64,000 nucleotides of DNA. Source: an uncultured bacterium (GTDB taxonomy: Bacteria > Oederibacteriota > PGYV01 > CAWJRG01). The notes below the pieces were generated by a model. The model was not told the origin of the DNA, did no database searches, and saw only the letters and a program-made list of their open reading frames with translations. A program made the position numbers and the translations under genes. The stretch's first letter is position 1. Every line of letters starts with the position of its first letter. Below are positions 1-64,000 of this stretch, in pieces. Location of the stretch: the NCBI GenBank assembly GCA_963845185.1, contig CAWJRG010000006.1, forward strand, positions 64,001 through 128,000, written 5' to 3'.

Positions 1-137
1 TGGCCGAAGTTATACTAACCGGGCATGGCAAAAAATACAGATTGCTTCTATCTTCCGGGCAACGTCAATTTTGTAAATACAACCAAAGGCAGGGATAAAG
101 GCCGGCGGTTCAAAATTCTACAAATCCTACAAAAAAT

Positions 138-166
138 TTGACAAACATCGAATTGTAGGTTATACT
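138..166 (+). promoter_or_regulatory. sigma70-type promoter upstream of the 395 gene
   Basis: TTGACA(138-143)-17 bp-TATACT(161-166); overlapped by inverted repeat CCTACAA(126-132)/TTGTAGG(153-159). Confidence 0.75.
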
Positions 167-394
167 TTATATATATCAATTAAAAAACGCGCACTCATCT
201 AAGAAAACCGGGGAAAGAGGAGATGGTTTTTATGATGAGGTTGTTAAAAAAGGGAATAGGGTTTGGAAAGCCCTCTCTGAATCAAACAATTCAAATAAAC
301 CGCCATATATAAAATTAAAATATTGCATTTGGCAAAATTTCAGTGAAAAACAACTCATTTTTATAAAAATATAAATTAAACACGGGAGGGCATT

Positions 395-3300
395 ATGAAA
401 AAAATCCTTACATTGGTTTTCACCATTTTATTTTTTATGCCTGTTTTTGTTTTTGCAGACGTCTGGTCGGATTTTCACGGCACAAACAGCACCGCGGGTA
501 ATATTGATACAGGGACAAGGTATAACCCTGATTCAACATTAAATCCTTCCTGTTTGGGGTTATTATTGTCGCAAACAAACTGGGACGGCGCGGGCGTAAA
601 TGTTATACAGGAGTCATCGCCGGCGGTGGCAAATGGGATTGTATATTTAGGGTCAACAGATGGCAAATTATACGCATGGAACGCGGCAACAGGAGTTGCT
701 ATTTCTGGATTTCCAACAAACACAAACACATACGCGGCTATTTCATCAACTCCGGCAATAGCAAATGGAATTGTATATGTGGGGTCGGACGATGGCAATT
801 TATACGCATGGAATGCGGCAACAGGAGCGGCTATTACAGGATTTCCTGTAAGTACCGGAGCATATCTTACATCATCACCGGTAATAGCAAATGGGATTGT
901 ATATATTGAATCGAATTATCCGGATAATAAATTATACGCGTTTAATGCGGCAACAGGCGTTGCCATTTCGGGATTCCCTGTAAGTGCAGGAGGAGCTCAA
1001 CTATCATCGCCGGCAATAGCAAATGGAATTGTATATGCCGGGTCATACAATGGTAATGTATACGCGTTTAACGCGTTAACAGGCGCTGCTATTTCTGGAT
1101 TTCCCGTAAGTACAGGAGGAGGCATTGACTCATCGGTTGCAATATCAAACGGAATAATATATGTTGGTTCTTATGACGGCAAATTATACGCATGGGACGC
1201 AGCGACAGGTGTTGCTATTTCAGGATTCCCGGTAAGCACAGGCGGGGAAATTGCATCGTCGCCGGCCATAGCAAATGGGAACGTATATGTTCAGTCTTAT
1301 GACGGCAAATTATACGCATGGAACGCGGCAACAGGCGTTGCCATTTCGGGATTCCCTGTAACTGTAACTCTAAATTTGCTTAATAACCTGAGATCGTCAC
1401 CGGCAGTAGCAAATGGTTATGTCTATGTTGGAACAAATGATAATGAAATATACGCTTATAATGCTGCAAATGGAAATTTAGCATGGCAATATCAATTACC
1501 ATCGAATTATGACAGCGAAGGAGTTGATTTTTGTTCTCCTGCAATAGTAGGTAACGAATTGTTTGTTTCATCAGACCAGGGCAACGGCATATTTGTTTTC
1601 GCGCAGTGCACGCCGACACCCACAGATACTCCAACAGCAACCCCGACATATACATACACTCCGACGCCGACAAACACGCCCATAGTGACGCCGTCAATAG
1701 CAGTAGTAGGCATAAAAGACAGCGCCATAGACTGGCTGCACACGATGCAGATGCTGACGCCTACATATTCTGCCGCAGTTGACGGGGCATGGGGCTTCAC
1801 AAATAACCAGTGGGGCTCGAATACGGGCTATCCTACTCCGCCGCCTACCCCCGCGGCCGACTGCCAGGCAAACGGTGAGAACACGTCATCGACCGCGGAA
1901 GTGGGCGTAACAGGGCTTGCCGTGCTTGCCCTGCTCAACGAGGGCGCTTATTTTTATTTTACGACCATTCCGCCCGCGGTCACTGACACGCCTGTAATCG
2001 GCCTGAGCGTGAACGACCCTGCCGTGCTCAGGGGCATAGGGTACATACTCAGCAATGCGCAAATAACAAATGTTTTTCCCGATGGAAGCGTAGAAGGCCC
2101 TATAACAGACAGGAAAGTGCCGGCAGTGGAGGGGGTAACCGACGTGTACGACACGTCCAGCGCCCTGGTCGCGCTGGCGGCGTTCAGGAGAGTGGCAAGA
2201 AACACGGGCCTATGGGGCAATATCGCGCATTTCCAGGCCATAGATTCGGATTTGCCGAATGATTTCTTTGACCGGATAGAGAAGGCCATGGAACAAGGCT
2301 GGAGGTATTTGATGAACGTGCAGATGATAGAACTCGGAACCAGCCTTGATACGTCCAGGGAAATAGACCTTTTCGGGACAGGTACTTTTACAGAAACAAC
2401 ATGCTTTTATGGCGGTTGGGGATACCCGAGAATTAACTGGGCAGATATGAGCAATACTCAGTTCGCTGTCTGGGCGCTGGAAGTATTGGATACAGAGACG
2501 AGGACGTATACAGTGTATACTACTACGGGGAATCCTATATTACCTGATGCCATAGCGGCGCCATTGACAGTAGGAGTTCCGTATCAGACACTGGAATTTT
2601 ATATTGCCCGGCGCGACAAGGCGCATATTTTTATAAGCAGGGATAACCAGGCTTATTTAAATTACATACTCTCGCAAAACTGGCCGTTATTCAGCGCCAT
2701 GCCCACGCCTGCGCCGGGCCCTGAGGGCGGATATTACGGCCCATGCGCCGGCCAGTACACAATACACACGCAAAACCCGCCTTATGGCAGCATAACAGCG
2801 GCAGGTATCTGGTCCCAGTATTGCGCAAATTATCCATGGACATCAATTCCACCGGGTCCATCTGTAGGTAGTTCAGACCCGGTTGCGTGGGATGAATATT
2901 TATGGTTGCAAAATGCCAATATGTATAACAATAATCCCGGCCTAGCCGGCCAATTTTATTTTTATTATGTGATGACCATGACAAAGGCGTTTTTAATGAG
3001 TAATGTAACTACTATAGACTGGGGTTCTGACTGGTATGCTGATTTTGTAAGCGCATTATTGCCGCCCAGAGCTACTTTAGTAAGCGTACCATGGCCGGTT
3101 TATCCGAATTGCGCGCAAAAATATTATTGGCACGATGTGGGCACATATTTTCCGACTGGTTATGCGCAGACTGAAAAAGACGTGTTCGGGACAATATGCG
3201 CCATACTCGGCATAGAGACAAAGCTTGGCCCAGCTCCATATAATATAGCCGGCACAACGCCTGTTAACAGGTTATATATCGAGCTAATGAGCCCGGGCGA

Positions 3301-4807
3301 GCTTCTCGCGATTGATGAAAATAACCAGCAAACAGGTTGTCAAAACGAGGCAAATTATATCCAGATACCAAGCTCTACGTTCACGGGTTGTGGGACCGAG
3401 CCTCAGAGAATAGAAGTAAACAGCCCGGCTGGCGTATACAGGGTGAAGATAAAAGCCATTAGTAACGCATTTGTTACCTTAAAGGCCGGAACAATATTTT
3501 ACGGCAATACAATGAGCGAATATTCCAAAGGCATAACAATGACAGCAGGACAGACCCTTGAATACCGTGTGAGCGTAGGGAACGTATTCTGGCCATTGAC
3601 TTTATCATGCAGTTTCAGCCATGGAATAAGCGCGCCGACGCCGGCCTATACGCCTACGGAAACATTAACAGAAACACTAACTTATACCGCAACCCAAACC
3701 CCGTCCCGTAGCTTTACCCCAACTTTTACTTACACAAATACTCCGACAGCTACGGCAACATATACCGCAACGCCCACTCCGACAAATACGGAAATACCGG
3801 GCTTGTGCTATAGGCTGAAATACAGGCCAGTGATTGAAAAAATCCACACAAACACAATCAATCCTGAGATTGTCGTGAAGAATTGCTCGAAAAAGGACGT
3901 TGATTTGAGCGGCGTGGTAATAAGGTATTTCTATACTTCTGACGGTTACTCAGGCGATGAGATTACAGGGATTATCAAGGCGTTTAAGACAGGAAAAACC
4001 GGCAACAGGGATAATAAATACAGGGGGATGAGACAGGGGGATGAGGCAGGGGGAGAGTTATTGGATGATGAGGATTTTGAAAAGGATGAGAACATAGGAT
4101 TTGACATGGACAAGGAAAAAGGAAAACACAATATATCAGGCTGCGTGAACGTAAATGTAATAAAAGTTCCGGGATTCTGCCAGGACAGGATACTCGAAAT
4201 AACATTCAACGATTGCGCCGGGATTTTGGAGCGCGACGGTAAAATATCGTTGAGCGTGTTTGTAAGAAGAAAAGACGGCAGTTTATATGACCAGTCGAAT
4301 GATTATTCGTTTGGAAAGTTTGAGGAATGGAAAAACTGGGACAGGATATGCGTATATGACAGCGGATACCTTGCATGGGGCAAGGAACCTGAATGCATAT
4401 CGCCTTCGGCGAGTGCTACGTGGGGAGTGGTAAGTGCTACGTTAACTGCAACTACAACACCTACACGAGAGCAGGTATGCGAAGACAATGCAAAGACAAC
4501 GCCGCAGGAAATATCAATTGAACCAAACGATAAAAACGTATATAATTATCCCAATCCTTGTAAGGGACAGACAAGCATAAGATTCCCTTTGCCTGAGCAG
4601 CAGCAAGTAAAGATAGTTATTTATGACATTAACGGAAGGATAATATGGCGGAAAGAATTAAGCCCTGCGGAGACAATACAGGGAATAAACAGCGTAAGCT
4701 GGAACGGAGAAAACGACTTGGGACAGGAAACGGCGAACGGCGTATATTTTTGCAGGGTGGTTTTTAGGGACATAACAATAACTAAAAAAATAGCGGTAAT
4801 TCGCTGA
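395..4807 (+). CDS. secreted multidomain protein: 8-blade PQQ/BamB-like propeller, TP linker, prenyltransferase/squalene-cyclase-like alpha/alpha toroid, CBM3-like domain, T9SS/FlgD-Ig-like CTD
   Basis: signal peptide ending VFA-D; repeats SSPAIANGIVYVGSxDGKLYAWNAATG; QW-like motifs (WLHTMQ..DGAWG, YLMNVQ..GGWGY, DMSNTQFAVWAL); CBM3-like TINPEIVVKN..VDLSGVVIRYFYTSDG..YDQSNDYSF; CTD NYPNP..IYDINGR..ANGVYF..KKIAVIR. Confidence 0.85.
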   Translation: MKKILTLVFTILFFMPVFVFADVWSDFHGTNSTAGNIDTGTRYNPDSTLNPSCLGLLLSQTNWDGAGVNVIQESSPAVANGIVYLGSTDGKLYAWNAATGVAISGFPTNTNTYAAISSTPAIANGIVYVGSDDGNLYAWNAATGAAITGFPVSTGAYLTSSPVIANGIVYIESNYPDNKLYAFNAATGVAISGFPVSAGGAQLSSPAIANGIVYAGSYNGNVYAFNALTGAAISGFPVSTGGGIDSSVAISNGIIYVGSYDGKLYAWDAATGVAISGFPVSTGGEIASSPAIANGNVYVQSYDGKLYAWNAATGVAISGFPVTVTLNLLNNLRSSPAVANGYVYVGTNDNEIYAYNAANGNLAWQYQLPSNYDSEGVDFCSPAIVGNELFVSSDQGNGIFVFAQCTPTPTDTPTATPTYTYTPTPTNTPIVTPSIAVVGIKDSAIDWLHTMQMLTPTYSAAVDGAWGFTNNQWGSNTGYPTPPPTPAADCQANGENTSSTAEVGVTGLAVLALLNEGAYFYFTTIPPAVTDTPVIGLSVNDPAVLRGIGYILSNAQITNVFPDGSVEGPITDRKVPAVEGVTDVYDTSSALVALAAFRRVARNTGLWGNIAHFQAIDSDLPNDFFDRIEKAMEQGWRYLMNVQMIELGTSLDTSREIDLFGTGTFTETTCFYGGWGYPRINWADMSNTQFAVWALEVLDTETRTYTVYTTTGNPILPDAIAAPLTVGVPYQTLEFYIARRDKAHIFISRDNQAYLNYILSQNWPLFSAMPTPAPGPEGGYYGPCAGQYTIHTQNPPYGSITAAGIWSQYCANYPWTSIPPGPSVGSSDPVAWDEYLWLQNANMYNNNPGLAGQFYFYYVMTMTKAFLMSNVTTIDWGSDWYADFVSALLPPRATLVSVPWPVYPNCAQKYYWHDVGTYFPTGYAQTEKDVFGTICAILGIETKLGPAPYNIAGTTPVNRLYIELMSPGELLAIDENNQQTGCQNEANYIQIPSSTFTGCGTEPQRIEVNSPAGVYRVKIKAISNAFVTLKAGTIFYGNTMSEYSKGITMTAGQTLEYRVSVGNVFWPLTLSCSFSHGISAPTPAYTPTETLTETLTYTATQTPSRSFTPTFTYTNTPTATATYTATPTPTNTEIPGLCYRLKYRPVIEKIHTNTINPEIVVKNCSKKDVDLSGVVIRYFYTSDGYSGDEITGIIKAFKTGKTGNRDNKYRGMRQGDEAGGELLDDEDFEKDENIGFDMDKEKGKHNISGCVNVNVIKVPGFCQDRILEITFNDCAGILERDGKISLSVFVRRKDGSLYDQSNDYSFGKFEEWKNWDRICVYDSGYLAWGKEPECISPSASATWGVVSATLTATTTPTREQVCEDNAKTTPQEISIEPNDKNVYNYPNPCKGQTSIRFPLPEQQQVKIVIYDINGRIIWRKELSPAETIQGINSVSWNGENDLGQETANGVYFCRVVFRDITITKKIAVIR

Positions 4808-4817
4808 TAAAACATAC

Positions 4818-4856
4818 AAAAGGCAAAGGAACGATGAAAAATTCTTTTGCCTTTTT
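4818..4856 (+). terminator. probable intrinsic terminator
   Basis: AAAAGGCAAAG..TTTTGCCTTTTT imperfect hairpin with T tract after the stop at 4807. Confidence 0.5.
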
Positions 4857-4876
4857 ATTTTTTTGAAGGAGTAGGT

Positions 4877-6772
4877 GTGAAAAAAATAAAATCTATTTAT
4901 ATACTTTTTATATCGTTAATATCTTTATCAATACAAATAAAAGCTGGAAACATATGGATAGATGCGCATGGCACAAGCGATACAAGCGGGACGTGGAATA
5001 GCGGCATAAGGTCGGATACCCTGACAACAATATATCCGCCGTATGTGAAAAGATGGGAAAAATATGCGTGGAGCGTAACACCCAGTGCAAATGTAGTACC
5101 AACAGATAATTTTTCTTTAATTTATAATGGATATGTATACTTTGGTCAAGGAGATCAAGATACCGGAGGAGTGCATTGGGACGACCCGGGCTATGTTTGG
5201 GCATGGGATATACAAACAGGGGTGACTAAAACAGGATATTCTTTAGGACCGTTAGATAGTGGAATAATCTCAGTAGGGGGGGGGCTCGTAATTGGAAATA
5301 ATAATATATATGCGATAACACAGCATAAAGTATATGGTTGGAGTTTGAATACTTTAAATTTAATATCCGGATTTCCTGTAGATATAACAGAAACAGTTGG
5401 ACAAACATTGTGGGTATTACCTGAAGATGGAATAATATATTGGCAAAATAAATTATATTTCGTAGTTGGTGATTTTAGGGGAAATACAGCGGATATGAGA
5501 AGTTATTTATTCGTAAAAGACGCGAATAATGGAAGTGAATTATGGAGGAAACAATTAAGCATGGGGGGTGGGCAGACTCCTGCGATTTGGAATGGCCGTG
5601 TATATGTAGCAGGAAGGACAGACCAGCAAATTCATTGCTGGGACGCGAATACAGGAGCTGACTGCGCGAATTTTCCCGTAAGTGTAACTGGAACAATGCG
5701 GGCAATGCCGGTAATAGAAAACGGCATAATATATATTGGTGATGAATCAGGATATTTTTATTCGATAGACGCGACAACAGGGAATATAAATTGGACATAT
5801 ACGACCATAGGCAGCGAGCACATAGACAGCACGGCAAGCATATGGCAGGACAAGATATATTTTGGCGGGGATAATGGAAACTTGTATGGGCTGTATAAAG
5901 TGACAGGGAATCTTGTGAGCGGGTTTCCAGTCGGCAATGCCGGCGGTTCTGGGCCAATGAGCACCGCAAATGGCGTAATATACAACGCTGGTTATGGGGG
6001 CCTGGCAATTAACGCAAATAACGGCGCTTTGTTATGGACTGGAAATCCAGATACATCACATGGCGGTGGAGTCTCTTTTCAATATAATTATCAATCAGCA
6101 ACTATAGGACAGAATGAGGTAGTAATGGTGTATTCGGGATTTAATGGAATTGTAGTATACTGCATGCCGTCGCCAACAACCTCGCCGACAGCTTCGCCCA
6201 CAATAACCGGAACACCACCGACACAGACCATGACCGAAACCATAACGCCGACGATGACTTACACAAGCACGCAGACAATGACAAGTACTTATACGATAAC
6301 AGTCACAATCACGCAGACATTTACATCCTCTTCGACAGCTTCGACTTCGGCTACACCTTCGCTCACTGGTACAAGCTCAGTGTCCAACACTCCTACTGCG
6401 ACTATGACATTGACAATAACTCAAACATTGACGCCATCGGCTACATATACCATAACGCCGACAGTAACAGCGATTCCAGCCTCTTTTTATTTTAAACTCA
6501 TAGCAAACTCCCCAAACCCTGCCAGTGGATATACTTACATTATCTATGAACTCGGCACGGGAGCGGATGTAAAAGTCAAAATATACACAATAAGCGGGGA
6601 AAAAGTAACCACATTTGAACAACAAGGCTCGGCTGGAAGAAATAGCATCCGATGGAACTGCAAAAATTTTGCGAATAAAGACGTAGCCAGCGGAGTATAC
6701 ATATACAGAATTGAAGCGGTGTCAGGCAGCAATAAAGCAAAAGCGTGGAGCAAACTGGCGGTAATAAGATGA
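4877..6772 (+). CDS. secreted PQQ/BamB-like beta-propeller protein with Thr-rich stalk and T9SS/FlgD-Ig-like CTD
   Basis: GTG start after GGAG RBS; signal peptide; PQQ-type blades (YSIDATTGNINW, TASIWQDKIYFG); CTD NSPNP..IYTISGEKV..VASGVYIY..KLAVIR. Confidence 0.85.
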   Translation: MKKIKSIYILFISLISLSIQIKAGNIWIDAHGTSDTSGTWNSGIRSDTLTTIYPPYVKRWEKYAWSVTPSANVVPTDNFSLIYNGYVYFGQGDQDTGGVHWDDPGYVWAWDIQTGVTKTGYSLGPLDSGIISVGGGLVIGNNNIYAITQHKVYGWSLNTLNLISGFPVDITETVGQTLWVLPEDGIIYWQNKLYFVVGDFRGNTADMRSYLFVKDANNGSELWRKQLSMGGGQTPAIWNGRVYVAGRTDQQIHCWDANTGADCANFPVSVTGTMRAMPVIENGIIYIGDESGYFYSIDATTGNINWTYTTIGSEHIDSTASIWQDKIYFGGDNGNLYGLYKVTGNLVSGFPVGNAGGSGPMSTANGVIYNAGYGGLAINANNGALLWTGNPDTSHGGGVSFQYNYQSATIGQNEVVMVYSGFNGIVVYCMPSPTTSPTASPTITGTPPTQTMTETITPTMTYTSTQTMTSTYTITVTITQTFTSSSTASTSATPSLTGTSSVSNTPTATMTLTITQTLTPSATYTITPTVTAIPASFYFKLIANSPNPASGYTYIIYELGTGADVKVKIYTISGEKVTTFEQQGSAGRNSIRWNCKNFANKDVASGVYIYRIEAVSGSNKAKAWSKLAVIR

Positions 6773-6854
6773 CGCTCAAAGTTCAAAGCTCAAGGCAACA
6801 GGAGAGGCAAAAACGTGATAAAATTTTTTCAGACATATAAAGACGATATAATAA

Positions 6855-6938
6855 CAGGAGACGGCGAACGGCGTATATTTTTGCAGGGTGGTTTTCAGAG
6901 ACATAACGATAACCAAACGAATTGCTGTTATCCGCTGA
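6855..6938 (+). pseudogene. orphan 27-codon C-terminal fragment of a paralog of the 395-4807 gene
   Basis: QETANGVYFCRVVFRDITITKRIAVIR* versus 4724-4807 QETANGVYFCRVVFRDITITKKIAVIR*; in-frame TAA immediately upstream. Confidence 0.85.
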
Positions 6939-6955
6939 TAGATTTTGTGCGATTA

Positions 6956-6987
6956 GCAAAGGGAACGGGTTTAGCCGTTCCCTTTGC
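6956..6987. terminator. perfect 13-bp hairpin, terminator-like
   Basis: GCAAAGGGAACGG-gtttag-CCGTTCCCTTTGC. Confidence 0.5.
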
Positions 6988-7016
6988 ATTATTGAAAAAG
7001 AAAAAGGGGTATAAAT

Positions 7017-8921
7017 TTGATAAGTTGTAATAAAAAATCAGTAATCAGAATTTGCTTAATCATAATGGGCTTGTTTTTATTTATGAATGTGAAAGCAGGT
7101 AATATCTGGATAGATAACTATGGGACAAGCAGCACAGCAGGGACGTGGAATAGCGGTATAAGGTCGGATACAACAACTACAATACAACCGCCTTATGTAA
7201 AAAGATGGGAAAATTATGCGTGGAGCGTAACACCCGGTGCGAATGTAGTGCCTTATACTAATTTTGCTTTAATTTATAATGGATATGTATATTTTGGTCA
7301 AGGAAATGCGGACACAGGAGGGGTATATTGGGACAACCCGGGGTATGTATGGGCATGGGACATACAGACGGGCGTGACAAAAACAGGGTATCCGCTCGGG
7401 CCGATTGACAGCGGAATAATATCAATAGGTGGATTAGTAATAGGAAATAATAATGTGTATGCAATAACACAGCATAGAGTATATGGATGGGATTTAAATA
7501 CTCTGAATTTAATATCAGGATTTCCTATAGATATAACAGAAACAGCTGGACAAACATTATGGGTTAGACCTGAAGATGGGATAACATACTGGCAGAATAA
7601 ATTATATTTTGTAATTGGTGATCTGAGAGGAAATACAGCGGATATGAGAAGTTATTTATTCGTAAAAGACGCGAATAATGGAAGTGAATTATGGAGGAAA
7701 CAATTAAGCATGGGGGGTGGGCAGACTCCTGCAATATGGAATGGACGGGTATATGTAGGAGATAGACAAAATCAGCAAATTCATTGCTGGGACGCGAATA
7801 CAGGAGCTGACTGCGCAAATTTTCCCGTAAGTGTAACTGGAACAATGCGGGCAATGCCTGTAATAGAAAATGGGACAATATACATCGGAACAGAATCGGG
7901 ATATTTTTACTCGATAGACGCGACAACAGGGAATATAAACTGGACATATGCGACCGTTGGCAACGAGCACATAGACAGCACGGCAAGTATCTGGCAGGAT
8001 AAGATATATTTTGGCGGCGATAATGGAAACCTGTATGGGCTGTATAAAGCGACAGGGAATCTTGTGAGCGGGTTTCCAGTCAGCAATGCCGGCGGTTCTG
8101 GGCCAATGAGCACCGCAAATGGCGTAATATATAACGCTGGTTACGGAGGCCTGGCAATTAACGCAAATAACGGCGCTTTGTTATGGACTGGAAATCCAGA
8201 TGCAACGCATGGCGGTGGAGTCTCTTTTCAATATAATTATCAATCAGCAGCTATAGGCCAGAATGAGGTAGTAATGGTGTATCCGGGATTTAATGGAATT
8301 GTGGTTTACTGTATGCCATCACCCACAGCCTCGCCGACAGTTTCGCCCACCATAACCGGAACTCCGCCGACACTTACAATGACGGAAACCATAACGTCTA
8401 CCATGACTTTCACAAGCACGCAGACAATGACAAGTACTTATACGATAACAGTCACAATCACGCAGACATTTACATCCTCTTCGACAGCTTCGACTTCGGC
8501 TACACCTTCGCTCACTGTTACAAGCTCGGTGTCCAACACTCCTACTGTAACTATGACATTGACAATAACTCAAACCTTGACACCTCAGCCTACATATACC
8601 ATAACGCCGACAGTAACAGCGATTCCAGCCTCTTTTTATTTTAAGCTCATAGCAAACTCCCCAAACCCTGCCAGTGGATATACTTACATTATCTATGAAC
8701 TCGGCACGGGAGCGGATGTAAAAGTCAAAATATACACAATAAGCGGGGAAAAAGTAACCACATTTGAACAACAAGGCTCGGCTGGAAGAAATAGCATCCG
8801 ATGGAACTGCAAAAATTTTGCGAATAAAGACGTAGCCAGCGGAGTATACATATACAGAATTGAAGCGGTGTCAGGCAGCAATAAAGCAAAAGCGTGGAGT
8901 AAGCTGGCGGTTTTGCGATAG
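7017..8921 (+). CDS. tandem paralog of 4877-6772: secreted PQQ-like propeller, Thr stalk, CTD
   Basis: colinear and highly similar to the upstream gene; CTD nearly identical. Confidence 0.85.
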   Translation: MISCNKKSVIRICLIIMGLFLFMNVKAGNIWIDNYGTSSTAGTWNSGIRSDTTTTIQPPYVKRWENYAWSVTPGANVVPYTNFALIYNGYVYFGQGNADTGGVYWDNPGYVWAWDIQTGVTKTGYPLGPIDSGIISIGGLVIGNNNVYAITQHRVYGWDLNTLNLISGFPIDITETAGQTLWVRPEDGITYWQNKLYFVIGDLRGNTADMRSYLFVKDANNGSELWRKQLSMGGGQTPAIWNGRVYVGDRQNQQIHCWDANTGADCANFPVSVTGTMRAMPVIENGTIYIGTESGYFYSIDATTGNINWTYATVGNEHIDSTASIWQDKIYFGGDNGNLYGLYKATGNLVSGFPVSNAGGSGPMSTANGVIYNAGYGGLAINANNGALLWTGNPDATHGGGVSFQYNYQSAAIGQNEVVMVYPGFNGIVVYCMPSPTASPTVSPTITGTPPTLTMTETITSTMTFTSTQTMTSTYTITVTITQTFTSSSTASTSATPSLTVTSSVSNTPTVTMTLTITQTLTPQPTYTITPTVTAIPASFYFKLIANSPNPASGYTYIIYELGTGADVKVKIYTISGEKVTTFEQQGSAGRNSIRWNCKNFANKDVASGVYIYRIEAVSGSNKAKAWSKLAVLR

Positions 8922-9064
8922 ATGTATTTCTCTCTTTTTCCTGTAAGGGAAGAAAGAAAAGATGAAATAAAGCGCAGGCCGGAATTAAAAAATTTGATTT
9001 TGAAAGAAGAAAAGTCTATAATTTAAGCATAAGGCAAAATCAACGGACTATTAGGAGGATAAAA

Positions 9065-9725
9065 ATGAGGCACACCTTAACACCAACAAATACAAATATC
9101 CCCGCAATTACATTGACCGCGAGCCCGGCATTTACGATAACGCCGACACCTACATTTACGAATACCGAGGTCCTGACTTACACAAATACTCCGACAGGCA
9201 CGCCGACGAATACGCCGACGTGGACACCGACATGGACGCAGACATTAATACCCAGTACCCCAACATTTACATCGACGGCCACCACAATTAATATAAGTTA
9301 CGACAGTTCTTCAAAAGCAACCCGCAGCAACGGGTTCTCATCCACGACCTTGTCCTGGACGCACACCTGCGCGGCTGCGCCCAACATACTTATTGTGACT
9401 TTAAGCACGAACGGTACTGCTACGGTGAGTTCAGTGGCTTTTGGCGGCTCAAGCATGGTTTTGTCCGGTTCCCAGACTTCAGGCAACGTAAAAATTTATA
9501 AGTATTATTTATTGAACGCGCCTACAGGCGCATTTAACATAACGGCGACTACGTCCGCAAGAAGCGACCTGGCCTGCGCTGCAGTCAGCTATAAAGGCGT
9601 ATACGGCATTGCAACGCCTGCAATGAGCCTGAATACAGGAAAAGGCGTTACCCTTACCGGCACAACAGGCTGGAAAGGGTCGTATATTGACGGAGGGTTC
9701 GGCAATGCCCTGGCCCTGTCGAACA
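9065..9725 (+). pseudogene. relic of a Thr-stalked secreted protein (no signal peptide, C-terminus lost at IS110 junction)
   Basis: starts directly in a TPT linker, then a beta-rich domain (ISYDSSS..LSWTHT..ILIVTLS); near 9725 it reads into the antisense strand of the transposase; junction position approximate. Confidence 0.6.
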
Positions 9726-10844
9726 CTTCCTCTCTTCTGCTCTTCCATTTCCTTTGCCTTCCGCTACCTTTGACTTTGAACTTTTACCATAGGCAAGATA
9801 ACGCAATCTAACAAGTTTGGTATGAGTATTTTTCGGAAGGATATAGCGGTAGTCCTCTTTGCGTTTCAGCATAAACCACACAATCCTTGTCATTTTTGCC
9901 GCAACTGCGATAATTGCCTTGTTCCGTCCTTTCCTTGCGTATAACCGGCGGAAGAACGCACGCAATGGCGATGGATACCTAACAACCGTCTGTGCCGCCT
10001 GGACCAGGGCAGAGCGGGCGTGTATATTGCCTCGTTTTGTTATCCGGCCCGTATGGCAGGTATCGGCACTCTGGTAAATGGCAGAACCTAATCCAAAATA
10101 ACCAACAAGTTTCTTGGGAGAGTCAAAGCGCTGGATATTGCCGATTGCAGATTTCAAAGTTACAGCATTGAAAAGGCCAATGCCGGTTATAGTCAATAAT
10201 CTGCGAACATCTGCGTCATTAACAACCCTTTTAGCGATTCGTTTCATGATCGCGCCGGTTCGTTTTTCAAGGCAGTCAAGCAAGGCAATTTCCTCTTTCA
10301 TTTGTTGCTTTTCGTCCTGTGGCAAAGAAACATTCAAAAGATATTTGCGTGCCTTCCGGCAAAACCTATCGTAATAATCAGCGTCAGGCACAAGGTTGCG
10401 CTGGAGGACAGCGTGGATACGATTCTTGACCAGAACCTTTTGCCTGGAGATAGACTGGTGATAGGCAATTAATCTTCGCAGGGCGGCAATTTCAAAATCA
10501 GGCTGCCAAATATCCGGAATATAATTTACAGCGTGCAGATTTGCAAGAGACAAGGCATCCACCTTATCTGTCTTTACCTTGGATGTGGATATGACCTTAT
10601 TCGCCATAGGATTCGATATGGTGATTCTTGCCTTTGTATTTTCTTTAAGCAGGGCAGCAATGCCGTGAGCGTTTCCCGAATTTTCAAGGACAACAGAATC
10701 TTCAGGCGATAAAGACCTGGCAAAGCTGCGTATAGCGTCTTTGTCAGTGCGTATGGCATATGACCTGTCCGCAGACTTTGACGGCCTGGCAACTGTTGCA
10801 ACCTGTATAAACCGCTTATGACAATCAAGGCCAATAAATGCCAA
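9654..10844 (-). CDS. IS110 family DEDD transposase/recombinase, C-terminus probably truncated
   Basis: FIGLDCHK, VVLENSG, KTDKVDA, LLTITGIG, RFDSPKKLVGYFGL..YQSA, GRITKRGN..RSALVQAA, KAIIAVAAK. Confidence 0.93.
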   Translation of the reverse strand: MAFIGLDCHKRFIQVATVARPSKSADRSYAIRTDKDAIRSFARSLSPEDSVVLENSGNAHGIAALLKENTKARITISNPMANKVISTSKVKTDKVDALSLANLHAVNYIPDIWQPDFEIAALRRLIAYHQSISRQKVLVKNRIHAVLQRNLVPDADYYDRFCRKARKYLLNVSLPQDEKQQMKEEIALLDCLEKRTGAIMKRIAKRVVNDADVRRLLTITGIGLFNAVTLKSAIGNIQRFDSPKKLVGYFGLGSAIYQSADTCHTGRITKRGNIHARSALVQAAQTVVRYPSPLRAFFRRLYARKGRNKAIIAVAAKMTRIVWFMLKRKEDYRYILPKNTHTKLVRLRYLAYGKSSKSKVAEGKGNGRAEERKCSTGPGHCRTLRQYTTLSSLLCR

Positions 10845-10945
10845 GAATTTCCACCCCGGATATAAGTCCCAAAGGGGCGGCCAGTTACGACGACAGGCTC
10901 GCAGCCCATAGTAATATTCAGCCTATCCCCTTTGTTTTCTGTTGA
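9725..10945 (-). mobile_element. IS110 family insertion sequence (downstream end apparently deleted)
   Basis: transposase plus structured upstream non-coding end; no terminal inverted repeats, as expected for IS110; boundaries approximate. Confidence 0.75.
10870..10934 (-). ncRNA. candidate IS110 bridge/seek RNA loop
   Basis: minus strand: stem CAAAGGGG/CCCCTTTG, internal loop GAATATTACTA / TCGTCGTAAC, terminal hairpin GGCT-gcg-AGCC, just 5' of the transposase start. Confidence 0.5.
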
Positions 10946-11032
10946 ATCTTTTATCTTGAAATAAGTTTTTTTAGGGCTATAATATTATGAACAATAGGAA
11001 ATCATAAGGTGATTTGATAAAGGAGACGAAGT

Positions 11033-11353
11033 ATGGAAGAGTTAAATGAGATAAAAGCAGTAATCGGAAAAATTTTATCCCGGTTCGGGCAGGAGATTGA
11101 AAAAATAATACTCTTCGGCTCCCGTGCTGCTGGAACCCAGACAAAATACAGTGATTATGATTTACTTGTAGTAATTAAAGCGACAATTCCCATAGAAAAA
11201 AAGATTGAAATTTCGGCGCAGATAAGGAGTGAACTGGCGAAAGAAAAAATCGACGCTGATATAATCATAAAATCCGGGGAAGAAACCGAAACTTACAAGG
11301 AATATATCGGGACCATTGTGAGGGAAGCCCTGAAAGAAGGGGTTGTTATATGA
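11033..11353 (+). CDS. minimal nucleotidyltransferase (MNT) antitoxin
   Basis: IILFGSRAAG..SDYDLLVV motif, 106 aa; promoter TTGAAA(10956)-16-TATAAT(10978). Confidence 0.88.
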   Translation: MEELNEIKAVIGKILSRFGQEIEKIILFGSRAAGTQTKYSDYDLLVVIKATIPIEKKIEISAQIRSELAKEKIDADIIIKSGEETETYKEYIGTIVREALKEGVVI

Positions 11354-11418
11354 TAGAAGCTAAAATCAAGAACTGGCTCATAAAAGCAGTCCGTGATTTT
11401 ATACGAGGTGATAAATGA
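11350..11418 (+). pseudogene. N-terminal remnant of a HEPN toxin
   Basis: ATGA overlap with MNT stop; MIEAKIKNWLIKAVRDF matches the typical first helix (WLxKAxxD) of HEPN partners. Confidence 0.55.
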
Positions 11419-11702
11419 GTCCGTCAATTAAACAAATATCAAAGAAAATTATGCCAATTTTAAAAAGGCATCATGTAAGCAGGGCCGGTGTTTTTGGCTC
11501 TGCTGCCAGGGGTGAAAGTACAGCAAAAAGTGATATTGATGTGCTGGTTGAAATACCTGGAAATATAAGCCTGCTTGAATTTGCCGGAATAAAAATCGAG
11601 CTGGAAGAGGCTCTCGGCAGGAAGGTTGACCTGGTGGAGTACGCCGCCATAAAGCCTGTAATAAAGGATAATATATTAAAAGAACAGGTTGCCATATTGT
11701 GA
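11415..11702 (+). CDS. MNT antitoxin (MntA-like)
   Basis: GVFGSAARGE..SDIDVLVE..LEEALGRKVDLV. Confidence 0.92.
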   Translation: MSPSIKQISKKIMPILKRHHVSRAGVFGSAARGESTAKSDIDVLVEIPGNISLLEFAGIKIELEEALGRKVDLVEYAAIKPVIKDNILKEQVAIL

Positions 11703-12034
11703 AGAATGTCAAACTGTATTTGACCGATATCTTGGAATCAATAACAAAAATAGAAGAATATATTTCGAATGTTTCAGAAAAGGATTTTTTAAACAATACC
11801 CAGCTTCAGGATTCGGTGATAAGAAGGTTTGAGATAATAGGCGAGGCTGTGAAACGCATACCGGCAGATTTTAAGAAAAAGCATGCCGAAATTGAATGGA
11901 AAAAAGTGGCGGGAATGCGTGACATATTGGCCCATGAATACGAAAGTGTCCTGATGAACAGGATTTGGAAAGTGGCCAAAGAAGATGCAGTGACATTAAA
12001 AGCACAAATTGAAAAAATATTCAAATCAATCTAA
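11699..12034 (+). CDS. DUF86/HepT-like HEPN ribonuclease toxin
   Basis: YLTDILESI, RRFEIIGEAVK, W..AGMRDILAHEY (RX4HXY); GTGA overlap with antitoxin. Confidence 0.92.
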   Translation: MKNVKLYLTDILESITKIEEYISNVSEKDFLNNTQLQDSVIRRFEIIGEAVKRIPADFKKKHAEIEWKKVAGMRDILAHEYESVLMNRIWKVAKEDAVTLKAQIEKIFKSI

Positions 12035-12053
12035 TGTAAAAAGAGGGGAACGG

Positions 12054-12191
12054 ATGAAATCCGGCATAACCACAAGATACTACTACGACGGTTCACTCAT
12101 TCCCGCAAAAAAAGACTCCTCAAACAATCTACAGAAAATCTACGTCAATGACGGTTTTGGAATTGTAGCTATGGTGAGGAACGTGGATTAA
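12054..12191 (+). pseudogene. RHS/YD-repeat core fragment
   Basis: TTRYYYDGSLIPAKKDSSNNLQKIYV resembles RHS core TxYxYDG..E.D..G.....Y. Confidence 0.45.
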
Positions 12192-12339
12192 TCAAGATGC
12201 TATGCCGAAGGAAAAAATGCAACAACTTTTACATTCATAAAAACAGATTTTAAAGGAATATTAGGCGGGGCAAAATGAATTGCATTTTCAGGAATATCTG
12301 ATATAATAATTTAAAAGTTATATAATCCCGCTACGCGAA

Positions 12340-12542
12340 AATCCCCCGCCGGTAGAGGCGGGGATTGATAGCGCTCCGGTACCGCTTGTCCTCGGCTAAA
12401 GCCTCGGACTAGAGCGGGTACCTGAGAGCGTAATATTTTGTTGTCGCCTTCGGCTTGACAAAACAAACGCTATCAAGGGAGGGAGCATATTAGAGAATTT
12501 TTTAAAGGTGCTCCGCCTTTACAGGCGGGGGCTCCACATCAC
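12340..12542. mobile_element. non-autonomous IS200/IS605-like element (two subterminal hairpins, no ORF)
   Basis: AATCCCCCGCC-ggtaga-GGCGGGGATT (12340-12366) and CTCCGCCT-ttac-AGGCGGGG (12511-12530) ending in TCAC; highly self-complementary interior. Confidence 0.5.
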
Positions 12543-12558
12543 ATAAAGGGGTGATACT

Positions 12559-12939
12559 ATGGAAAAAGAGATTATATTTACAAACGACGCGCCGCCTCCC
12601 CAGGGAGCATATTCGCAGGCAGTTAAGTACGGCAATTTTATTTTTCTTGCCGGGCAGATACCGATAGACATGAATACAGGAATTATCAATACCGAAGGCA
12701 TACACAAGGAAATGCGTATTATAATGCACAATATAAGTACAGTTTTGAATGCTGCGGGAAGCTCGCTGGCAAAAATAGTAAAATTTACCGTTTATTTAAA
12801 AGCAATAGACGACAGCAAATGGGTGGATGAAATATTAAAGGAAACTATCGGTGATAATTTTCCTGCCAGGGCAATTGTCGCGGTCTCAAACCTGCCTAAA
12901 AATGTCAATATAGAGATCGACGTAATATCCGGGATATGA
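12559..12939 (+). CDS. ridA: RidA/YjgF family enamine deaminase
   Basis: APPPQGAYSQAVK..FLAGQIP..FPARAIVAVSNLPKNVNIEID. Confidence 0.9.
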   Translation: MEKEIIFTNDAPPPQGAYSQAVKYGNFIFLAGQIPIDMNTGIINTEGIHKEMRIIMHNISTVLNAAGSSLAKIVKFTVYLKAIDDSKWVDEILKETIGDNFPARAIVAVSNLPKNVNIEIDVISGI

Positions 12940-13071
12940 TTAAAACAAGGTTGCAAGTTTAATGTTTAAAGTTTCAGGTTTGAAAACAGATTGCTTCGAC
13001 ACGTCGCTTCCCGCAATGATACCGACACCACAAAATAGTTTTTTACCACCCAACCAAAAGGATTTTAAAAA

Positions 13072-16000
13072 ATGAAAAAAGTAATTTTTTTTGCTTTGGT
13101 TTTTATGCTGGTGAAAGCCGTGCCTCTTTTTGCGGTTTACGGGCAAACCTCGCTTGTCGCCGGAGAAGGAGCCTATTACGGGGACAACAGCACATACCTT
13201 GACGCCACTTTTAACGGGCCGATGGATATCGTTATAGACCCGGCAACAGGCAATAAATATATTGCGGATACATATAACAACGTAATAAGGGAAATAAGCG
13301 CTTCCGGTATAGTGACGACACTGGCAGGAAACGCCGCGGCAGGTTATGCCGAAGGCATAGGAGCAGCCGCAAGTTTTAACAATCCCTACGCTATATGCCT
13401 TGACAGCCAGGACGGCATCATATTTGTGGCCGACACCATAAACAGCAGGATCAGGGGGATTTACCTTTCGAATTCGCAGACTTTCCTTGTCGCAGGCCTG
13501 AGTAATAGCGGCGCGTCGGACGGTGCGAATACTGTAAACGCCAGGTTTTACAGCCCGATGGGCATAGCGTACGACGGGTCAGGGCCTGTTCATTATATTT
13601 ATGTCAGCGACTCGTATAATTACAAGATAAGGAGAATCGACCTGACCGCCAACACAACCACAACCATAGCAGGGGCAAGCTATGGCTACAAAGAAGGGAC
13701 GGGCGCCGGAGCTTTATTCAACGCGCCCAGGGGCATTGATATAGACACTGTCAACCAGATATTATATATAGCGGATACGGGGAATAACAGGATAAGGGGG
13801 CTCAACCTTTCTACAAAAGCTTCTTTTTACGTCGCAGGAGGCTCTGCCGGCTGGCAGGACGGCAACAGCACCACGGCAATGTTTTCGGCGCCGGCTGACG
13901 TGAGCCTTAATACAATCAACGCTGAATTATACGTGGCAGACCAGAACAATTATGACATAAGGGCAGTCAATCTTGCGGCAGGCACGGTCGCTACGCTTGC
14001 GGGAAATCACCTGGCTTCGGGCTATAAGGAGGCCACGGGCACGGCAGCGCTTTTCAACAAGCCGCAGGGAAACGCGTATAATTATATCGACAATAAAATT
14101 TATGTCGCAGATACGGGGAACTCGAGGATCAGGACAATTGACCCTGCAAATAACAGCCAGACCGCGCTTTTTTCCGGCATGAGCAGCTATGGCGGGGACG
14201 GGAATATGGCCCCAAACGCCACTTTTTACGCGCCGAACGACGTGGCTTTAAATACAGTAACAAGCAGGAAATATATTGCGGACACGGGCAACAGCGCGAT
14301 AAGGATGATTGATGAAGGCAGCATGATATCTACAATCGCCGGCAACGGGTCCGCAGGATACGCCGAAGGATTGGGCACATCAGCCGTGTTTTCAAGCCCG
14401 CAGGGGCTGGCCGTGGATTCAATAAGAAACCTGCTATATATTTCAGACTCAGGCAACCATGCAATAAGAAAGCTTGACCTTTCCACTTACCAGACTTCGC
14501 TGGTGGCCGGCAGCCCCGGGGTTTCAGGATATGCCGACGGCATCGGCAGCAACGCGAAATTTTACAACCCGGGAGGGATTGACATCGATGCGCAAAATAA
14601 CATTCTTTACGTGGCTGACACCGGGAACCAGGTTATTAGAGAAATTAATTTGAACACGGACCAGACTTCCTTTATAGCCGGGCATATGACCACAACCGCC
14701 AGCTACGCCGAAGGCACAGGCGCCAGCGCTTATTTTCACAGTCCGTACGGGGTCTTATATTACGGCACTTATAACATTTTATTTGTGACAGACACCGGCA
14801 ATGATGTAGTAAGGTACATTGAGCTCGGCACGCAGCAAACCGTGCTTCTTTCAGGCACGCCCCAGACCCCCGGCGATGTTCTTGTGCCGACGGGAGGCGG
14901 AATGTTGTCAGCCAAATTTAAAAATCCCACGGGGCTGGCTCTTGACTATAACGCCCAGTTATTATATGTAAGCGATTCGGGAAACGAGAAGGTAAAGGCA
15001 ATCGACCTCGCAGGAAACGGGGTTTACGAGGTCTCGGGAAGCAGCACAGCCGGTTACGCGGAAGGCATAGGAACAGCAGCGCTTTTTACCAGCCCGTACG
15101 GGATGGGGATTGATGTGAATAACCAGGCGGTATATATAGCCGACTCCGGGAACAGCAGGATAAGGAAGATAGATGTAACCATGCCGACGCCTACAGTGAC
15201 CATAACCCAGACAGGCACAATTACTTTAACGCCAACCATATCCCCGACCATGAATGGTACGGCAACCGTAACCCCCACTCTCACTACATTTTTGAGCGCA
15301 ACAATAACGCCGACTTACAGCCAGTCTTTTACGCAGACACAGACATTTACGATAACAGAAACATTGACCATAAGCCCGACGGATACTGCCACGCAAACCG
15401 GAACAAACACAGGAACAGCAACGCCGACAATGACAATAACCCAAACGCCGACCATAAGCCCTACAGATACAACAACAGCTACCAATACCGTTACCTCGAC
15501 AGAAACGCCGACATACACAATCACTGAGACCATAACTTCGAGCCCGACTTACACATACACCTGCACATATACGGAAACAATGACATGCACGGAAACACCC
15601 ACAATCTCACAGACACCCACGCCGAGCCCTTATGTTTCAAACACTCCGACTTATACAATAAGCGAAACTCTAACACAGTCGGCAACTTTTACGGAAACAA
15701 TGACTTTTACGGATACGCAGACAGCAACGGCAACCGGTACGGTCTCTCTTACAACGACGATTACGGAAACACTGACGGCAACGGCACCGGAAACAGCAAC
15801 GCCTACTGCCACGGCTTCCCTTTATTTAACATCATTTACACCCACCCCTGCGCTGACAATCACGGCCACAAGCACGCCTGTGGAATATATAGAACTGGAT
15901 CCCAATTTTATAAAAGGCCAGATTGTAATACCAAACCCGTCAAGCGGGAATTTCAGAATAAGATTTACCACAACGCAGCAGGCAAAAACAATAAATGTAA

Positions 16001-16188
16001 AAATTTATACTTCCGGGTTCAGGCTTATCAGGATGCAGCAATATATTGATGTGATTACGGGCATTCATGATATGCAGATAGAAGACATGAACAATGCCGC
16101 AAGCGGCTGGTATTATTATTCGATTGACGGCGAAAGCGATTATGGGGACAAGACGCTGGTTTACGGCGGGTTCATTATAATCAAATAA
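13072..16188 (+). CDS. secreted NHL-repeat beta-propeller protein with long Thr-rich stalk and CTD
   Basis: signal peptide; about 12 repeats GYAEGxG..AxFxxPxG..LYxADTGNxxIR; CTD PNP..IYTSGFRLI..ASGWYYY..FIIIK. Confidence 0.88.
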   Translation: MKKVIFFALVFMLVKAVPLFAVYGQTSLVAGEGAYYGDNSTYLDATFNGPMDIVIDPATGNKYIADTYNNVIREISASGIVTTLAGNAAAGYAEGIGAAASFNNPYAICLDSQDGIIFVADTINSRIRGIYLSNSQTFLVAGLSNSGASDGANTVNARFYSPMGIAYDGSGPVHYIYVSDSYNYKIRRIDLTANTTTTIAGASYGYKEGTGAGALFNAPRGIDIDTVNQILYIADTGNNRIRGLNLSTKASFYVAGGSAGWQDGNSTTAMFSAPADVSLNTINAELYVADQNNYDIRAVNLAAGTVATLAGNHLASGYKEATGTAALFNKPQGNAYNYIDNKIYVADTGNSRIRTIDPANNSQTALFSGMSSYGGDGNMAPNATFYAPNDVALNTVTSRKYIADTGNSAIRMIDEGSMISTIAGNGSAGYAEGLGTSAVFSSPQGLAVDSIRNLLYISDSGNHAIRKLDLSTYQTSLVAGSPGVSGYADGIGSNAKFYNPGGIDIDAQNNILYVADTGNQVIREINLNTDQTSFIAGHMTTTASYAEGTGASAYFHSPYGVLYYGTYNILFVTDTGNDVVRYIELGTQQTVLLSGTPQTPGDVLVPTGGGMLSAKFKNPTGLALDYNAQLLYVSDSGNEKVKAIDLAGNGVYEVSGSSTAGYAEGIGTAALFTSPYGMGIDVNNQAVYIADSGNSRIRKIDVTMPTPTVTITQTGTITLTPTISPTMNGTATVTPTLTTFLSATITPTYSQSFTQTQTFTITETLTISPTDTATQTGTNTGTATPTMTITQTPTISPTDTTTATNTVTSTETPTYTITETITSSPTYTYTCTYTETMTCTETPTISQTPTPSPYVSNTPTYTISETLTQSATFTETMTFTDTQTATATGTVSLTTTITETLTATAPETATPTATASLYLTSFTPTPALTITATSTPVEYIELDPNFIKGQIVIPNPSSGNFRIRFTTTQQAKTINVKIYTSGFRLIRMQQYIDVITGIHDMQIEDMNNAASGWYYYSIDGESDYGDKTLVYGGFIIIK

Positions 16189-16197
16189 AAATCAGTA

Positions 16198-17139
16198 TCA
16201 GCACAATATCTTTCCCTTAAGGTCTTTATGCCCAATGCAATAATCCCAGGCCTGCATTTTTTTGCCGGATTGTTCCTGAACCCCGGTTATTAATATGCAG
16301 CCGCCACCCGTCTTTACTGCAAAACCCTTATTTTTAACAAGGCATATTATCATGCCGGCAGGGCACGCTGAAATATCTTCAGCTGCACTGTAAATTTCAG
16401 ATTTCCACAGTTTGAGCACAATGCCGTCAAGAGAACAATAAGCCACGGGCCAGGGGACAAGCGCGCGTATCTTATTAAAAATATTTACAGCCGAATCGTT
16501 AAAATCTATTTTCCCTGTCTCTTTTTTTAAAACACCCACATAAGTTGCGTCTGCCTCGCTTTGCTTTATCCTTCTGGCCTTTCCGTTTTCAATTGTTTCA
16601 AGGACTTCAAGCACGGTATCTGCGGCAAGACAGGAGAGCTTGTCGTGCATGGTAACTGCGTCGTCCGAATCGTCTATTTTAATTTTTTCCGCGCATATGA
16701 TATCGCCTGAATCGAGTTTTTTTTCTATGAACTGGTAGGTTATCCCGGTCTCATGGTCGCCGGCCATGATTGCGTGGTTTATGGGTGAGGCACCGCGGTA
16801 TTTCGGAAGCAGGGAAGCGTGTATGTTCACGCTGAGATATCTGGGGAAAAAAATGAGTTCCTCGGGCAGTATCTGGCCAAAGGCAACTATCAGGTTAATG
16901 TCTATTGGTTGTTTTTTGTATTCATCAAGGAAAGGCCTTTCTTTGGCTTTTTCAGGCTGGAGTATTTTAATATTGTGTTTTATCGCGAGCTCCTTGACCG
17001 GCGGGAGAGAGAGTTCCTGTTTCCTGCCAACGGGCCTGTCAGGCTGCGTTACCACTAAAACCACTTTGTGGCGCGAGCTGACGAGCTTTTCCAGCACGGG
17101 CACGGCAAATTTTGGCGTGCTAAAAAATGCTATGTTCAT
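16198..17139 (-). CDS. fmt: methionyl-tRNA formyltransferase
   Basis: MNIAFFSTPKFAVP, VVTQPDRPVGR, NIHASLLPKYRGASPI; start overlaps def stop. Confidence 0.96.
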   Translation of the reverse strand: MNIAFFSTPKFAVPVLEKLVSSRHKVVLVVTQPDRPVGRKQELSLPPVKELAIKHNIKILQPEKAKERPFLDEYKKQPIDINLIVAFGQILPEELIFFPRYLSVNIHASLLPKYRGASPINHAIMAGDHETGITYQFIEKKLDSGDIICAEKIKIDDSDDAVTMHDKLSCLAADTVLEVLETIENGKARRIKQSEADATYVGVLKKETGKIDFNDSAVNIFNKIRALVPWPVAYCSLDGIVLKLWKSEIYSAAEDISACPAGMIICLVKNKGFAVKTGGGCILITGVQEQSGKKMQAWDYCIGHKDLKGKILC

Positions 17140-17660
17140 TTTTTGCTCTTGTTCAGTTTTTTTAGTTCCCTTAATTTCTTTGAATGCAGCATCCTGCGCA
17201 CAGGCGTCATCCTTTCTATGAATAATACGCCGTTTATGTGGTCTATCTCGTGCTGGCATACCCTTGCAAGCAGGCCCTCGGCTTCGAATTCAATATTTTT
17301 GGCATTAAGGCCCTGCGCGCGAACTTTTACCTTTGCGGAGCGCTCTATTTTTTCGAATATTTCGGGAAAACTCAGGCAGCCCTCTTCCGCAAGAACGGTT
17401 TCTTTTGACTTTTCTATTATTTCGGGGTTTATCAGGATATAAAGCTTTGAATTTTCCTCCCTGGGGCCGGTATCTATGACTACTATCCTTTTCAGGATGC
17501 CTACCTGGTTTGCTGCCAGGCCCGCGCCGTTATGCGCATACAGGGTTTCCAGCATATCTTCAATAATCTTTTTTAATTCATCGCCGTTGAATTCTGTGAT
17601 TGGCATTGTTTTCTTTTTCAGTATTTCATTGCCGTACTGTTTTATTTCCAGTTTTGCCAC
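17136..17660 (-). CDS. def: peptide deformylase
   Basis: GAGLAANQVG, EEGCLS, QHEIDH. Confidence 0.97.
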   Translation of the reverse strand: MAKLEIKQYGNEILKKKTMPITEFNGDELKKIIEDMLETLYAHNGAGLAANQVGILKRIVVIDTGPREENSKLYILINPEIIEKSKETVLAEEGCLSFPEIFEKIERSAKVKVRAQGLNAKNIEFEAEGLLARVCQHEIDHINGVLFIERMTPVRRMLHSKKLRELKKLNKSKK

Positions 17661-17804
17661 AACTACACCTCTTTTTAATGGATGCTGTAAATTATAACAG
17701 ATAAACCTTGATTTTCAAGGGAAATGAAATTCTGTGGAAAAGACAAAAATATTGACAAAACCTCAAAAAATCTATATATTCTTTAAGAATTGAGGTGACT
17801 TTCC

Positions 17805-18887
17805 ATGGCAAAATTTATCAATGAGGAAACAGAAAAGCAGTTAAGGGAGCAGTTCGGGCTGCATATGAAAAACGACGTGGATATAAAAATATTCACGCGC
17901 AGCATTATACTGGCGCCGGCAGGAGCATCGGCTCTCGAGGGTGAAAAAGAGCTGAATGAATTTGCAGTCTCATTTATCAATGAACTGGCCGCTATCGAGC
18001 CGAGGATAAAAGTCGAGCAGGCTGGCTTTGACAGCGAACTGGCGAAGAAATTCAACTTGACCGTAAGCCCGTCAATACTTATCGGCAGCGACAAGGGATA
18101 TAAAATAATATACAGCGGAGCGCCCTACGGCTATGAAGGGGCGTCTTTTATAGAGACAATATTCGGCGTGTCCGCGGGCGAGACCCCTTTGCTGGCAGAA
18201 AACAAGGAACTCATCAAATACATCGAGAAAGAGACAAAAATACAGACCTTTGTGACTGCGGAATGCCCGTATTGCCCGACATCGGTAATACTCGCGAACC
18301 GGATAGCCATAGAGTCAAAAGGCATGGTAATTTCCGAGTGCGTGGAGTCATACGAAAACCAGGCGCTTGCGCAGAAGTATAAAGTTTCTGCCGTGCCGGA
18401 GTATGTGGTAAACGGCAGGGAAGATTCGATACTCGTAGGCGTCCAGCCGGAGAAGCTGTTTATCCTGTACCTGCTGCAGTACTCGGCGCCGGAAAAATAC
18501 AATTCAATAGTGGCCGGGCTTGAAGCAAAAAGAAAAGTATTGGAAATCCTGCCCGACAAGCCGGAAAAGACAATTTACATATCGGACAATAATTTCAAGG
18601 AAGCGGTAAAAAAATACCCGAACCTGATAGTGGACTGCTGGGCGGACTGGTGCGGGCCGTGCAAGATGATGGCACCCATACTCGAGGAACTTGCGGCGGA
18701 ATACAAGGACAAGATTGTTATGGGAAAAATGAACGTGGATGAAAACCCTGCGACCTCGCAGGAATACGCGGTCAAGTCCATACCGACAACCCTGGTGTTT
18801 AAAAACGGGGAAAAAGCCGGCGAGATTGTCGGCGCCATGGCAAAAGTCAATTTTTGGGATGAAATAAGAAAATATTACGGGATATAA
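17805..18887 (+). CDS. protein-disulfide oxidoreductase (AhpF-NTD/PDO-like) fused to thioredoxin
   Basis: CPYC in the second fold, C-terminal WCGPC thioredoxin with SIPT; upstream of trxB. Confidence 0.85.
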   Translation: MAKFINEETEKQLREQFGLHMKNDVDIKIFTRSIILAPAGASALEGEKELNEFAVSFINELAAIEPRIKVEQAGFDSELAKKFNLTVSPSILIGSDKGYKIIYSGAPYGYEGASFIETIFGVSAGETPLLAENKELIKYIEKETKIQTFVTAECPYCPTSVILANRIAIESKGMVISECVESYENQALAQKYKVSAVPEYVVNGREDSILVGVQPEKLFILYLLQYSAPEKYNSIVAGLEAKRKVLEILPDKPEKTIYISDNNFKEAVKKYPNLIVDCWADWCGPCKMMAPILEELAAEYKDKIVMGKMNVDENPATSQEYAVKSIPTTLVFKNGEKAGEIVGAMAKVNFWDEIRKYYGI

Positions 18888-18898
18888 GGGCTAAAATA

Positions 18899-19888
18899 AT
18901 GGATATCAAAGTAAACCTGGAAATGCCGGGGCACGGCGGCGAGCTCGTGCCTCAGGAATTCGACGTGGTCATCATAGGCGGCGGGCCCGCAGGGCTGACA
19001 GCCGCCATTTATAATTCAAGGGCACGCTTAAGGACCCTTGTGATAGAGAAACTCGCAATAGGCGGGCAGGTAATCCTGACAAACGAGGTGGAGGATTACC
19101 CGGGTTTTGAGCGCGTGAAAGGCATAGACCTGATCCAAAACATGGAAAAGCAGGCCAGGAATTTCGGCACTTATATAATAAACGACGGGATTGAAAAAAT
19201 AGAGGACAGGGAAAACGGCACAAAGACCATAAAGACAACCTCGGGGAAAAATTTTACAGCGTACGCCGTGATAATAGCGACCGGCGCAGAGCATAAAATG
19301 CTCGGCGTGCCGGGGGAAATAAAGCTCAGGGGAAAAGGCGTGTCTTACTGCGGAACCTGCGACGGCGCTTTTTTCAGGAACATGGAAATCGCGGTCATAG
19401 GCGGAGGCGATACCGCGGCCGAAGAATCGGTTTTTTTGACGCGGTTTGCAAAAAAGGTTTACCTGATACACAGGAGGGACAGGCTGCGCGCGACAAAGGT
19501 CCTGCAGGAACGCGCCCTGTCAAATACCAAAATCCAGCCTGTTTTTGACACTGTGGTCGGGGAAATCATCGGCGAAAAAGCGGTTGAAAAAATAAGATTA
19601 AAAAACATCAAGACAAACGAAACCAGGGACCTTGCGGTCAGCGGGGTTTTTATATTCGTGGGGCTCACGCCGAACACCGAGTTTTTGGCAGGATACCTTG
19701 ACATGACCGATGAGGGATATATAAAAACCAGCGCTGAAATGAAGACTTCAAAAGCCGGGATTTTCGCCGCAGGCGACTGCGTAGACAAGAAATTCAGGCA
19801 GATAATCACCGCTGCCGGCGACGGGGCGACTGCCTCATATTTCGCGCAGCATTACGTTGAGCACCTGAAAGGCACGGAATACGTATAA
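18899..19888 (+). CDS. trxB: thioredoxin-disulfide reductase
   Basis: GGGPAG, GVSYCGTCDG, GGGDTAAEE, HRRD, FAAGD. Confidence 0.96.
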   Translation: MDIKVNLEMPGHGGELVPQEFDVVIIGGGPAGLTAAIYNSRARLRTLVIEKLAIGGQVILTNEVEDYPGFERVKGIDLIQNMEKQARNFGTYIINDGIEKIEDRENGTKTIKTTSGKNFTAYAVIIATGAEHKMLGVPGEIKLRGKGVSYCGTCDGAFFRNMEIAVIGGGDTAAEESVFLTRFAKKVYLIHRRDRLRATKVLQERALSNTKIQPVFDTVVGEIIGEKAVEKIRLKNIKTNETRDLAVSGVFIFVGLTPNTEFLAGYLDMTDEGYIKTSAEMKTSKAGIFAAGDCVDKKFRQIITAAGDGATASYFAQHYVEHLKGTEYV

Positions 19889-19958
19889 ATACAGGCTCCT
19901 GCTCCGCGCATTTTTTTTTAACCCGTTAATTTATCCATAACCTATCCGGCAAATAATT

Positions 19959-19986
19959 GGAACATTTTTCCATAAAAATTGTCTAA
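19959..19986 (+). promoter_or_regulatory. ECF sigma-like promoter (copy 1)
   Basis: GGAAC-17 bp-GTCTAA upstream of 20012. Confidence 0.65.
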
Positions 19987-20011
19987 TTATCAACAGGAGA
20001 GTGTATCAGGA

Positions 20012-20740
20012 ATGATTAATAAGAAGGCATTTGCAATAATCTTATTTTTTACCGCTGTTTTTTCATTATGCCTATACGCCGGCAATTACAAATTCGGGTT
20101 CCCTTTGCCGGGCACTGCTGCGCCGGATTCCGTGCCCCTGGATGCCATGAGAAAAATAGCCGCGGATTCAGCCGTGTCCGTATGGGGGCAGGCTTTACCG
20201 GTGGCGGAAATACCGTGCTGCGGCATGGACGGCGCAGAATCTTTTTATTATTTTGTCTTCAGGATAGACGGCGGCGCGCCGGGGGATTACCCGTCAATCA
20301 CATCTGAAATCATGCAGGGAAGGGCCGATTACAAAGAAATAATAAATTCCCCCGTGAATAACACGAAAGAATATTACGCTAAATTCCTGGACGCGAAAAA
20401 AAGGAAGTGGGGCATAGGCAGGTACGGGACCGTCGTAGTTTCATGCAGGCTGTCGTTCCCGCCGGTGCCAGAGTTTATACACGGCCTGCCGCCTTTTTAT
20501 ACCATGCTTGATATTATGGCGTCGCAGTGCCCTGCAGGGGCAACGCTTACGAGGATTTATTATATTACGCCCATGGACCAGTTTTATGAATTTTCCTCAG
20601 GCAGCAAAAGCACGGTAATTGACGGGCTGTCGCTGAAAGTTGAGGACATGGACGGCCTGAAGAAAAGATACCCGGGCTCATTTGCCTCCAATGCAAATGA
20701 AAAAAATTTTGAAAAGGAATGGGCCCGCTATGGCCGCTAA
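20012..20740 (+). CDS. secreted hypothetical protein resembling a Spi/I69-type peptidase propeptide
   Basis: signal peptide; FYYFVFR..YGTVVVS....PPVPEF pattern; overlaps the start of the downstream peptidase. Confidence 0.55.
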   Translation: MINKKAFAIILFFTAVFSLCLYAGNYKFGFPLPGTAAPDSVPLDAMRKIAADSAVSVWGQALPVAEIPCCGMDGAESFYYFVFRIDGGAPGDYPSITSEIMQGRADYKEIINSPVNNTKEYYAKFLDAKKRKWGIGRYGTVVVSCRLSFPPVPEFIHGLPPFYTMLDIMASQCPAGATLTRIYYITPMDQFYEFSSGSKSTVIDGLSLKVEDMDGLKKRYPGSFASNANEKNFEKEWARYGR

Positions 20741-23700
20741 AAAAACCCTCCTCATATCAGCCTTTATATTATGCGTATTTTCACTGCATGCGGCTTATCA
20801 TTATGTTCCTTACATGGACGGGGCAGACATGACGCGCATGCCTGCTTTTTTGTGGTATGCGGGCTGCGCCCCGACATCAGCGTGCATGGTACTGGGTTAC
20901 TGGGATAATTACGGCGCCATGGGCGGCGGGACTTATGGCAAGAACATCAATTACGGCAAACTTTTGCAGTATTATATGGACAAGACCGCAATGCTTACGC
21001 TGAAGGGGTACAACGGGACGATTTTTTCGTGGAGTTATTACGACGCGGACGTGCCAAAGGCAAAAACACAGTACGAGCTGGCGTATTATATGCACACCGA
21101 TTCCGGCGGCGGCACAACCACCAATATGGCGCCGGTGGGAATAGCAACGGTCGCGGCATCCAGGGGCTATACCGACGCGACCAGCGAAGATTTGCAGGGA
21201 ACCGCGGCCAATGACTGGTCGTGGCAAAACCTTGTGAATTCCATCAACAGCGGGCAGCCGTGCATATGGTACAACATCATATCCAGCCAGGGGCATGCCA
21301 TGGCGGCATGGGGATACAATGACAACAAGTATGTCATGGTTTACAACACATGGGATGAAATGCGCCATGATTATTATTACCAGTATTACACCGGAGTGAC
21401 AGGCATGGCTAATGTGCTTGCAGGCGTGACCACGTTCAATCCCGGGACCATGGGCATGGATTCGGACGCGGAGCTTTTTTCGCCTGACGGCGGCGAGGCA
21501 TGGGCCGATAACATACCGCAAAGCATACACTGGCAGCAGTACGGGCCAAGCATAGATACAGTGAACATATTTTATTCCCAGGACGGCGGGCTGGACTGGA
21601 CGCAAATAACTTCAACTGCGGGCGCAACAGGCGACAATTATTTTACATGGACCCCTCCGGGTACAGTGAACTCAACGAGAATGAGGGTCAGGATAGAGGG
21701 GTGGTCCGGAGGCGGGAGCGGCCTGCATTACGGCGACGACGGCAGCAGGCAGAATTTCTCGTGCACGGCACCTACATTTACATGCACACCGACGCCGACA
21801 TTTACAGGCACGCCGACAATAACGCAGACATATACAGTAACGCCTTTAGTGTCGCCGACGGGCACCCCGATAATAACCAGTGTTCCCACCATAATTCCGG
21901 GGTCAACGCCCTGCTTTATAACGCAATGGGGCGGTTTAGGAACCGGCAACGGGCAGTTTTATAATCCTTACGGAGTAGCAGCAGACAGCAGCGGAAACGT
22001 GTATGTTTCAGACACTTATAACAACAGGATACAAAAATTCAGCAGCACAGGCACATATATAACGCAGTGGGGCGGTTTAGGAACAGGCAACGGGCAGTTT
22101 GAATACCCCAATGGAATAGCGGCAGACAGCAGCGGGAACGTGTATGTTGCAGACACTGATAATAACAGGATACAAAAATTTGACAGTACAGGCACATATA
22201 TAACGCAATGGGGAAGTCCGGGAACCGGCAACGGGCAGTTTAGCTGGCCCTATGGAGTAGCAGCAGACAGCAGCGGAAGCGTGTATGTTTCGGATGCTGA
22301 TAACAGCAACATCCAGAAATTCAGCAGTACAGGCACATATATAACGCAATGGGGAAGTCCGGGAACCGGCAACGGGCAGTTTAGCTGGCCCTATGGAGTA
22401 GCAGCAGACAGCAGCGGAAGCGTGTATGTTTCGGATGCTGATAACAGCAACATCCAGAAATTCAGCAGTACAGGCACATATATAACACAGTGGGGAAGTT
22501 ACGGAACAGGCAACGGGCAGTTTGATTATCCTGAAGGATTGGCTGCAGACAGCAGCGGAAACGTGTACGTTATAGACGATGGCAATGACAGGGTACAGGA
22601 GTTCAGCAGTACAGGCACATATATAACACAATGGGGAAGTTCCGGGACAGGCAACGGGCAGTTTGATTTTCCTTATGGAGTGGCAATGGACAGCAGCGGA
22701 AACGTGTATGTTTCAGACACTGAAAATAATATAATCCAGAAATTCGGCGCGTGCCTCAGCCCTACGCCGACTCCGACATCCGGGCCGACGCCCTGTTTTA
22801 TAATGCAGTGGGGAAGTTACGGGACAGGCAACGGGCAGTTTAACGGTCCTGTAGGAATAGCAATAGACAGCAGCGGAAATGTGTATGTTTCAGACAATGA
22901 AAGAATCCAGAAATTCAGCAGCACAGGCGCATACATAACGCAATGGGGCAGCCTAGGAAACGGAATTGGGCAGTTTAACGGCCCTACCGGAATAGCAACA
23001 GACAGCAGCGGAAACGTGTACGTTGTGGACACTTATAATGACAGGATCCAGATATTCAGCAGCACAGGCGCATACATAACCCAGTGGGGAGGTTTTGGAT
23101 TTGGCCCCGGGCAGTTTTACTGGCCCGGTGACATAGCATTGGACAGCAGCGGAAACGCATATGTTGCAGATTCCAGCAACAGCAGAATTCAGGTGCTGAG
23201 CAGTACAGGCGCATATTTAACCCAGTGGGGAAGTTATGGGACAGGCAACGGGCAGTTTAACTCGCCTTATTTCCTGGCGCTGGACAGCAGCGGAAACGTG
23301 TACGTTGCAGACGATGTTAACGACAGAATACAAAAATTCAACAGTGCAGGCACATACATAACGCAATGGGGCAGTGCCGGGACCGGCCCGGGGCAGTTTA
23401 ATAACCCGTGGGGGCTGGCGGCAGACAGCAGCGGGAACGTGTATGTTGCGGACAATTCCAACGGCAGAATCCAGGAATTCAGCAGTACAGGCGCATACAT
23501 AACGCAATGGGGCAGCATAGGAAACGGCATAGGGCAGTTTATTTATCCTGATTCCGTGGCAATAGACAGGAGCGGAAACATATATGTTACGGACGAAGGC
23601 AATAACAGGATCCAGAAATTCGGCGCGTGCGGTAACCCGACGCTTACTTTAACGGCAATACCTGCAATAACACAAACCATAACTGAAACAACGACGGGCA

Positions 23701-25451
23701 CTCCTACGATGACACAGACAAGGACGCCGGTCCCGTCGCAAACACAGACGTACACGGCAACGCCTGTCGTATCTTTGACAAACACATTGACAACAACACT
23801 GACAAGCACAATGACACCTACGCCGACAATGACGCCGACTTTAACAACAACGCCTGTAGTGTCAATGACAGATACTGCGACAGCGACGCCGACATATACG
23901 GCAACACCTGTAGTATCGGCGACAGAGACCCCTACAGCGACACAGACGTTTACAGCAACGCCTGTTGTGTCAGCCACAGACACGCCGACAATAACGCCGA
24001 CATATACTGCCACTTTAGTGTCCGGGCCTACGCCCTGTTACATACTTAACTGGGGAACATTCGGGGCCTCCAGCGCGCAGTTTAATAATCCATATGGAGC
24101 AGCAGCGGACAGCGCCGGAAACGTGTATATCGCTGACACTGATAACAACAGGATCCAAAAATTCGACAGCACAGGCACATATATAACCCAGTGGGGAAGT
24201 TCAGGAACAGGCATTGGCCAGCTTAACAGCCCCATGGGAATAGCAACAGACAGCAGCGGAAACGTATATGTTTCGGATTCGGGCAATTACAGGATCCAAA
24301 AGTTCAACAGCACAGGCACTTATATAACCCAGTGGGGAAGTTTAGGAACGGGCATTGGGCAGTTTAGCTGGCCTTATGGAATAGCGGTTTACAGCAATGG
24401 AAATGTGTATGTTGTAGATACAGGCAACAACAGGATAGAAGAATTCAGCAGCACAGGCGCATATATAACCCAGTGGGGAAGCGCCGGCAGCGGCACAGGG
24501 CAGTTTTACAGCCCCATGGGAGCAGCCATGGACAGCAGCGGGGACGTGTATATAGTGGATACCAATAATAACAGGATAGAAGAATTCAGCAGTACAGGCG
24601 CGTATATAACCCAGTTTGGCGGCGCAGGAATCGGCAACGGCCAGCTTTTTTATCCGGAAGGGATAGCGGTGGACAACAGCGGAAACGTGTATGTTTCAGA
24701 CAGCATGAACAACAGAATCGAAGAATTCGGCAGCAATGACATTTATTTTACACAGTGGGGCGCTTACGGGACCGGCGCAGGCCAGTTTAACGGGCCTGGC
24801 GGAGTAGCAGTGGACAGCAGCGGGGACGTGTATGTTGCAGACGTCAGTAATTTCAGGATACAAAAATTCGGAGCGTGCACCAGCCCGACGCCGACTTTTA
24901 CAAACACAGTATCGCAGACGCCTACATATACAAACACGCCGAGCCCGACGCCGACGTTTACGGTGACTCCAACATCGACATGCACAAATACAGCCACGGC
25001 TACCGGCACAACAACGCTCACTTTTACTTATACCGCCACGATTACCCCTTCCCGGACAGCACTGGTTTTTACAGCCACGCCAACTTATACGGCGACATAC
25101 GCCGGGACCGTGACGCCGACTGTTATCCCGACCGAATCCACGGCAAGAATAATCAATCCTGTAATTTACCCCAACCCGTATGACCCGGCAGGTAACGGGG
25201 ACTTGCGGATAAGGCTGCAGATTACGCAGGTATTTAAGAATATCAGGCTGAGGATATACACCGTGGCTTTCAGGCTGATAAGGGAAGAAACCTGGGACGG
25301 GGAATTCCAGGCAGGCGGAATAAACATAGACGTCGCGCAGGACAAGCTTTATAACATGGCAAACGGCACATATTATTTCCTGATAACGGCTGAAACATGG
25401 GACGGGAAGACAATAAAAGGCAAGCCGGAAAACGTCATTATATTAAGATAA
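20730..25451 (+). CDS. secreted papain-like (C39/C10-like) cysteine peptidase, Ig-like domain, three 6-blade NHL propellers, Thr stalks, CTD
   Basis: own signal peptide; GCAPTSACMVLGYWD, GHAMAAWGY, YNTWD; SPDGGEAW..YSQDGGLDW; 18 repeats YITQWG..GNGQF..P.G.A.DSSGNVYV; CTD YPNP..IYTVAFRLI..ANGTYYF..IILR. Confidence 0.85.
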   Translation: MAAKKTLLISAFILCVFSLHAAYHYVPYMDGADMTRMPAFLWYAGCAPTSACMVLGYWDNYGAMGGGTYGKNINYGKLLQYYMDKTAMLTLKGYNGTIFSWSYYDADVPKAKTQYELAYYMHTDSGGGTTTNMAPVGIATVAASRGYTDATSEDLQGTAANDWSWQNLVNSINSGQPCIWYNIISSQGHAMAAWGYNDNKYVMVYNTWDEMRHDYYYQYYTGVTGMANVLAGVTTFNPGTMGMDSDAELFSPDGGEAWADNIPQSIHWQQYGPSIDTVNIFYSQDGGLDWTQITSTAGATGDNYFTWTPPGTVNSTRMRVRIEGWSGGGSGLHYGDDGSRQNFSCTAPTFTCTPTPTFTGTPTITQTYTVTPLVSPTGTPIITSVPTIIPGSTPCFITQWGGLGTGNGQFYNPYGVAADSSGNVYVSDTYNNRIQKFSSTGTYITQWGGLGTGNGQFEYPNGIAADSSGNVYVADTDNNRIQKFDSTGTYITQWGSPGTGNGQFSWPYGVAADSSGSVYVSDADNSNIQKFSSTGTYITQWGSPGTGNGQFSWPYGVAADSSGSVYVSDADNSNIQKFSSTGTYITQWGSYGTGNGQFDYPEGLAADSSGNVYVIDDGNDRVQEFSSTGTYITQWGSSGTGNGQFDFPYGVAMDSSGNVYVSDTENNIIQKFGACLSPTPTPTSGPTPCFIMQWGSYGTGNGQFNGPVGIAIDSSGNVYVSDNERIQKFSSTGAYITQWGSLGNGIGQFNGPTGIATDSSGNVYVVDTYNDRIQIFSSTGAYITQWGGFGFGPGQFYWPGDIALDSSGNAYVADSSNSRIQVLSSTGAYLTQWGSYGTGNGQFNSPYFLALDSSGNVYVADDVNDRIQKFNSAGTYITQWGSAGTGPGQFNNPWGLAADSSGNVYVADNSNGRIQEFSSTGAYITQWGSIGNGIGQFIYPDSVAIDRSGNIYVTDEGNNRIQKFGACGNPTLTLTAIPAITQTITETTTGTPTMTQTRTPVPSQTQTYTATPVVSLTNTLTTTLTSTMTPTPTMTPTLTTTPVVSMTDTATATPTYTATPVVSATETPTATQTFTATPVVSATDTPTITPTYTATLVSGPTPCYILNWGTFGASSAQFNNPYGAAADSAGNVYIADTDNNRIQKFDSTGTYITQWGSSGTGIGQLNSPMGIATDSSGNVYVSDSGNYRIQKFNSTGTYITQWGSLGTGIGQFSWPYGIAVYSNGNVYVVDTGNNRIEEFSSTGAYITQWGSAGSGTGQFYSPMGAAMDSSGDVYIVDTNNNRIEEFSSTGAYITQFGGAGIGNGQLFYPEGIAVDNSGNVYVSDSMNNRIEEFGSNDIYFTQWGAYGTGAGQFNGPGGVAVDSSGDVYVADVSNFRIQKFGACTSPTPTFTNTVSQTPTYTNTPSPTPTFTVTPTSTCTNTATATGTTTLTFTYTATITPSRTALVFTATPTYTATYAGTVTPTVIPTESTARIINPVIYPNPYDPAGNGDLRIRLQITQVFKNIRLRIYTVAFRLIREETWDGEFQAGGINIDVAQDKLYNMANGTYYFLITAETWDGKTIKGKPENVIILR
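22184..22486 (+). repeat. exact 141-bp tandem duplication of one NHL blade
   Basis: 22184-22324 is identical to 22325-22465, with identity extending to 22486. Confidence 0.9.
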
Positions 25452-25476
25452 CGCTGCCTGCCAGGGAAGATTAAGT

Positions 25477-27761
25477 TCATTCCCGGTAAAACAAATAAAC
25501 CGCGCCGAGGGCCAGGAAAATAAACACGATAAAATAAAATAAAATCATATACAGCTCAATGTTCAGGGGATGGTATTTAAAGATAAGGTCGTGCGTCCCT
25601 TTTGCGAGCTTTACGCCCATGTATATGCCGAAACATTTTTCAAGTTCAGCGGACTTGTTGTCCACGTACACTTTCCAGCCGGGATAAAAATTATTCGAAA
25701 AAATAAAATATCCGTCCTCGTCTATTGTGGCATTTACCTTATAAAAGGTAAAATCATATACTTTCCTCGACCAGGAAGACTGGGAAATAAGCAGGTCCGG
25801 GACATCCCTGCTTTTTGAGGCGAAAAACATGGGAAGGGCACCGTGGTTTTTGTATATCTTGAAATACGGTCCGTCGTACATCTTGTCGTAATCGGGCGCA
25901 GACATATCCGAGAGCGAAACAAGGTATTTGACGTTCAATAAATTAAGCTTGCCGGGTCCAGGATTTCGTCGTCCCTGAATATCCCGGACATGAAGTCGTG
26001 GTAACTTTTCAGCTCCAGGGCATCGTACCCGCCGGCTTCGGATATTTCAAAAAGCATGCCTGTGTTTGACGGTATCTGCATGAAGAAATTTTTGTCCGAG
26101 TCAAAAACACTGGTTCCGGGTATGACCCTGTCCCTGTCGGCAGCGTCCGTGTGCATGATTTTATAATTATTTGATTTAACCATGGAAACGGCAGGAATGG
26201 AAAGCGAGGCAGTGTCATATATTTTGTTCCCGACAACCGGGTTTATGCCGGATATAAAATAAAGGGACTCAAAAAACATGAAAAACACCAGGATGACCGA
26301 ATAAAAACCCGTCGAAATCCTGCCTTTTTCCTTGAAAAAGAAAAGCGCGATATTAAAGCCGAAAATAAGAAAAAATACCAGGCAGCCGTAAATGAATTTC
26401 AGGAAAACGGGGTAATCCATGCCGTAAACTTTCATCAGCTGCAGCCGGTTGAGGATTACAAGGGCAAAAACCAGGACCATAAACAAAAACACCTTAAAAA
26501 GGCGGCTTGAAAATTTAAGGCTGAAATAACTGCTTACGCGGGAAAAAGGCGTCAGCTTGTCGAAAAGCGAAAGCTGGACCTCGTTTATGAAATTAATATT
26601 CTCCAGCGAAAAGGCAGCCATTATTGCGAACGGGAGTATAACCAGCGTCATTGCGAACGCGGGATGGCGCATGGCCGAGAAAAATGGGATAAAAGTGAAA
26701 AACCAGGAGTAAACCGGCGTGTTCCTGCCCATGGCCATGAGCAGGCCGGCGCACAATACAAGCGCACTCCACACGTAAAGCCTGTTTTTCGGGTAAAAGA
26801 AGGATACGGTAACCAGGAACAGGGCGGTTATTGTAAAAAAGTTCATTGTGCCCATGGCATAAGAAAGCCAGTCAGTTAAATAATTCATATCAACGCCTTT
26901 TATGCCCGCAGGCATCATGAAAGCCAGCAGGTTTTCGAAAGACACGGAATAAGCGGAGACTGCCCTGTAATCAAGGCCGGCCATCCTGGAAGAATTTTTC
27001 ATTAATTCGAGGAACAGGCCAAGCTGGGGCAGCACAAGCAGGGCGAATGCAAATGAACTTATAAGAAAAAAAAGCAGGATTTTCATTATATAAGGCCATG
27101 AAAACCTGAATTCTTTTGTCGCGGAAAGGTGGTAAAGCCAGAAAGCGGACAACAGCAGCAGGGTATATATAAATACAGGAGGATGGCCGGACAAGAAACT
27201 TAAAGCAAGCAGGCATATAAACAGAACCCAGTAAACAACTTTTTTTTCTGCCAGGAATTTTTTGAAAACAAGTATTATCAGGGGCAAAAAAGCCAGAGCA
27301 CCCAGCGCGCTGAGAAAATCAATTTTTGTCACGGTGAAAGAATTGAACAAAAAGACAAAAGAACCGGCTATCGAGGGCAGCGGGGAAAAGTTAAAAGCGC
27401 GCAAAAGAAAGTAGATGGACACGCCCATTATAACGAAATGCGCGAGCACATATATTTTCAAGGCCGGCGAAAAGTCAAGAAAATAGAAAACTATGCCCAA
27501 GGGATAAAAGGCGCCCTTTTGTATATCGGCAAGATACGGCATGCCTGAAAATACAAACGGGTTCCAGAAAGGCACGGCCCTGTTTTCAATTGACTGCTTC
27601 AGGAAATTTTTCCACGGGAAAAACTGGGTGTATATGTCGCCGATAAAGAAATTGTCCTTAAAAAAAACAGTTTTATAAAAGTAAACAAAAACTGCCAGTA
27701 TTATAAATACGCATGCCAGGAAATCCGGGTTTATTTTACGGGGTTTGTCTGTTCCGTACAT
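25477..27761 (-). pseudogene. YfhO-like GT-C membrane protein, split by one frameshift near 25940 (possibly a sequencing error)
   Basis: GDIYTQFFPW..PFWNPFVFSGMP..FYP N-terminus; C-terminal NFYPGWKVYVD..MGVKLAKGTH..FKYHP in another frame; adding one A restores PAKLNLLNVKY. Confidence 0.75.
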
Positions 27762-30700
27762 TATTTTTTCTCCATCGCGCAAACCGCGTCCATTTCGGTT
27801 TTTATTTTTTTGTCTTTTGTCAGATCAAAATAACGGCCGTAATAATAACATGATTCTGAATATTTTTCCATATCTTTGAGAAGGCCGGCTTTATTGAGGT
27901 AAAGCTCGCTCACGGGGAAAGAAACCAGCTCTTTTTCAGGAGGGGATAGGGGATTTGCGGAAGGCATGCCTTTTTCTATCCCGTCGTATTCAGCCAGCGC
28001 CGCGCTGTAATTTTTGTCTTTCCAGTAAAGCACGGCAATGTTATTCCTTGCCGTGAAATAATACGGCTCGAGTTCCACCGCGGCCTTCAGGTATTTTTTG
28101 GAGAAGGTCCTCGTCATTCAAACAGGAGTAGCAAAATCCGGCGAACTCATTGTAAGTAAAAGCCCTGTAAGGGTTAAATTTTACCGCAAGATTATAATAT
28201 GAGCGGGCTTCCTTATACATGTGCATTTTTGTGTAAATGCGGGCTAGGTGCAGGCAGTATGTTTCATTATGACTGTCATATTTCATGGCCAGTTCCAGGT
28301 AAAAAATTGCGGATTTTGAATCGTAAATCCCCTCGAAATATTTCCCGAGCTCAAAAAGGTATTTGTCGTTGAACTGTTCGGCAAGATACGCGTCATAAAG
28401 CGCCCCGTAATCCTTATTTTTTTCATACTGGCTGAACAAAAAACGCGACAATCCGGGGCGGAGCACAAAAACAAAAAGCAAAAAAGCGAGTATGAGCGCG
28501 GGGAAATAAGAAATGCGGGTAAAAAGCAGCAGTTCCTTGCGCACGGTCCTTAAGACGTATTTTTCCTTTACCACCATTGAGGCGGCTATCGCCATGGTAT
28601 AAAGTATGCCGGGGTCGTGAAGATTAAAGTCAAAAAGAGAGTAAAATAACATGCCTATAACCGCAAAATACGCGCCTGTGCACGAGGCCCATAATTTGTT
28701 ATGGCCTTCATATACGGGAGGATGTTTCAAAAGGTTAAAGGCAAGGATTATAAACAAAATAAGCCCGGGTATGCCGGTGGCGGCGCCTATCTGAAGCAGT
28801 TCATTGTGGGCAAAAGGCGTATTCATCTGGTACCTGTACACCGAGTCAACCGGGAAATTATAAAGAGGAAAAACCCGCTCGAAACTTCCTATGCCATACC
28901 CGGTCAGGGGCCTGGCCAGGATCATTTTAAAAGCGGATTTGTAAATAAGCAGCCTGTTAAAATAAAACGGGTTTTCCGAAACACCGGTTATTTTTCTGCC
29001 TGACGGCAGCAGTTTTGTGAAAGACAGCGCTATCAGGAGCAGCAAAAGGCCTGCGATAATGAAGTATTTTATCCTGGCCGCGCCGGGCGTATCCCTTGAA
29101 GCGGCGAACTTTAACCTGTAGTAAAGCGCAACAGCCAATAAAATCACGATAAGCGTGAGTATCCCCCCCCTTGAACCGGTACAGGCATTTACGAGAATAA
29201 AAAGCGCGGCTGCGGCTGTTTTTGCCGCGAGGTTCTTGAGGTTTTTTCCAAAGAGCATTTTTGAAAGTATAAAGGCGAAAGGTATTGTCATATAACTCGC
29301 GAAAAGGTTGGCATTCGGGAAAAAGGCATCGATGGAATGGGTGTCATGAGAAAAAAACCTGTAAGCAAGCTGCATAATACCCACAGCAGACAATATAATT
29401 CCAAGAGCCACAATAAAATTGGAAAGTATTATTTTGTAAACATATTTTTTCAGGAACTGCGAAGAAAGGTAAAAAATAAGCACGGCGCCCAAAACCAGGA
29501 TTAAATACAACAGGCCCTGGTAAAGGTAGCTACTGTAGTACAGTGAAAAGGCAAACCAGGCTAGCATAAGAAGCATGGGTATGTCGACAGGCGTGCGCCT
29601 TATATTTTCCTTGCTTATAGACCACAGCGCAAAGCCTGCAACTACAAGGATGTCCATAAGGGATAAAATATAAGCCTGTTTGCCGCCGGTTATTATTGAA
29701 AGCACAAGAATGCCGCAGATAATCCAGAATATCATGTCGCGCCTTTTGCCCGGGTTTATGCCGAGCATGTAGGTGAGCCTTAGCTTTTTTATTTCGATAA
29801 GGCCTATCTTCATCTGGCTCATGAGTATGGAAATCAGCGCCACAAATACCACGGTTATTTCAAAATTATAAACGTCAAAATCAACGAGGTTGTGTATCAA
29901 AAACGCAGAAGCGCCGGTCACAAGGGAGATTACAAGTATTTTATTATGGGGTTCCCTCAAAAAATAAAAGTTTTGCATTATTGTTTTATACGCGTAAATT
30001 ACCACTGCCGCAAACAGGGCCAGGCCGACAAGGCCGCTCTCCACGGTTATCTGCAAAATCACATTATGCGCGTATTTCAGATACATGGCAGGCGTGACAA
30101 GCGCCGAATTGTAAACTTCCTCGAAACTGCCCGGGCCCGAGCCGAAAAACAAGTGCTTTTTTATTATGCCCAGCATCAGGAGGTAATCCGCGAGCCTGCC
30201 GCGCAAATCGGGAATAATGCTGTGAAAACCCCGGAAATATAAAACAGCGGACAAAACAGCAAGAAAACATGCGATACAAACCAGGATTATTTTTTTAAAA
30301 TCCCTTATTTCAGGGTCCGAGATAAAGAATAAAATGATTAAATAAGCAAGCACCAGGGAAACAACCGCGCCTATTGATTTTGTCAGGAATAAATTAACAA
30401 CCAGCAGGAGAAAAAAAGGCGCGAGAACCGGCCTGAATTTTTTTTCGTTTTTCAAAAAGCCGAGCGCTAAAGGAATTATTAATATAAGAAAGCCGGCATA
30501 GGCGTTCGGGTAAATAAAAGTGGAAAAAATACGCTTGCTCTCAAGCCGTGATTTTATATCCTCGAAATTCGCCATGGGGTGCGCGGATATAGACTGCAGG
30601 GCATCATTGAATCCGATAAAATACTGGTAAAGCCCGTATAAAGCCAGGACACCCGCAATGGCAAATATGAAATAAATGAAGTATTTATGGTAAATGCGGG

Positions 30701-31034
30701 AGTAATTGTAAATGAGGTAATAAAGAAGGAGAAAGGTGCAAAACACTACGATCGCGTTTAAAGCGCTGAATTTATTTACGGCAAAGAAAAAAGACAATAT
30801 ATAAAAACAAAAAAGGAGGAAAAGGTAAGTGTCTATAGGGGTCTCAATGACGTTTTCTTCCTTTAATAATTTATTGCTCATTACGAATAAAAATCCGGCG
30901 ATAACAATCAGCGTTTTATAAAGCATGAGCAAATCAGGGTGCAAAAACGTAGGGAGAAAAAGCGACAAAGCTATAGTGAGTCCCAGTATAAAAAGCGTAA
31001 CGGAGTCTATTATTTTTAGGATTTTCTCGGTCAT
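27761..31034 (-). pseudogene. double O-antigen-ligase-like (Wzy_C) membrane protein with C-terminal TPRs; frameshift near 28105 (possibly a sequencing error)
   Basis: two modules: STFIYPNAYAG..GSGPGSF..AHNVILQ..HNLVDF and FFPNANLFA..GYGIGSF..AHNELLQ..SLFDFNLH; TPRs continue in ORF 27761-28117. Confidence 0.78.
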
Positions 31035-31465
31035 TTTGCTATTTTTGCAGCTGCCTCAAGCGCCAGGTAATAACTGTTTTCCCCAAAGCCGGTAATCTGG
31101 CCAACGACAACAGGAGCGATAAACGACTTTTGCCTGAAATCCTCCCTTTTATATATGTTGGAAAGGTGGACTTCTATGGTGGGAATATTTACCGAAGCCA
31201 GGGCGTCCCTTATTGCCACGGATGTGTGGGTATAGGCGCCGGGGTTTATTATAATGCAGTCTGCCCAGTTCAAGCCGTGCTGTATGGTGTCCACAATCTC
31301 GCCTTCATGGTTGCTTTGAACTGTTTTAATCTCCATATCAAGCTCTTTTGCCTGTATTTCAAGGTTTTTATTTATTTTTGCAAGGTCGGTATTGCCGTAT
31401 ATATCAGGCTCTCTCTGGCCGAGCAGGTTTAAATTCGGGCCGTGTATAACAAGGACCTTTTTCAT
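31031..31465 (-). CDS. aroQ: type II 3-dehydroquinate dehydratase
   Basis: HGPNLNLLGQREPDIYG, QSNHEG, INPGAYTHTSVAIRDAL, EVHLSNI. Confidence 0.97.
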   Translation of the reverse strand: MKKVLVIHGPNLNLLGQREPDIYGNTDLAKINKNLEIQAKELDMEIKTVQSNHEGEIVDTIQHGLNWADCIIINPGAYTHTSVAIRDALASVNIPTIEVHLSNIYKREDFRQKSFIAPVVVGQITGFGENSYYLALEAAAKIAK

Positions 31466-31588
31466 GATTATGCCTCCGTGGTTGCTTGATTTTTTTAAGT
31501 ATAACAGAAAAGCACGCGATTTCAACAGATTTTTCAGTTGAAGTTTTTGAATATAGGTTGTAAAATTGTGAAAATACGGATCCAGGAA

Positions 31589-31666
31589 GGGCTGGTAACT
31601 CAGTTTGGTTAGAGTGCCATCTTCACAGGATGGAAGTCGCCAGTTCAAATCTGGCCCAGCCCACCA
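31589..31666 (+). tRNA. tRNA-Val(CAC)
   Basis: GGGCTGG/CCAGCCC acceptor stem, CCATC-ttCACag-GATGG anticodon arm, TTCAAAT T-loop, encoded CCA. Confidence 0.93.
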
Positions 31667-31763
31667 TGATTTTTCTTTTCCATACAAAAGCGGAGCAGAT
31701 TGACTATTCGCTGGACAGACTGAATAATGTGAAGTTCAAAATTTCAAACCGGAGGCAGTAATT

Positions 31764-31832
31764 ATGTGCAAAACGTGCGGTTGCGGCATGCCCAAGAAAA
31801 CAAAAAAGAAAAAAACCAAAAAAGGCAAATAA
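31764..31832 (+). CDS. 22-aa CxxCGC micropeptide (HypB N-terminal nickel-motif-like) with poly-Lys tail
   Basis: MCKTCGCGMPKKTKKKKTKKGK*; GGAGG RBS at 31751-31755; directly upstream of hypA. Confidence 0.72.
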   Translation: MCKTCGCGMPKKTKKKKTKKGK

Positions 31833-31860
31833 CTTTAGAACAATATTTACGGAGTAAATC

Positions 31861-32202
31861 ATGCATGAAGTCTCAATAGCCGAAGAAATCAGGGATATAG
31901 TCCTGGAAAAATTAAAGGAACATAAGGCAAGCAAGGTGAGTAAAATAAAATTAATGATAGGCGAGCTCACCACCATAGTACCTGAAGCACTTAAGTTTGC
32001 CCTTGAAATAGTTTCGGACAAGACAGCAATGCAGGGCGCAAAAATACAGATAAAGACTGTAAAAACAAAAGTAAAATGCCTAAAATGCAAAAGGAAATTT
32101 AAAGCCGTTGATTTTGATTATGCCTGCCGGGCTTGCAAAAGCCAGGATGTCAGAATCATTGAAGGAAAAGAAATGATAATAAAGACTATTGATATGGAGT
32201 AA
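31861..32202 (+). CDS. hypA: hydrogenase maturation nickel metallochaperone HypA
   Basis: MHE N-terminus, CLKC and CRAC motifs, GKEM. Confidence 0.95.
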   Translation: MHEVSIAEEIRDIVLEKLKEHKASKVSKIKLMIGELTTIVPEALKFALEIVSDKTAMQGAKIQIKTVKTKVKCLKCKRKFKAVDFDYACRACKSQDVRIIEGKEMIIKTIDME

Positions 32203-32206
32203 CGAT

Positions 32207-32884
32207 ATGGCCAAAATCGATGTTTTTGAAAATATCATGAAGCGCAACGAGGCTAATGCCGCGAAAAACAAGAAAATAATAGGAAAGTCCCTGTGCATCA
32301 ATATTATGAGCTCGCCGGGCGCAGGCAAGACAACCATACTTGAGCGCACAATGGAAATACTCGGAAAAAAATATAAAATTGCCGTAATTGAAGGGGATGT
32401 GGCAACATCCAATGACGCGAAAAGAATCAAGAAATACAAAATACCAGTGTACCAGATAAAGACGGAGAACTACGGTGGCGGCTGCCACCTGGACGCGGCC
32501 ATGGTAAACAGCGCGCTTAAAAAATTAGGCGCTGGAAAGAAAAGGTATGATATTATTATAATTGAAAATGTAGGCAACCTTATATGCCCGGCTGATTTCG
32601 CGCTTGGCGAGGATAAAAAGGTGGTTGTGCTTTCCGTTACCGAAGGGGAAGACAAGCCGCTTAAATACCCTCTGATGTTTCAGGTGGCGGATGCGATGGT
32701 ACTTAATAAAATAGACCTTGTGCCGCACCTTGATTTTGACCAGGAAGAGCTGTTCAAAAACATGAAAAAAGTTAACAGCCGATTGACCCTGGTAAGAATG
32801 TCAGCCGCGCACGGGACATACACGGAGCAGTGGACAGGCCTTTTAGAAAAATGGATTAAGGAGAAAAAATGCCGGAAGAAGTAA
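32207..32884 (+). CDS. hypB: hydrogenase nickel incorporation GTPase HypB (no N-terminal CxxCGC extension)
   Basis: SSPGAGKTT, IEGD, GCHLDA, ENVGNLICPA, EGEDKPLKYP, NKIDL. Confidence 0.96.
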   Translation: MAKIDVFENIMKRNEANAAKNKKIIGKSLCINIMSSPGAGKTTILERTMEILGKKYKIAVIEGDVATSNDAKRIKKYKIPVYQIKTENYGGGCHLDAAMVNSALKKLGAGKKRYDIIIIENVGNLICPADFALGEDKKVVVLSVTEGEDKPLKYPLMFQVADAMVLNKIDLVPHLDFDQEELFKNMKKVNSRLTLVRMSAAHGTYTEQWTGLLEKWIKEKKCRKK

Positions 32885-35028
32885 AACCATTAAGCAAGGA
32901 TGATATAGATTACGCAAAGGTATTTAATATAAAAGTATGGGAGGGCATCCAATATAAACTCGCCAAAGTTCTCGGCATAACGATAAAAGTAATAAGCGAA
33001 GATAATAAAATAGAAACCGAGGAAACCAATTTTAACGAGTTCTGCGAACTTGTCAGGGGCACGGAAAAAGGCGCGTTGGCATGCAAGGAATTAAGGGTAA
33101 GCGAAACTGAAAAAGGAGCGAAATTCATCAAATGCAAGGCGGCGGGATTTACCCATTATTGCGCCTCGACTTATTTTTACGGGAAAAGATTCAATATACT
33201 TATAGGCATAAAAGGAGACCTGGATTATGACAAGACCGTAATTAAAAAAATCAGCGATGATTACGGGATAGATGCGGAAAAACTAATAAAATCATATAAA
33301 AGCATGAGCGTAGTGTCTGAGGAAAAAATAATCAGCCTTACGGATCTGATACTGGACCTTTTTAACATAGTGGTGGAACTTTCAGTGCAGCAATACACCA
33401 TTCACCGCGCAAACAAGGAAAAAGAGGAAGAAATAAGCAAGATGAGCGCGCTGATGGAAGCCAGCATAGTAATAAACTCCACCAGAAATTTGCAGCAGCT
33501 TTTAAGGATAATCATGCAGTCTGCCGAACGCGTAATGCAGGCAGAGGCCAGCTCGGTATTTTTAATTGATTCAGAAAAAAACGAGCTGTATTTTGAAGTG
33601 GCTACAGGCCCGAAAGAAAAAGAGGTAAAAGAAATAAGGCTGAAAATGGGCGAGGGCATAGCAGGATATGTGGCATATACGGGCGAGTCTTTGCTTGTGC
33701 CCGATGTCTCAAAAGACCCGAGGTTCGCGCGCAGGGTGGATGAGCAGACGCACTTCATAACAAGATCAGCCATATGCGTGCCTTTGAAAGTAAGAAATCA
33801 GATTATAGGCGTGGTACAGGTGCTTAATAAAATAGGAGGGACAACTTTTTCCAAAACCGAGATAAAATTCCTTGAGGCCCTTGCGTCACAGGCAGCCATA
33901 GCTATTGAGAATACAAACCTTTATGAGCATCTGGAAGAAAGGGCGGAGCAGTTAAACAAGGAATTAAAAGAAGCAAATATAAACCTGTCGATAGAAAAGC
34001 GCAGGATAGAATCAATGGTACAGAGCATGCAGGACGCCGTACTTGCCATAGACAAAGGCAGAAAAATAACCATGATGAACAGGATAGCGGAAAAAATATT
34101 TGATATTAACGCGGGCGAGGCTTTTAACAAGTTCATAGGAGATTATGTCAAGAACAAGGAAATAATTGATAATTTTAATCTGGTATTGACTGAAAAAAAC
34201 TCAACAAAAGGCGAAGTTAAATTTATGCTGGGAAGCAAAGAACATATTTTTGCGGCAGTATTTGCACCGATAATATCAGAAAGCCAGGAAGCCGCTGGTT
34301 CGGTGGCTGTTTTAAGGGATATAACGGAATTAAAAGAGCTGGATAAAATGAAAACCGAATTTTTGAACATGGTCTCTCATGAACTCAGGACCCCTCTTAC
34401 GCCGATACAGGCTTATTCGGAACTAATGATGACGCGGAATATGGAAGGCGAAAAGATAAAAGATTATGCAGGCATTATAAACAAGGAAACGCAAAGGCTT
34501 GGCGCGCTCATAGGGGACCTTCTCGACCTTTCAAGGGTGGAAGCAGGCAAGGGACTCAGCCTTGAACTGGAGGAAGTCGACCCTGTGGAGATAATCAAGC
34601 TTGTTTACGATACATTTAAAAATTCATCAAGCAAACATAAATTTATTTTGACAATACCTGAAAAAAGTGAGAAAATAATGATTGATAGAAATAAAATAAT
34701 CCAGGTTATAACAAACCTGTTATCAAATGCCGTAAAGTATTCACCGGATGGCGGGAATATAACAATTATTTTTGAAGACAAAGGTAATAGGGTGTATGTA
34801 AGAGTAAAGGATGAGGGAATAGGATTGGCCAAAGAGCATATTGACCAGGTTTTTGACAAGTTCTACAGGGTTCCAAGCGAAACAGTTAAAAAAATAAGCG
34901 GTACGGGCATAGGATTAACCATAGTAAAGTATATACTTGAACTGCACAACGGTGGAATAGCGGTTGAAAGCGAAGAGGGCAAGGGAAGCACATTTAGTTT
35001 TTATTTGCCAAAGGTAAAATCGATTTAA
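32869..35028 (+). CDS. cytoplasmic sensor histidine kinase (PocR-like, GAF, PAS, HisKA, HATPase)
   Basis: FCELVR..C..C.AGF PocR-like; GEGIAG GAF; SHELRTPLT, NLLSNAVKYS, DEGIG, GTGIGL. Confidence 0.92.
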   Translation: MPEEVKPLSKDDIDYAKVFNIKVWEGIQYKLAKVLGITIKVISEDNKIETEETNFNEFCELVRGTEKGALACKELRVSETEKGAKFIKCKAAGFTHYCASTYFYGKRFNILIGIKGDLDYDKTVIKKISDDYGIDAEKLIKSYKSMSVVSEEKIISLTDLILDLFNIVVELSVQQYTIHRANKEKEEEISKMSALMEASIVINSTRNLQQLLRIIMQSAERVMQAEASSVFLIDSEKNELYFEVATGPKEKEVKEIRLKMGEGIAGYVAYTGESLLVPDVSKDPRFARRVDEQTHFITRSAICVPLKVRNQIIGVVQVLNKIGGTTFSKTEIKFLEALASQAAIAIENTNLYEHLEERAEQLNKELKEANINLSIEKRRIESMVQSMQDAVLAIDKGRKITMMNRIAEKIFDINAGEAFNKFIGDYVKNKEIIDNFNLVLTEKNSTKGEVKFMLGSKEHIFAAVFAPIISESQEAAGSVAVLRDITELKELDKMKTEFLNMVSHELRTPLTPIQAYSELMMTRNMEGEKIKDYAGIINKETQRLGALIGDLLDLSRVEAGKGLSLELEEVDPVEIIKLVYDTFKNSSSKHKFILTIPEKSEKIMIDRNKIIQVITNLLSNAVKYSPDGGNITIIFEDKGNRVYVRVKDEGIGLAKEHIDQVFDKFYRVPSETVKKISGTGIGLTIVKYILELHNGGIAVESEEGKGSTFSFYLPKVKSI

Positions 35029-35042
35029 AAGGAGGAAATAAT

Positions 35043-35456
35043 ATGGCTGATGAAAAAAGAAAGGTGGTTGTAGCAGATGATGAGCCTTTTATATTGTCTG
35101 CGTTGCAGGATACTTTATCCGAGGACTATAAAGTTTACAGCGCAACAAACGGCAAGGAAGCCATAAAAATGGTTGAAAAGGTGGAGCCTGACCTGATAAT
35201 ACTTGACGTAATGATGCCTGAAATGGACGGGCTTGAGGCATGCAAAGTTTTGAAAAAATCTGCCGTAACTGCAAACGTGCCCATAATAATATTGACCGCA
35301 AAAGGCCAGATAACGGATATTGAAAAAGGTTTTAAATCAGGAGCGGACGCTTATATTGTCAAGCCATTTTCACCGGCAAGGCTTATTGAGAAAGTGGAAG
35401 AAATTTTTGAAAAGGTTGAAATGCGGAGAAAGATCCAGGACAAAAAGAAAGAATAG
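35043..35456 (+). CDS. single-domain response regulator
   Basis: ADDE, LDVMMP, LTAK, KPF. Confidence 0.93.
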   Translation: MADEKRKVVVADDEPFILSALQDTLSEDYKVYSATNGKEAIKMVEKVEPDLIILDVMMPEMDGLEACKVLKKSAVTANVPIIILTAKGQITDIEKGFKSGADAYIVKPFSPARLIEKVEEIFEKVEMRRKIQDKKKE

Positions 35457-35475
35457 TTATTATAGGTTTTAAAAG

Positions 35476-35506
35476 AATAGCTGCTCGATAAAAAGCAGCT
35501 ATTTTT
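35476..35506 (+). terminator. intrinsic terminator
   Basis: AATAGCTGCT/AGCAGCTATT hairpin followed by T run. Confidence 0.6.
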
Positions 35507-35563
35507 AGGTAATACTTAGTGAAAAAAAATACAAAGTTAGATGAAAATATTTAAAAAAAGTGT

Positions 35564-35592
35564 TTGACAAAAAAGACAAATTTTATTATAAT
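35564..35592 (+). promoter_or_regulatory. consensus sigma70 promoter of the aminotransferase-serA operon
   Basis: TTGACA-17 bp-TATAAT. Confidence 0.8.
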
Positions 35593-35645
35593 TTAATCAA
35601 AAGATAGTTAAATTTATCACAAACTTTTAAAGGAGGTGTGCTAAA

Positions 35646-36800
35646 ATGAAGAAAAAATACATTATGGCACCAGGACCAACAGAAGTACCGCCTGACGTAT
35701 TGGCGGAAGGCGCAAAGCCTGTATTGCACCACAGAACACCGCAATTCAGGAAGATTCTTACCGAAGTTCTCGACGGGGTAAAGTATGTAATCGGCACGAC
35801 AAGAAACGTTTACATTATGACGGCTTCGGGCACAGGAGCAATGGAAGCAGCAGTCTCAAATGTCGTAAATCCGGGCGATAAAGTAATTGTGGGAACCATA
35901 GGTTCTTTTGGAGACAGATGGGAAAGCCTCGCAAAAGTATACGGCGCGAATATAGTCAAGATTGCTCCGGAGTGGGGCTATGCGTTAAATCCAAACGAGG
36001 TTAAAAAGGCGCTTGACGCAAATCCCGACGCAGTTGCGCTGTTTATCCAGCTCAACGAAACGTCTACGGGCGTTTATAACGATGTGGAAGCAATAGGCAA
36101 GCTTACGGCAAATCACAAAGCCCTGCTAGTGGTGGACGGTATCTCGGGAATAGGGGCGCAGCCGTATTATCAGGACAAATGGGGAGTAGATGTGACGGTT
36201 ATCGGTTCACAAAAGGGATTCATGATACCGCCGGGTCTTGCTTTTATTTCCTGCAGCGAAAAAGCATGGAAAGTCGTGGAGGCAAATAAGGCGCCCAAAT
36301 TTTATTTTGATTTGAAGAGGTATGAAAAGGCGCTGACAAAAGAAAAAATGCCTGATACGCCTTGGACATCAGCTGTGTCGCTTATAACCCAGCAGGCTGT
36401 GGCGCTGCGCATGATAAAGGAAGAGACGAACGAGAAAATATGGGAAAGGCACGCCAAACTTTCAAAAGCGGTCCGCGAAGGCATTAAAGCCCTGGGACTT
36501 GAGCTTTTTGCAAAAGAGAACCCAGCAGTTGTATTGACGACCGTAACGGTACCTCAGGGTGTTGACGGCAAGGCACTTGTAAAAAAGATCAGGGATGATT
36601 ACGGAATATCCATGGTTGGAGGCCAGGCAAAACTTGAAGGCCTGATATTCAGGATTGGAACCCTGGGTTATACCGACAGGTTTGACCCGATAATGGGTAT
36701 CGCAGCAGTTGAAATGGCTTTAAAAGAGCTTGGAGGGAATATTGAAATCGGAAAAGGTGTGAAAAGAACAATGGAAGTTCTTATGGAAGAAAAATATTGA
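35646..36800 (+). CDS. class V PLP aminotransferase (serine-pyruvate/alanine-glyoxylate family; probable phosphoserine aminotransferase role)
   Basis: PGPT, HHRT, ASGTGAMEAA, NETSTG, GSQKG..PPGL; adjacent to serA. Confidence 0.9.
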   Translation: MKKKYIMAPGPTEVPPDVLAEGAKPVLHHRTPQFRKILTEVLDGVKYVIGTTRNVYIMTASGTGAMEAAVSNVVNPGDKVIVGTIGSFGDRWESLAKVYGANIVKIAPEWGYALNPNEVKKALDANPDAVALFIQLNETSTGVYNDVEAIGKLTANHKALLVVDGISGIGAQPYYQDKWGVDVTVIGSQKGFMIPPGLAFISCSEKAWKVVEANKAPKFYFDLKRYEKALTKEKMPDTPWTSAVSLITQQAVALRMIKEETNEKIWERHAKLSKAVREGIKALGLELFAKENPAVVLTTVTVPQGVDGKALVKKIRDDYGISMVGGQAKLEGLIFRIGTLGYTDRFDPIMGIAAVEMALKELGGNIEIGKGVKRTMEVLMEEKY

Positions 36801-36873
36801 TCGACACTATAAAAAAGTTCAACAATAATGCCAGATTTAAATAATAGTTGGCTCGAAAAAAAGGAGGTTGGTT

Positions 36874-38463
36874 ATGTTTAAAATTTTAGTCAGCGACAAG
36901 CTTGCAGATGATGCGTTAAAAATGCTGCAGGGAGAAAAGGACATAGAGTGCACGGTAAAAACAGGCCTTACAGAGGAACAACTCGCGGATGAGCTGCCCA
37001 ATTACGACGCCCTTATAATAAGGAGCGGGACAAAAGTGACGCCAAAGGCGCTGGAGAAGGTAAAAAAATTAAAAGTGATTGGAAGGGCAGGAGTCGGGGT
37101 AGATAATGTCGACATGCCCACTGCCACTGCCAAGGGCGTGATAGTGATGAACACGCCGGACGCGAATACTCTGTCAACAGCAGAGCAGACAATTACGCTT
37201 ATCCTCAGCATGGTAAGGAATTTGCCCCAGGCAGACGCGTCTTTAAAAGCAAAAAAATGGGAAAGAAATAAATTCACGGGAATGGAACTCTACGGAAAGA
37301 CGCTAGGTATTATCGGACTCGGAAGGATAGGTACCGAAGTGGCAAAAAGAATGCTTTCTTTTGGAATGAAGGTAATAGGACAAGACCCTTTTATTACGAA
37401 AGAAAAAGCCGAGGCGCTGGGCGTGGAGATAATGCCGGTGGCTGAGATTATTAAGAAAGCGGACATAATCACCGTCCATGTACCAAAAAACAAGGAAACC
37501 ACGAATCTGATAACCGCAAAGGAAATAGCTACAATGAAAGACGGGGTAATGCTTGTGAACTGCGCGAGAGGCGGCATAATCAATGAAAAAGACCTTGCGG
37601 ACGCGTTAAAGTCCGGCAAAGTCAAAAAAGCTGCGCTTGACGTGTACGACAAGGAACCACCTTTTGACTCCGAACTTTTCACGGTCGACCCAAGCAATAT
37701 AATACTGGCTCCTCACCTTGGGGCGTCTACTGTTGAGGCGCAGGAGAATGTAGGAAAAGTAATAGTGGAGCAGGTAATTGACGCACTAAGGGGCAAACTT
37801 ATAAAGAACGCCCTTAATATACCTGCCATACCGCCGGAGATTTTAAAGGAAATGCAGCCGTACCTTACCTTAAATGAAAAGCTTGGAAACTTTGCGGCCC
37901 AGCTTATCGAAGGCAACATAAAGAGTGTCACAATAGAATACAGCGGCGATGTGACGAAATACGACATGAAATTTTTGACCATAGCCGCCATCAAGGGGCT
38001 ATTGACACCGGCTGTAGGCGATACGGTGAATTATGTGAACGCGTTGCCAATAGCCAAAGAAAGGGGCATAGCGGTTATTGAGAAAACGACCACGGTAATA
38101 ACCAACTATCCGAACCTTGTTAGCGTTGCCATTGAAACAGACAAGGAAAAAAGAATGGTGTTTGGAAGTCTTGCCATAACAAAGGAAGCCAGGATAGTAG
38201 GCATTGACAAGTTTGAGCTTGAAATAGCGCCTGAGAAGAACATGATTGTTTATAAGAACAACGACAAACCCGGCATAATCGGCAGGGTTGGAACAGTACT
38301 CGGGACAAATAACATTAACATAGCTTCGTTTGCGCTTGGAAGGCACAAGGAAGAAAAAGTCGCGCTTGGCGTGCTGACCGTAGACACCGAAGTGCCCAAA
38401 GCAGTGATTGACAGCCTGAAAAATACAGGGGATATAATAGAGGCAAAATATATAACCCTGTAA
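36874..38463 (+). CDS. serA: D-3-phosphoglycerate dehydrogenase with ASB and ACT domains
   Basis: GRAGVGVDN, GLGRIG, NCARGG, PHLGAST.EAQ, DKPGIIG ACT. Confidence 0.96.
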   Translation: MFKILVSDKLADDALKMLQGEKDIECTVKTGLTEEQLADELPNYDALIIRSGTKVTPKALEKVKKLKVIGRAGVGVDNVDMPTATAKGVIVMNTPDANTLSTAEQTITLILSMVRNLPQADASLKAKKWERNKFTGMELYGKTLGIIGLGRIGTEVAKRMLSFGMKVIGQDPFITKEKAEALGVEIMPVAEIIKKADIITVHVPKNKETTNLITAKEIATMKDGVMLVNCARGGIINEKDLADALKSGKVKKAALDVYDKEPPFDSELFTVDPSNIILAPHLGASTVEAQENVGKVIVEQVIDALRGKLIKNALNIPAIPPEILKEMQPYLTLNEKLGNFAAQLIEGNIKSVTIEYSGDVTKYDMKFLTIAAIKGLLTPAVGDTVNYVNALPIAKERGIAVIEKTTTVITNYPNLVSVAIETDKEKRMVFGSLAITKEARIVGIDKFELEIAPEKNMIVYKNNDKPGIIGRVGTVLGTNNINIASFALGRHKEEKVALGVLTVDTEVPKAVIDSLKNTGDIIEAKYITL

Positions 38464-38642
38464 AAGATAAGAATAGAAATTCCGGCGGCCCGGTTGCGCT
38501 ATACGCATAGCGCTCCTGCCGCCGGTTCTGTTTTATATTGAAATTTGAAGAGAAATGATATATTATTATTCGGGTTTGAATGCGTATCAGGATAAAAATC
38601 CGGGAAACGGCCATAAAAATTTAAAAATAAAAGGAGCAAAAC

Positions 38643-39920
38643 ATGCCTGCTGATGTAATATTAGGGACCCAGTGGGGAGATGAAGGTAAAGGCAAGATAG
38701 TCGACCTTTTTTCGGAGAAATATGACGTCATTGCCCGGTATCAGGGCGGCAGTAACGCAGGGCATACAGTAATTGTAGGCAAAGAAAAATATATAATGCA
38801 CCTATTACCGTCAGGAATCCTGCATAAGAATAAAATAAACATAATAAGCCACGGGGTTGTTATTGATATTGCAGCGCTGGTTTCAGAAATAAAAGAACTT
38901 GAAAAAAGAGGGGTTAAGATAACTTCAAAGAACCTCATGATAAGCGATAACGCAAGCCTGGTGCTGCCTTACCACAAGGCCATGGACAAAGGCAAAGAAA
39001 AAATGAAAAAAGACAAAAAAATAGGCACAACAGGCAGGGGCATAGGCCCGGCTTATACAGACAAGTACGTAAGAATAGGCGTAAGGCTGCGGGATATTTA
39101 TAACGACAAGGTGTTTAAAGCAAAAATTGAAGAAAACCTTGAAGAAAAAAATTTTATTTTGAAAAAATTTTACGGTGAAGATGAAATAAGCGCGGCCATG
39201 GTAATAAATGAAGTAAAAAAATACAGAGAAATATTAAGGCCGTATGTAAAAGACACCGTTTACGAGATAAACCGCCTGCTTGACAAAAAAAAGAAAGTAT
39301 TGTTTGAGGGAGCCCAGGGAGCGCTGCTTGATATAGATTTCGGCACTTATCCTTATGTGACATCTTCAAACCCAACAATAGGCGGAGTCATAACCGGTAC
39401 CGGCGTAGCACCAAACAGGATTAAAAAGGTATGGGGCATAACCAAGGCATACCAGACGAGGGTCGGGAACGGTCCCATGCCGACGGAAATGGATATTAAA
39501 ACGGCAAACACGACTAGGGAAAAAGGCTCCGAATACGGCGCCACTACAGGCAGGCCGCGAAGATGCGGCTGGCTGGACCTGGTTGCTCTGAAATATGTGT
39601 GCGAATTAAACGGACTTACCGACATGCTGCTTACAAAAATAGATATATTGTCTATTTTTAAAAAAATACAAGTAGCAACGCATTATATATATAGAGGCAA
39701 GAAGATAACGCGGTTCATTGCCGACGGCGAGGAACTGTTTAAATGCAAACCGGTTTACAAAATACTAAATGGATGGGGAACAGACCTTTCTACAATAGAA
39801 CGTTACAAAGACCTTCCTAAAGCAACAAAAGACTATTTAAAATTCATTGAAGAATATACAGGCGTAAAGGTTTCAATTATATCAGTCGGCCCTGAAAGAA
39901 GACAGATATTAAAAAAGTAA
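38643..39920 (+). CDS. purA: adenylosuccinate synthetase
   Basis: QWGDEGKGK, GGSNAGHT, EGAQG, GATTGRPRRCGWLD. Confidence 0.98.
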   Translation: MPADVILGTQWGDEGKGKIVDLFSEKYDVIARYQGGSNAGHTVIVGKEKYIMHLLPSGILHKNKINIISHGVVIDIAALVSEIKELEKRGVKITSKNLMISDNASLVLPYHKAMDKGKEKMKKDKKIGTTGRGIGPAYTDKYVRIGVRLRDIYNDKVFKAKIEENLEEKNFILKKFYGEDEISAAMVINEVKKYREILRPYVKDTVYEINRLLDKKKKVLFEGAQGALLDIDFGTYPYVTSSNPTIGGVITGTGVAPNRIKKVWGITKAYQTRVGNGPMPTEMDIKTANTTREKGSEYGATTGRPRRCGWLDLVALKYVCELNGLTDMLLTKIDILSIFKKIQVATHYIYRGKKITRFIADGEELFKCKPVYKILNGWGTDLSTIERYKDLPKATKDYLKFIEEYTGVKVSIISVGPERRQILKK

Positions 39921-39940
39921 CAAAATATACGGAGAGCGTA

Positions 39941-40771
39941 ATGAAAAAGAAAAGCAGTATAATAAATATATCAATAACAATAATTGGGTTTATTTTGGCA
40001 GTAATTATTGGATATATCGATTATAAGACAGGCAGGGACATAAGCATTGATATATTTTATTTGCTGCCGGTGGCTATGGTGGTGTGGTTTACGGAATTGC
40101 CTTTCGCGGTTTTTATATCGTTCGCAGGGGCGCTGATATGGTATGCAAGCGATGCAAGCAGCGGGTATAAATACCCCCATCCGGCTATAATTTACTGGAA
40201 TGCGTTTGCGATTTTCGGCATTCTAATAATAACCGCGCTTCTGCTTGATGGATTAAAAAAATCCCTTATAAAAGAAAAAGCTTTGGCAAGGACAGATTAT
40301 CTTACGGAACTGGCAAACAGGCGGAGTTTTTTCGAGGCAGCTGACGCGGAAATAAACCGCAGCGGCCGCAATAAACTGCCGTTTACCATGGCTTATATAG
40401 ACACAGATAACTTTAAAAGCATCAATGACAATTTCGGCCACGCGACCGGTGACAGGGTTTTGAAAATCATCGCAATGGGCATAAAGAAAAATATAAGGAA
40501 AATGGATACGGCTGCCAGGATTGGCGGCGATGAATTCGCCGTGTTACTGCCCGAAACAAACAGCGAGGCGGCAAAACATGCAATGGACAAAATATACATG
40601 CTGCTAAGCGAAGCCATGAAAGGCCTGTCTTTCCCGATAACATTCAGTGTAGGAGTGGTGACTTTTGCGAACCCGCCGAAAGACGCGGACGAGATGATTA
40701 AGATAACAGACGAGCTGATGTATTCGGTGAAGGCAATGGGGAAAAATAATATAAAGTACGAAATTAACTAG
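39941..40771 (+). CDS. membrane-bound diguanylate cyclase
   Basis: four N-terminal TM segments; DTDNFKSINDNFGH, ARIGGDEF. Confidence 0.92.
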   Translation: MKKKSSIINISITIIGFILAVIIGYIDYKTGRDISIDIFYLLPVAMVVWFTELPFAVFISFAGALIWYASDASSGYKYPHPAIIYWNAFAIFGILIITALLLDGLKKSLIKEKALARTDYLTELANRRSFFEAADAEINRSGRNKLPFTMAYIDTDNFKSINDNFGHATGDRVLKIIAMGIKKNIRKMDTAARIGGDEFAVLLPETNSEAAKHAMDKIYMLLSEAMKGLSFPITFSVGVVTFANPPKDADEMIKITDELMYSVKAMGKNNIKYEIN

Positions 40772-42708
40772 GACTGATTTTTAAGCTCTTTTTTTATATA
40801 ATTTATCTTTCCGCCGGCTATTATAATTTCACGCTCGCGCCCGCTTAAAGCGTAATCAAGCGTGATTTCCGTTTTACCGTTTATTTTTGCCTTTATTTTC
40901 AGGCATTCATTCATGGAAGAAACCACATCAAACAACTCCAGTGTATCGCCCTGCTGTATTTTGTCGTAATCGGAAAACCTGGCAAAAATAAGCGGCAAAA
41001 TGCCGAAGTTAATCAGGTTTGCCTTGTGTATGCGGCTGAAAGATTTTGCTATCACAGCTTTCACGCCAAGATATAAAGGCGCAAGGGCCGCATGCTCACG
41101 GCTTGAGCCCTGGCCGTAATTGTCCCCTCCTATTATATACCCGCCTTTTTCCGAAACAGCGCGGTTGTAAAAATCACGGTCAATTTTCGAAAAAACATGT
41201 TTTGATATTTCGGGTATGTTCGAGCGCAAGGGAAGAATTTTCGCGCCTGCAGGCATTATGTCGTCGGTTGTTATGTTGTCTTTCAATTTAATCAGGATTT
41301 TTCCGGATATATTATTTTCAAGCGGTTTTGCCCCGGGCAAAGGTTTGATATTCGGTCCCATTATTATTTTGATTTTATTTCTTTTTGCGGCTGAGAGCGG
41401 CTTTAAAAGAAGGGAATCATCGGCCGGGAATTTGATAAGCGGGCTTATGCCGGGATATTTGCCAAGTTTTTTAGGGTCAGTAATCTCACCGTAAATTGCC
41501 GCTGCAACGGCAACTTCCACGCTCGCGAGCAGGATTCCTGCGTCGGAAGTGCCTGCGCGTCCCTGAAAATTCCTGTTAAAGGTCCGCATTGAAGCGGTAC
41601 CTGAAGCCGGGGCATGGCCCATGCCTATGCACGGCCCGCAGGCTGTTTCTATGACCCTGGCGCCGGATTCGATAAAATAAGACAGGTGTTTATTTTGCAC
41701 GAGCGCGTTCAGGATTGTTTTCGAGCCCGGGGCCACTATGAACGAAACGTCCCTGTGAATTTTACGGGTTTTCAAAATTTCCGCCGCTGTCATTAAGTCC
41801 TTGTAGGAAGAGTTGGTGCAGCTGCCTATAATAACCTGGTTTATTTTATAATTTTTTATCTCTTTTACCAGTTGCACATTATCAGGCGAATGCGGCATGG
41901 CAACCATTGGCTCTATTTTTGAAAGGTCAATTTCAATTATTGAGGAATATTGCGCGCTTTTGTCAGGCAACAGGCTTTTATAATGCTTTGCTCGTCCAAA
42001 GGCTTTTAAAAATTTCAGGGTATTTTCATCCGATGGAAAAAGCGAAGATGTGGCTCCGAGCTCTGCGCCCATGTTCGTTATTGTCGCGCGCTCGGGAACA
42101 GACAGGGATTTTACACCTTCCCCAAAATATTCAAACAGCCTGTTTACACCGCCTTTTACGCTGAGCTTTTTTAAAAGGTAAAGTATCACGTCTTTTGCCG
42201 ACGACCACGCAGGAAGCCTGCCTGATAATTTAACCCCCATAACTTCCGGGCATAACAGGGAATAAGGGTAGCCGATCATGGCAGAAGCAACCTCGAGACC
42301 GCCCACGCCGACAGCAAGCATGCCGATGCCGCCGGCAGTAGGAGTATGGCTGTCGGAACCGATTAAAGTATCGCAGGGCCTCGCGAATCTTTCCAGATGC
42401 ACCTGATGGCAGATGCCGTTGCCGGGTTTTGAAAAATAAAGGCCGTATTTTTCGGCAACAGACTGCAAAAACATATGGTCATCCGCGTTTTCGGAGCCGG
42501 TTTGCAGCGTGTTGTGATCTATATAACTGACAGAAAGTTTTGTGGCGATTTTTGGGACATTAAAATTTAAAAATTCAAGATAAGCCATTGTACCGGTCGC
42601 GTCCTGGGTCAAAGTCTGGTCTATTTTTATGGCTATTTCGCTGCCGGCGGAAAGCTTGCCGGATACAAGATGCCTGCTTGCTATTTTTTCGAACATAGTT
42701 CCTTTCAT
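40768..42708 (-). CDS. aconitate hydratase (about 640-aa type)
   Basis: QDATGT, DHN, GICHQ, DSHT, GSCTN, CGPCIG, NRNF, GSSREHA. Confidence 0.93.
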   Translation of the reverse strand: MKGTMFEKIASRHLVSGKLSAGSEIAIKIDQTLTQDATGTMAYLEFLNFNVPKIATKLSVSYIDHNTLQTGSENADDHMFLQSVAEKYGLYFSKPGNGICHQVHLERFARPCDTLIGSDSHTPTAGGIGMLAVGVGGLEVASAMIGYPYSLLCPEVMGVKLSGRLPAWSSAKDVILYLLKKLSVKGGVNRLFEYFGEGVKSLSVPERATITNMGAELGATSSLFPSDENTLKFLKAFGRAKHYKSLLPDKSAQYSSIIEIDLSKIEPMVAMPHSPDNVQLVKEIKNYKINQVIIGSCTNSSYKDLMTAAEILKTRKIHRDVSFIVAPGSKTILNALVQNKHLSYFIESGARVIETACGPCIGMGHAPASGTASMRTFNRNFQGRAGTSDAGILLASVEVAVAAAIYGEITDPKKLGKYPGISPLIKFPADDSLLLKPLSAAKRNKIKIIMGPNIKPLPGAKPLENNISGKILIKLKDNITTDDIMPAGAKILPLRSNIPEISKHVFSKIDRDFYNRAVSEKGGYIIGGDNYGQGSSREHAALAPLYLGVKAVIAKSFSRIHKANLINFGILPLIFARFSDYDKIQQGDTLELFDVVSSMNECLKIKAKINGKTEITLDYALSGREREIIIAGGKINYIKKELKNQS

Positions 42709-42852
42709 TTTTATACCTCGTTTGAATAATTTTATTTATATTACGGCAAGGGCAGGGAAAAGTAAATATATTTTTTCATTGCCAACAAAATGATTGACTT
42801 TACTACGGTTGTAATATAAAATTTCTAAAACTGTTAAAAAGAGGTATAAAAA

Positions 42853-43413
42853 ATGACTGAATCCATAGCCAATGCCCTGAAAAAAGAAATAGTAATACCG
42901 GAAGTTTTTAAAAGCGCGTTGATGGCAACATTGTTTTCCTACCTTACATTTACCGCAGCCCTGATAAAGATTTACATGCCCGGGAACCCTGTGCCTTTTA
43001 CCATGCAGACTTTTGTTTTATTTATGGCTGTATATTATCTAAGCGCCAAAGAGAACGGCATTTCCCAGCTAATATACGTGGCTGCGGGAATGTTTGGAGC
43101 GCCTGTTTTTGCTGCAGGGCTGACAGGCGCGGTAGCTTTAATCGGGCCGACAGCCGGATACTTAACAGGCTTTATTGTTTCCGGGATTTTGATGTCATAT
43201 ATCATGCGAAAAGCAGGCAAATTAACCTATATAAAAACAGTTTTGATTTTTGCCACAGGCGGGTTTATAATACTGGCGTTCGGAACGCTTCACCTTTATT
43301 TTATCTATAAAATGCCTTTGGATAAGGCGATTATATTGGGATTTTTACCGTTTGCCGCAAGCGATTTTATCAAGATCCTTGCTGCAGCCGGTTTCTACAG
43401 AATAAAAAAATAA
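42853..43413 (+). CDS. bioY: biotin transporter BioY
   Basis: PVPFTMQT, G.PVFA, GPTAGYLTGF, PF..DFIK. Confidence 0.92.
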   Translation: MTESIANALKKEIVIPEVFKSALMATLFSYLTFTAALIKIYMPGNPVPFTMQTFVLFMAVYYLSAKENGISQLIYVAAGMFGAPVFAAGLTGAVALIGPTAGYLTGFIVSGILMSYIMRKAGKLTYIKTVLIFATGGFIILAFGTLHLYFIYKMPLDKAIILGFLPFAASDFIKILAAAGFYRIKK

Positions 43414-43538
43414 TAACATATTTTAACAATCCGGATATTTACGCATTTACTGTGCCCAAAAAGAAAACGGCCAAGTAACAGCGGAATCCAGCAGATAAGA
43501 GACATAGAGTAAAAAAACAAAGGGGTTTTACACAAACC

Positions 43539-45000
43539 GTGGATTATTCCAACAAACTCAGTATTCAGCAGGAACTCAAACAATATTTAAGGTTAACGCC
43601 CGAGATGCGGCTCAGACTGGACGTGCTGCAGGCAACAAGCCTTGAACTCAAGGAAATCCTAAGCAAGGAACTCGAGGAAAACCCTGTCATTGAAGACATT
43701 ATTTATCCGGAGGATGATGTTGAGCCGAGCGGGGAAAAACAGGATAAAAAAGAAGAAACAGAAGAAATAAAGATAAACGACAACAAGGCGCATCTCGAAG
43801 AAATAAACAGCGAAGAGTATGAAAATGTGTTTCCCAAAGACGATTTTGAAAACAAGAGCGGTTACGAGGAGGAATATAACCCGGAATTCGCGAAAATAAG
43901 GGACAGAAAATACAACAATACGCCGGCTGAAGAAAAAAAAGACCTGCAGTCCGAGCTTAAAAGGCAGCTTGACAGCCTTGATATTATGCACGAGGACTAT
44001 GCTGCTGCCGAAATTCTTGTCTCAAACATCGACAGCGACGGATTTTTAACAGAGGATATTGGTACAATATCACTGGCAAGCGGCGTGCAGGAGGCAACAC
44101 TGAATAAAATGCTTGAAGTCATAAAAACATTCGAGCCGGCCGGCGTCGGTGCAAGAAACGTGAGCGAAAGCCTGATGATACAGCTAAGGCAGAAAAACCA
44201 GAAAAGATTCGCTGGCTTATCAAATCGTGGAAAAATATTTCGGCCTTTTGTCAAAAAAAGAATATAAGAAGCTTGCAAGAATATTCAAGGTAAGCGAGCA
44301 GGACATAAAAAAGGCCGAGGAAATAATGAAGGAGCTGTCCCCTTATCCGGGAAGGAACCTTACGAAATACGCAAACGAATATATAGTGCCGGATATAATA
44401 GTAACCGAGGAAGACGGCATATACAGGATAAACATGGCAGGGGACATTCCGGAGATAAAGATAAACAAAGAGTATCTGGAAATGTACAAGGAAAAAAAAG
44501 AAACAAAGGATTTTATAAGGAAATACGAGGCCAGGATAAAAGCCATACTTTCATCAATAGAAGAACGGAATAAAACAACGGTAAAAGTCGTCGGTAAAAT
44601 CCTTGAAATTCAAAGAGATTTTTTGAGCAACGAAATGACGGGCCTGAAGCCGCTCACATTAAAAGAAATTGCCGGCGACGTTGGAGTGCATGAGTCCACA
44701 ATCAGCAGGATAGTGTCGAGAAAATATGTTCAAATGCCGTCGGGGGTTTTCCCTTTAAAAATGTTTTTTTCAGGCAAGCTTGACACTACCGAAGGAGAAG
44801 TTTCCAGCTCCTCAATAAAAGAAAAAATCAAGGGCATGATTGAAAACGAAGATAAAACCAATCCGTTGACCGATATGGAAATATCAGATTCTTTAAATAA
44901 GCAGGGAGTAAATATTTCGAGAAGGACAATTGCGAAATACAGGGATCAGGCTGACATCCCTTCGGCGGGGATGAGGAAAAGATTGAGCATAAAGGATTAA
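43539..45000 (+). pseudogene. rpoN: RNA polymerase sigma-54, split by one frameshift near 44203 (probably a sequencing error)
   Basis: LEENP, EPAGVGAR..ESL, PLTLKEIA..HESTISR, RRTIAKYR RpoN box; removing one A in GAAAAG restores QKDSLAYQIVEKYF. Confidence 0.9.
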
Positions 45001-45056
45001 TTTAATTTTCAAGTCGCCAATCATCTATTTCCAATTTTAAAAATAAAAAAAATAAG

Positions 45057-45084
45057 GTAGAGACACGCCAAGGCGTGTCTCTAC
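45057..45084. repeat. GTAG-family REP-like palindrome
   Basis: GTAGAGACACGCC-aa-GGCGTGTCTCTAC. Confidence 0.65.
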
Positions 45085-45141
45085 AAATAAAAGTAAATAA
45101 CGTCAAGAAACCTTAGTGGGGGAAAATGACGGATGCGGCTG

Positions 45142-45406
45142 GCTCGCTTCAACTCCCAATGAAATGATAATTTTTGGTGCGGATGGTGGGAGTTGACTAC
45201 TACGCCGCTACTTCGCGGCTGCCCTTCGTTTCACTCAGGACAGTCATCTCTAAGACTCGATAAAACCTCGCCTAAGAGGCTGACTGCGTAGTCTCCCCTC
45301 GCTATGCTTTCGCTCGCCGCCGGCTCGCTTTTCACCCAATGGGTGCGCATAGCTCGCTTCAACTCCCAATGATATAATAATTTTTTGGTGCGGATGGTGG
45401 GAGTTG
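45142..45406. repeat. about 55-bp direct repeat (period 210 bp) duplicating the tRNA-Leu 3' end
   Basis: GCTCGCTTCAACTCCCAATGA..TTTTTGGTGCGGATGGTGGGAGTTGA at 45142-45196 and 45352-45406. Confidence 0.85.
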
Positions 45407-45471
45407 AACCCACACACCCTTGCAGGTACTAGAACCTGAATCTAGCGCGTCTGCCATTCCGCCACATCCGC
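45386..45471 (-). tRNA. tRNA-Leu(CAG)
   Basis: GCGGATG/CATCCGC acceptor stem, CTAGA-ttCAGgt-TCTAG, long variable arm, encoded CCA. Confidence 0.95.
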
Positions 45472-45589
45472 ACGGGTATCATTTTTAGCATATAAAATAT
45501 TGAAATGCAACAAAAAATCTTTTATTGAAGTCCGGATTTTACTTAGAAAAGGCTGATTTAAGAGGAGGAACTTTGAAACAATAATAAAT

Positions 45590-45617
45590 GGAACTTATTA
45601 TTATAAGATTTGTCTAA
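45590..45617 (+). promoter_or_regulatory. ECF sigma-like promoter (copy 2)
   Basis: GGAAC-17 bp-GTCTAA upstream of the S53 peptidase. Confidence 0.65.
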
Positions 45618-45652
45618 AATGTTATATAATATACAGGTAAATAAAAAGAGGT

Positions 45653-47926
45653 GTGTTGATGAGGATAAAAGCAGTATTCGGCATTATTTTGGCCGGTGTA
45701 GTCCTGATACCATTGCGGGCTGCTGCGGATAATGCAACTGTTTTGCAGGAGAAACAAATATTGCACGGCCATATTCCGCCGGATGTTGCGTCGGCAAAAC
45801 AGCTTGAAAAACTCGACGGGAAAAAGCGCCTGAAGCTTGTAATAGGACTGCCTCTGCACGACAAACAGGCATTGAAGGAATTCCTCGCTGGTGTCAGCAA
45901 CCCCAAAAGCCCGAATTACCGGCATTACCTCACGTCACAGGAATTTATTGACAAATACTGCGAGACCCGGGAAGAATACGTCAGGGTAAAGGAATTTTTG
46001 AAATCAAAAAATTTAAACATAACAAATACATTTCCTGACAGAATGCTGATAGACGCTGAAGGCGCTGCTTCGGACATAGAAAAAGCATTTAACGTAAATT
46101 TTTATAACTACCGGCGCACCGATAGCACTGTTTTTTACGCGCCGGATACCGAGCCGTCAATAGATTCCGGTATTGCCATCCTGCATATAAGCGGGCTTAG
46201 CAACGCCGGTATTTTAAAGCCTATGGCGCTTACCGGGTCCGGGTTAAACGGGTCTTTTATGGGCCAGGATTTCAGGAATGCTTATGCGCAGGGCGTGCCG
46301 TCATCGCTTATTGGAACCGGACAGATAGTGGGCATATTTGCCATGGATAATTATTATACAAGCGATATCACCGCATACGAACAACTGGCTTCTCTTCCGA
46401 ATGTTCAGATAACAAACAAAATTGTTTACGGCTCACCTGCTACGTTTTACAATTACAACAGCGAGCTGAGCATGGACATTTCTGCTGTAATATCCATGGC
46501 GCAGGGCTGCCAGGTGTATGTATACGAAGCATATTATGACGGCACCCAGGGAGGTTATGACAACATACTTGAGGCCATGGCAGGCGACACCCAGGTCAAT
46601 CAATTTACAAGTTCATTTTCAGTAGCACCGCCGCTGGACATCACAGCGTTGAACAGTTATTTAAAAATAGAGGCTCAGGGGCAGTCATTTTTTCATGCTT
46701 CCGGGGACAGCGGTGCTTATGCCCCGGGTTCAATGGCGGGCTTTGATATTGAACTGCCTGACATTACTATAGTAGGCGGTACCGATTTAACGACAGTGAC
46801 AGGCGGCGGAGCATGGGTCTCTGAAACCGTATGGAACGACTGGTGCGGCGCAAGCGGCGGAGGCATATGCCCGGATATAACTATTCCATATTACCAGCAG
46901 GGAATAATCAATTCCGCAAATGCGCCTTATGTTTCTACTTCATACAGGAACATTCCTGATGTGGCTGCGGTCGCACAGGATGTGTTTATTGTTTACGACA
47001 GCGGGGTTGAGGCCATGGATTGCGGGACCAGCTTCGCATCGCCCCTGTGGGCCGGTTTTTGTGCACTTATAAACCAGGAGGCAGCCATACGCGGAAATTC
47101 GCCTGTAGGGTTTTTAAACCCGGCTATATATGCCATAGGAGAAGGACCGAATTATACAACAGATTTTCACGACATTACAACCGGCAACAACGGTAGCAGC
47201 ACGCAATATCCCGCTGTTACGGGGTATGACCTATGCACAGGATGGGGCTCGCCCAACGGCATGCCGCTTATAAGCGACCTGGCAGGGCCGACACAGTCAG
47301 ACACGCCGACAATAACCCAGACGTACACGGCAACGCCTGTAGTGTCATCAACAGACACGCTGACAGATACGCCTACCTTAACTCAGACAGATACGCCTAC
47401 AATAACGCTGACAGCCACAATGACGCTGACTCAAACAGATACACTTACCCAGACCCAGACATACACACCAACACCGGTATTGTCAGATACAGATACACCT
47501 ACCATTACTTTTACACCCACGCAGACAAACACTTTTACCTGTACGCCGACATTTACAGTATCACCGCAATATTCGCCTACCAGCACCCAAATTGTCACGG
47601 GAAATACAGAGCTTGTAATAAGCAATGTTTTTGTTTATCCAAACCCATTGGAAACAGGGGATGACAAGCTTTACATACGACTGGATGCAACGCATCAGCC
47701 ACAGTCCATAAGCATGAAAATTTACACAGCATCTTTCAGGCTGATAAAAGAAAAAACATGGAGCGCAGATTCCATGGCTTCAATAACCTGGCATTATACT
47801 GTGAATATACCAGCAGGGGAACTAAACAACCTGGGAAACGGGACTTATTATTATGTTCTTACAGCAGAAGACAGCGCTGGTATGCAGGTAAAAAGCAGTA
47901 CAGGAGTGCTTATTGTGTTAAAATAA
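45653..47926 (+). CDS. secreted sedolisin (S53) peptidase with pro-kumamolisin domain, Thr stalk and CTD
   Basis: SPNYRHYLT prodomain; ELSMD, ASGDSG, RNIPDVAA, GTSFASP, GYDLCTGWGSP; CTD YPNP..IYTASFRLI..NGTYYY..LIVLK. Confidence 0.92.
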   Translation: MLMRIKAVFGIILAGVVLIPLRAAADNATVLQEKQILHGHIPPDVASAKQLEKLDGKKRLKLVIGLPLHDKQALKEFLAGVSNPKSPNYRHYLTSQEFIDKYCETREEYVRVKEFLKSKNLNITNTFPDRMLIDAEGAASDIEKAFNVNFYNYRRTDSTVFYAPDTEPSIDSGIAILHISGLSNAGILKPMALTGSGLNGSFMGQDFRNAYAQGVPSSLIGTGQIVGIFAMDNYYTSDITAYEQLASLPNVQITNKIVYGSPATFYNYNSELSMDISAVISMAQGCQVYVYEAYYDGTQGGYDNILEAMAGDTQVNQFTSSFSVAPPLDITALNSYLKIEAQGQSFFHASGDSGAYAPGSMAGFDIELPDITIVGGTDLTTVTGGGAWVSETVWNDWCGASGGGICPDITIPYYQQGIINSANAPYVSTSYRNIPDVAAVAQDVFIVYDSGVEAMDCGTSFASPLWAGFCALINQEAAIRGNSPVGFLNPAIYAIGEGPNYTTDFHDITTGNNGSSTQYPAVTGYDLCTGWGSPNGMPLISDLAGPTQSDTPTITQTYTATPVVSSTDTLTDTPTLTQTDTPTITLTATMTLTQTDTLTQTQTYTPTPVLSDTDTPTITFTPTQTNTFTCTPTFTVSPQYSPTSTQIVTGNTELVISNVFVYPNPLETGDDKLYIRLDATHQPQSISMKIYTASFRLIKEKTWSADSMASITWHYTVNIPAGELNNLGNGTYYYVLTAEDSAGMQVKSSTGVLIVLK

Positions 47927-47993
47927 GGCCATATAACAGGGTGTATTTGCAAGTCTGGTTCAAAAAGCAGGGGATTTTAATGTAATATTTATT

Positions 47994-48021
47994 GGAACTT
48001 TTTGGCATAAAATTTGTCTAA
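47994..48021 (+). promoter_or_regulatory. ECF sigma-like promoter (copy 3)
   Basis: GGAAC-17 bp-GTCTAA. Confidence 0.65.
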
Positions 48022-48127
48022 TTATTAAAGGTTTTTACAATTAAAAGAACTTAAATAGCATATAATTTTATTCAGGGGAGGCGTATGGTTTGCAGTTGAT
48101 TAGAAACAGTAAAAGCCAAAATACGGG

Positions 48128-49924
48128 TTGGAAAAGATGAGTGAGGCATTAATACATATTGCAAGGGATAAAAGACGGTTAAAAAGTATTTTTTTTATCC
48201 TGTTATTAATGTCTTTTTGCCTGCCTGTTCATGCCGATGTATGGGCAGACAGGCACGGTACCACGAGTACAGCAGGTATAGATTCGGGGACAAGATATAA
48301 TCCTTATTCAAACCTAAAACCACCACTTGTTTTATTATGGTCACAGACAAATTGGAACGGGACCAACACTGCCATACAAGAATCCTGTCCTGCAATAGTA
48401 AATGGAATAGTGTATGTGGGTTCTTTTAACGGCAACTTATATGCATGGGACACGTCAACAGGAACACCTATTCCTGGATTTCCTGTCAGTGCAGGAGTGG
48501 GAGTAACTATCTCTTCATCTCCTGCAGTTGTAAATGGAATTGTTTATATAGGAGCATGGAATGGAAACTTATATGCATGGAATGCTACAACAGGGGCAAG
48601 TATTCCGGGATTTCCTGTCGGCACAGGAAACATGATTTGGACTTCATCGCCTGCAGTAGAAAATGGAATTGTATATGTAGGTTCTGAGGATGGAAAATTA
48701 TATGCATGGAACGCATTGACGGGAGCAAGTATTGCGGGATTTCCCGTAAGCACAGGTTTAGTAATTGACTCATCACCCGCAATATCAAACGGCATTGTAT
48801 ATGTAGGTTCAAGTGATGGAAAATTATATGCATGGAACGCATTAACAGGGGCGGGTATTACAGGATTCCCTGTTTCTACAGGAATGTATATCAGATCAAT
48901 GCCGTCAATCGCAAATGGAATTGTATGCGCGTTATCATGGGATACTAATTTTTACGCATGGAACGCGTTGACAGGAGCGATTAGCCCGGGATTTCCTATA
49001 GGTACCGGAGGCCAGGGCGACTCATCCCCGGCAATAGCAAATGGAGTTGTTTGTGTTGAGGGAGGCAACGGAGATTTGTACGCGTGGAATCAGTCAACAG
49101 GAGCAGCTATTTCCGGCTTCCCGGTAGCTTTACCCGGGTCTACCGGATATACGAATACTTCGCCGGCAATAGCAAATGGATATATATATGTAGGCAGCGA
49201 TGCAAATATAGTAAATGCAATTGATATAACAAACGGGAATATCGTATGGCAATACCAATTGCCGTTAAATTGGGGGGATGAGGGATTTGATAATGCCTCG
49301 ACAGCTATTGCTGAAGATAAATTATTTGCAACATCAGACCAGGGAAACGGAATATTTGTGTTTTGCATGCCAAGCCCTACAATAAGCGCAACAATAACGC
49401 CTACATACACAATTTCGCCGACTTATACAATCACAAACACTTATACGTTTACGTTTACTATAACAGAAACATATACTAATACGCCCACTTTTACTATATC
49501 ACCAACCGGCACAATTACGAACACTTATACATCAACTATAACCATATCTCAAACCAATACGATTACAATAACACAAACACTGACACCTACGGCAAGCATG
49601 ACATGTACAATAACCGTAACGCCCACATCGGTAATACCATTTTGCCTTACATTATATAAAAATTCGCCCAACCCATGTTTAAACGGAACGAATATAATTT
49701 ATCAATTGTGCGACGAGGCAGAAGTTAATGTAAAAATATACACAATAAGCGGCGAGGTTGTGGTGGAGTTAACACAACAGGGGCAGCCTGGAATGAACAG
49801 CATATACTGGGACACCAAAAACAAAGCAGGCAGGGGTGTGGCGAGCGGAACATTTATTTACAGCATAGAGGCAGTTGGAAAGTCAAAGCAAAAGGCTTGG
49901 GGAAAGATGGCGGTGGTGAAATGA
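48128..49924 (+). CDS. secreted 8-blade PQQ/BamB-like propeller protein with Thr stalk and CTD
   Basis: paralog of the 395 N-terminus (DVWADRHGT..SGTRYNP); CTD KNSPNPC..IYTISGE..WGKMAVVK; start could be ATG 48137. Confidence 0.86.
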   Translation: MEKMSEALIHIARDKRRLKSIFFILLLMSFCLPVHADVWADRHGTTSTAGIDSGTRYNPYSNLKPPLVLLWSQTNWNGTNTAIQESCPAIVNGIVYVGSFNGNLYAWDTSTGTPIPGFPVSAGVGVTISSSPAVVNGIVYIGAWNGNLYAWNATTGASIPGFPVGTGNMIWTSSPAVENGIVYVGSEDGKLYAWNALTGASIAGFPVSTGLVIDSSPAISNGIVYVGSSDGKLYAWNALTGAGITGFPVSTGMYIRSMPSIANGIVCALSWDTNFYAWNALTGAISPGFPIGTGGQGDSSPAIANGVVCVEGGNGDLYAWNQSTGAAISGFPVALPGSTGYTNTSPAIANGYIYVGSDANIVNAIDITNGNIVWQYQLPLNWGDEGFDNASTAIAEDKLFATSDQGNGIFVFCMPSPTISATITPTYTISPTYTITNTYTFTFTITETYTNTPTFTISPTGTITNTYTSTITISQTNTITITQTLTPTASMTCTITVTPTSVIPFCLTLYKNSPNPCLNGTNIIYQLCDEAEVNVKIYTISGEVVVELTQQGQPGMNSIYWDTKNKAGRGVASGTFIYSIEAVGKSKQKAWGKMAVVK

Positions 49925-50037
49925 AATTCAAGATTCAGAATGGGAAGTGGGAGAACACGCTGGTCAATATTGAAGTTCAGCGCTTGCTGGAGAAAGGCTG
50001 ATTTTAAGAAACAGTGGTTTTTAATGCAATAATTATT

Positions 50038-50065
50038 GAAACTTTTTAGCATATAATTTGTCTAA
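50038..50065 (+). promoter_or_regulatory. ECF sigma-like promoter (copy 4)
   Basis: GAAAC-17 bp-GTCTAA; flanks homologous to 47971-48035. Confidence 0.55.
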
Positions 50066-50189
50066 ATAATAAAGGTTTATATAAAAATTTATTGCCAAAA
50101 TTAAGCCTAAATGGTGTATAATTGTTTCGATAATAATATAGTTTGTAGCTGATTATAAGCAGGAGAAATTAAAATACAGGAGGGTTATT

Positions 50190-52163
50190 ATGAGAAAGAT
50201 ATTATTATTTGTCGTTTTTGGCATGGTTGTGTTTTTTAACAGTCTTTACGCAGGGGCGGAGCTTGTCGGCACAACGAGCACTAATTTCCTTAAAATCCCG
50301 CCTTTTGCCAGGGCAGAAGGCATGGGAGAGGCATATTCCGCCATATCAGACGGCACATACGGCCTGTATTACAACCCCGCTGGAATAGGCTCGATAATAG
50401 GATATGAGGCCCAGGCGAGCCATATAGCCTGGTTCCAGGACATAAATTATGAATTTGTTTCCTTTGTTGGTTCGTTCCCGCATGCCGATGATATTGGAAA
50501 GTTCGGCATAGCTATCGCATGGCTGCAGGTAAACAACATGGCCAGGACATCTGTATCGCCGTCCTACGATTCATCCTATTTAAACAGCATAAACCCGGAC
50601 AGCCTGATAAGCGGCAGTTTTTCCCCTTTTGATTATTCGGTTATACTCGGGTACGGGCAGGACATAAATGAGAATTTCAGCGCCGGATTGACGCTCAAGA
50701 TTAATTCGGAAAACATAGATACTTTCAGCGGCGAGAATGTGGCGGGAAATTTAGGAGTAATGTATAAGCTGGCGCTGGATAATAATTTTATCAGGGCAGG
50801 GTTGACTATTTCAAACCTCGGCATGGGTTTAAAGATGAGCACCTCTTCTTTCAGCACGCCGCTGAATATGCAGATCGGTGTGGCAGACCAGATTAATTTA
50901 TTCGGGAACGAGCTTACCCTGGCAGGGCAGGTCATACCGCAGACAGATTACAACCCTATATGCGGCGTTGGCGCGGAATACTGGGTAGACAACATAATGG
51001 CGCTAAGGCTGGGCTACGAATTCGGTGCGTTTACCCAGCCGACATTCGGCGTAGGCTTAAAATACGCGGACATCGAGTTTGACTACGCTTTTGTAAGCTA
51101 TGATGAACTGGGAAATACCAACAGGGTTTCACTGGTTTATTCCTGGGGCACGCCGCCTTTGAAGCTGAAAACCACCCCTGCGGTTTTTTCGCCCAACGGA
51201 GATAAATACATGGACTGGACATATTTTTTCCCTTCGACAAAACTGCCCAATAAAATAAGGTCGCTCAAAATAGACATTTATGACGAGACCGGGCAGACGC
51301 TTTTAACAAGCATTCAGGCTAAAAGCGGGTTTGACAAATACATGGCATGGGACGGCAAGGCAAACGGCGTTGTTTTAAAAGACGGTGTGTACAAAGCAAA
51401 AGCAACGGCAGAATACGACAACGGGAAATCGGAGTCAAACGAAACTACAGTGGAAGTAGACAATACGCCGCCTGAAGTGAGGGTCGACGCTGAGCCGAAA
51501 CTTTTAAGGCTTGGCCAGGAAAACCTGATGATACCGGCGACATTCACCCTTTTCGCGCATGACAAAAATAACATAGGGGCATGGCAGTTTACAATATGGG
51601 ACAAGGACAAAAAGGTATTCTTTTCAACACAGGGCAAGGGCGAACCGCCTATTTCGTACATATGGGACGGCAAAGGGAACAACGGCGATTACGTGAATAC
51701 CGGAAATATTTATTATTACAGCTTAACCGCTTACGACTCGGTGGGAAACAAGGCGCAGACACCGGCTCAATCGCAGGTTGTGCTGCTTAAGGAAATAAAA
51801 CTCACGTTCTCGTCTGATACGCTGTTTGACCTTGGCAAGGCAGACGTCAAAATATCAGCTTATAATATCCTGAAGGGTATGAAAGAAACACTCGACAAAT
51901 ACCCGGAGAGCGACATAGTAGTCGCGGGCTATACAGACAATACCCCGGTTATGGCAGGGAAATACGGTTCAAATACGGAGCTGTCCAAAGCAAGGGCGGA
52001 TGCTGTCAAGTTTTTCATGGTAAACCTGCTTGAAATGGACGAGAACAGGATAAAGACAGAAGGCTACGGCGAAGCGCAGCCCATAGCGCCAAACGATACG
52101 GATGAAGGCAGGCAGAAAAACAGGCGTGTTGAGATAATAATAAAAAGCACCATATATAAATAA
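50190..52163 (+). CDS. PorV/PorQ-family beta-barrel fused to FlgD-Ig-like domains and an OmpA-like peptidoglycan-binding domain
   Basis: FLKIPPFARAEGMGEAY.AI.D...LYYNPAG; ALRLGY..GVGL..FDYAF..LG.TNRVSL; FSPNGD; WDGK; GYTDN..LSKARA..GYGE..P..N....GRQKNRRVEI. Confidence 0.85.
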   Translation: MRKILLFVVFGMVVFFNSLYAGAELVGTTSTNFLKIPPFARAEGMGEAYSAISDGTYGLYYNPAGIGSIIGYEAQASHIAWFQDINYEFVSFVGSFPHADDIGKFGIAIAWLQVNNMARTSVSPSYDSSYLNSINPDSLISGSFSPFDYSVILGYGQDINENFSAGLTLKINSENIDTFSGENVAGNLGVMYKLALDNNFIRAGLTISNLGMGLKMSTSSFSTPLNMQIGVADQINLFGNELTLAGQVIPQTDYNPICGVGAEYWVDNIMALRLGYEFGAFTQPTFGVGLKYADIEFDYAFVSYDELGNTNRVSLVYSWGTPPLKLKTTPAVFSPNGDKYMDWTYFFPSTKLPNKIRSLKIDIYDETGQTLLTSIQAKSGFDKYMAWDGKANGVVLKDGVYKAKATAEYDNGKSESNETTVEVDNTPPEVRVDAEPKLLRLGQENLMIPATFTLFAHDKNNIGAWQFTIWDKDKKVFFSTQGKGEPPISYIWDGKGNNGDYVNTGNIYYYSLTAYDSVGNKAQTPAQSQVVLLKEIKLTFSSDTLFDLGKADVKISAYNILKGMKETLDKYPESDIVVAGYTDNTPVMAGKYGSNTELSKARADAVKFFMVNLLEMDENRIKTEGYGEAQPIAPNDTDEGRQKNRRVEIIIKSTIYK

Positions 52164-52252
52164 TCAAAGTCAATTACGAATCATACCCGCCGGCTCCTGC
52201 CGGCGGGGTTTACTGATTGCCGAAGGAGTTCAATGATTTTCAAGGAGTGGAC

Positions 52253-53467
52253 ATGAAAGAAAATAAAATTAAGGCAATAATCATTTCAGGCATAATTTTA
52301 TTTTATTGTTCGCAAAGAGCAACGGCCTGCGTTTCATATTCTGATGATTTCAGCAACCCGGCCACGATTAATTATTACAACTATTTTAATGTCAATTCGC
52401 AGTCACCGGGTACTCCCGCGAGCACGGGTTATCAAATAACGGGCGGGGAACTTAATGTTGTAGGCAACCAGGGAAACAACAACATGGGGGGAGTGGCAGT
52501 TGTAAACAGCGCGTATTTCAGCGGCACTACTGATTACCAGATAGACGTGGACGCGGAGATGGACTCAACATCAGCAAATGGACAATATGGAATATTCGGA
52601 ATAGCATTCAGGGTGCAGAGCAACGGCTCTTTTTATTCTTTCCAATGGAACGCCGACCCTTCACGCGCGGGCGGGAGCGCAGGTGACTGGGAAATAGAGA
52701 AGTGGGGCTCATATCTTGCGGGCGGAAACACCAATTATACTTACGGCACGTGGGTGCACCTTACGGTGGTAGTGAGCGGAAACACATTCACATGTTACCT
52801 GAATTACGTGCAAATTTACCAGGTGACTGATAATTCATATACAAGCGGCGCGGTGGGAGTGAGGACATACGCCATTGCCAACGGGAACGTGGCGAGGTTC
52901 AAAAATTTCGTGGTGAATACCTGTGCAAGAATAGGCACGCCGACATTTACTCCGGTAGTGACGGAAACATGGACGCCGACAGAAACTGAGACATCGATAC
53001 CTACAGAAACTGCAACATGGACGCCTACGGCAACAATAACGCAGACATTTACTATGACGGCAACTTTTTCAATGACGCCGACTTTAACCATTACTCCTTC
53101 CATAACTGCTACAGGCACTATTACACAGACATTTACAGTCAGCCCCACTTATACTAATACCATGATAGCCACACCCACTCCATGCCTGGCATTATATAAA
53201 AATTCGCCAAACCCTTTCACTGTTGGCACAAACTTTATATTTGGTTCATGCATCCAGGTGGAAGTAAAGTTGAAAATATACACCATAAGCGGCGAGCTTG
53301 TGGATGAATTGACTCAGCAGGGTCAGCCGGGAATGAACAGCATATACTGGGATGCTAAAAACAAAGCAGGCAAGGGCGTGGCAAGCGGGACATATATTTA
53401 CAGCTTTGAGACAGTTGAAGGCATGTCAAAGCAAAAACAGTGGGGAAAAATGGCTGTAGTGAAATAA
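52253..53467 (+). CDS. secreted ConA-like/DUF1080-like lectin-fold protein with Thr stalk and CTD
   Basis: YSDDFSN, GIAFRVQ, WVHLTVVVSGNTFTCYLN, SGAVGVR..FKNF; CTD NSPNP..WGKMAVVK. Confidence 0.78.
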   Translation: MKENKIKAIIISGIILFYCSQRATACVSYSDDFSNPATINYYNYFNVNSQSPGTPASTGYQITGGELNVVGNQGNNNMGGVAVVNSAYFSGTTDYQIDVDAEMDSTSANGQYGIFGIAFRVQSNGSFYSFQWNADPSRAGGSAGDWEIEKWGSYLAGGNTNYTYGTWVHLTVVVSGNTFTCYLNYVQIYQVTDNSYTSGAVGVRTYAIANGNVARFKNFVVNTCARIGTPTFTPVVTETWTPTETETSIPTETATWTPTATITQTFTMTATFSMTPTLTITPSITATGTITQTFTVSPTYTNTMIATPTPCLALYKNSPNPFTVGTNFIFGSCIQVEVKLKIYTISGELVDELTQQGQPGMNSIYWDAKNKAGKGVASGTYIYSFETVEGMSKQKQWGKMAVVK

Positions 53468-53468
53468 A

Positions 53469-55109
53469 ATGCGGTTAAAAAGTCTTTTATTTGTTCTGCT
53501 ATTAATATTTTTTTGCCTACCAATTTATGCCGATGTCTGGGCCGACAGGCACGGAACTACAAGCACAGCAGGCATAGATTCGGGAACGCGGTATAATCCT
53601 TATTCGACGTTAAAACCCCCTCTGATATTGTTGTGGTCGCAGACCAACTGGGACGGATATGATGGTTCGGGAAATACAATTAATGTCATACAGGAATCAT
53701 CGTCGGCAATAGTAAATGGGATTGTGTATTTGGGGTCTTCAAACAACTGGTTTCCTGCAAGCCATGGTTTATACGCGTGGGACACGAATACAGGCGCACT
53801 TATTGCCGGTTTTCCCATAACCCCACCTAATAATACAACATCCTCGCCGGCAATAGCAAATGGAATAGTTTACATAGGTTCGGAAGACGGTAATTTATAT
53901 GCATGGAATGCGGCGACAGGGGCAGGCATTGCAGGATTTCCAGTCAGTACAGGAGGCCGGGTTTGGTCCTCGCCGACAATAGCAAATGGGATTGTTTATG
54001 TCGGGTCGGAAGATGACAAATTATACGCATGGAACGCCCTAACAGGAGCAGGTATTCCGGGATTCCCGGTAAGTACCGGAGGCATGATTGATTCATCGCC
54101 AACGATAGCGAATGGAATTGTTTATGTGGGCTCAAGGGACCATAAATTATATGCATGGAACGCCCTGACAGGGGCAGGTATACCCGGATTCCCGGTAAGC
54201 ACCGGGTATGATATTGAATTATCTTCTCCTGCCGTGGCAAATGGAGTTGTTTATGTGGGGTCAATGGACAATAAATTATATGCATGGAACGCCCTGACAG
54301 GGGCAGGTATGCCCGGATTCCCGGTAAGCACCGGGAGCAATATTGCGTCGTCGCCTGCAGTGGCAAACGGTTATGTATATGTTGGGTCGTGGGATAATAA
54401 TTTATACGCGATTGATATTACAAACGGAAACATTGTATGGCAATAAACATTCCCATCAAATGGCGGCTATGAAGGCACTGACCGCTGTTCGCCTGCGATA
54501 GCAGAAGACAAGCTTTTTATGACATCAGACGAAGGAAACGGAATATTCGTATTCTGTATGCCAAGCCCGAATGCAACGCCAACAATAACCGGGACGCCGC
54601 CGACTGCGACGGTTTTTCCAACAATAACGCCTACATTGACAATAACGCAAACGTATACAATTTCACCGACGCTTACGGCAACCATGACGTATACAAAGAC
54701 GGTATCACAGACATGCACTTATACGCAGACAACGACATTTACAATATCGCCAACCGGTACAATTACACCTACGCCAAGCATGACATGCACAGAAACAATA
54801 ACACCCACACCGGTAATACCGTTTTGCCTGACATTATATAAAAATTCGCCCAACCCCTGTTCATACGGCACGAATATAATATACCAGTTGTGCGACGAGG
54901 CTGATGTAAATGTAAAGATATACACGATAAGCGGCGAGGTCGTCGTGAAACTTTCGCAGCATAGCCAGCCGGGCATGAACAGCATATACTGGGACACCAA
55001 AAATAAAAGCGGCAAAGGCGTGGCAAGCGGGACATATATTTACAGCTTAGAGGCTGTTGAGGGCAGGGAAAAACAAAAACAGTGGGGAAAGATGGCTGTA
55101 GTGAAGTAA
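53469..55109 (+). pseudogene. secreted PQQ-like propeller, Thr stalk and CTD, interrupted by an in-frame TAA at 54444-54446
   Basis: IVWQ*TFPSN where paralogs read WQYQLP; the same frame continues to WGKMAVVK. Confidence 0.85.
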
Positions 55110-55219
55110 GATTTGGGATTTGGAATTTGGCATTCCGGGGATTTATTCATTAATTAAAAAAATATGATATAATATTGTTGTGCAGGGAGCACGAGTTCCC
55201 GGGATAGAGGTGTTTTAAT

Positions 55220-57640
55220 TTGGCAAAAACAATAAAATATTTCCTGTTTTTCTTATTTGGATTTTTTATAATAAATTCCCATGCCCTGGCAGACACTCCG
55301 CCATGTTACCTCCTTAGCTGGGGAACTTCCGGAACAGGCAACGGGCAGTTTAACGGCTCTGCCGGAATGGCAATAGCCGGCGACGGAAACGTGTATGTTG
55401 CAGACGGTTTAAATAACAGAATCCAGGAATTCAGCAGTTCGGGGGCATATATTACCCAATGGGGAAGTTATGGGAGCCTCAATGGCCAGTTTATTTTGCC
55501 CGCGGGATTAGCCTTAGACAGCAGCGGAAATGTTTATGTTGCAGATATGGGCAATAACAGAATACAGGAATTCAGCAGCACAGGCGCATATATAACGCAA
55601 TGGGGCAGTCCCGGGACCGGCAATGGGCAGTTTAATAATTCTCCCGGCGACGTCGCAGTATCCAGCAGCGGGAACATATATGCTGTAGACACTTATGATT
55701 TCAGGATTGAGGAATTCAGCAGCACAGGCGCATATATAACGCAATGGGGAAGCCAGGGAAGCGCCAACGGGCAGTTTAATTATCCTGGCCCAATAGCCAT
55801 AGACAGCAGCGGAAACGTATATGCTACAGACGAGATTAATGACAATATCCAGGAATACAGCAGCAACGGCACCTATATAACTCAATGGGGAAGCGCCGGG
55901 AGTGGAAACGGGCAGTTTAACCGCCCCATTGGAATAGAATTTGGCAGTAACGGCAACCTTTATGTTGCGGACAGCCTTAATAACAGGATCCAGGAATTCA
56001 GCAGCACGGGCGCATATATAACGCAGTGGGGAACTTCAGGGGCCGGCCCCGGGCAGTTTAATTATCCAAATAATGTTGCGATAGACAGTGGCGGGGATGT
56101 GTATGTTTCAGATTCGGGTAATTACAGAATCCAGGAATTCGGCTGGTGTGGTAGCCCCACGCCGACTTTCACTGCATCGCCAATAGTAACACCTACAATA
56201 TCACCTACGATGACGCCGACATATACTGCCACTTTTACATCAGGGCCGACACCTTGTTTCGTACGCAGTTGGGGGAGTACCGGGAGCGGCAATGGGCAGT
56301 TTAATTATCCGTGGGGAGTAGCAGTAGACAGCAGCGGGGACGTTTATGTTGCAGACATTGATAATAACAGGATCCAGGAATTCAGCAATACGGGCACATA
56401 CATAACACAATGGGGCAGCGTGGGAAGCGGCAGTGGGCAGTTCAGCGCGGCCCGTACATTAGCAGTAGCAAAAAACGGAAATGTTTACGTTGCAGACCAA
56501 GGTAATAACAGAATCCAAGAATTCAGCAGTAGCGGCACATATATCACACAATGGGGCAGTTATGGAATCAGCAGTGGGCAGCTTAGTGGTCCTATCGGAA
56601 TTGCTATAGACAGCAGCGGAAATGTATATGTTGCAGACACAGGTAATAATAGAATCCAAGAATTCAGCAGTACAGGCACATATATAACACAATGGGGAAG
56701 CACTGGAAGCGGCAATGGGCAATTTAACAATCCAGTTGGAATAGCAGTATCGAGTAACGGAAACGTGTATGTTGAAGATAATCATAATAACAGGATTGAG
56801 GAATTCAGCAGTAGCGGCACATATATCACACAATGGGGAAGTCTTGGGAGCAACCCCGGGCAATTTCATTTTCCTTATGGTATAGCAGTAGACAGCAGCG
56901 GGTACGTGTATGTTTCGGATGTAAACAACAGGATCCAGGAATTCAGCAGCACAGGCACATATATAACACAATGGGATAATGGTTTTAACGGCCCTATTGG
57001 AGTAGCAGTAGACAACAATGGAAACATTTTTGTCGTGGACAACGGCAACAACATAATAGAGGAATTCGGCTCGTGCGGCAGTCCCACGCCGACCCTGCAG
57101 GTGACGCCGTCATCGACATGGACAATAACGCCGACATTTACCATATCGGAGACTGATACAATCACAAACACTTTTACAGCAACATTAACGATAACACAAA
57201 CGCTTACTGAAACTCCGACTTATACCATATCGCCGACCAATACAATTACTGCAACAATAACGCCCACTCCAAGCATGACATGCACCGCTTCAATAACACC
57301 CATTCCCAGCATAACATGCACTATAACAGCGACATCCACGCCGCAGGCGCCGCTTTGCCTGACTTTATACAAAAATTCGCCTAACCCGTGCTCAAACGGC
57401 ACAAATATAATTTACCAGTTATGTGATGAGGCAGAGGTAAATGTAAATATATACACCATCAGCGGCGAAGTGGTGAGAGAACTCTCGCAGCAGGGTGAGC
57501 CTGGGATGAACAGCATATACTGGGATACTAATAATAAAACAGGCAGGGGAGTTGCAAGCGGAGTATATATTTACAGCATCGAGGCAGCTGACGGGCAAGG
57601 AAAGAAAAAAGCATGGGGAAAGATGGCGGTGGTGAAGTAA
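55220..57640 (+). CDS. secreted protein with two 6-blade NHL propellers, Thr stalk and CTD
   Basis: signal peptide ALA-D; 12 YITQWG..GNGQF repeats; CTD KNSPNPC..WGKMAVVK. Confidence 0.88.
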   Translation: MAKTIKYFLFFLFGFFIINSHALADTPPCYLLSWGTSGTGNGQFNGSAGMAIAGDGNVYVADGLNNRIQEFSSSGAYITQWGSYGSLNGQFILPAGLALDSSGNVYVADMGNNRIQEFSSTGAYITQWGSPGTGNGQFNNSPGDVAVSSSGNIYAVDTYDFRIEEFSSTGAYITQWGSQGSANGQFNYPGPIAIDSSGNVYATDEINDNIQEYSSNGTYITQWGSAGSGNGQFNRPIGIEFGSNGNLYVADSLNNRIQEFSSTGAYITQWGTSGAGPGQFNYPNNVAIDSGGDVYVSDSGNYRIQEFGWCGSPTPTFTASPIVTPTISPTMTPTYTATFTSGPTPCFVRSWGSTGSGNGQFNYPWGVAVDSSGDVYVADIDNNRIQEFSNTGTYITQWGSVGSGSGQFSAARTLAVAKNGNVYVADQGNNRIQEFSSSGTYITQWGSYGISSGQLSGPIGIAIDSSGNVYVADTGNNRIQEFSSTGTYITQWGSTGSGNGQFNNPVGIAVSSNGNVYVEDNHNNRIEEFSSSGTYITQWGSLGSNPGQFHFPYGIAVDSSGYVYVSDVNNRIQEFSSTGTYITQWDNGFNGPIGVAVDNNGNIFVVDNGNNIIEEFGSCGSPTPTLQVTPSSTWTITPTFTISETDTITNTFTATLTITQTLTETPTYTISPTNTITATITPTPSMTCTASITPIPSITCTITATSTPQAPLCLTLYKNSPNPCSNGTNIIYQLCDEAEVNVNIYTISGEVVRELSQQGEPGMNSIYWDTNNKTGRGVASGVYIYSIEAADGQGKKKAWGKMAVVK

Positions 57641-57744
57641 TATTATATAGAAGAATGTAGAGTCAAATTATAAATAATTCCCTATTCGATGGTGTATAAA
57701 AAAGTATGTAATTTCAATTTTTATTATTATCTGAAAAGAATTTT

Positions 57745-57897
57745 CCCTCTCTCTCGGCGGGAGAGGGCGGAGATTTTTATGATTTCTCCATACCCCTCAC
57801 TCTGACTCTTGGGTAGAAAAGCATATTTTAAATTATAAATGACTTCTACCCGTTTAATAATCCACAGGATTATTTAACTCAACAAGGGGAGAGAGGT
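57745..57897. repeat. CCCTCTC/GAGAGGG-type palindromic element with nested hairpins
   Basis: CCCTCTCTC-tcggc-GGGAGAGGG, GGGTAGAA..TTCTACCC, TAATCC-aca-GGATTA. Confidence 0.5.
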
Positions 57898-58043
57898 TGT
57901 TTGTTTTTGAAATTACACACAAATTAAGACAATACCACCTGTTTCTCGCCTCTTGATAAAACCAATAAATAATGATAATATGCAAACAACTTTTGGGAAT
58001 CGGGAATAGAGAATCGGGAATTGATGATTGTAAACGGTGAAAA

Positions 58044-60129
58044 ATGGCTGAAAAATACTTAAAAAAGGCGTTTGAAATATTCCTGCTTTTTTACATAACT
58101 TTTATACCGCTTGTATTTTTTAATCACGCAAACGACCCTTTCTGGATCGTGGAAAAATTTTTCCTCAGGTTCGCGGTTTCAATACTTATCTGCATATTCC
58201 TTATATACATGCTCGCTGCCAAAAAATTCCTTTTGATAAAAACGCCTTATAACATTTTATTCCTGGCTTTTATCGGCATAAACCTGATTGGGATATTCAA
58301 AATATCCAACTTTTACGCGTTTATTGACAGGTTCTTTGAAAATATATGCTATATAATTACAGCTTACCTTGCCTTGCTTTACCTTTTATCGAACCGGCAG
58401 TCTGATAAAACATACAAGATACTCGCACTTTTGGTTTCTGCGGCTTTTTTTATGGCAATTTACGGCATAGCCCAGAGCCTTGGCATTGATTTCCTGTCGT
58501 GGCAAAACAATTTCTCGAACCGCGCTGCTTCGACTCTCGGCAACCCGAATTTCCTGGCAGGGCACATGGTGCTTATAATACCGCTGTGTTATGCCATGAT
58601 ATTCATGGCCCAGAACAGGCTGTTAAGGTTCGCTATGCTCCTGGTTTCAATCATTACAACCACTGTACTTCTTTTTACGCAGACAAGGGGCGCGTACATA
58701 GGGTTTGGAATTTCCGTAATATTTTTTATTTTGCTTTTTGCGTTTTACGCAAGGGATACCATAAAAAAATATAAAGTATGGGTGATAATTTTTTGCTGCA
58801 TTGCGGCAGGCATTGCAGCCGCTTACCTTGTGAAAAACCACAATGCACTTTGCAAGGATAAAGGAAATAGTGACCTTAAAAGACGAGTCGATGCGTATCA
58901 GGACATTGCTGTGGAAAAACAGCCTTTATCTGATTGCGGAAAACCCATTGCTCGGCTCGGGCGCAGGCAATTTTTACGCCAAATACCCTTACTACCAGTC
59001 AAGGGCGCTTGATTATACTTATTTTGCAAACAATGATTTTTACCGCTCGGGCCACAGCCATAATGATTTTATCCAGTTCGCAGCGGAATACGGCATACCA
59101 GGCGCGGGAATAATATTTGCCATATTCGCCCTGATATTCATAACCGGGTTCAGGTACTTAAAAAAAGCCGATACTTTTCACCCTCTCTCTGCCTCTCTCC
59201 CGTCGAGGGAGAGAGGATTTGAAAAGGACAAGATGCTTGTTATAGGAATATTTCAGGCATAACAGGACTGCTCATACACGCATTTTTTAATTTTCCATTC
59301 CAGATAATACCCACAACCGTGGTTTTTTATTTGTTTTTAAGCATGATGGTTTTCAGTGAAAAGGAATTTTCCATCAAGAGAATTTCCTGTTACAGGGGCG
59401 GCAAGGATTGCGGGCGCGGTTTACTCATGATTTTCATTACAGCCGGCGTAATTGCCGTAAGGGCTCTTGCCTCAGACTCTTATTTAAGAAGCGCGAAAGA
59501 AGCAGACTATTTCAAACAGCCGGAAAACGCGGCAGGCTACGCGGCCCAGGGCAATAAGGATTACGCCGTGGAACGAAGACGAGCTGTTTTTTTACGGCCA
59601 GGTGATGGACAAACTGGGCAAAAAAGCAGACGCTGACAGGAGCTATGAGCAGGTTTACAAAATAAACAAGACATACTGGGAGGCGATGCCGCAGGTTTTT
59701 CAATACTATATGGAGCAGGGAATGAAAGTCAAGGCGCTCGACGTCGGCGAAGAAATGTACAAAATGTCGCCTTACGCGAAAAAATCCATAATTGCGCTGG
59801 CTTACGCTTATTTCATGAACGGGAAAACCGGTGACGCGATAAGAATAAGCGAGCAGGGCATTAAATATTATCCGGACGACTCCACTATACTGGACCAGCT
59901 TTCGGGCATTTACGGCAGCGCAGAGAATTATGAAAAGACGCTGTTTTACGCGCAAAAGGCAATTGAGGCAGAGCCGGGTTTTTCCGAGCCTTATTACAAC
60001 GCGGGCCTGGCATATTTCAAAATGAAAAATTACAGGGAAGCAAAAAAGATGATTGATAAAATGCTTGTTCTTGAGCCGGACAGCGGCAAAGGCAAGTCCC
60101 TGCTTGAGGCCATAAAAAATGCCAAATGA
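58044..60129 (+). pseudogene. O-antigen-ligase-like (Wzy_C) membrane protein with TPRs, fragmented by about five homopolymer indels (probably sequencing errors)
   Basis: STLGNPNFLAG, TQTRGA, GSGAGNF, HSHNDFIQFAAEYG, IHAFFNFPF, then TPRs spread over ORFs 58044, 58843, 59319, 59602. Confidence 0.82.
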
Positions 60130-62269
60130 CAGGAAAACTATTTTTATCTCAATAATACTGTTTTTGCTCACTTTTAACATATACGTGTATACCTTAAACC
60201 CGGTTTTTCACGCAGATGACTCGCCTGAGACTATCGCGTGCTCTTACACGCTCGGCATACAGCACCCGCCGGGCTATCCGCTGCCCACGCTGATCGGAAA
60301 AATATTCACACTGATACCGGCAGGCAATATAGGATTCAGGGTAAATCTGCAGGCTGCTTTTTTCGCGGGGCTTGCCGCGGTTTTTATTTTTCTCGCGATA
60401 CTCGACATACTCAGGAAAAAGGAATTTGACGCAGGCATTGCCTTTACGTCGGCATCTGCCGCGGCTTTAAGCTTTGCGTTTTCGGATGTTTTCTGGAGCC
60501 AGGCGCTTTCGGCAAAAGGCGGTATTTATACATTCAACGCCTTTTTTATAGCGGCTTTAATCTACCTGATTTTTCTGTGGGAAAGGAAACGCGAAAACAA
60601 GTATTTCTATATTTTCAGCCTTATGTGCGGCTTATCTGCGGCAAACCACTGGGAAAGCGTGCTTGTGGCAGTGCCGGCATTCCTGGTTTTTATCACGCTG
60701 GTTTTGCTCGACAACAGGTTTTATCTGAAAGTAAAATCAAAAAGCGCGGTTTACGCGGCCTGCTTTTTCCTTTTTGGGATTTTTGCCTATGTTTACCTTG
60801 TTATCCGCGCGAGAGCAGGCACTTATCTGGACTGGGGAGACCCTGTGAACTTTAAACAGCTCGCTTGGGTTGTAACAAGGGCGGAATACACGCACCTCGA
60901 GAAAGCCGCGGACATAAGTGTCATTCTCAAGCAGGCGGCAAGGATTTTAAAGTTCCTTATATCCGAGTTTTCAGTCGCCGGGTTCCTGATTTTTTTATAC
61001 GGCATTTTTTGTTTCTGGAAATCCGGAAAAACCAGGCGGCTTGCCCTGGTTGGCGTGCTTTTTTTGACTGTCATTCTAAGCCTTGCGTTTTACCTCAACC
61101 TAAAGGACGAGATGATATGGGTCATGGATGTTTTTCTTATCCCGGCTTATCTGGCAATGGCGTTTGTGCTGGGCGCGGGCATAAGCGGGATTTTAAGCCT
61201 GATAAAAAAATTATACAGCGGGAAAACCGTACGCTATACTGCTTTGGCCATGGTATTTTTGCTGCCTGCATGGAACTTTTACTCAAACTATCACAAATGC
61301 AGCCAGGACAGATATTTTTACGCTTATGATTTCGGCAAGAATATAACAAAATGCGTGGACAGCGGAGGCGGCATGGCTCTGCTGGAAGGCGATTACGCGG
61401 TAATGCCGCAGATGTATTTTAAATACGTGGAGAAAAACGTGAATTTCTGCCCGATAACCACTTTGTTTTTATCCACGGACTGGGGCGTGAAAAATCTTAA
61501 AAGGGACTGCCCGCTGATCTCAGTCATAAACGAGCCGCAGGCCACTTATACGCAGAAGCTGCAGGATATTATCGCGCTTAATTACAAGGAAAGGAACGTA
61601 TATGTTTCAATATTCAGGCAGGCTTTCCAGCAGTTTTACAAGGAAGGCGATAATTTTATGGTCCCGAACGGCGTCCTTATGAAACTGTCAACAAACAGGA
61701 TGGCTACCCTCAAACAGGCGGAAATAAATTTTAAAAGGATAACATACAGGAATTTGGTTGACGACAAACTTTACCAGGACTCATCCACCAAGTTCTGCAT
61801 ATCAAATTACGCAAGCGCGTACATGGAAGCGGGGAACGCATACAGGAATTTAAAGATGGACGGCAAGGCGCTATTATATTTGACCAGGGCAATAGAGCTC
61901 GCGCCTGAGCAAAACAGGGCAGAGGCATACACGCACGCGGGAATTGAATATTCCACCATCAACAGGTATAATGACGCTGTGGACGCATACCAAAAAGCAT
62001 TGGCGATAAAGCCGGGGCTGATTGAAGCGCGCTCAAACCTCGCGGGCACATACAACATACTAAAGGAATATGACAAGGCCATAGAGCAGGCAAGCGAGGC
62101 CATCAAGATAAACGACAAGTTTTCGGAAGCGTATAACAACCTCGCCATTGCCTATTATTATAAGGGAAACAAGCAGGAAGCGATAAATGTGCTTGAAAAG
62201 GCGGTCGCGATTGACCCGAACAACACAATGGCGCAGAACAACCTGAATATTTTAAGAGGACAAAAATAA
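60119..62269 (+). CDS. DUF2723/TMEM260-like GT-C membrane glycosyltransferase with C-terminal TPRs
   Basis: DDSPE..LGIQHPPGYPL, FRVNL, FWSQA, ANHW, LDWGDP; TPRs (AYNNLA). Confidence 0.87.
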   Translation: MPNDRKTIFISIILFLLTFNIYVYTLNPVFHADDSPETIACSYTLGIQHPPGYPLPTLIGKIFTLIPAGNIGFRVNLQAAFFAGLAAVFIFLAILDILRKKEFDAGIAFTSASAAALSFAFSDVFWSQALSAKGGIYTFNAFFIAALIYLIFLWERKRENKYFYIFSLMCGLSAANHWESVLVAVPAFLVFITLVLLDNRFYLKVKSKSAVYAACFFLFGIFAYVYLVIRARAGTYLDWGDPVNFKQLAWVVTRAEYTHLEKAADISVILKQAARILKFLISEFSVAGFLIFLYGIFCFWKSGKTRRLALVGVLFLTVILSLAFYLNLKDEMIWVMDVFLIPAYLAMAFVLGAGISGILSLIKKLYSGKTVRYTALAMVFLLPAWNFYSNYHKCSQDRYFYAYDFGKNITKCVDSGGGMALLEGDYAVMPQMYFKYVEKNVNFCPITTLFLSTDWGVKNLKRDCPLISVINEPQATYTQKLQDIIALNYKERNVYVSIFRQAFQQFYKEGDNFMVPNGVLMKLSTNRMATLKQAEINFKRITYRNLVDDKLYQDSSTKFCISNYASAYMEAGNAYRNLKMDGKALLYLTRAIELAPEQNRAEAYTHAGIEYSTINRYNDAVDAYQKALAIKPGLIEARSNLAGTYNILKEYDKAIEQASEAIKINDKFSEAYNNLAIAYYYKGNKQEAINVLEKAVAIDPNNTMAQNNLNILRGQK

Positions 62270-63418
62270 ATGAACATACTTATGTTATCCCCAGTTTTCC
62301 CTTTTCCGCCGGACGACGGCGACCGGCTGAGGATTTTTTATTTTCTGCAGCAACTTTCAAAAAGGCATGATATTTATTTCGCGTGTTTTTCAACGCACCG
62401 GGACGAAAAATATTTTGACGAGCTTAAAAAATATTGCGCCGGTGTAAGCTGTATACCCATGACAAAAGCGGAAATTTTCATGAAAGCAGTTGAGTCGGTT
62501 TTTTCCGGGATTCCGGTTAATGCCGGCGCTTATAAAAACAAGAAAATGAGACGCCTTGTTGCATCAATAATGTCCGTTAAAAAAATCGACCTGATTTTTG
62601 CCTACCGCATGAGAATGGCGCAATACGCAGAAGGCATTGAAATACGCAAGGTAATTGACATCGTGGATTCGCTGGCCCTTTATAATCAAAAGCGAAAGCA
62701 ATACGAAAAAAATATCTTAAGCAGGATTTATATGGCTATTGACGGGCCAAGAATATTAAAATATGAAAAAGTATTAACCGCAAAGTTCAATTATGTTTTT
62801 ATTAATTCCGGGGAGGACAGGGATTTTCTAAAAGGGAAGAATATAATCGTTGTTCCCAACGGCGCTGAGGGGCAGAAAACAAAAAGTAAAAAAAATACAG
62901 TTTTTACAGCAGGCTTTTTCGGGAACATGGCATACCCGCCAAACAGGGATGCCGCGCTGTATTTTATTAAAAATATATGGAAAAAACTGTTGAATTCTGA
63001 TAATAATATTAGGCTAATAATAGCCGGAAAGGGAAGCGAAAGCCTGAAAAATAAAATCGGCGGGCAGAATGTGGAAATAAAGGGCTATGTAGATGACATT
63101 GTAAAGGAAATAAGCTCGTGGGATTTGAGCCTTGTGCCTGTGAGGTACGGAGCAGGCAGGCAGAATAAAATACTGCTTAGCTGGCTGGCTTCAGTTCCTG
63201 TGCTCGCGACGCCTTTTGCTGCGGCAGGCGTTTCCGGCAAGGATATGCATAATATTTTAATAGCCGGAAACGAAAATGAATTTATCAAAAAGATTGCTGT
63301 TATAAAAAACAATCCCGGGTTGGCAAAAAGGATTACTGCGGCTGCATTGAAAACATTAAAGAAAAACTTTGACTGGAAAAAGTCGGCAGGGATAATAGAA
63401 AAATATATCAAAAAGTAA
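62270..63418 (+). CDS. glycosyltransferase family 4
   Basis: FPFPPDDGDRLR, FFGNMAYPPNRDA, PVRYGAGRQNKIL. Confidence 0.9.
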   Translation: MNILMLSPVFPFPPDDGDRLRIFYFLQQLSKRHDIYFACFSTHRDEKYFDELKKYCAGVSCIPMTKAEIFMKAVESVFSGIPVNAGAYKNKKMRRLVASIMSVKKIDLIFAYRMRMAQYAEGIEIRKVIDIVDSLALYNQKRKQYEKNILSRIYMAIDGPRILKYEKVLTAKFNYVFINSGEDRDFLKGKNIIVVPNGAEGQKTKSKKNTVFTAGFFGNMAYPPNRDAALYFIKNIWKKLLNSDNNIRLIIAGKGSESLKNKIGGQNVEIKGYVDDIVKEISSWDLSLVPVRYGAGRQNKILLSWLASVPVLATPFAAAGVSGKDMHNILIAGNENEFIKKIAVIKNNPGLAKRITAAALKTLKKNFDWKKSAGIIEKYIKK

Positions 63419-63522
63419 AAAAATTTTGTTTTTCATTGAAAATTGAGAATTAAAAATTATTTGGAAACGGAGGCGGTTATGATTCTTCGATGTGCTCAGG
63501 ATGATAAAACAAGGTGCGGAAA

Positions 63523-64000
63523 ATGAAAAAAATAATATGCTTGATTCTAATTAGTTTTGTAATAAGTTTCGCAATAACGGCAGATAACACAGATTTGCCA
63601 TTAGGAAGAAGCCTTTACTTCGGGTTAAAAGTTGGTTTTGATGGTACTTTAACCTCGAATGGCCTGGGAAATGATGTATTTTGGACAGGCGGGATTATTG
63701 CGAGGCATAATATTAACAACATTTTTGCATTACAGATGGAACTTAATTATTTCGGGACAAACTCTCCACCAGGTTTTGACCCGCCTTTATATTTTGCTAC
63801 ATCCCATTATATCCAGGTCCCGTTTTTGATAAAAGCAAACCTTTCAAAAGGCCCTTCTCCCTATTTGGATATTGGGCCTGCTTTTGATTATGAGTTTGCG
63901 ATAAATACAAATTGGCCAATTGTTCAACATTTATACAGGAGTTTCAGCGGTATTATTGGTCTGGGAATTGATTTTTCCCCGAAAGAGGAAAATGGAGTGG
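63523..64000 (+). CDS. PorT-like/OMP beta-barrel protein (partial, runs off the window)
   Basis: not in the ORF track; MKKIICLILISFVISFA signal, FGLKVG, FALQMELNY, YIQVPFLIK, GPAFDY, GIIGLGIDF. Confidence 0.7.
   Translation, partial: MKKIICLILISFVISFAITADNTDLPLGRSLYFGLKVGFDGTLTSNGLGNDVFWTGGIIARHNINNIFALQMELNYFGTNSPPGFDPPLYFATSHYIQVPFLIKANLSKGPSPYLDIGPAFDYEFAINTNWPIVQHLYRSFSGIIGLGIDFSPKEENGV

Follow-up and report, generated by a model that had tools for sequence, protein, structure and literature searches.

The closest described counterpart of the element analysed here is the N-terminal extension of the Escherichia coli GTPase HypB, which carries a CxxCGC motif (CTTCGC; PMC12284835) and holds Ni(II) through the N-terminal amine and three thiolates in a square-planar site of picomolar affinity (PMC12284835, PMC7055735), for which a sub-picomolar Kd is also given (PMC7055735). 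The HypB CxxCGC is among the tightest known biological nickel sites, and what it does is still disputed, since the Ni(II) bound there is, in E. coli, not handed to HypA (PMC12284835). According to the same account, the site receives its nickel from SlyD, an E. coli HypB that keeps the motif and lacks the remainder of the N-terminal extension gives no maturation, and small maquettes of the motif respond to Ni(II) as well as to Zn(II) (PMC12284835). GTPase-type HypB proteins have been sorted by their N-termini into three types (none, CxxCGC, and CxxCGC followed by a His-rich stretch), and the N-terminal MHE of HypA has been described as a nickel site (PMC13202556); SlyD, for its part, binds positively charged peptides (PMC11198818).

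In the window, that is, the whole 64,000-nucleotide stretch of DNA analysed here, the same motif is found in a small open reading frame of its own, directly upstream of a hypA-hypB cluster. Like the E. coli-type HypB prefix (NF053667, NF053668), the encoded peptide has Cys-x-x-Cys-Gly-Cys at residues 2–7, after the initiator Met, with a Gly next (MCKTCGCG), it keeps the company of hypA and hypB, and NF053667 is its best match. Unlike the prefix, it is encoded, here and in relatives, by a separate gene of 15–45 codons with its own stop, hypA stands between the peptide and hypB, and the tail is rich in Lys and Thr; none of the 26 genome-scan matches with such a tail (see below) is a HypB. The micro-peptide is not a member of the HypB prefix family, being neither fused to HypB nor above the cut-off of the model. 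The HypB of the window resembles HypB subgroup 1 (H. pylori, M. maripaludis; PMC13202556) in having a short N-terminus with no metal site, but that subgroup is described, in the portion of the paper cited, without a separate carrier of CxxCGC, whereas here one is encoded by the neighbouring micro-gene. A separate CxxCGC micro-gene is thus an arrangement outside the three HypB subgroups listed in the cited portion of PMC13202556, and would stand as a fourth beside the three N-terminal types in print. The literature, as far as it was searched, yielded no account of a CxxCGC peptide encoded by a gene of its own.

A 22-codon open reading frame ahead of hypA

The micro-ORF occupies positions 31764..31832 of the forward strand (22 codons plus TAA; product MCKTCGCGMPKKTKKKKTKKGK), in an A+T-rich intergenic stretch, and encodes a CxxCGCG N-terminus followed by a Lys/Thr-rich tail. 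Its ATG is the first start codon past the preceding in-frame stop, and the Cys motif therefore forms the very N-terminus of the product, as it does in relatives. A Shine-Dalgarno GGAGG (31751..31755, forward strand) lies 8 nt 5' of this ATG, as is likewise seen in relatives, and a gap of 28 nt separates the TAA, which ends at 31832, from the hypA ATG at 31861. The first-pass annotation had pointed to an unannotated 22-residue ORF with a GGAGG ribosome-binding site 28 bp upstream of hypA, and all of these elements are present as it described them. Further upstream, a promoter-like TTGACT-17-AATAAT (31700..31728, forward strand) agrees with the consensus at 10 of 12 positions and predicts a transcript start ∼30 nt 5' of the micro-ORF; this is a consensus match only, and the number of promoter-like sites in the region (4, as compared with 2.2 ± 1.4 in shuffles) is weak evidence when taken alone. 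No sequencing run, RNA runs included, was listed as containing the interval 31400–33000, a result that carries no weight as to expression. A tRNA-Val(cac) gene (31589..31666, forward strand; ARAGORN, and Rfam tRNA at 62.6 bits) provides a synteny anchor 5' of the micro-ORF. The same tRNA draws a second Rfam match, Plastid-ycf2, which lies antisense to it and, at 24.4 bits, falls short of the gathering score (65.7).

A Pfam search with the micro-ORF peptide returned no family at E ≤ 0.01, and an NCBIfam search at E ≤ 10 returned two HypB prefix models and nothing else; the match to HypB_prefix_1 scores 17.1 bits (E 0.011, positions 1–18 of 72) and lies below the 30-bit cut-off of that model.

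Downstream of the micro-ORF, hypA (31861..32202, forward strand) encodes a 113-residue protein with an MHE N-terminus and two CxxC pairs (PF01155, 3.5e-32; TIGR00100, 103.7 bits), and hypB (32207..32884, forward strand) encodes a G3E GTPase (TIGR00073, 251.8 bits) with the short N-terminus MAKIDVFENIMKRNEANA, which confirms the earlier remark that the local HypB has no N-terminal CxxCGC. The start of a gene for a histidine kinase with the Pfam arrangement PocR-GAF-PAS-HisKA-HATPase (32869..35028, forward strand) overlaps the end of hypB, and a single-domain response regulator (35043..35456, forward strand; PF00072, 2.5e-31) is the last gene of the apparent operon. By tblastn, the PocR kinase is located 3' of hypB in G000, G002, G005, G010, G012 and G013. 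The genome from which the window is taken has one HypB and, at three places, matches to the large subunit of [NiFe]-hydrogenase, i.e., clients for maturation. An FKBP search of this genome gave a single match, trigger factor, and SlyD is judged to be missing for that reason. Whereas E. coli needs both the rest of the HypB extension and SlyD, the lineage of the window has neither.

Conservation and predicted translation of the micro-ORF

A DNA pattern for M-C-x-x-C-G-C-G was run on the 3.5-Mb genome and on a 41-genome sample of relatives. The pattern matches once in the 3.5-Mb genome and is found in six of the 41 genomes (G000 among them), once in each, as compared with one match in 41 for a reversed-pattern control. 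The five other matches all turn out to be ORFs of 15–22 codons that combine the motif with a Lys-rich tail and a GGAGG-type site. Conservation was judged on loci found via hypB, not via the motif: a HypB search (TIGR00073) over 99 genomes of the phylum gave scores above cut-off in 35, including 10 of the 24 genomes of the window's order, and the 300 nt 5' of hypA were then read. It should be noted that 33 of the 35 HypB loci could be used, the two omitted being fragments at contig ends, and that the N-terminus of L066 runs into a contig end.

Directly before hypA, an ORF of 15–45 residues with MCxxC(G/E)CG and a Lys-rich sequence is found in six of the ten hypAB-bearing genomes of the order, namely in G000, G002, G005, G010 and G012 and, as a 45-codon variant (MCGVCECGCGCGDVKRKKAGKTVKKLKGRSKAGKTIKGKKKKQDA), in G006. 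In a seventh genome, G003, the micro-ORF (MCAACGCGAKKKVKKKKK) lies 23 nt before the same PocR kinase (L013), and hypAB is on a separate contig. The micro-ORF is present in five families of the order. Cys-x-x-Cys-Gly-Cys is intact in six of the seven order versions; the exception, G006, begins MCGVCECG, with Glu replacing the first Gly, and continues with CGCG, such that Cys-Gly-Cys is repeated. A search of a protein database with the 45-residue G006 variant retrieved its own cluster (three members on two contigs) and no other, such genes being rarely called, and a complex prediction of this peptide with the G006 HypB, made from a 26-row alignment, gave a median score of 0.02, the mark being 0.32, which counts neither for nor against an interaction. 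The first-pass annotation had proposed a survey of MCxxCGC small ORFs 5' of hypA across genomes, and had allowed that the ORF might prove not to be conserved; such ORFs are there in six of the ten hypAB-bearing genomes of the order, and they are kept in relatives that were located through hypB.

The three remaining hypAB-bearing genomes of the order (G007, G013 and G014, with completeness values of 99, 88 and 98) have no micro-ORF, even when the relaxed pattern MCxxCxCG is applied genome-wide, and the peptide is, in these kin, dispensable. In G013, the synteny of tRNA-Val, hypA, hypB and kinase is retained and the micro-ORF alone is absent; a tRNA-Val is also found 5' in G005 and G012. In a HypB tree of 26 rows, from which seven of the 33 HypB sequences read were left out as near-duplicates of retained rows, the order forms one clade (support 97/95), with the three peptide-less genomes placed apart within it. 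Their scattered placement would fit a single origin followed by losses; the inner forks of the tree are weak, and several gains may equally account for it.

Within the order, the peptide is restricted to HypB-bearing genomes (7/10 vs 0/14), and the pattern has no match in the 14 order genomes without HypB or in the 75 genomes from the rest of the phylum. None of the 25 genomes with HypB in other orders has the peptide, and it is found in 7 of the 35 HypB-bearing genomes of the phylum, although every HypB read there is without the prefix: neither HypB itself nor the open frame ahead of it contains CxxCGC in any of the 33 loci read.

The pattern of substitutions points to selection on the peptide. 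Among the five closest versions, six of the seven motif codons differ synonymously (TGC/TGT for Cys, GGT/GGA/GGC for Gly and ACG/ACC for Thr), and one differs non-synonymously (Thr to Asn); the HypA and HypB proteins of the same genomes are, respectively, 47–58% and 57–64% identical to those of the window. The tail is 7 to 33 residues long and variable in sequence, and in six of the seven order versions it is Lys-rich with no acidic residues, the tail of the 45-residue G006 variant having one Asp. All seven order versions are preceded by GGAGG-type sites. In the wider set of loci described below, a 4-mer Shine-Dalgarno match is found at 72 of 86 distinct starts and GGAGG or AGGAG at 64 of 86 (positions −17 to −4), as compared with 13% and 3.9%, respectively, of control ATGs from the same loci (n = 4456); the scan pattern carries no upstream requirement, i.e., the enrichment is not built into the selection of the loci.

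The Lys codons of the 58 distinct members with basic tails are 214 AAA and 241 AAG, interleaved. When the Lys codons were shuffled within each ORF, the longest A runs summed to 408 ± 13.7, as compared with 320 observed, and none of 2000 shuffles was as low, although the members are related and the comparison hence gives no clean probability. A runs extend to 7 nt in the window ORF and to no more than 8 in any of the 58 members. Such avoidance of slippery A tracts is what a need for accurate reading of the frame would lead one to expect. Poly(A) sliding or stalling elements are built from long uninterrupted A runs encoded by iterated AAA codons, and such an element was rejected as an explanation, the A runs reaching 8 at most and being shorter than in all 2000 shuffles. 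The earlier idea of an AAA-rich poly-Lys tail that affects ribosome progress thus finds no backing in tails in which AAA and AAG are interleaved and A runs avoided. We consider it very probable that the micro-ORF is a real, translated and selected micro-gene.

In the six genomes in which micro-ORF and hypA are adjacent, 28, 2, 3, 12, 9 or −8 nt separate the stop of the former from the ATG of the latter, which is the geometry of translational coupling. In G002 and G010, in which the gap is 2–3 nt, there is no GGAG-like site in the 20 nt before the hypA ATG, and hypA therefore probably relies on ribosomes arriving from the micro-ORF.

A putative nickel site in trans and the wider peptide type

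As to the stand-alone nickel peptide put forward in the first-pass annotation, the conserved, hypA-linked CxxCGC micro-gene and the motif-less HypB are both borne out, and the nickel role is predicted from context. The best reading of the locus, and one that we favor on balance, is that of a translated micro-protein that would offer a HypB-type nickel site in trans. The operon would be read in the order micro-ORF, hypA, hypB, kinase and regulator, with the peptide made in step with HypA via translational coupling. Methionine aminopeptidase favors a small second residue such as Cys. Given this preference, the initiator Met would be removed to leave a 21-residue peptide, in which the exposed Cys amine and three thiolates (Cys2, Cys5 and Cys7) could form the HypB-type Ni(II) ligand set. 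With the HypB motif at its start, a short free peptide reportedly binds metal alone (a result attributed to Chan Chung et al., JACS 2008); such maquettes are like the micro-peptide in being short, free and headed by the motif, and unlike it in being laboratory constructs rather than the product of a natural gene with a charged tail.

In a lineage whose HypB has no motif, the peptide would in this way supply a high-affinity site for capturing or holding nickel. A nickel-holding role is plausible because the feeding of nickel by SlyD, as in E. coli, has no counterpart here; the bare motif may not suffice, because the E. coli motif fails in maturation when the rest of the extension is missing. 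Metal binding through the Cys motif is putative and, in our estimate, quite likely, and service in nickel insertion together with HypA and HypB in this lineage is somewhat favored. Since the motif would be a separate gene product, it could be deleted, titrated and re-added without altering the GTPase.

The Lys-rich tail, the composition of which is kept and the sequence of which is not, could be a charged, disordered handle that keeps the peptide soluble or ties it to a polyanion. HypA and HypB were considered as electrostatic docking surfaces for the tail; being for the most part net basic (net charge −5 to +7 for HypA and +8 to +22 for HypB), they present no obvious acidic partner, which makes such docking unlikely. 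The partner of the tail is probably a polyanion (RNA, membrane lipid or polyphosphate) or an acidic protein rather than HypA or HypB. SlyD, as a candidate partner of the Lys tail, was rejected for this organism, the sole FKBP of the genome being trigger factor.

Peptides of the same type are not confined to hydrogenase loci. Three collection scans, in which the motif and KKxKK within five residues were required, retrieved 26 loci from species-representative genomes, 74 from metagenome contigs and 8 from viral contigs. The distinct peptides number 73, of which 53 have at most 25 residues, 16 have 26–50 and 4 are longer. The source records are labeled Goldbacteria/Goldiibacteriota, Omnitrophota, Ratteibacteria, Patescibacteria, Nitrospiraceae, Planctomycetota (including Phycisphaerae and Pirellulales), Woesearchaeota, Nanoarchaeota and Methanosarcinales, such that the peptides appear in records from at least ten bacterial and archaeal groups and also, as the viral scan makes clear, on phage contigs. 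Linkage to hyp genes is confined to the window's lineage, with five of the 26 loci in genomes and ten of the 74 in metagenomes when the kinase-linked form is counted.

Neighboring ORFs were run against Pfam (91 of 122 and 100 of 117, near-duplicates having been dropped). Outside the hyp context, the peptide gene lies ∼150 nt before a class II ribonucleotide reductase (L026, L027, L032, L034, L098, L117, L127), 2 to 64 nt before, or overlapping, cupredoxin genes (L115, L120, L143, L147), next to rubrerythrin, desulfoferrodoxin, FMN reductase, peroxiredoxin or prismane genes (L083, L101, L110, L118, L144), 5' of the RuBisCO large subunit (L090, L116, L150), and between argB and argD with gaps of 9–13 nt (L123, L131). 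In one case (L018), the motif is prefixed to a NifU-like domain in an 88-residue protein. Versions with acidic tails (L009, L021, L081, L086, L120) were caught through out-of-frame pattern matches and are under-sampled. A form of 39–49 residues with a second CxxCG knuckle is found in oxidative-stress operons (L011, L029, L088, L097, L119). With its two CxxCG knuckles, this form is reminiscent of the C(P)XCG zinc-finger micro-proteins of Haloferax volcanii (PMC11241148), which are likewise very small prokaryotic Cys-knuckle proteins; those proteins have at least two knuckles and a zinc-finger fold, for which the 22-residue peptide, with its single CxxCG and one further Cys, lacks the length.

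Because the same peptide type adjoins genes unrelated to nickel in other phyla, the motif is not specific to hydrogenases. The profile scores are in keeping with this: HypB_prefix_1 is the best NCBIfam match for seven of eight hyp-linked peptides and for most of 26 others, all below cut-off, and, whereas the hyp-linked peptides other than that of the window score 17.5–20.6 bits (E 0.0009–0.008 for six of them), scores are equally good (17–21 bits vs the 30-bit cut-off) for peptides with no hyp linkage, such that the model fails to separate the two. These observations lend weight to a second explanation, in which the peptide is a generic metal- or thiol-handling peptide (Zn, Fe, Cu, Co, Ni or redox-active) and hypA is one of its many operon contexts, beside ribonucleotide reductase, cupredoxin, rubrerythrin and superoxide reductase, RuBisCO and arg genes and the NifU-like fusion; the CxxCGC maquette also binds Zn(II) (PMC12284835). 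We hold this to be rather unlikely as the account of the present lineage, in which the peptide occurs only in genomes of the order that have HypB, and in which six of the seven order versions are placed at −8 to 28 nt from hypA. For this lineage, the generic explanation leaves room for a nickel site in trans, and the two differ mainly on specificity.

To judge from these loci, the motif behaves as a portable N-terminal module that is found free, with a charged tail, in many lineages. More tentatively, and as a possibility that we would not put ahead of its alternatives, there may exist a widespread, unannotated class of free micro-proteins, each an N-terminal "metal hook" acting in trans for different metalloenzymes, in which case the HypB prefix would be a fused member of an older free module and not its source. 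If so, the clients would be hydrogenase here and cupredoxin, rubrerythrin or superoxide reductase, B12-dependent ribonucleotide reductase and NifU-type proteins elsewhere. A bolder extension would be that the peptides, once loaded with nickel, are redox-active in their own right, in the manner of designed nickel peptides of the same size. The designed 13-residue di-nickel peptide NB (PMC10005181) is similar in size, and its Cys-x-Cys-Gly-Cys, of which the natural peptides share Cys-Gly-Cys, chelates nickel via thiolates and backbone or amine nitrogens; NB differs in being designed, in having four Cys and two Ni, and in evolving H2 in vitro, an activity not claimed for the natural peptides. NB does illustrate that nickel can be held in defined sites by a peptide this small. 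Dozens of unannotated genes of 13–25 codons, with strong start signals and codon-level constraint, are shorter than gene callers handle, and their hosts (Omnitrophota, Patescibacteria, DPANN archaea, Planctomycetota and phages) are poorly understood; if the peptides are metal carriers, part of the metal trafficking of these organisms escapes present annotation.

Leader, fusion and relic readings

A third explanation is that the micro-ORF is a cis-acting leader or uORF that sets the level at which hypA, hypB and the kinase are expressed, through ribosome delivery or through sensing of nickel or cysteine, with a peptide that has no function of its own. Its position lends itself to this: the micro-ORF is always the first cistron, it keeps its 5' place before the kinase in G003, in which hypAB is elsewhere, and in G002 and G010 a hypA with no Shine-Dalgarno of its own starts 2–3 nt past the micro-ORF stop; moreover, three Cys within eight codons resemble leaders that sense amino acids. 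Mere ribosome delivery, however, has no need for particular residues, both Gly included, to be kept while their codons drift, and in other phyla the peptide gene is placed inside operons, as in the order argB, peptide, argD. Attenuator hairpins are excluded on space, because the gap to hypA is only −8 to 28 nt, and no terminator-like site is found within 31400–32300. A riboswitch or other RNA element was rejected: the only credible Rfam match is the tRNA, with no cis-regulatory element or riboswitch among the matches, and the predicted RNA fold of 151 nt around the ORF is no better than that of shuffles (z 0.13). The avoidance of A runs on which ribosomes might slide argues in the same direction. 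We regard a leader with a functionless peptide as improbable, and neither an attenuator nor the nickel-sensing leader suggested by the first-pass annotation is supported, given the short gap, the lack of terminators and Rfam elements in the region covered, and the fold score.

Fusion of the peptide to HypA by read-through or frameshifting is unlikely because the frame offsets from micro-ORF to hypA differ among relatives (1, 2, 0, 0, 0 and 1); it was rejected on these inconsistent frames, and it would also bury the N-terminal MHE nickel site of HypA.

That the micro-ORF arose by chance, or is what decay has left of the 5' end of a hypB that once bore the motif, as 22 codons in an A+T-rich intergenic stretch with no Pfam match might suggest, is scarcely credible given that it is kept with its start signals in five families and at nine further hyp-linked metagenome loci, that the pattern matches once per genome as compared with one reversed-pattern match in 41, and that it is followed by hypA with no HypB remnant, in a phylum in which 0/33 HypB sequences have the motif. 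The decayed hypB end, which the first-pass annotation had itself raised as an objection, is contradicted by this conservation and by the motif-less HypB of the phylum.

With a functional micro-gene supplying a putative nickel site in trans as the preferred reading, there remains the manner of its origin. Splitting off from HypB, as first suggested, is doubtful because the same peptide type adjoins unrelated genes in other phyla, and also in view of the absence of the motif from all 33 HypB sequences read in this phylum. That a free-living micro-gene was taken up into the hyp operon of a single order is no less likely than fission of HypB.

Gene neighbours of the micro-ORF in the window's order

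The micro-ORF (the 22-codon gene encoding MCxxCGCG and a Lys-rich tail, 31764-31832 on the plus strand, directly before hypA) shares its surroundings with a signaling gene. In the window, hypB overlaps the start of a gene for a PocR-GAF-PAS histidine kinase, directly downstream of which a lone receiver protein is encoded (both genes together, 32869-35456), and this type of kinase lies downstream of hypB in six genomes of the window's order. At locus L013 of another genome of the order, G003, the micro-ORF stays in front of the PocR-GAF-PAS kinase even though hypAB is located elsewhere. A regulatory tie between the micro-ORF peptide and the kinase is possible.

Two genomes of the order, G012 (L005/L036) and G005 (L006/L049), place the Shine-Dalgarno site of the micro-ORF only ∼10-15 nt after the end of a tRNA-Val gene. 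This gap is too short for a promoter, and the hyp operon may therefore be cotranscribed with tRNA-Val in both. In G013, which is without the micro-ORF, the C-terminal tail of HypB (L042), EKWIAAKKKGKRRKKSKRGS, is strongly basic, and the protein carries a net charge of +22, the highest among the ten hypAB-bearing genomes of the order; the loss of the micro-ORF and the basic tail may simply coincide, or the tail may have been transferred to HypB. A search of the whole genome to which the window belongs for FKBP-type domains found no SlyD-like nickel reservoir, trigger factor (L165) being the sole carrier of such a domain.

A longer two-knuckle form and peptides near ribonucleotide reductase

A form of 39-49 aa adds a CC pair and another CxxCG knuckle to the same N-terminal motif (loci L011, L012, L016, L028, L029, L030; L087, L088, L097, L106, L109, L119, and L126). 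It is encoded within an oxidative-stress operon, after CMD, ferritin, rubrerythrin, and desulfoferrodoxin and before FMN reductase and peroxiredoxin, and possibly serves as a minimal electron carrier resembling rubredoxin. Much shorter peptides of 14-19 aa, MCGSCGCGKKKPKK or near variants of it, are found ∼150 nt 5' of the gene for a class II ribonucleotide reductase that contains a TSCPD domain, both in genomes (L026, L027, L032, and L034) and in metagenomes (L098, L117, and L127); RtcB often immediately precedes the peptide, and the source records are labelled Omnitrophota.

Other contexts, a fusion, and viral carriers

At four loci (L115, L120, L143, and L147), a cupredoxin-like gene begins 2 to 64 nt 3' of the end of a motif peptide or overlaps it by 4 nt; the tails of these peptides are acidic or mixed, and at L120 a DsbA-like thioredoxin lies upstream. 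This setting hints that the peptide has a role linked to copper in these organisms. Motif peptides also precede RuBisCO large-subunit genes (L090, L116, and L150), stand between argB and argD with spacers of 9-13 nt (L123 and L131), and follow genes for arginase and pyruvoyl arginine decarboxylase (L019 and L023), contexts in which a link to soft metals is not obvious.

The motif is also found as part of a larger protein: at L018 (2501-2764), MCxxCGCG forms the N-terminal prefix of an 88-aa protein with a NifU-like domain behind it (PF01106, 8.2e-30), and a fusion partner other than HypB therefore exists. Finally, eight IMG/VR viral contigs (L157-L164) carry motif peptides of 15-50 aa, for example MCKSCGCGKKHKKKK.
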